Part shown: one piece after another, positions 1-64,000 of the stretch | Layout: each line of letters starts with the position of its first letter | Numbering within the stretch: position 1 is the stretch's first letter | Translations under genes and position numbers: made by a program | Notes under the pieces: model-generated | What the model was told of the DNA's origin: nothing | Databases searched by the model: none | What the model saw: the letters and a program-made list of their open reading frames with translations, nothing else | Assembly (NCBI GenBank): GCA_964016885.1 | Contig: OZ024742.1 | Span: 360,468,001 to 360,532,000, forward strand | From: Eledone cirrhosa | Taxonomy: Eukaryota | Direction of reading: 5' to 3' | DNA length: 64,000 nucleotides

Positions 1-573
1 TCTCTCTGGTGTGTTACCTTTTCAACATATTGTATTTTAAAGAGCTCAGGATTTCTTCTCCTTTGAGCACATTATTTATAGGGAATGGCGAGGGCTTATG
101 ACTCCGTTAATTTATCGTGGTATATATATATATATATATATTATATGTATCATTTGATATTTACTGTACTATTATATCATCTCTACCCCATCCTTGGCCC
201 CAGAGACCCAGGACCTTCACAACGCCCCTGGGGTGATAGCGCCCACGTTTAGTACCTCAGGCTAGCACTACAATGTGCACCCCCTTCTCCCAGTTATACG
301 CCCTATTCTACCAAATAAAATAATTTCAACTTTGCTAAGCTATCGAGTCTAGCTTTTGACAGTTCTTGTTCTGACCAGGGTAAGAATATTACATAGAACT
401 GGAACACTCGTTGTCGGACTGATATCAGACATATATACAGTGTCGGATTTACTATTGTGCTTAGGTGTACTTAATCACAGGGCTCCGTTGGCCAGTAGCC
501 CATCTTCCTGCCCCCCCCCCCCCCCCAAAAAAAAAATTTACGATGAATTATCTCCTTCAGGGCCAAAGTAAGG

Positions 574-3308
574 GAGAGCTGTTACCTTTACAGGGGAGGT
601 AGGACCGCTGCAATAAGAGTGTGATTCTGAGAGCTGTTACCTCTACAGAGGAGGTAGGTCTGCTGCAATAAGAGTGTGATTCTGAGAGCTGTTACCTCTA
701 CAGGGGAGATAGGACCGCTGCAATAAGAGTGTGAATGTAGAGCTGTTACCTCTACAGGGGAGGTAGGACAGCTGCAATAAGAGTGTGAATGTAGAGCTCT
801 TACCTCTACAGGGGAGGTAGGACCGCTGCAATAAGAGTGTGATTCTGAGAGCTGTTACCTCTACAGGGGAGGTAGGACCGCTGCAATAAGAGTGTGATTC
901 TGAGAGCTGTTACCTCTACAGGGGAGGTAGGACCGCTGCAATAAGAGTGTGATTCTGAGAGCTGTTACCTCCACTGGAGAGGTAGGACCGCTGCAATAAG
1001 AGTGTGAATGTAGAGCTGTTACCTCTACAGGGAAGGTAGGACCGCTGCAATAAGAGTGTGATTCTGATAGCTGTAACCTCTACAGGGAAGGTAGGGTCGC
1101 TGCAATAAGAGTGTGAATGTAGAGCTGTTACCTCTACAGGGGAGGTAGGACCGCTGCAATAAGAGTGTGATTCTGAGAGCTGTAACCTCCACTGGAGAGG
1201 TAGGACCGCTGCAATAAGAGTGTGAATGTAGAGCTGTTACCTCTACAGGGGAGGTAGGACCGCTGCAATAAGAGTGTGATTCTGAGAGCTGTAACCTCTA
1301 CAGGGAAGGTAGGGTCGCTGCAATAAGAGTGTGAATGTAGAGCTGTTACTTCTACAGGGGAGGTAGGACCGCTGCAATAAGAGTGTGATTCTGAGAGCTG
1401 TAACCTCTACAGGGGAGGTAGGGTCGCTGCAATAAGAGTGTGAATGTAGAGCTGTTACCTCTACAGGGGAGGTAGGACCGCTGCAATAAGAGTGTGATTC
1501 TGAGAGCTGTTACTTCTACAGGGGAGGTAGGACCGCTGCAATAAGAGTGTGATTCTGAGAGCTGTAACCTCTACAGGGGAGGTAGGGTCGCTGCAATAAG
1601 AGTGTGAATGTAGAGCTGTTACCTCTACAGGGGAGGTAGGACCGCTGCAATAAGAGTGTGATTCTGAGAGCTGTTACCTCTACAGGGGAGGTAGGACCGC
1701 TGCAATAAGAGTGTGATTCTGAGAGCTGTTACCTCTACAGGGGAGGTAGGACCGCTGCAATAAGAGTGTGATTCTGAGAGCTGTTACCTCTACAGGGGAG
1801 GTAGGACCGCTGCAATAAGAGTGTGATTCTGAGAGCTGTTACCTCCACTGGAGAGGTAGGACCGCTGCAATAAGAGTGTGAATGTAGAGCTGTTACCTCT
1901 ACAGGGAAGGTAGGACCGCTGCAATAAGAGTGTGATTCTGATAGCTGTAACCTCTACAGGGAAGGTAGGGTCGCTGCAATAAGAGTGTGAATGTAGAGCT
2001 GTTACCTCTACAGGGGAGGTAGGACCGCTGCAATAAGAGTGTGATTCTGAGAGCTGTAACCTCCACTGGAGAGGTAGGACCGCTGCAATAAGAGTGTGAA
2101 TGTAGAGCTGTTACCTCTACAGGGGAGGTAGGACCGCTGCAATAAGAGTGTGATTCTGAGAGCTGTAACCTCTACAGGGAAGGTAGGGTCGCTGCAATAA
2201 GAGTGTGAATGTAGAGCTGTTACTTCTACAGGGGAGGTAGGACCGCTGCAATAAGAGTGTGATTCTGAGAGCTGTAACCTCTACAGGGGAGGTAGGGTCG
2301 CTGCAATAAGAGTGTGAATGTAGAGCTGTTACCTCTACAGGGGAGGTAGGACCGCTGCAATAAGAGTGTGATTCTGAGAGCTGTTACTTCTACAGGGGAG
2401 GTAGGACCGCTGCAATAAGAGTGTGATTCTGAGAGCTGTAACCTCTACAGGGGAGGTAGGGTCGCTGCAATAAGAGTGTGAATGTAGAGCTGTTACCTCT
2501 ACAGGGGAGGTAGGACCGCTGCAATAAGAGTGTGATTCTGAGAGCTGTTACCTCTACAGGGGAGGTAGGACCGCTGCAATAAGAGTGTGATTCTGAGAGC
2601 TGTTACCTCTACAGGGGAGGTAGGACCGCTGCAATAAGAGTGTGATTCTGAGAGCTGTTACCTCCACTGGAGAGGTAGGACCGCTGCAATAAGAGTGTGA
2701 ATGTAGAGCTGTTACCTCTACAGGGAAGGTAGGACCGCTGCAATAAGAGTGTGATTCTGATAGCTGTAACCTCTACAGGGAAGGTAGGGTCGCTGCAATA
2801 AGAGTGTGAATGTAGAGCTGTTACCTCTACAGGGGAGGTAGGACCGCTGCAATAAGAGTGTGATTCTGAGAGCTGTAACCTCCACTGGAGAGGTAGGACC
2901 GCTGCAATAAGAGTGTGAATGTAGAGCTGTTACCTCTACAGGGGAGGTAGGACCGCTGCAATAAGAGTGTGATTCTGAGAGCTGTAACCTCTACAGGGAA
3001 GGTAGGGTCGCTGCAATAAGAGTGTGAATGTAGAGCTGTTACTTCTACAGGGGAGGTAGGACCGCTGCAATAAGAGTGTGATTCTGAGAGCTGTAACCTC
3101 TACAGGGGAGGTAGGGTCGCTGCAATAAGAGTGTGAATGTAGAGCTGTTACCTCTACAGGGGAGGTAGGACCGCTGCAATAAGAGTGTGATTCTGAGAGC
3201 TGTTACTTCTACAGGGGAGGTAGGACCGCTGCAATAAGAGTGTGATTCTGAGAGCTGTAACCTCTACAGGGGAGGTAGGGTCGCTGCAATAAGAGTGTGA
3301 TTCTGAGA
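574..3308. repeat. 54/55-bp tandem satellite (~50 units) with 15-16-unit higher-order repeats
   Basis: Unit GAGCTGTTACCTCTACAGGGGAGGTAGGACCGCTGCAATAAGAGTGTGATTCTGA (576 to 631) with a 54-bp ...GAATGTAGAG variant. The GTTACCTCCACTGG variant recurs at 971, 1845 and 2664 (spacings 874 and 819). Confidence 0.97.
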
Positions 3309-3395
3309 GGGGAGTATGTTGAATAAAATCATAATTAACTGATCTTTCTGTATTTTCTTTTCCTGAAGCCATGGACTTTTCAGCACTCCCTCGTG
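3282..3395 (+). mobile_element. Tc1/mariner-type right end (transposase C-terminus remnant plus TIR)
   Basis: 3282-3326 translates RCNKSVILRGEYVE*, resembling the mariner C-terminal motif. It ends in ...GGACTTTTCAGCACTCCCTCGTG, similar to the TIRs of the MITE at 45232-45479. Confidence 0.75.
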
Positions 3396-3438
3396 TGTGT
3401 ATATATATATATATATGTGTGTGTATGTGTGTGTCTCT

Positions 3439-3511
<73 letters not shown>

Positions 3512-3646
3512 TGTGTCTGTGTCTGTGTCTGTGTCTGTGTGTCTGTGTGTGTGTGGGTGGGAGGCGTCTCTGTGTGTGTGTAGGTATGTGTGTATTTTTC
3601 TGTGTGTGTGTGTATTTGTCTGTGTGTGTGTATGTGTGTGTGTGTG
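3394..3646. repeat. (TA)n/(TG)n/(TGTC)n compound microsatellite
   Basis: Seen directly in sequence. Confidence 0.95.
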
Positions 3647-3649
3647 TTT

Positions 3650-4200
3650 GACTGGTTTCTACACAGTTTCCGTCTAACAATTCCCCTCATGAGACATTGG
3701 TGAACCCGAGACAGTTGAGGTCTTACCCCAGGTACCATGCAGTTGGGCTGGACCCGAAATCACGTGGATGCTAAGCTAATTCCTTAATAACAGTCATTCC
3801 TGTACTAAATAATATACTGTGAGATTTACAATAGAACAGAAAGGGCCTCCTACGGTTTCGACGATGAGTGTTCCAGTTGTTCTATGAAAGGGACAACCTG
3901 CTCATGAAATTAACGTGTAAATGGCTGAGTTTTCCATACAAACACACACACACACATATAATCTTAACGTAATTTTCAGGCAGATTCAACGTGACACAAT
4001 TTGCGACAAGGTTGGCTCGTAATATACAGGTGCAATCCACCCGACAAGCCCCCAAACAGTTTCTGTCAACCCTATTTCACTCAGATATTTGGGGTCGACA
4101 CGAAACTAGAGTAAAGAACACTTTCCCAAGATGCTACGTAGTAGGGGTCTAATACGAGACCCAAGGATTACATAGTGATCCTGTTAACCATTTGGCCATG
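3650..4200 (-). mobile_element. Two degraded tRNA-derived SINEs
   Basis: The body GAGTGTTCCAGTTG...CCTGCTCATGAAATTAACGTG is shared with ~48825-48890 and ~44455-44510. Degenerate tRNA-like heads lie on the minus strand. Confidence 0.6.
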
Positions 4201-4229
4201 CTGTGGCAATCATTTAAAATAATTTACAA

Positions 4230-4434
4230 TCAATTTGTCGTTGAACCTATCGCGGTGAAAACTTCCGGTGGAGACTTCCGGTGTCTTTCGTCCCCGAACA
4301 GCGTCTCTACTGGTATCGGTGTGGAGCTGGCCACACACTGGAGTGAACCACACGATTTATCATGGCTATTTCAACGGGTCTCTGTCGCCATCTTCCATAA
4401 CATTCCCTTCATTCTGTCCCATGTGACCACGTGA
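4230..4434 (+). pseudogene. CRE-clade-like non-LTR retrotransposon 3' fragment (RLE C-terminus)
   Basis: EPIAVKTSG...LSWLFQRVSVAI resembles the CRE-type P.AVET.G...WLFQR.S.A..RGN motif. Confidence 0.6.
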
Positions 4435-4529
4435 CGGCATGCACCTAGGGTTCTACACGCCAGTTCTTCAATTCCATCAGACACGAGACACGTGCCATTG
4501 CGGGAGTTATGAGCGATGTTTAAGTATTA

Positions 4530-4703
4530 TAAGTTTCAGATAAATTCCAAATCCTCTTCTCATTGGTTAATTAAATAATTATGATACAACATTTAGACTT
4601 CATCAGAGAAACTTACACCAGAAAAATAAACCAGCTTTTAGCATTACTCATGGACATTGTACAGTGTACCTTCAAATTTCAGGGTACATTGCACAGTTTT
4701 GTT

Positions 4704-4715
<12 letters not shown>
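4530..4715 (-). mobile_element. Fragment of HHR element family 3 (segment shared with 8705-8870)
   Basis: Near-identical reverse complement of 8705-8870; abuts (TA)n. Confidence 0.7.
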
Positions 4716-4761
<46 letters not shown>

Positions 4762-4762
<1 letters not shown>

Positions 4763-4920
4763 AAAAGGTAAACAGAAATAACAACACAATCGGTACAGTA
4801 TATGGAAGGCATATATTAGGTTAACGCTTGATATAGCAGGAAGAGGGTCTTAACGTTTCGGACGCTAGTCCTTCATCAGAAGAAAGAATGAGAAATAAGA
4901 TAGATTGAGGGGACGGGCGG
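4762..4920 (-). mobile_element. Penelope-like element end (pLTR) running into (CA)n
   Basis: Diverged inverted copy of ~6850-6993; contains a minimal HHR; ends TTACCTTTTAC(AC)n on the minus strand. Confidence 0.65.
4848..4883 (-). ncRNA. Minimal type I hammerhead ribozyme (Penelope-type)
   Basis: UCUU CUGAUGA A GGAC-UAGC-GUCC GAAAC GUU AAGA: intact core, 4-bp stems I and II, palindromic AC/GU stem III that would need a dimer. Confidence 0.8.
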
Positions 4921-5542
4921 GTTGGAATTGGAAAAAATGTCTTTGTGTGTGTGTGTGAGAAGCAATATCTGTGTGAAAAGGAAAAAGGAAAAAGGTGCTC
5001 AATCAGGAAAAGAGCAGAATTATTATGATATTTATCTATACACAGATCAAATGCACGCCTCAAGGTTTCAAGGCCCAATATTGCCCACACCTCCAGAGAA
5101 CAAGAGACATCACAATTGTGGTTCCATGTATGAACATAAATAAATATAATATTTCTGCTCTCTTCCTTTTTCCATTTCACACCTACAGATATTGCTACAT
5201 ACAATACTATATATAAGCAGAAGGGATATTCAATTTGTTGGTAATTCAACAAATATAAATGTTTATAACTGATTCAGAGCACTCGACAATTTTTCTGGAG
5301 TATAATATTCAATGATATTAAATAAATGGAAACTATATTTATAAAACCATACTTATTCTATTATATATATTTCAAGGGTACCAAAACTTTGGTACGCTAT
5401 CATCAGATAAAATACAAAGTGTGTTTTGTAAATTTTGACATAACCAAGGAAAATATACCTATATATATATAGATATATATGAAGGACTATTTTTATCATA
5501 TGTAACCCATGTGCAAACCACGCAGTATTCTTCTTTCTTCTC

Positions 5543-5604
<62 letters not shown>

Positions 5605-6849
5605 CACTACCATGGAGACTAGAGCCAAATGCTTCTATTCTATTGTACAGATATCGGAGACTGTATTTTTCTAATAACCAATTTTTCACTAACTTGTTAA
5701 TTTGTGTTTGAGATACGTTGGCTGAGTGCTTATGACGTGAGCAGAACTATTTGAATTTCGTCTCCTGCCATCACGTAAATTTATAGATCGGTAGCACATA
5801 AAGTCATAGCCGGCACGGACTGGGGTCGAATTCTGTCGATCAATTGGTTATTGACTAGGCGAAAACCGCTGATGAGGCCATATGCGCCGATTATGCATTG
5901 TTGAATAATATGTGGACAGAGAGTGCTGTGCACTCTATTGCTGCATTAAGTGTGGCCAAAACTTGAGTTCGGGAATAATTGAATGTACCCGTTTACGTGT
6001 GTTGTACTGAAGCGAATAACTATGTGTATACCCTGGGAGTTTATTTAATATTTCCTATTGAGTACGTTGAGATACAACGGGTCATAGCAGTGATACCCAT
6101 GCTAGTTCCGTCAACTTATTATATATATATATATACACACACAAGGAAAATGATAATAAAAAGGGTTCGAAAAGCGCTCTTGGTATATATATAAAATATC
6201 TTTATAACATAGCAAAGCTCGCTTTCTCTGGAATATCAAAACATAAGATTTGTTATTAGGTTAAATTGTTTTTTCTCGTTAAAACTCCTGCATGCTGATT
6301 CTCAACCTTATAGTTTATGTCGCTTCTGTCCTTGCTAAAGTAAGGGATACAACTGATTTTTTCGTTGTCGCTTGTGTGTATAAAAATTATAATCTGTGAT
6401 AAGGGGCTTAACTCTAACTTCCTTTAAGCTTGAAAAATTAATTCGACCTTGTTCTGTGATTTCATAACTAGATTGGTACAATGGGAAAACATGGAAGTTT
6501 GGCAGCGTTTTGCCTTCTCATTCCTCTATATGTTTGCTTAGATTTGTGTCAGATGCTGTGATACCAGGTGGACCAGCAGTATCGTTGATAGGGGTCGAAA
6601 CTGCCAGAAGTTCATCTCGACGGCTGAAGATCTTGGTTCTGTGTCTTTTGTTTGTCCCTTTATTTATTTTTTTAAATTGAGGTATTTCTTCAAAAAAATT
6701 TTTTTTTTTTTTGTTCTGTCACATTTTTGGTCGTTCTCTGCTCTTTGTTAATTTTCCTAACTTTATTATATGGCCCACCGAATACGCACGTGTTGTTTTT
6801 TTCCCCGTTATTATTTTTTTTCTCCGATCTTTCCTCTTATCACTCTTTA

Positions 6850-6993
6850 TTTTCTATTTAGCTTCTATTTCTAACTCTATCTTTTGATGAAGGAATAATG
6901 TCCGAAACGTTAAGACTCTCATCCTGCTATTCCCTGCACTAAACTAATACATTTTTTTCCATGTATTGTGCCGTTTGTTTTGTTATTTCTGTT
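6850..6993 (+). mobile_element. Penelope-like element end with a degenerate minimal HHR (6880-6915)
   Basis: UCUU UUGAUGA A GGA-AUAAUG-UCC GAAAC GUU AAGA (C3>U). The downstream sequence matches the 4762-4850 copy and ends in (CA)n. Confidence 0.65.
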
Positions 6994-6997
6994 TACC

Positions 6998-7094
<97 letters not shown>

Positions 7095-7257
7095 AAACGA
7101 AGGAAGTGTGGTAAGGAACCAGATGGACCATAAAGCACCAGAGTACTCAATACTTTGGGTAGTAGAGTGGGTAATAGGAAAATGTTCAAGACTCCGACGG
7201 CAGAGCTCAAGCCGTTTCTGGACTCCAGAAATAGCCGTCGGAGTCTTGAACATTTTC

Positions 7258-7292
<35 letters not shown>

Positions 7293-7633
7293 CAAATTTT
7301 AGTACAGCATTAACGAAGCTTTTGGCTGCGGCTAAGCTAACGAATGCAGCTTACCACTCGATGGAGAATAATACCCCAGAGTTATAACAATACGTTTAGA
7401 CAGCTTTTCAAATCAAATGTAGCGACCGACAGTCCAGCCGCATTGCCATAGCAACGAAAAAAACTGAACTCAGGAAAAGATTTTGACTGACCTGTATATA
7501 TATATAACGAAGGAATTGTGGTAAGGAACCAAATGGACCATAACGCACCAGAGTACTCAATACTTAGGGTAGTAGAGAGTCCAGAAATAGCCGTCGAAAC
7601 GGCTTGAACTCTGCCGTCGGGGTCATACTTTTT

Positions 7634-7637
<4 letters not shown>
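7095..7637. repeat. TA-flanked duplicated module (copies ~412 bp apart) with an internal inversion/hairpin
   Basis: AACGAAGGAA.TGTGGTAAGGAACC...GGGTAGTAGAG at ~7095 and ~7507. Hairpin TTCAAGACTCCGACGGC...GCCGTCGGAGTCTTGAA at ~7184-7250. Confidence 0.8.
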
Positions 7638-7698
<61 letters not shown>

Positions 7699-7728
7699 TT
7701 ATACTTGGGGAGGGTCATATTGTAATAA

Positions 7729-7907
7729 TTGTTTCTACTTTTGGCACAAAGCCAGCAAATACCCAGTAGATTACTGGTACTTTATTTTATCGACCCCGTA
7801 AGGATGAAAGGCAAAGTTAACCTTGGCGGGATTTGAACTCAGAATGGCAAGGGCCGTAACTCTATGCGTCAAAGCATGGCGTCCGACCCTCTACCGATAC
7901 TGCCAAT
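7729..7907 (-). mobile_element. tRNA-derived SINE with a Meta-like central domain
   Basis: Minus strand: A box TGGCAGTATCGG, B box GAGTTCAAATCCC, then GCCTTTCATCCTTACGGGGTCGATAAAATAAAGTACCAG. Near-identical to 49935-50118. Confidence 0.88.
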
Positions 7908-8064
7908 TCATAATATTGCCAGAAATAATAACAGAACACACTCACTGTTTGCTTGGTTTTCGCTTCTGTATCTTTTATATCTCCATAGTTAATTTATTTG
8001 GCAATCAATGTTTGTCATTGACTGACCAACGGTCAAAAATACAGATATAAATACATATATATAT

Positions 8065-8118
8065 ATAGTCTAACAAAGTTCTTTCGTTGCACATCTGCAA
8101 CATCATCAGTGGTACTAT
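8065..8118 (-). ncRNA. Type I hammerhead ribozyme, family 3
   Basis: AUAGU-ACCA CUGAUGA U GUUGCA-GAUG-UGCAAC GAAA G-AA-C UU UGUU-AG-ACUAU; same sequence as 18935-18988. Confidence 0.75.
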
Positions 8119-8669
8119 TATGTTTCCTCCTGTTGTATTGTATGTCTACACCATTTTTATTTTATCTGTTTATTTATTTATTTATTTATTTTTGTCTTCG
8201 TCTCAGCGCATGCGTTTGCGTGTGTGTATAGTGTTTGGTGTGTGTGTTCGCGTTTGGGTGATTGTATTTTGGTTATTGTATTCTATCTTAGTTTATTAGT
8301 GTGTGTTTATATGTGTTTGTTGTTCTTGTGCTTGTCTATATATTTATTTATTTATTTATATTTCTCTTAAGTCAGTATTGTTTGTTTGGGTGTTGTTATT
8401 CCATTCATTTTTTCTGTTTAGATTTGGCCTTCTAAGCTCTATTTCGTTTGCTTCTCTGATTTGCCTACTTGTTGGGTCATTTCTATGTTTAGATATTATT
8501 TTAATTTCTATGTTGTCTATGTTACCGTCATGTTGTTGTCTGGCGTGTTCGTATAGTACTGTGAGTGCGTTCTGTTATTATTTCTGGCAATATTATTACA
8601 ACAATATGACCCTCCCCAAGTATAACAATATTTGTTTCGACACACGATTTCATATAAAAAAACTTGCAA

Positions 8670-8710
<41 letters not shown>

Positions 8711-8916
8711 AAAACTGTGTAATGTACCCTGAAATTTGAAGGTACACTGTAACATTTCCATGAGTAATGCTAAAAACTGGTTTATTATTCTGGTGTAAAT
8801 TTCTCTGATGAAATCTAAATGTTGTATCATAATTATTTAATTAACCAATGAGAAGAGTTTTGGGAATTTATCTTGCAGGAAACTGGCTACCAAGTTTATC
8901 AAGAAATATAAACAAA

Positions 8917-9291
<375 letters not shown>

Positions 9292-9502
9292 CAGTGATGT
9301 GAGATTTGAGCTCGCTTCATTACAGTTAGTCATATACGTCTGTCTGTCTGCCAGTCTGCCTGTCTGTCTGTCTGCCAGTCTGTCTGTCTTGCACATCGGC
9401 TCTTCGATTTGGAATCTTTACTTGGATTATTTGTGAGTGTATTATTTAAATTGTTTTTCTATTATTGACTCTAACCCCTAGTCTGGGACTGTAGACGTAG
9501 GG

Positions 9503-9542
9503 TAAATATATTTTCACCCCTTTTGGGGTGAAAATATATTTA
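9503..9542 (+). promoter_or_regulatory. Perfect 18-bp hairpin just upstream of the ORF1 ATG
   Basis: TAAATATATTTTCACCCC-TTTT-GGGGTGAAAATATATTTA; ATG at 9550. Function unknown. Confidence 0.55.
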
Positions 9543-9549
9543 ATTCAAA

Positions 9550-11396
9550 ATGTTCATCGATATCGTTGAAAACGAGGAAGCCATATTGGAAGCTAACGCC
9601 ACGCCTACCAAAAAAAGCGAGAAAGAGGGAACAACAATTCAAACTGTTGAACAGCCCCTCCTCTCCAATGAAAAAAAGAATATTAATTCGAGTGAAAACC
9701 TAAATTTTGAAGAAAAAAATAACAAGAAAATAAACACCACAAAAGATGAAACCAACAACATTGCAACAACAAGCAACAATGAAAGAAGCGAAAGCAACAA
9801 AGACAACAAAGTTTCTTTTGCCCAAACGGTCAGGAAAGCTATCGAATACAAGCCCATAGACATTACTAACGCTAAGCAGAACTTGCTAACTGCCAGAAAA
9901 TACGTATCTTTTGGGGAGGATGGTTCTTTTACGATCAACTCCCCAGAAGAAGTTTGTCAACAGGTATATAGGAATACCATAACCTTCAGGACTATATCCA
10001 ACGCAACAGGAAAGCCAGCTCAATTGACAGAAAGTCAAATTGAGCTGGTTCTGAAAGACATAAAAAAAGACATACTCTTTATTGAAAGAGGAAAGCTGTA
10101 TGCCAGCATTATGTCCGAATGGAGGACGAAATTCTGGCACAAAAATGCTCGGTGGCACCTATAGTGTCACCACAATACACCTTCTTCCCCACATATAAAG
10201 GAAGAAGAACACAAAGACTAAGAATGTGGAGCTCAACACCAGAAGTAAACATCTGGTCCGTCCTGACAGGATTCACGGACCTAGAAAAGGACATCCTAAT
10301 ATCAGCAGGTCAGTCCACCAGTGGACTGTTCGGGGGGAAAAGTCTGGAGGTTCTCTTACAGATGACACCTGAGAGAATCGCAGGAATACCCGACCGAGTA
10401 CTACTGGATGGTCGAACCTTTATTAATATTACGGTGGAAGGCAGGAGGCCCTCATGTTACCACTCCGCTGGTAGAGGTCACCTGAGGACTGCCTGCCCTC
10501 TACTAACAACAAAAAAAACACTGCTACAAACACCACAACAACAACAAAAACAACCAGCACCACCACCACAAAAACAACAAAATACACCACCATCACCACC
10601 ACAACGACAACAAAAACCAACAACACCACCTCCAGCACCACCACCACAACAACATCAACAACGACAGCTCAAGAAAACAACCCAAAACACGGTCCCACCC
10701 AGCCCCTCCCCACAGAACACAAATACAAAAACACACGCAGTGCATACACAACCTGGCAATATACCCCTCCCCTCCAATACGGAAGAGGAGCTCATATCCT
10801 CGGAAGACGAGGAGGTTCCCTTCCAAAAAGTCAAAAGGAAAAAACGTACACACACCACGCAAACAAAAATAACCCCACCTGACAACACAATACAGACAAC
10901 AAAACGCAAGCTCACCCAAGAACAACAAGCAAAAACAAACACAACAACACAAAAACTCTACACATACATAAACAAAAACAATAAAAACTTAACAGAAAAA
11001 ATAGAAAACAACCCTTCGGTACAAACCGAAGGGCCGAATTTTGCAATGGCAATGGGACTCCCTAACCTGAAAATGGTGAAAGTCCCACTTGACATTTTCA
11101 AAACATTGAAAAACATTTACCCTGAGGGCGTGGGGCCACCCTGCACCAGGCCACTCAACCGCGTCCTCCTGAAAGGTTTTTCCCTCCCCTCCTCAAACAC
11201 CCACACAATTCCAAACACCCCAACCCCTCCACACACTAATACCTTCACACCACCACAAACCACCACCCACCCAACAACCCCTCCACCACCCCCATGGAAA
11301 CTGAACAGCCCGGACCCCGGGACGCAGAGAGGTAAGTGCCTCTTTCTTTACCACCAACATGGCCGTGTTAAGAGTAGGTTGTCTAAATGCACGTAG
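9550..11396 (+). pseudogene. Tx1-type ORF1 (gag-like), frameshifted near 10120
   Basis: ORFs 9550-10164 and 10119-11396; degenerate zinc knuckle CYHSAGRGHLRTAC; P/Q/T-rich linker. Confidence 0.8.
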
Positions 11397-14300
11397 TCTG
11401 GGCTCACCTTGGAAGCAAGCTAAACTTCTAAATGACCTCAGGTCACAATGTATAAATGTGATGGTTATTTGCGAGGCCCGGATCAGCAGCGTGCGACAGC
11501 TGGCCCTCACCTTTGATGACTTTGAGATGCACGCATCTCTCTGTCAGCCCGGAGGTGGGGGTGGGGTTGTCGTTCTGTTGCAAAAACATCTGGGTCTCGT
11601 TACACAGACGGTACACTTGGACCCGGAGGGTCGACTCGTGGTTCTGGACCTTGGCAGTGATGAAGGCGAAGCTTTTAGGCTTGTCGCCGTTTACGCCCCT
11701 TTTGGGGTAATGTGGTCGGACTTCTTCCATCGTCTGGAGACTTTTCTAGGGACGTCCCGCTCCATGTTTTTAGTGGGGGACTGGAATGGTATACTAGATG
11801 CACGTTGGGACTATGTAGGGGCATGTCTCGATAGAGGGGGGTGTAACAACCTCAAGGGGTTAATCGGCCGATTTGACCTGGCCGATAGATATCGACTAGA
11901 TTTTCCGACTGTGCCAACCTGGACTTGGACAAATCACAGCGGTCAATCTAGATCGTACCTAGATAGGTTATTAGTTAGAATTAAAGATAGAGACTTTTTA
12001 AGTTGTCCAGAAATGCTCATGGTGAGCTATTCAGACCAGAAGTTAGTGACCTGCGTAGTTCACCTTGATAGAACGCATAGGCAGGGACCCGGTTACTGGA
12101 AGCTCAACTTGTCCTTACCGGCAAGTAGAGCTTACAGGGACCGGATTAGAACCTTAGTTAAGGAGCGGTTGACGGGCGCCATTGTCAACAGCAGGTGGTG
12201 GGGCTCTCTAAAAAGAGAGATTAGAGTAGTTTCAATAGGAGTTAGTAAGGAGTTAGCCTCAGATAGAAATAGGAAGGAAAGGGAGTTGGTAGTTAATGTT
12301 GAAGAGGCAATGAGAAGCGGCAACGTGGCCAGAGTGCAAGCGTCGAGAACGGCCTTGAGCCAGTTCTTCGACGCGTAACACGAAGGCTGCGTTGTCCGAA
12401 GCAAAATACGTGCTCTCGGAAATGAGGGGACCAAGCTGTTAGCTGTGCCCGCGTGACAGAAGCGAAAAGTGGGATTAGATCCACTATCCGGTCTTTGCGA
12501 GACCAGGATGGACGGGTGATCCTTGAACCTAAGCAAATGTGCGAGGCCTTTCAAAGGCACTTTGCCCGATTGTTCGGGAGGGCGGGGGGCCGGTTGGAGA
12601 TGTGAATTTCGGTCCATACCTCGACGTCCTGCCACGTCTTTCGGACAAGGAGGCGAGGTCCTGCGACGGGCCGATCTCAGCTGATGAAATAGGGGTCGTG
12701 CTGAGCCTATGCGGCAAACGCAAATCTCCAGGGCTCGATGGTCTGCCCTACGAACTATATATTAATATGCCGGACTTGTTCCCCGATCTCCTCGAGGCGG
12801 TCTACTGCAACTGGCAACAGAACGGGAGAATTCCCTGTTCTGTGACCAAGGGCGTGGTCTCGCTAGTGAGGAAGGACGAGAACAAGAAGGATGACATTAG
12901 TAATTTTAGGCCCATAACTCTGCTAAATGCAGAGTTAAAGATTTTGACCAAGGTGTTAGCGAAGAGGTTGGCGCTTGTCGTGGGGGGGCCTGGTGGGAGA
13001 TGCGCAGACATACGCTATCCCGTCCAAGTCCATCCACGACAACCTCCACCTCATGCGATACATCATAGAGAGGGTTGGTAACGAACCCGGCTTTGGTGGG
13101 GCCCTGATAAATTTGGATCAGTCTAAAGCTTTCGATAGGGTGGACCATGGTTAACTGGATGCGGTGCTAGCGGCGGCTGGTTTCGGAACCGTTTTCAGGG
13201 ACTGGATCACTGCCATGCACAGCAGCCGCATCTGCTCTAGAGTCAAGGTGAACGGCTACCTCTCAGAGCCGTTCGAAATCACCCGTTCCATCCGACAGGG
13301 GTGCCCTCTCTCCTCCCTTCTGTATGTATTGGTTCTCGAGCCACTACTGCGGAAGTTGGAGTTGTTGCAGGGCATCCTTTTGGAACCGGGATTGCGCAAA
13401 GCGGTGTCGGCCTATGCCGATGACGTAACAGTAATGGTGTCGACCACCGCGTAAATCGAGGCAATCGGCACCTTACTGGAGGAGTACGAAAGGTTGACAG
13501 GGGCTAAGCTGAACCGGGACAAGTCAGTCGCTTTGCAACTCGGCGAGTGGAGGGGCAAACCGATGTCGTCCGACGGTATCGTCGGATGGTGGACGGAGGG
13601 CCCGGTGAAGTTGCTTGAGGGTCTGGTTCGGACCGGACCTCCAGGTGGAGAAAAACTGGGGTGAGGTGACGAATAGGGTGTTTGCACTGACCCAGAAGTG
13701 AGCCGAGTGCAAACTATCCCTGAACGGTCGGGCAGAGGTGACGAACGCTTACATAGCGTCCGTCATCTATTACCGCTTGACTGTCGTGCCTTGCCCGGGT
13801 GAGATCCTCGCCAAAATGGAGCGCGCTCTCTTTCACTTCCTTTGGAAGAAGGAGTCTCCCCTGGTGAGGAGATCCATCTGCTGTCAACACCCTTTGAAAG
13901 GAGGGCTAGAGATGCTGTGGCTAAAAATGCGTAAACACGCATTGAGGCTACGGCACCTCCATGTATTCCTCACCGATCAACCGGTGTGGGCCCCGTTTGT
14001 GAGGCGAGCCTTCCCGAGGCTCGTCTCGCTCACCGAGCTGCAGTCCTGGGTGAAGCAAAGACCGAGTGTGCCCAGGCGCTCACGCCTCTCTGGCAGGCGG
14101 ACCCGGCTATCGGTGGAGACTCTACCTCGTCATTCTATAGAGGGCTGGTGGTTAGCAGGTGCGACGACGCCCTCGGATAAACCCTAGGCATGGAGGAGGA
14201 CGAACTGGCCAGCCTATTCGCTAGGACTTTCGGCTCGGGACCTATGGACAACTTCCAGAAATCCTTGGCCTGGCAGTGCTACCGAGGGGTTCTTCCCGTT

Positions 14301-14659
14301 CGGGATAAGCTCTACAGACACGGGCGCCCGGGTAGGGACCCCTCGAAAAAGATCTGTCCCAGATGCGTGCGAGACGAGGAAACCGTCGGGCACGCATTGG
14401 TACACTGCCCGGGCGTTACCGATCTGTGGGGCTATGTCGAACAACTGCTGTCACGGGTGGGACCAATTAGGTTGACCACCGAGTCCATTGTAACGATCAA
14501 GCCGCCTCCTCCCTTCAAAAATGAAGGAGAGGCGGTCTTCCTCTGTGTAATAGCCATGGTAAAAGAGGTTGTATGGTGGACACCTTCTTTCCGGCCAACA
14601 ACTGGTCCTTTTCTTCCGATACCATTTCGGAAGAAGGATCAGGATGGAGAGAGAGGTGT
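11359..14659 (+). pseudogene. Tx1/L1 ORF2 (AP endonuclease + reverse transcriptase), disrupted
   Basis: CLNARSL, VGDWNGIL, SYLDR, PGYWKLN, KSPGLDGLP, FRPITLLN, RQGCPLS, AYADDVT, CPRC..EETVGHALVHC. Confidence 0.93.
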
Positions 14660-14725
14660 ATCCCGAATTAAGCCGTACAGTGTTTAGCACCATCGTTGCC
14701 CTTTTGTTCAACACTGACAAAGGAA

Positions 14726-14766
14726 CGATGTACTAGTTTCAAGCTTATTAGCTATCGTCAGCACCG
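14726..14766 (-). ncRNA. Minimal type I hammerhead ribozyme, family 1 copy a
   Basis: CGGUG CUGACGA U AGCU-AAUA-AGCU U GAAA C-UA-G UA CAUCG: stem I CGGUG/CAUCG, palindromic ACUAGU stem III, GUA cleavage triplet. Confidence 0.85.
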
Positions 14767-15149
14767 TATATCTTCCTGCTAGATGATTGAACGTCTGAAA
14801 GTATATACTTTCCTTATGCATATTAACAGCTGAGCAGCCTAATTTGTATATCGAGTGAGTTAATCGGCCGGGCGCACCGAAAACGATAAACGGAAAAAAT
14901 GAAACAAAATTTCATTTCTCACTCTTAGTACGGCTGTTACTTAAATATAAGTATGTACACGTACATACATATATGTATACAGACGTACAGTAGTATGTAT
15001 ATATATACATGTACACATATATATATGTACATAGGGATTCACCGAACATTTATTATAATGCTCCGTGTGTTTGTAAACAAACATCCCGAATTAAGCCGTA
15101 CAGTGTTTAGCAACCATCGTTGCTCGTTTGTTCAGCACTGACAAAGGAA

Positions 15150-15190
15150 CGCTGTACTAGTTTCAAGCTTATTAGCTATCGTCAGCACCG
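15150..15190 (-). ncRNA. Minimal type I hammerhead ribozyme, family 1 copy b
   Basis: Same core as copy a; stem I CGGUG/CAGCG has one mismatch. Confidence 0.8.
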
Positions 15191-15411
15191 TATACCTTCG
15201 TGCCAGATGAATGAACGTTTACAAGCACACCGAGCATTATAATAAATGTTCGGTAAATCCATACGTACATATATATATATGTGTGCATGTATGTATATAT
15301 ATATACATACTACTGTACGTCTGTATACATATATGTATGTACGTATACATACTTATATTTAAGTAACAGCCGTACTAAGAGTGAGAAATGAAATTTCGTT
15401 TCATTTTTTCC

Positions 15412-15532
<121 letters not shown>

Positions 15533-15536
15533 TATG

Positions 15537-15575
<39 letters not shown>

Positions 15576-16105
15576 TATATATATATATATATTTACATAC
15601 ATAGATATATGTACGGTATTCGTGGTACCGGTTATTCGCGGAATTTTCCTTAGAACCCAACTAATAATTGTTCGTGGAAACCACCGTATATTCGTGGAAT
15701 CGTAAATATCTTCAGTGATTTTTAATTGCTTTTTTGTGGCAATATACATTTTTTAACGCTAAATTATACCGTATTTACCGGTATATTGGAGCCCTTTCCC
15801 ATAAGATGCTCTCTCTTTTTTTTATTATATTTTACGTTGTATTTTTACATTTATAGGTATTTTTATGAACCACGTCCGATATTCGCGGTTTTTCACTCTT
15901 CACTAGAGCTCTAGGAACGTAACCCCTGGTGTTGTCCAGCAGAAGCAATTTATTTTAGCCCGTTCCCTTGCACTCATGATTACATCAGAAACGTAACTTT
16001 TTACTCAATTTTGTTGTCTGATGAAATCACGTGACCAAGATCGTCATTGGAATATGTATCACATCCTTATTAATAAAGGACTCTTTACAACTTCGCATTT
16101 TGAGA

Positions 16106-16341
16106 GAAAAGATGAAATCGAAAATGCAACTGGAGTCTTTTTTTTTTAAATATATTTATTTGGTTCCTTTACCGGTTTCGCAGTTCTTGTGCTTTTCAAA
16201 AGTAGAATTGAGATAATCACACACCCTCCATCTCAATTCTACTTTTGAAAAGCACAAGAACTGCGAAACCGGTAAAGGAACCAAATAAATATATAAAAAA
16301 AAAAAAAAGACTTCAGTTGCATTTTCGATTTCCTCTTTTTC
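16106..16341. repeat. Inverted repeat, ~110-bp arms with a 15-bp spacer
   Basis: Arms 16106-16214 and 16230-16341. Confidence 0.93.
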
Positions 16342-16418
16342 CTTATACTTTCACTCGTGTAGGACACCATGTTCTTTTTCATTTTGCAAAAAAACCTCAC
16401 TTTCTAATATATATATAT

Positions 16419-16646
16419 ATTAGAAATTAGAAATTATAAGCTTTCACCGTATTTTAGACTAAAGAAATTTCTAGCCTGATAGTGGGGTTTATAACCCTCG
16501 GAGAAATGGAAAAATATGAGTGTTGCCGTACATGTACGGCAACACTCATCTTTTTCCATTTCTCCGAGGGTTATAAACCCCACTATCAGGCTAGAAATTT
16601 CTTTAGTCTAAAATACGGTGAAAGCTTATAATTTCTAATTTCTAAT
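16419..16646. repeat. 228-bp spacerless palindrome (one mismatch seen)
   Basis: Centred on GCCGTACA|TGTACGGC at 16532/16533; arms of 114 bp. Confidence 0.95.
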
Positions 16647-16705
16647 TTTCAAACTCGCGCACCGTTTCAAAAACATACTTACATGTTTACATTTATAATT
16701 TGCTT

Positions 16706-16853
<148 letters not shown>

Positions 16854-16861
16854 GTATATAT

Positions 16862-17679
16862 ATATTATATATAGAGTTATAAACTCAAAATAGTCTGTTA
16901 CAATTAAATAGCTCAAAGAAAGGAATATTTCCGAGCTGTCTAATACAAATGAATATATGATAGGGATAAACACTGATACAAGTATACATGTGTTCGAATT
17001 GCAAATGACCAAGTTAGCTAGATTGAAAAATACTAATTAAAATAATACGGTTTGCCTGTCTCGATTAAAAAAAATAAATCAATAAAAACAAAACTATTTT
17101 TAATTAGTATTTTTCAATCTAGCTAACTTGGTCATTTGCAATGCGAACACTTGTATACTTGTATCAGTGTTTATCTCTCTCATAAATTCATTTGTATTAC
17201 ACGGCTCGGAAATATTCCGTTCTTTGAGCTATTTAATTGTAAAAGACTATTTTGAGTTTATAACTCTATATATAATATTCTCGGCTCCATACGTAGAGCT
17301 AATTTTTAGTCCCATAAAACCGGCTGCTATTTTTAGCGGCACGTGTATAGGACGTGCTAGACACTGTGACACATGTGCGTTCAACAACAGATATCTCTCA
17401 GTCTTCTTAAGTATTTTGAAGTGAAATGTACCAATTTCTGGATTCCCGCAGAAGAGCACAGGAATAGTAACTTTCATTTAATTGTTGCGAAACAAATTTA
17501 GAATTTGTCCGGGTATCACGGCTATTGCCAATATAGGTTTGTTTTTATTGATTTATAATTTTAAATCGAGACAGGCAAACAGTATTATTTTAATTAGTAT
17601 TTTTCAATCGAGCTAACTTGGTCATTTGCAATACGAACACATGTATATTTGTATCAGTGTTCATCCCTCTCATATATTC

Positions 17680-17682
<3 letters not shown>
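16862..17682 (+). mobile_element. Retrozyme-like element family 2, locus A: inverted partial unit plus ~1.2 tandem units (~490 bp), within (TA)n
   Basis: Inverted arms 16862-17043 / 17097-17278; TTAATTAGTATTTTTCAATC repeats at ~17100 and ~17590; homologous to 46985-48080. Confidence 0.8.
17435..17517 (+). ncRNA. Type I hammerhead ribozyme, family 2 (U4>A core variant) with a putative pseudoknot
   Basis: GAUUCCCG CAGAAGA GCA...UGC GAAA CAAAUU-UAG-AAUUUG UC CGGGUAUC; upstream UUUCUG is complementary to loop-II CAGGAA. Confidence 0.8.
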
Positions 17683-17727
<45 letters not shown>

Positions 17728-17942
17728 TAAACGGAATAGAAAATGCTGACAAATTGTTCACAGTTGAAAAATGGTTTAATTAGGAATAAAAGAGTATTAG
17801 TGATTGTATGGGTTAGTATTCAGTTGTGGTTTTAAGTTTTTAAGTTTTACCGGTTGCGCATTTCTAAATGCTTTTCAAAAATAATTTTGAGATAGAGTGT
17901 CCGTGTTGTTTGCTCTGATCTGATTAGTTTTGGGAATTCTAC

Positions 17943-18188
17943 CTGTTTTTATGTTAAAAAAGTGGCTCCAGCGTTACTTTGGTGGTGCAAAAATTCTTGT
18001 GGTCAAAACAATTTTGATTGGTCGGTACAGGTCATGTGAATGTAAAAAATTGATTTTGCGCCAAGACTGTTTTTATGTTAAAAAAGTGGCTCCAGCGCTA
18101 TTTGGTGTTTGCAAAAATTCTTGTGGTCAAAACAATTTTGATTGGTCGGTAGAGGTCATGTGAATAAAAAATTGGTTTTGCGCCAAGA
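17943..18188. repeat. ~125-bp tandem duplication
   Basis: CTGTTTTTATGTTAAAAAAGTGGCTCCAGCG...TTTGCGCCAAGA occurs twice. Confidence 0.9.
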
Positions 18189-18213
18189 TTGAGAAATGAC
18201 TCTTTCACAACAA

Positions 18214-18259
<46 letters not shown>

Positions 18260-18325
18260 TAGTAGTAAGGTGTTCGATGTTGTGATAATGGTTAGCAGGG
18301 ATGTGTGTCAAATGGCTATTAAGAT

Positions 18326-18384
<59 letters not shown>

Positions 18385-18499
18385 GCAGAGTAATTCGTGG
18401 TAGCAGGGATGGTCAGTAAGAATGTGTCTGAAAGCAATGGTATTTTAGCATGTCAAAAGATATTTTTCAGCTTTTGTCTTATACGGAGAAGTGCGTGTG

Positions 18500-18575
<76 letters not shown>

Positions 18576-18714
18576 AGTCTCTTTGTATGTTAATGTACGC
18601 GTGTGTATGTGTGTGTGTATATATATGTGTGTTTGTGTGTGTGTGTGGGTGGACCAGTATTTTTTTCCCCCTGGTAAAATGGTGTACATTATTCGATTTT
18701 ATATATATATACAC

Positions 18715-18981
18715 ACATTTGTTTTGCAAGGTTTTTTATATGAAATCGTGTGTCGAAACAAATATTGTTATACTTGGGGAAGGTCATATTGTTGTAATAA
18801 TATTGCCAGAAATAATAACAGAACACACTCACTGTTTGGTTGGTTTTCGATTTTGTATCTTTTATATCTCCATAGTTAAATAAATAAAAATGCCGTAGAC
18901 ATTACAATACAATACAATAGGAGGGAACATAATAATAGTACCACTGATGATGTTGCAGATGTGCAACGAAAGAACTTTGTT

Positions 18982-19040
<59 letters not shown>

Positions 19041-19190
19041 TTTTAACCGTTGGTCAATCAATGATAGACATTGATTGCCAAATAAATTAACTATGGAGAT
19101 ATAAAAGATACAGAAGCGAAAACCAACCAAACAGTGAGTGTATTCTGTTATTATTTCTGGCAATATTATTACAACAATATGACCCTCCAC
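18715..19190 (+). mobile_element. HHR element family 3 locus (inverted segment followed by an HHR-sense segment)
   Basis: ~18780-18880 is inverted relative to ~19087-19186; homologous to 7695-8160 and 8557-8675. Confidence 0.75.
18935..18988 (+). ncRNA. Type I hammerhead ribozyme, family 3
   Basis: CUGAUGA at 18944, 6-bp stem II GUUGCA/UGCAAC, GAAA at 18968, minimal stem III, CUU triplet, bulged stem I. Confidence 0.75.
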
Positions 19191-20264
19191 CCATCACAAC
19201 TATTTTCAACAATCATATTATGTTTACTTTTCTTGACACACATATATATTTTTTATTTATTTTTTATCACCTTCATTCTAACTTATTTATTATTAGTTAT
19301 TTATTATTTTTCTTTATCCTTTTCCTTTTTTCTCTCTTTTTCTTTTTTTTCTTTTTCTTTTTCTTCTTTTTCTTTTTTTTTCTTTTTCTTTCTTTATTAC
19401 TGCTGTTGTGATTTGAATTTCCCTAGTATATTACAAACGCCGTGTATAATTTTAATCACTTTTTCCGATGATTTGTTTAAGCATACATTGTATTTAAACT
19501 TGAGTGACACAACTTCAAGTGATTAGCAATTTTTAGACAATGAAACAATTGTTAATACTGTAAATAAAACCCGTTATTCTTCACTCTTTCACTATTATTA
19601 CTCCAAGATTAACTTACATAGGAATTTCCGAGAACTCGCTAACTCGCTACCAAACGAAACCTCTTATTGAGTCAAACAGCGCTGTACGCTAAATCTGTCC
19701 ATATTTTATATATAAAAAGATTTAATTCACGTCAATCAAAAAGAACAATAAACAAGTTACGACGAGTTGCGAAGGTTCACAATGTTATTTTGTTGTTGGT
19801 TCATGAGGCTGGTGAAGTCTGCGACCAGGAGAGAGAGAGAGTAATGGTCTGTAGACCTCTGCGGCCTGAATGTAGCGGTGAATCTTTGACATAGCTTGTA
19901 ATAGCGTACTGCTCCAATCGCTTTGACTAGACGTGGGATTATACAGGCTTTATGTACCTGTCGCTTTCTTTCCTCTGCCTCGAAGGATTGCCCACGCATC
20001 AACCTGTTAACGCCAAAAGGGAGGTAACCTAGAGTTTGATCTTTAGGTGTCACCCAAGGTTCAAGGCGTGGTCAGATTTCGCTACATATATATATATGTT
20101 ATAGTTCTAACTATATCATCTTACATAATAGACAACACAATATAATTATTCCATCACCAAAGGTTTCAAGAAACTAGACGATCCATACAGAAACGTCTGG
20201 CCCGTTTTTTCCTTTTCCTTTTCTACGAAAATTTTTAACACACACAGACACACACACGCACACA

Positions 20265-20355
<91 letters not shown>

Positions 20356-20433
20356 GAACACACATATATACATACATATGTGTTTTGCGTTATTTTTACC
20401 AAAAGTGTTATTTTAGATGTTGAGTTGTTCAGC

Positions 20434-21840
20434 CTGGTAGGTAACAGGGGAGGTAACAGGGGAGGTAACATGGTAGGTAACAGGGGAGGTAACAGGGGAG
20501 GTAACAGGGGAGGTAACAGGGTAGGTAACAGGGGAGGTAACAGGGTAGGTAACAGGGGAGGTAACAGGGGAGGTAACAGGGGAGGTAACAGGGGAGGTGA
20601 CAGGGGAGGTGACAGGGTAGGTAACAGGGTAGGTAACAGGGGAGGTAACAGGGGAGGTAACAGGGGAGGTGACAGGGGAGGTAACAGGGGAGGTGACAGG
20701 GGAGGTAACAGGGGAGGTGACAGGGGAGGTAACATGGTAGGTAACAGGGGAGGTAACAGGGGAGGTAACAGGGGAGGTAACAGGGGAGGTAACAGGGTAG
20801 GTAACATGGTAGGTAACAGGGGAGGTAACAGGGGAGGTAACAGGGGAGGTAACAGGGTAGGTAACAGGGGAGGTAACAGGGGAGGTGACAGGGGAGGTAA
20901 CAGGGTAGGTAACAGGGGAGGTAACAGGGGAGGTAACATGGTAGGTAACAGGGGAGGTAACAGGGTAGGTAACAGGGTAGGTAACAGGGGAGGTAACAGG
21001 GGAGGTAACAGGGGAGGTAACAGGGGAGGTGACAGGGGAGGTAACAGGGTAGGTAACAGGGGAGGTAACAGGGGAGGTAACAGGGTAGGTAACAGGGGAG
21101 GTAACAGGGGAGGTGACAGGGGAGGTAACAGGGTAGGTAACAGGGGAGGTAACAGGGGAGGTAACATGGTAGGTAACAGGGGAGGTAACAGGGGAGGTAA
21201 CAGGGGAGGTAACAGGGTAGGTAACAGGGGAGGTAACAGGGTAGGTAACAGGGGACGTAACAGGGGAGGTGACAGGGGAGGTAACAGGGTAGGTAACAGG
21301 GGAGGTAACAGGGGAGGTAACATGGTAGGTAACAGGGGAGGGAACAGGGGAGGTAACAGGGTAGGTAACAGGGGACGTAACAGGGGAGGTGACAGGGGAG
21401 GTAACAGGGTAGGTAACAGGGGAGGTAACAGGGGAGGTAACATGGTAGGTAACAGGGGAGGTAACAGGGGAGGTAACAGGGGAGGTAACAGGGGAGGTAA
21501 CAGTGGACGTAACAGGGGAGGTAACAGGGGAGGTAACAGGGTAGGTAACAGGGGAGGTAACAGGGTAGGTAACAGGGGAGGTAACAGGGGAGGTAACAGG
21601 GTAGGTGACAGGGGAGGTAACAGGGGAGGTAACAGGGTAGGTAACAGGGGACGTAACAGGGGAGGTGACAGGGGAGGTAACAGGGGAGGTAACAGGGGAG
21701 GTAACAGGGTAGGTAACAGGGTAGGTAACAGGGGAGGTAACTGGGTAGGTAACAGGGAGGTAACAAGGGGAAGTAACAGGGTAGGTAATAAGGTAGGTAA
21801 CAAGGGGAAGTAACAGGGAGGGGGTAACAGGGAGAGGTAA
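20434..21840. repeat. 12-bp G-rich minisatellite (AGGTAACAGGGG)n, ~115 units
   Basis: Seen directly, with GGTA, GTGAC, CATG and GACG variants. Confidence 0.97.
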
Positions 21841-21921
21841 TCAGGACGTTTACGGACGTGTCTCTGTGTTGTTGTGTGAGAAAGAAAATGAAAAAAAGTG
21901 TGTATGTATGTATGTATATAT

Positions 21922-22384
21922 GTTGCAGGTGTTATATCAGAGTTTTCCTTCTCCTAGAATTCTGCCTTGACAAAGGCTAAGGGGTCATCTCTCCCGGTGA
22001 TTTTGGATGGCCATTGACTCTTAAGAGCTCCTTTGCCCTTTTGACAGGTTTTGCAAACCTGATGGTATCCAATGATGTTGACTTGTTCTTCTTTTTGGTA
22101 AATGTCATCTTGGTTAAGAGAGTGGGACTGGCTTTGTGCAGTGCCTTTGCTCACTATAAAAGCTTCACGGCACAGGCATTGCTTTATATCTGGAGATCTC
22201 TCTGCACTTGTCGTCACATGGTACCATGGCACTATGTGTCAATAATTGTCACAAGTGTAGTGTTTGTACCAGAGTTTTCAAGTCGCTGGCTGGACTAAAA
22301 ATTCACACTCGTTCAGCACATCGGTAGGGGTTCTCCTACATATAAAGTAGTGGCCGTACTCGAAAACGAGTTGGCAGCCACCAT
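21922..22384 (+). mobile_element. Bipartite non-autonomous RTE (family A) with a 5' inversion
   Basis: 21922-22053 is the reverse complement of the RTE 5' UTR; 22054-22384 is forward and ends in the RTE 3' stem-loop plus (TATG)n. Confidence 0.88.
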
Positions 22385-22613
22385 ACATGTATGTATGTAT
22401 GTATACATGTATGTATGTATGTATGTGTGTATGTATGTATGTATGTATGTATGTATGTATGTATGTGTGTATGTATGTATGTATGCATGCATGCATGTAT
22501 GTATGTATGTATGTATGTATGTATGTATGTATGCATGCATGTATGTATGTATGTATGAATGTATACATGTATGTATGTATGTATGTATGTATGTATGTAT
22601 GTATGTATGTATG

Positions 22614-23210
22614 TATGTCAGGTCACCAGTTGGTGCTACTGGTAACATGTATCCCAGTACAACCTGTCTCATGGTCGGGTCGTTGGCGACTAAACTGGCA
22701 ACCCCACCAAGGTTTCTTGGTGAGGAGGGTGACTTTGCACATCCTGCAGGACTAAAAACAAAACCTGTCAAAGGGCAAAGGAGCTCTTAAGAGTCACCGG
22801 GAGCGATGACCCCTTAGCCTTTGTCAAGGCAGAATTCTAGGAGAAGGAAAACTCTGATATAACACCTGCAACCCTGATGGTATCCAATGATGTTGACTTG
22901 TTCTTCTTTTTGGTAAATGTCATCTTGGTTAAGAGAGTGGGACTGGCTTTGTGCAGTGCCTTTGCTCACTATAAAAGCTTCACGGCACAGGCATTGCTTT
23001 ATATCTGTAGATCTCTCTGCACTTGTCGTCACATGGTACCACGGGCCCAGCACTATGTGTCAATAATTGTCACAAGTGTAGTGTTTGTACCAGAGTTTTC
23101 AAGTCGCTGGCTGAACTAAAAAGTCACACTCGTTCAGCGCATCGGTAGGGGTTCTCCTACATGGATATAAAGTAGTGGCCGTACTCGAAAACGAGTTGGC
23201 AGCCACCATG
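22614..23210 (+). mobile_element. Bipartite non-autonomous RTE (family A), colinear: ~410 bp of 5' UTR plus ~185 bp of 3' end
   Basis: The 5' part matches 25353-25782 (-); the 3' part matches ~27111-27260 (+). Confidence 0.9.
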
Positions 23211-51610: not shown

Positions 51611-52045
51611 GGTGTTTTGTCATTACTCTCGTGGTGGAGCGTCTGCAGGTCGGAGAGGGTTCTCCCACTGTCCAGGTTTATATTATTGTGGTAGAGATGG
51701 TAATGGTGGTGGTGGTAGAAGTGGTGGTGGTGGTAGAGGTGGTAGTGGTGGTGGTGGTGGTAGAGATGTTGGTGGTGGTAGGTAGAGGTGGTGGTGGTGG
51801 TAGAGATGTTGGTAGTGATGGTAGAGGTGGTGGTGGTGGTGGTAGAGGCGGTAGTGGTGATGGTGGTAGAGGTGGTGGTGGTGGTTTATGTACTTATATA
51901 TATATAAGTACACAGAGATCTGTACCCGAGAGAGAAAAAGGAATGGCATAGACGAGAGGGAGAGAGATAGAAAGATAGATAGATAGATAGAAAGAGAAAG
52001 GGAGAGATAGATTGATAGCTAGAGAGAGAAAGAGATAGATAGAGA

Positions 52046-52076
<31 letters not shown>

Positions 52077-52130
52077 GGAGAGAGATAAAGAGAGACAGAT
52101 AGAGATATAAAGATAGATAGAGAGAGAGGG

Positions 52131-52187
<57 letters not shown>

Positions 52188-52267
52188 GAGAGAGAGAGAG
52201 GGGAGAGGAATGAGGAGAATGAAAGGTTAAGACTGACAAGAGAGACGTGTGAACAAACGATTTAAAC

Positions 52268-52269
<2 letters not shown>

Positions 52270-52299
<30 letters not shown>

Positions 52300-55200
52300 A
52301 AGAAGAGATAGTTCTAGAGAAAGAGGGAAGAAGAGATAGTTCTAGAGAGAGGGGGGAAGAAGAGATAGTTCTAGAGAGAGGGGGGAAGAAGAGATAGTTC
52401 TAGAGAGAGGGGGGAAGAAGAGATAGTTCTAGAGAGAGGGGGGAAGAAGAGATAGTTCTAGAGAGAGGGGGGAAGAAGAGATAGTTCTAGAGAGAGGAGG
52501 AAGAAGAGATACTTCTAGAGAGAGGGGGGAAGAAGCGATAGTTCTAGAGAGAGAGGGAAGAAGAGATAATTCTAGAGAGAGGGGGGAAGAAGCGATAGTT
52601 CTAGAGAGAGGGGGAAGAAGAGATAATTCTACAGAAAGGAGGTGGGAGAATAGATAGTTCTAGAGAGGGGGGAAGAAGAGATAGTACTAGAGAGAGGGGG
52701 ATAAGAGACAGTTCGAGAGAGAGGGAGGAGAACAGATAGTTCTAGAGAGAGGGGTCGAAGAAGAGATAGTTCTAGAGAGAGTGTGCAAGAAGAGATAGTT
52801 CAAGAGAGAGGGGACAAGAAGAGATAGTTCTAGAAAGAGGGGGGAAGAAGAGATAGTTCTAGAGAGAGGGGACAAGAAGAGATAGTTCTAGAAAGAGGGG
52901 GGAAGAAGAGATAGTTCTAGAGAGGGGTGGAGGAGTAGATATAGTTCTAGAGAGAGGGGGAAGAGATAGTTGTAGAGAGAGAGGGAAGAGATACTTCTAG
53001 AGAGAGAAGGAAGAAGACATAGTTCTAGAGAGAGGGGGGAAGAAGAGATAGTTCTACAGAGGGGTAAGAAGCGATAGTTCTAAGAGAGGGGGAAGAAGAG
53101 ATAGGTCTAGAGAGGGGGAAGAAGAGATAGTTCTAGAGAGAGGTAGAAGAAGAGATAGTTCTAGAGAGAGGTGGAAGAAGAGATAGTTCTAGAGAGAGGT
53201 GGAAGAAGAGATAGTTCTAGAGGGCGGGGGAAGAAGAGATAGTTCTAGAGAGAGGGGGGAATAAGAGATAGTTCTGCAGAGAGGGGGGAAGAAGAGATAG
53301 TTCTAGAGAGAGGCGGCGGAGAAGAGACAGTTCTAGAGAGAAGAGGAAGAAGAGACAGTTCTAGAGAGAGGGGGAATAAGAGATAGTTCTATAGAGAGGG
53401 GGGGTAAGAAGAGATAGTTGTAAAGAGAGGGGGAAGAAGAGATAGTTTTAGAGAGAGGGGGTGGGCAAAGAGATAATTCTAGAGAGAGGAGGGAAGAAAA
53501 GATAGATCTAGAGAGAGGGGGGAAGAAGAGATAGTTAGAGAGAGAGTGGGCAAGAAGAGATAGTTCTAGAGAGAGGGGACAAGAAGAGATAGTTCTAGAA
53601 AGAGGGGGGAAGTAGAGATAGTTCTAGAGAAAGGGGGAAGAAGAGATAGTTCTAGAGAGGGGTGGGGGAGTAGATATAGTTCTAGAGAGAGGGGGAAGAA
53701 GAGATAGTTGTAGAGAGAGAGGGAAGAGATACTTCTAGAGAGAGAGGGAAGAAGACATAGTTCTAGAGAGAGAGGGGGAAGAAGAGATAGTTCTACAGAG
53801 GGGTAAGACGCGATAGTTCTAAGAGAGGGGGAAGAAGAGATAGGGCTAGAGAGGGGGGAAGAAGAGATAGTTCTAGAGAGAGGTGGAAGAAGAGATGGTT
53901 CTAGAGAGAGGTGGAAGAAGAGACAGTTCTAGAGAGAGGGGGAATAAGAGATAGTTCTATAGAGAGGGGGGTAAGAAGAGATAGTTCTATAGAGAGGGGG
54001 AAGAAGAGATAGTTTTAGAGAGAGGGGGTGGGCGAAGAGATAATTCTAGAGAGAGGGGGAAGAAAAGATAGTTCTAGAGAGAGGGGGGAAAGAAGAGATA
54101 GTTAAAGAGAGAGTGGGCAAGAAGAGATAGTTCTAGAGAGAGGGGACAAGAAGAGATAGTTCTAGAAAGAGCGGGGCAGAAGAGATAGTTCTAGAGAGAG
54201 GGGGAAGAAGAGATTTTTCTAGAGAGGGGTGGGGGAGTAGATATAGTTCTAGAGAGAGGGGTAAGAAGAGATACTTCTAGAGAGAGAGGGAAGAAGACAT
54301 AGTTCTAGAGACAGAGGGGGAAGAAGAGATAGTTCTACAGAGGGGTAAGAAGTGATAGTTCTAAGAGAGGGGGAAGAAGAGATAGGTCTAGAGAGGGGGG
54401 AAGAAGAGATAGTTCTAGAGAGAGGTGGAAGAAGAGATAGTTCTAGAGAGAGGGGGGAAGAAGAGATAGTTCTAGAGAGGGGGGAGTAGTGATAGTTCTA
54501 GAGAGCGGGGTAAGAAGAGATAGTTGTAAAGAGAGAGCGAAGAGATACTTCTAGAGAGAGAGGGAAGAAGACATAGTTCTAGAGAGAGGGGGGAAGAAGA
54601 GATAGTTCTAGAGAGGGGGGAATGAGTGATAGTTCTAGAGAGAGTGGGGAAGAAGAGATAGTTCAAGAGAGAGGGGGGAAGAAGAGATAGTTCTAGAGAG
54701 AGAGGGAAGAAGAGATAGTTCTAGAGAGAGTGGTGAAGAAGAGATAATTCTAGAGAGAGGGGGAAGAAGAGATAGTTCTAGAGAGTGGGGGGAAGAAGAG
54801 ATAGTTCTAGAGAGGGGGGAATCAGTGATAGTTCTAGAGAGAGTGGGGAAGAAGAGATAGTTCAAGAGAGAGGGGGGAAGAAGAGATAGTTCTAGAGAGA
54901 GGGGGATGAAGAGATAGTTCTAGAGAGAGGGGGAAGAAGAGATAGTTCTAGAGAGAGGGGGAAGAAGAGATAGTTCCAGAGAGAGGGGGAAGAAGAGATA
55001 GTTCTAGAGAGAGGGGGGAGAAGAGATAGTTCTAGAGAGAGGGGGAGAAGAAGAGATAGTTCTATAGAGGGGGGAAAAGAGATAGTTCTATAGAGGGGGT
55101 AAGAAGAGATAGTTCTAGAGAGAGCGGAAAGAAGAGATAGTTCTAGAGAGAGGGGAAAAAGAGATAGTTCTAGAGAGAGGCGGAAGAAGAGATAGTTCTA

Positions 55201-58200
55201 GAGAGAGGGGGAAAAGAGTTAGTTCTAGAGAGAGGGGGAAGTAGATATAGTTCTAGAGAGATGGGGAAGAAGAGATAATTCTAGAGAGAGGGGGGAGGAA
55301 GATATAGTTCCAGAATGAGAGGGGGAAAGAAATAGTTCTAGAGAGAGGGGGGAAGAAGAGATAGTTCTAGAGAGAGGGAGAAGAAGAGATAGTTCTAGAG
55401 AGAGGGGGAAAAGAGATAGTTCTAGAGAGAGGGGGAAGAAGTGATAGTTCTAGAGAGAGGGGGAAGAAGAGATAGTTCTAGAGAGAGAGGGAAGAAGAGA
55501 TAGTTCTAGAGAGAGTGGTAAAAGTGATAGTTCTAGAGAGAGGGGGGAAGTAGATATAGTTCTAGAAAGGGGGGAAGAAGAGATAGTTCTAGAGAGAGGG
55601 GGAAGAAGAGATAATTCTAGAGAGAGGGGGAAGAAGAGGTAGTTCTAGAGAGAGGGGGACAAGAGATAGTTCTAGAGAGAGAGGGGAAGTAGATATAGTT
55701 CCAGAGAGAGAGGGGGAAAAGAAATAATTCTAAAGAGAGGGGGGAAGAAGAGATAGTTGTAGAGAGAGGGAGAAGAGGAGATAGTTCTAGAGAGAGGGGT
55801 GAAGAAGAGATAGTTCTAGAGAGAGGGGGGAAGAAGAGATAGTTCTAGAGAGAAGAAGAGATAGTTCTAGAGAGAGGGGTGAAGAAGAGATAGTTCTAGA
55901 GAGGGGGGGTAGAAGAGATAGTTCTATTGAGTGAGGGGAGAAGAGAGTGTTCTAGAGAAAGAGGGAAGAGATAGTTCTAGAGAGAGGGGGAAGAAGAGAT
56001 AGTACTAGAGAGGGGTGGGGGAGTAGATATAGTTCTAGAGAGAGGGGGAAGAAGAGATAGTTGTAGAGAGAGAGGGAAGAGATACTTCTAGAGAGAGAGG
56101 GAAGAAGACATAGTTCTAGAGAGAGAGGGGGAAGAAGAGATAGTTCTACAGAGGGGTAAGACGCGATAGTTCTAAGAGAGGGGGAAGAAGAGATAGGGCT
56201 AGAGAGGGGGGAAGAAGAGATAGTTCTAGAGAGAGGTGGAAGAAGAGATGGTTCTAGAGAGAGGTGGAAGAAGAGACAGTTCTAGAGAGAGGGGGAATAA
56301 GAGATAGTTCTATAGAGAGGGGGTAAGAAGAGATAGTTCTATAGAGAGGGGGAAGAAGAGATAGTTTTAGAGAGAGGGGGTGGGCGAAGAGATAATTCTA
56401 GAGAGAGGGGGAAGAAAAGATAGTTCTAGAGAGAGGGGGGAAAGAAGAGATAGTTAAAGAGAGAGTGGGCAAGAAGAGATAGTTCTAGAGAGAGGGGACA
56501 AGAAGAGATAGTTCTAGAAAGAGCGGGGCAGAAGAGATAGTTCTAGAGAGAGGGGGAAGAAGAGATTTTTCTAGAGAGGGGTGGGGGAGTAGATATAGTT
56601 CTAGAGAGAGGGGTAAGAAGAGATACTTCTAGAGAGAGAGGGAAGAAGACATAGTTCTAGAGACAGAGGGGGAAGAAGAGATAGTTCTACAGAGGGGTAA
56701 GAAGTGATAGTTCTAAGAGAGGGGGAAGAAGAGATAGGTCTAGAGAGGGGGGAAGAAGAGATAGTTCTAGAGAGAGGTGGAAGAAGAGATAGTTCTAGAG
56801 AGAGGGGGGAAGAAGAGATAGTTCTAGAGAGGGGGGAGTAGTGATAGTTCTAGAGAGCGGGGTAAGAAGAGATAGTTGTAAAGAGAGAGCGAAGAGATAC
56901 TTCTAGAGAGAGAGGGAAGAAGACATAGTTCTAGAGAGAGAGGGGAAGAAGAGATAGTTCTAGAGAGGGGGGGAATGAGTGATAGTTCTAGAGAGAGTGG
57001 GGTAGAAGAGATAGTTCAAGAGAGAGGGGGGAAGAAGAGATAGTTCTAGAGAGAGAGGGAAGAAGAGATAGTTCTAGAGAGAGTGGTGAAGAAGAGATAA
57101 TTCTAGAGAGAGGGGGAAGAAGAGATAGTTCTAGAGAGAGGGGGGAAGAAGAGATAGTTCTAGAGAGGGGGGAATGAGTGATAGTTCTAGAGAGAGTGGG
57201 GAAGAAGAGATAGTTCAAGAGAGAGGGGGGAAGAAGAGATAGTTCTAGAGAGAGGGGGATGAAGAGATAGTTCTAGAGAGAGGGGGAAGAAGAGATAGTT
57301 CTAGAGAGAGGGGGAAGAAGAGATAGTTCCAGAGAGAGGGGGAAGAAGAGATAGTTCTAGAGAGAGGGGGGAGAAGAGATAGTTCTAGAGAGAGGGGGAG
57401 AAGAAGAGATAGTTCTAGAGAGGGGGGAATAAGAGATAGTTCTATAGAGGGGGGTAAGAAGAGATAGTTCTAGAGAGAGCGGAAAGAAGAGATAGTTCTA
57501 GAGAGAGGGGAAAAAGAGATAGTTCTAGAGAGAGGCGGAAGAAGAGATAGTTCTAGAGAGAGGGGGAAAAGAGTTAGTTCTAGAGAGAGGGGGAAGTAGA
57601 TATAGTTCTAGAGAGATGGGGAAGAAGAGATAATTCTAGAGAGAGGGGGGAGGAAGATATAGTTCCAGAATGAGAGGGGGAAAGAAATAGTTCTAGAGAG
57701 AGGGGGGAAGAAGAGATAGTTCTAGAGAGAGGGAGAAGAAGAGATAGTTCTAGAGAGAGGGGGAAAAGAGATAGTTCTAGAGAGAGGGGGAAGAAGTGAT
57801 AGTTCTAGAGAGAGGGGGAAGAAGAGATAGTTCTAGAGAGAGAGGGAAGAAGAGATAGTTCTAGAGAGAGGGGTAAAAGTGATAGTTCTAGAGAGAGGGG
57901 GGAAGTAGATATAGTTCTAGAAAGGGGGGAAGAAGAGATAGTTCTAGAGAGAGGGGGAAGAAGAGATAATTCTAGAGAGAGGGGGAAGAAGAGATAGTTC
58001 TAGAGAGAGGGGGACAAGAGATAGTTCTAGAGAGAGAGGGGAAGTAGATATAGTTCCAGAGAGAGAGGGGGAAAAGAAATAATTCTAAAGAGAGGGGGGA
58101 AGAAGAGATAGTTGTAGAGAGAGGGAGAAGAGGAGATAGTTCTAGAGAGAGGGGTGAAGAAGAGATAGTTCTAGAGAGAGGGGGGGAAGAAGAGATAGTT

Positions 58201-61200
58201 CTAGAGAGAAGAAGAGATAGTTCTAGAGAGAGGGATGAAGAAGAGATAGTTCTAGAGAGGGGGGGTAGAAGAGATAGTTCTATTGAGTGAGGGGAGAAGA
58301 GAGTGTTCTAGAGAAAGAGGGAAGAGATAGTTCTAGAGAGAGGGGGAAGAAGAGATAGTACTAGAGAGATGGGAGTGGGGACGAAGAGATAGTTCTAGAG
58401 AGAGGGGTGAGAAGAGATAGTTCTAGAGAGCGGGGGAAGAAGAGATAGTTCTAGAGAGAGGGGGTAAGAAGAGATAGTTCTAGAGAGAGGGGGCGGTGAA
58501 GATATAGTTCTAGAGAGAGGGGTGTAGAAGAGACAGTTCTAGAGAGAGGAGAGAAGAAGAGATAGTTCTAGAGAGAGGGGGAAGAAGAGATAGTTCTAGA
58601 GAGAGCGGGATAGAAGAGATAGTTCTAGAGAGATGGGGTGAAGAAGAGATAGTTCTAGAAAGGGGGGTAGAAGAGATAGTTCTAGAGAGAGTGGGAAGAA
58701 GAGATAGTTCTAGAAAGAGGGGGAAGAAGAGATAGTTCTAGAGAGAGGGGGAAGAAGAGATAGTTCTAGACAGAGGGGGAGGAAGAAGAGAAAGTTCTAG
58801 AGACAGGGAGGAAGAAGAGATAGTTCTAGGTGGAACGGGAAGGAGACATAGTTCTAGAGGGAGGGGGAGGGAGTAGAGACAGTTCTAGAGAGAGGAGGAA
58901 CAAGAGATAGTTCTAGAGAGAAAGAGAGAAGAAGAGATAGTTCTAGAGAGAGGGGGATGTAGATATAGTTCCAGAGAGAGAGGGTAAAAGAGATAATTCT
59001 AGATAGAGGGGGAAGAAGAGATTGTTCTAGAGAGAGGGGAAAGAAGAGATAGTTTAGAGAGAGGGGGAAAAGAGATAGTTCTAGAGAGAGGCGGAAGAAG
59101 AGATAGTTCTAGAGAGAGGGGGAAAAGAGTTAGTTCTAGAGAGAGGGGGATGAAGTGATAGTTCTAGAGAGAGGGGGAAGAAGAGATAGTTCTAGAGAGA
59201 GGGGGAGGAAGAGATAGTTCTAGAGAGAGGGGGAAGAAGAGATAGTTCTAGAGAGAGGGGGAGAAGAGATAGTTCTAGAGAGAGGGGGAGAAGAAGAGAT
59301 AGTTCTAGAGAGGGGGGAATAAGAGATAGTTCTATAGAGGGGGTAAGAAGAGATAGTTCTAGAGAGAGGCGGAAGAAGAGATAGTTCTAGTGAGAGGGGG
59401 AAAAGAGTTAGTTCTAGAGAGAGGGGGAAGTAGATATAGTTCTAGAGAGAGGGGGAAGAAGAGATAATTCTAGAGAGAGGGGGCAAGTAGATATAGTTCC
59501 AGAATGAGAGGGGGAAAGAAATCGTTCTAGAGAGAGGGGGGAAGAAGAGATAGTTCTAGAGAGTGGGGGAAAAGAGATAGTTCTAGAGAGAGGGGGAAGA
59601 AGTGATAGTTCTAGAGAGAGGGTGAAGAAGAGATAGTTCTAGAGAGAGGGGTAAAAGAGATAGTTCTAGAGAGAGGGGGAAGAAGTGATAGTTCTAGAGA
59701 GAGGGGGAAGAAGAGATAGTTCTAGAGAGAGAGGGAAGAAGAGATAGTTCTAGAGAGAGGGGTAAAAGTGATAGTTCTAGAGAGAGGGGGGAAGTAGATA
59801 TAGTTCTAGAAAGGGGGGAAGAAGAGATAGTTCTAGAGAGAGGGGGAAGAAGAGATAATTCTAGAGAGAGGGGGAAGAAGAGATAGTTCTAGAGAGAGGG
59901 GGACAAGAGATAGTTCTAGAGAGAGAGGGGAAGTAGATATAGTTCCAGAGAGAGAGGGGGAAAAGAAATAATTCTAAAGAGAGGGGGGAAGAAGAGATAG
60001 TTGTAGAGAGAGGGAGAAGAGGAGATAGTTCTAGAGAGAGGGGTGAAGAAGAGATAGTTCTAGAGAGAGGGGGGAAGAAGAGATAGTTCTAGAGAGAAGA
60101 AGAGATAGTTCTAGAGAGAGGGGTGAAGAAGAGATAGTTCTAGAGAGGGGGGGTAGAAGAGATAGTTCTATTGAGTGAGGGGAGAAGAGAGTGTTCTAGA
60201 GAAAGAGGGAAGAGATAGTTCTAGAGAGAGGGGGAAGAAGAGATAGTACTAGAGAGGGGTGGGGGAGTAGATATAGTTCTAGAGAGAGGGGGAAGAAGAG
60301 ATAGTTGTAGAGAGAGAGGGAAGAGATACTTCTAGAGAGAGAGGGAAGAAGACATAGTTCTAGAGAGAGAGGGGAAGAAGAGATAGTTCTACAGAGGGGT
60401 AAGACGCGATAGTTCTAAGAGAGGGGGAAGAAGAGATAGGGCTAGAGAGGGGGGAAGAAGAGATAGTTCTAGAGAGAGGTGGAAGAAGAGATGGTTCTAG
60501 AGAGAGGTGGAAGAAGAGACAGTTCTAGAGAGAGGGGGAATAAGAGATAGTTCTATAGAGAGGGGGGTAAGAAGAGATAGTTCTATAGAGAGGGGGAAGA
60601 AGAGATAGTTTTAGAGAGAGGGGGTGGGCGAAGAGATAATTCTAGAGAGAGGGGGAAGAAAAGATAGTTCTAGAGAGAGGGGGGAAAGAAGAGATAGTTA
60701 AAGAGAGAGTGGGCAAGAAGAGATAGTTCTAGAGAGAGGGGACAAGAAGAGATAGTTCTAGAAAGAGCGGGGCAGAAGAGATAGTTCTAGAGAGAGGGGG
60801 AAGATGAGATTTTTCTAGAGAGGGGTGCGGGAGTAGATATAGTTCTAGAGAGAGGGGTAAGAAGAGATACTTCTAGAGAGAGAGGGAAGAAGACATAGTT
60901 CTAGAGACAGAGGGGGAAGAAGTGATAGTTCTACAGAGGGGTAAGAAGTGATAGTTCTAAGAGAGGGGGAAGAAGAGATAGGTCTAGAGAGGGGGGAAGA
61001 AGAGATAGTTCTAGAGAGGGGGGAGTAGTGATAGTTCTAGAGAGCGGGGTAAGAAGAGATAGTTGTAAAGAGAGAGCGAAGAGATACTTCTAGAGAGAGA
61101 GGGAAGAAGACATAGTTCTAGAGAGAGGGGGGGAAGAAGAGATAGTTCTAGAGAGGGGGGGAATGAGTGATAGTTCTAGAGAGAGTGGGGAAGAAGAGAT

Positions 61201-64000
61201 AGTTCAAGAGAGAGGGGGGAAGAAGAGATTGTTCTAGAGAGAGAGGGAAGAAGAGATAGTTCTAGAGAGAGTGGTGAAGAAGAGATAATTCTAGAGAGAG
61301 GGGGAAGAAGAGATAGTTCCAGAGAGAGGGGGAAGAAGAGATAGTTCTAGAGAGAGGGGGGAGAAGAGATAGTTCTAGAGAGAGGGGGAGAAGAAGAGAT
61401 AGTTCTAGAGAGGGGGGAATAAGAGATAGTTCTATAGAGGGGGGTAAGAAGAGATAGTTCTAGAGAGAGCGGAAAGAAGAGATAGTTCTAGAGAGAGGGG
61501 AAAAAGAGATAGTTCTAGAGAGAGGCGGAAGAAGAGATAGTTCTAGAGAGAGGGGGAAAAGAGTTAGTTCTAGAGAGAGGGGGAAGTAGATATAGTTCTA
61601 GAGAGATGGGGAAGAAGAGATAATTCTAGAGAGAGGGGGGAGGAAGATATAGTTCCAGAATGAGAGGGGGAAAGAAATAGTTCTAGAGAGAGGGGGGAAG
61701 AAGAGATAGTTCTAGAGAGAGGGAGAAGAAGAGATAGTTCTAGAGAGAGGGGGAAAAGAGATAGTTCTAGAGAGAGGGGGAAGAAGTGATAGTTCTAGAG
61801 AGAGGGGGAAGAAGAGATAGTTCTAGAGAGAGTGGGAAGAAGAGATAGTTCTAGAGAGAGGGGTAAAAGTGATAGTTCTAGAGAGAGGGGGGAAGTAGAT
61901 ATAGTTCTAGAAAGGGGGGAAGAAGAGATAGTTCTAGAGAGAGGGGGAAGAAGAGATAATTCTAGAGAGAGGGGGAAGAAGAGATAGTTCTAGAGAGAGG
62001 TGGACAAGAGATAGTTCTAGAGAGAGAGGGGAAGTAGATATAGTTCCAGAGAGAGAGGGGGAAAAGAAATAATTCTAAAGAGAGGGGGGAAGAAGAGATA
62101 GTTGTAGAGAGAGGGAGAAGAGGAGATAGTTCTAGAGAGAGGGGTGAAGAAGAGATAGTTCTAGAGAGAGGGGGGGAAGAAGAGATAGTTCTAGAGAGAA
62201 GAAGAGATAGTTCTAGAGAGAGAGGGGTGAAGAAGAGATAGTTCTAGAGAGGGGGGTAGAAGAGATAGTTCTATTGAGTGAGGGGAGAAGAGAGTGTTCT
62301 AGAGAAAGAGGGAAGAGATAGTTCTAGAGAGAGGGGGAAGAAGAGATAGTACTATAGAGATGGGGGTGGGGACGAAGAGATAGTTCTAGAGAGAGGGGGG
62401 AGAAGAGATAGTTCTAGAGAGCGGGGGAAGAAGAGATAGTTCTAGAGAGAGGGGGTAAGAAGAGATAGTTCTAGAGAGAGGGGGCGGTGAAGATATAGTT
62501 CTAGAGAGAGGGGTGTAGAAGAGACAGTTCTAGAGAGAGGAGAGAAGAAGAGATAGTTCTAGAGAGAGGGGGAAGAAGAGATAGTTCTAGAGAGAGCGGG
62601 ATAGAAGAGATAGTTCTAGAGAGATGGGGTGAAGAAGAGATAGTTCTAGAAAGGGGGGTAGAAGAGATAGTTCTAGAGAGAGTGGGAAGAAGAGATAGTT
62701 CTAGAGAGAGGGGGAAGAAGAGATAGTTCTAGAGAGAGGGGGAAGAAGAGATAGTTCTAGACAGAGGGGGAGGAAGAAGAGAAAGTTCTAGAGACAGGGA
62801 GGAAGAAGAGATAGTTCTAGGTGGAACGGGAAGGAGACATAGTTCTAGAGGGAGGGGGAGGGAGTAGAGATAGTTCTAGAGAGAAAGAGAGAAGAAGAGA
62901 TAGTTCTAGAGAGAGGGGGATGTAGATATAGTTCCAGAGAGAGAGGGTAAAAGAGATAATTCTAGATAGAGGGGGAAGAAGAGATTGTTCTAGAGAGAGG
63001 GGAAAGAAGAGATAGTTTAGAGAGAGGGGGAAAAGAGATAGTTCTAGAGAGAGGCGGAAGAAGAGATAGTTCTAGAGAGAGGGGGAAAAGAGTTAGATCT
63101 AGAGAGAGGGGGATGAAGTGATAGTTCTAGAGAGAGGGGGAAGAAGAGTTAGTTCTAGAGAGAGGGGGAGGAAGAGATAGTTCTAGAGAGAGGGGGAAGA
63201 AGAGATAGTTCTAGAGAGAGGGGGAGAAGAGATAGTTCTAGAGAGAGGGGGAGAAGAAGAGATAGTTCTAGAGAGGGGGGAATAAGAGATAGTTCTATAG
63301 AGGGGGTAAGAAGAGATAGTTCTAGAGAGAGGCGGAAGAAGAGATAGTTCTAGTGAGAGGGGGAAAAGAGTTAGTTCTAGAGAGAGGGGGAAGTAGATAT
63401 AGTTCTAGAGAGAGGGGGAAGAAGAGATAATTCTAGAGAGAGGGGGCAAGTAGATATAGTTCCAGAATGAGAGGGGGAAAGAAATCGTTCTAGAGAGAGG
63501 GGGGAAGAAGAGATAGTTCTAGAGAGTGGGGGAAGAAGAGATAGTTCTAGAGAGAGGGGGAAAAGAGATAGTTCTAGAGAGAGGGGGAAGAAGTGATAGT
63601 TCTAGAGAGAGGGGGAAGAAGAGATAGTTCTAGAGAGAGAGGGAAGAAGAGATAGTTCTAGAGAGAGGGGGGAAGAAGAGATAGTTCTAGAGAGAAGAAG
63701 AGATAGTTCTAGAGAGAGGGGTGAAGAAGAGATAGTTCTAGAGAGGGGGGTAGAAGAGATAGTTCTAAAGAGAGTGGGAAGAAGAGATAGTTCTAGAGAG
63801 AGGGGGGGAAGAAGAGATAGTTCTATTGAGTGAGGGGAGAAGAGAGTGTTATAGAGAAAGAGGGAAGAGATAGTTCTAGAGAGAGGGGTAAGAAGAGATA
63901 GTACTAGAGAGATGGGGGTGGGGAAGAAGAGATAGTTCTAGAGAGAGGGGGGAGAAGAGATAGTTCTAGAGAGCGGGGGAAGAAGAGATAGTTCTAGAGA
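52270..64000. repeat. ~28-bp purine-rich XbaI satellite, >11.7 kb, with kb-scale higher-order duplications
   Basis: Unit AGTTCTAGAGAGAGGGGGAAGAAGAGAT; rare variants recur at ~2.35 kb and ~4.0 kb spacing; runs off the window end. Confidence 0.98.

Follow-up and report, generated by a model that had tools for sequence, protein, structure and literature searches.

A dispersed hammerhead ribozyme repeat of Eledone cirrhosa with a flank/loop-II helix and Penelope-type insertion anatomy

Two hammerhead loci and their host repeat

Two loci in a 64,000-nucleotide stretch of Eledone cirrhosa DNA (contig OZ024742.1, positions 360,468,001 to 360,532,000; hereafter the window) had been proposed to carry divergent copies of one hammerhead ribozyme. 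The proposal raises the question of whether their shared fold is maintained by selection and what kind of element carries it. The window was considered as part of the 3.0-Gb genome and motif copies were counted genome-wide.

Locus A belongs to an insertion made of 1.2 monomers on the plus strand (17098..17682, period ~490), whose short 3' end is followed by (TA)n at 17682-17724, and of an inverted, 5'-truncated copy with a long 3' end on the minus strand (16862..17100), which abuts (TA)n at 16709-16873. Sequence scanning and pairing place a type I hammerhead at 17441..17517 (+), composed of stem I (17441-48/17510-17), the core CAGAAGA (17449-55), stem II GCA/UGC (17456-58/17486-88), a 27-nt loop II that begins CAGGAA (17459-85), GAAA (17489-92) with a short near-palindromic stem III, and a GUC ending at 17509, after which cleavage is predicted. 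The 5' flank (17419..17440, +) is complementary to loop II over ~18 bp, and its proximal six nucleotides (UUUCUG, 17435-40) are the strand that had been assigned to a pseudoknot. The flank, stems I and II, the GUC and the start of loop II all read as first described. Stem I has a U.U mismatch private to this locus (sister copies read GAUACCCG), and the core carries U4A at 17450, so that locus A departs from the type I core at that position.

Locus B belongs to an insertion of 1.4 monomers on the plus strand (47313..48081, period 535) with a long 3' end followed by (TA)n, paired with an inverted, 5'-truncated copy with a short 3' end (46972..47315, -) that abuts (TA)n at 46961-46989. The same scan and pairing identified a type I hammerhead at 47695..47822 (+), with stem I (47695-702/47815-22), the core CUGAGGA (47703-09), stem II GAG/CUC (47710-12/47742-44), a 29-nt loop II that begins CUGAAC (47713-41), GAAA (47745-48) with a long stem III hairpin, and a GUC ending at the predicted cut after 47814. 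Its 5' flank (47670..47694, +) is complementary to loop II over ~22 bp, the proximal strand being GUUCAG at 47689-94. The core agrees with the canonical C3 U4 G5 A6 N7 G8 A9 / G12 A13 A14 / U16 H17. A second hammerhead with a canonical core lies in the inverted copy (47141..47274, -), where cleavage is predicted 3' of 47149 on that strand. Both copies are located as predicted; the perfect stem I attributed to this locus holds for the inverted copy (UAAGUACC) but not for the plus-strand copy, UAAAUACC, which contains one C.A mismatch. Stem III of locus B is a diverged head-to-tail duplication of a ~37-nt unit (hairpin z -3.6); judged from sequence it is a real hairpin, and lineage A later shortened the duplicated unit. 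Inverted repeats of another element (87% alike; 46889-46985 and 48108-48207) flank insertion B.

A type I hammerhead scan of the window that tolerated at most one core change returned the three copies plus two weak chance matches, and a strict-core scan left only the two B copies. An Rfam search of the window and at both loci gave no hammerhead match, with E up to 10 at the loci, and only microsatellite-driven miRNA matches; the length of loop II and of stem III is a possible reason for the missing match. Other features of the window are a LINE-like reverse transcriptase (RT) frame of 1140 aa (31206-34631, -), AP-endonuclease and zf-RVT fragments (11305-12378 and 14181-14687, both +), two frames with weak C2H2 zinc-finger matches (30224-30973 and 26338-27219, both +) and long satellites at 574-3309 (55 bp), 20439-21845 (12/24), 38427-40834 (3), 41140-43695 (32) and 52287-64000 (28).

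Genome-wide, the hammerhead motif is carried by a dispersed non-coding repeat with a unit of 490-570 bp and one type I hammerhead per unit, and loci A and B represent two among ~10 subfamilies of it. Pattern searches of the genome returned 662 matches to a C3-type core and 745 to a lineage H pattern (reversed-pattern controls, 0 and 0), or ~1,400 exact motif matches summed over both searches. Dispersion was also followed by DNA searches, which gave ~2,700 and ~2,600 candidates for loci A and B, the best 40 of each being scored. Five closed monomers measured 496-567 nt at 31-33% GC; none has coding capacity (longest open reading frame 30-83 aa), and all five fold well when circularised (z -3.6 to -5.7 relative to 25 shuffles). 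Closed tandems of 2-3 monomers occur. Copies within a subfamily are 93-98% identical over 150 nt outside the ribozyme. A tree of this region, midpoint-rooted only and built from at most 7 copies per lineage, with lineage I omitted and the rule-based labels of two copies wrong, resolves three groups, H, B/D/E/F and C/G/A, and places the U4A copies on their own branch. A further divergent subfamily, seen in one copy (L219, minus strand, ~3190-3330), has its own fully paired stem I and an altered flank/loop pairing. A literature search found no description of the repeat family; the supplements of Perreault 2011 and Cervera 2020 may hold similar cases.

With low-GC, non-coding tandem monomers that each contain one type I hammerhead (5/5 monomers), the repeat has the make-up of a retrozyme. 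It shares with the metazoan non-LTR retrozymes described by Cervera and de la Pena 2020 (PMC7229834) a single type I hammerhead per monomer, short tandems, the absence of coding sequence, a GC content below 45%, thousands of copies and the presence of Penelope-like elements (PLEs) in the same genome. It differs from them in that its monomers, at 490-570 nt, exceed the reported 170-400 nt, which is a described range and not a strict criterion, and in that most insertions hold 1-2 monomers plus an inverted partner. The expression as linear and circular RNA that characterises retrozymes was looked for among sequencing runs: none is listed as RNA, and three of unspecified kind, all of one sample, look like DNA. 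Where the usual retrozyme hammerhead makes a loop 1-loop 2 contact, the present one has a Watson-Crick helix between flank and loop II. In the text of PMC7229834 accessible to a word search, the words 'pseudoknot' and 'inverted' are absent.

Covariation in the stems and the flank/loop-II duplex

The original prediction read compensatory changes across three helices as a sign of selection on the fold. That view is supported: double-sided changes do occur in stem I, stem II and the flank/loop-II helix across subfamilies. The differences between loci A and B from which it argued are real, but they cover two lineages and few independent events, and the support comes from the further subfamilies. 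Stem I exists in eight distinct fully paired versions, with double-sided changes at 6 of its 8 pairs over the subfamilies and at 5 of 8 in an alignment of 19 hand-picked copies. In a larger set of 133 copies, which are not independent, pairs 2 and 3 of stem II are altered on both sides, pair 2 of the pseudoknot alternates between U-A and A-U and its pair 6 between U-A and G-C. The 19-copy alignment has 11 of 29 pairs changed on both sides, a number that none of 500 shuffles reached, under a control that ignores relatedness; the true register pairs at 88.5% and slid registers at 35-54%. Three E/F rows of that alignment slipped by one column, which inflates its pseudoknot count. Because of a MAFFT error in the 3' strand of stem II, the 19-copy test includes a single stem II pair, and the stem II counts are those of the 133-copy set. 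The motif has three helices, with stem I open and with covariation, as a type I hammerhead should. Among 59 U4A copies, pair 2 of stem I is U-A in 29, C-G in 24, U.G in 4 and mismatched in 2, a mixture indicating that the stem kept compensating. In subfamily G the basal pair of stem II is replaced by an A.C mismatch.

The proximal flank/loop-II helix is nearly complete in A and in B/C/D (5.8-5.9 of 6 positions paired in the same non-independent 133 copies) and retains 5-6 pairs in E. Subfamily E has a 7-bp stem I and a 2-bp stem II, each one pair shorter; altering these stem lengths is reported to lower the rate of pseudoknot hammerheads (Perreault 2011, PMC3088659). The position of the helix would allow it to stand in for the contact between loops I and II, as first suggested, and its register is kept as the E stems shrink. 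The idea itself is already in the literature: according to Perreault 2011, pseudoknots occur in all three hammerhead types and in ~40% of representatives, and were needed for fast cleavage where tested. As in those ribozymes, which include human C10, the helix is of 4-6 bp and joins a stem II extension to the strand preceding stem I, stem II is short (2-3 bp) and stem lengths are coupled. We infer by circular permutation that the geometry corresponds to the type II consensus of Perreault. The present family differs from theirs in its 14-24 bp of complementarity, its mobile-repeat host and its whole subfamilies with U4C, U4A or A9U. The pistol-like pseudoknot hammerhead (Zhan 2024, PMC11300833) likewise combines a hammerhead core with a 6-bp pseudoknot, but its topology was rejected for this family: there the pseudoknot replaces helix II, and here stem II is present, with double-sided changes, and the pseudoknot adjoins it.

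The strand before stem I forms 4 bp or more with the stem II extension in A-E, and this helix is broken in F. In subfamily F, which has a canonical core, the broken proximal pseudoknot accounts for 22 of the first 100 of the 272 canonical-core matches (counted by eye); U.U at pseudoknot pair 2 was seen in 2 canonical-core matches. The break in F suggests that the proximal pseudoknot is dispensable for spread.

The potential pairing is also longer than the six base pairs first proposed, complementarity extending over ~20 bp at both loci. Each of 14 lineage representatives has a flank/loop-II duplex of 14-24 bp (z -3.6 to -6.3), equalled by no more than 2 of 300 shuffles; whole hairpins of the window copies have z of -1.7 (A) and -2.3 (B). 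This length gives weight to an alternative in which the duplex would act mainly as a brake, the 14-24-bp hairpin forming first as the RNA is transcribed and straining or excluding the 3-bp stem II, so that cleavage would be delayed until another partner or a protein peels off its distal part. In A and B just 5-6 nt lead back to stem II, which would be short for spanning 20 bp on geometric grounds; the distal duplex is kept in F where the proximal part is broken; and in nested-only folding the duplex dominates local minimum-energy structures and often outcompetes stem I. That folding program is blind to pseudoknots, however, and the linker, at 5-56 nt across lineages, is mostly long enough. A competing partner for the flank does exist at ~+80 to +97, but it binds weakly, at about -6 to -8 kcal for the majority of lineages and with better sites elsewhere, and appears in 2 of 7 circular folds. 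The proximal pairs, moreover, covary and keep their register with stems I and II. The middle segment of the duplex shows coordinated changes in H and I. When loops were exchanged between lineages, however, the outcome was mostly negative, the own loop being the best partner in just 2/14 swaps, so that the distal part is backed mainly by conservation and less by covariation. We consider a duplex that is mainly a brake unlikely, although it can overlap with the reading preferred below.

Catalytic core states among subfamilies

Canonical U4 is present in 272 of the 662 C3-type matches and absent from the other 390. The U4A of locus A had been taken to make that copy probably inactive. The change is there, but it is a fixed trait of a whole subfamily and not decay of one locus: the first 100 of 409 matches to the stem I pattern of A comprise 93 U4A, 7 U4C and 0 U4. 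The tree suggests that U4C arose before U4A. In lineage H, the largest subfamily, U3 goes with A8 in each of the first 100 of 745 matches, even though C3 and G8/C8 would also have passed the search pattern. Replacement of C3-G8 by U3-A8 amounts to compensation within the catalytic core, and the swap is a known natural covariation (PMC3088659; PMC4209133). Lineage H2 (L175-L204) adds A9U to U3-A8 in 62 of 74 matches, with a 77-nt loop II and copies ~97% alike. In a tally of 167 copies, whose C3, G5 and A6 were partly fixed by the search patterns, G12, A13, A14 and A15.1 were kept in 163-167 and GUC in 158.

Reports on other hammerheads bear on these changes. When a different hammerhead was scanned by mutation, single changes in CUGA left little activity (bioRxiv 2022.05.17.492349), yet a natural U4C viroid variant is described as active enough in vivo to stay infectious (PMC3088659). 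We regard the U4A ribozyme of lineage A as slowed or inactive with about equal likelihood, and a large subfamily has spread with a mutated core that is likely weakened. Neither a perfect core nor the proximal pseudoknot appears to be required for a lineage to spread, which fits the in vitro insertion by an anole PLE, unaffected in hammerhead-dead mutants (Frangieh 2024, PMC11167929).

The same observations could be turned into a second alternative, in which the fold serves as a structural signal for a PLE protein or stabilises the RNA, so that catalysis could be lost and the U4A subfamily would be dead. It would explain why U4C and then U4A lineages were amplified repeatedly as stem I went from U-A to C-G via U.G, and it agrees with the anole result and with arrays that exceed one monomer and run through the cut site (12/49 and 14/59 in the array sets below). 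Against this stand ~1,000 of the ~1,400 motif matches with a canonical or U3-A8 core, the absence of any lineage-level change in G12, A13, A14 and GUC even in A, and the activity of the U4C viroid variant. A fold without catalysis is in our view improbable, and it too can overlap with the main reading.

Insertion anatomy and relation to Penelope-like elements

The manner of insertion was read from 134 repeat loci. Element ends lie by (TA)5 in 213/342 cases, against 76/794 background segments. The 3' ends cluster ~+180 and ~+260 from the predicted cut in 44/49 B arrays and 50/59 A arrays, and the 5' ends of these arrays are scattered. Of 56 divergent inverted pairs, 43 join a long 3' end to a short one (17/19 in B, 26/37 in A); four have like ends and nine have an end elsewhere. 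The repeat thus possesses an inverted 5'-truncated partner, two fixed 3' ends with one tail and a microsatellite target. PLEs are described as partial tandems that are accompanied by a shortened inverted copy, tailed at one end and biased towards (TA)n (Craig 2021, PMC8557442), and the tail is reported to be the stretch between two internal RT starts (PMC11167929). The match of the insertion anatomy to this tail and inverted-copy pattern argues for mobilisation of the repeat by a PLE. Neptune and Poseidon PLEs (PMC8557442, PMC11167929, PMC4209133) resemble the repeat in that they target (TA)n, are truncated at the 5' end, form partial tandems with a truncated copy in inverse orientation, have a tail at one end and a hammerhead upstream of the 3' end, and include the U3-A8 core variant. 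They differ from it in that the repeat has no open reading frame, a full three-stem in place of a minimal hammerhead, and a tail of ~80 nt instead of 30-40.

A 230-bp SINE-like repeat (L051:1155-1383 and other loci; 95% alike between copies) often adjoins the element in (TA)n. This shared neighbour proved to be a repeat of its own, perhaps of tRNA origin by its resemblance.

Candidate mobilisers occur in the genome, where elements ending in (TA)n contain long open frames with RT and GIY-YIG domains. Two of these, L205 (938-aa frame) and L207 (1096-aa frame), have RT, GIY-YIG and a Cys motif before the endonuclease and were labelled Neptune by the motif described in PMC8557442. The window itself contains the 3' end of a Neptune-type PLE at 16103-16420 (core 16245-16251, +; inverted part 16103-16214), 88% like a genomic Neptune element (L206). 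This remnant holds a minimal U3-A8 hammerhead with a palindromic stem III, creates the 131-bp palindrome at 16157-16287 that Rfam mistook for a miRNA, and is probably what the original prediction had called a first hammerhead family. A second long palindrome lies between it and insertion A (16413-16650). The minimal hammerhead of L206 (5595-5645) and that of lineage H1 (L180) are alike at 11 of 13 non-core positions (simulated P ~2e-4, post hoc), and a second Neptune family is like the lineage H hammerhead at 5 of the 13. A common origin of the Neptune minimal hammerhead and the lineage H hammerhead is possible.

The PLE-type anatomy would also be expected if the unit were a pseudo-LTR and the coding copies of its autonomous PLE had escaped sampling, the best 40 of ~2,700 candidates having been scored per DNA search. 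No RT plus GIY-YIG frame is joined to the unit in the 134 repeat loci or in 48 GIY-YIG loci (30 loci and 18 longer stretches, from 150 matches scored among 10,596 candidates). What lies beside the unit in the 134 loci is more unit, (TA)n or unrelated repeats, with no shared coding extension, and closed tandems of 2-3 monomers exist. In none of the 48 GIY-YIG loci does the unit serve as the element's own terminal repeat, and no terminal sequence is common to both beyond separate insertions and low-complexity matches. A pseudo-LTR is accordingly most unlikely. Scarcely credible is the idea that the paired changes came from template-switch repair of hairpins and not from selection: palindromes abound in the element and slippage alters stem III, but wobble and mismatch intermediates (U.G in stem I, U.U at pseudoknot pair 2) are seen and the U3-A8 swap lies outside any hairpin stem.

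The repeat is best read as a non-LTR retrozyme that is likely mobilised by a Neptune-type element. Tandem copies would be transcribed into multimeric RNA, and cleavage after GUC would release unit-length RNAs, with stem I held against stem II by the proximal 6-bp flank/loop-II helix, much as in pseudoknot hammerheads already described. The monomers may circularise, and uncut multimers could serve as templates too. A Penelope-like RT/endonuclease, likely of the Neptune clade, would then copy the RNA into (TA)n DNA, with reverse transcription starting at two internal sites that lie ~180 and ~260 nt 3' of the cut and would each serve one target strand. On this view the U4C/U4A subfamily represents a slowed ribozyme that still spreads, since cleavage would help insertion but is likely not strictly required for it. 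We hold the whole of this reading, in which the hammerhead cuts multimers to unit RNAs and a PLE copies them into (TA)n, to be reasonably probable. More tentative, and on balance doubtful, is a joint reading in which the hammerhead derives from the Neptune minimal ribozyme, a 20-bp clamp times its cleavage, Neptune carries out insertion, and subfamilies with cleavage tuned down or off (U4C, U4A, A9U, broken pseudoknot) spread nonetheless.

The pseudoknot alone is known; what the family adds is the PLE-type signature of its insertions, a long duplex and lineages with mutated cores, which together are of moderate interest. PLE mobilisation of animal retrozymes is, in PMC7229834, a proposal only; here the long/short-end signature of a PLE is seen on a non-coding hammerhead repeat. 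The role of hammerhead cleavage in PLE-type insertion is called unclear in PMC8557442, and in vitro cleavage was not needed (PMC11167929). The subfamilies are young and vary in the state of their core and pseudoknot, so that cleavage rate, circle level and copy number can be compared directly across them; if the joint reading were true, they would form a natural allelic series that shows what the ribozyme is for.
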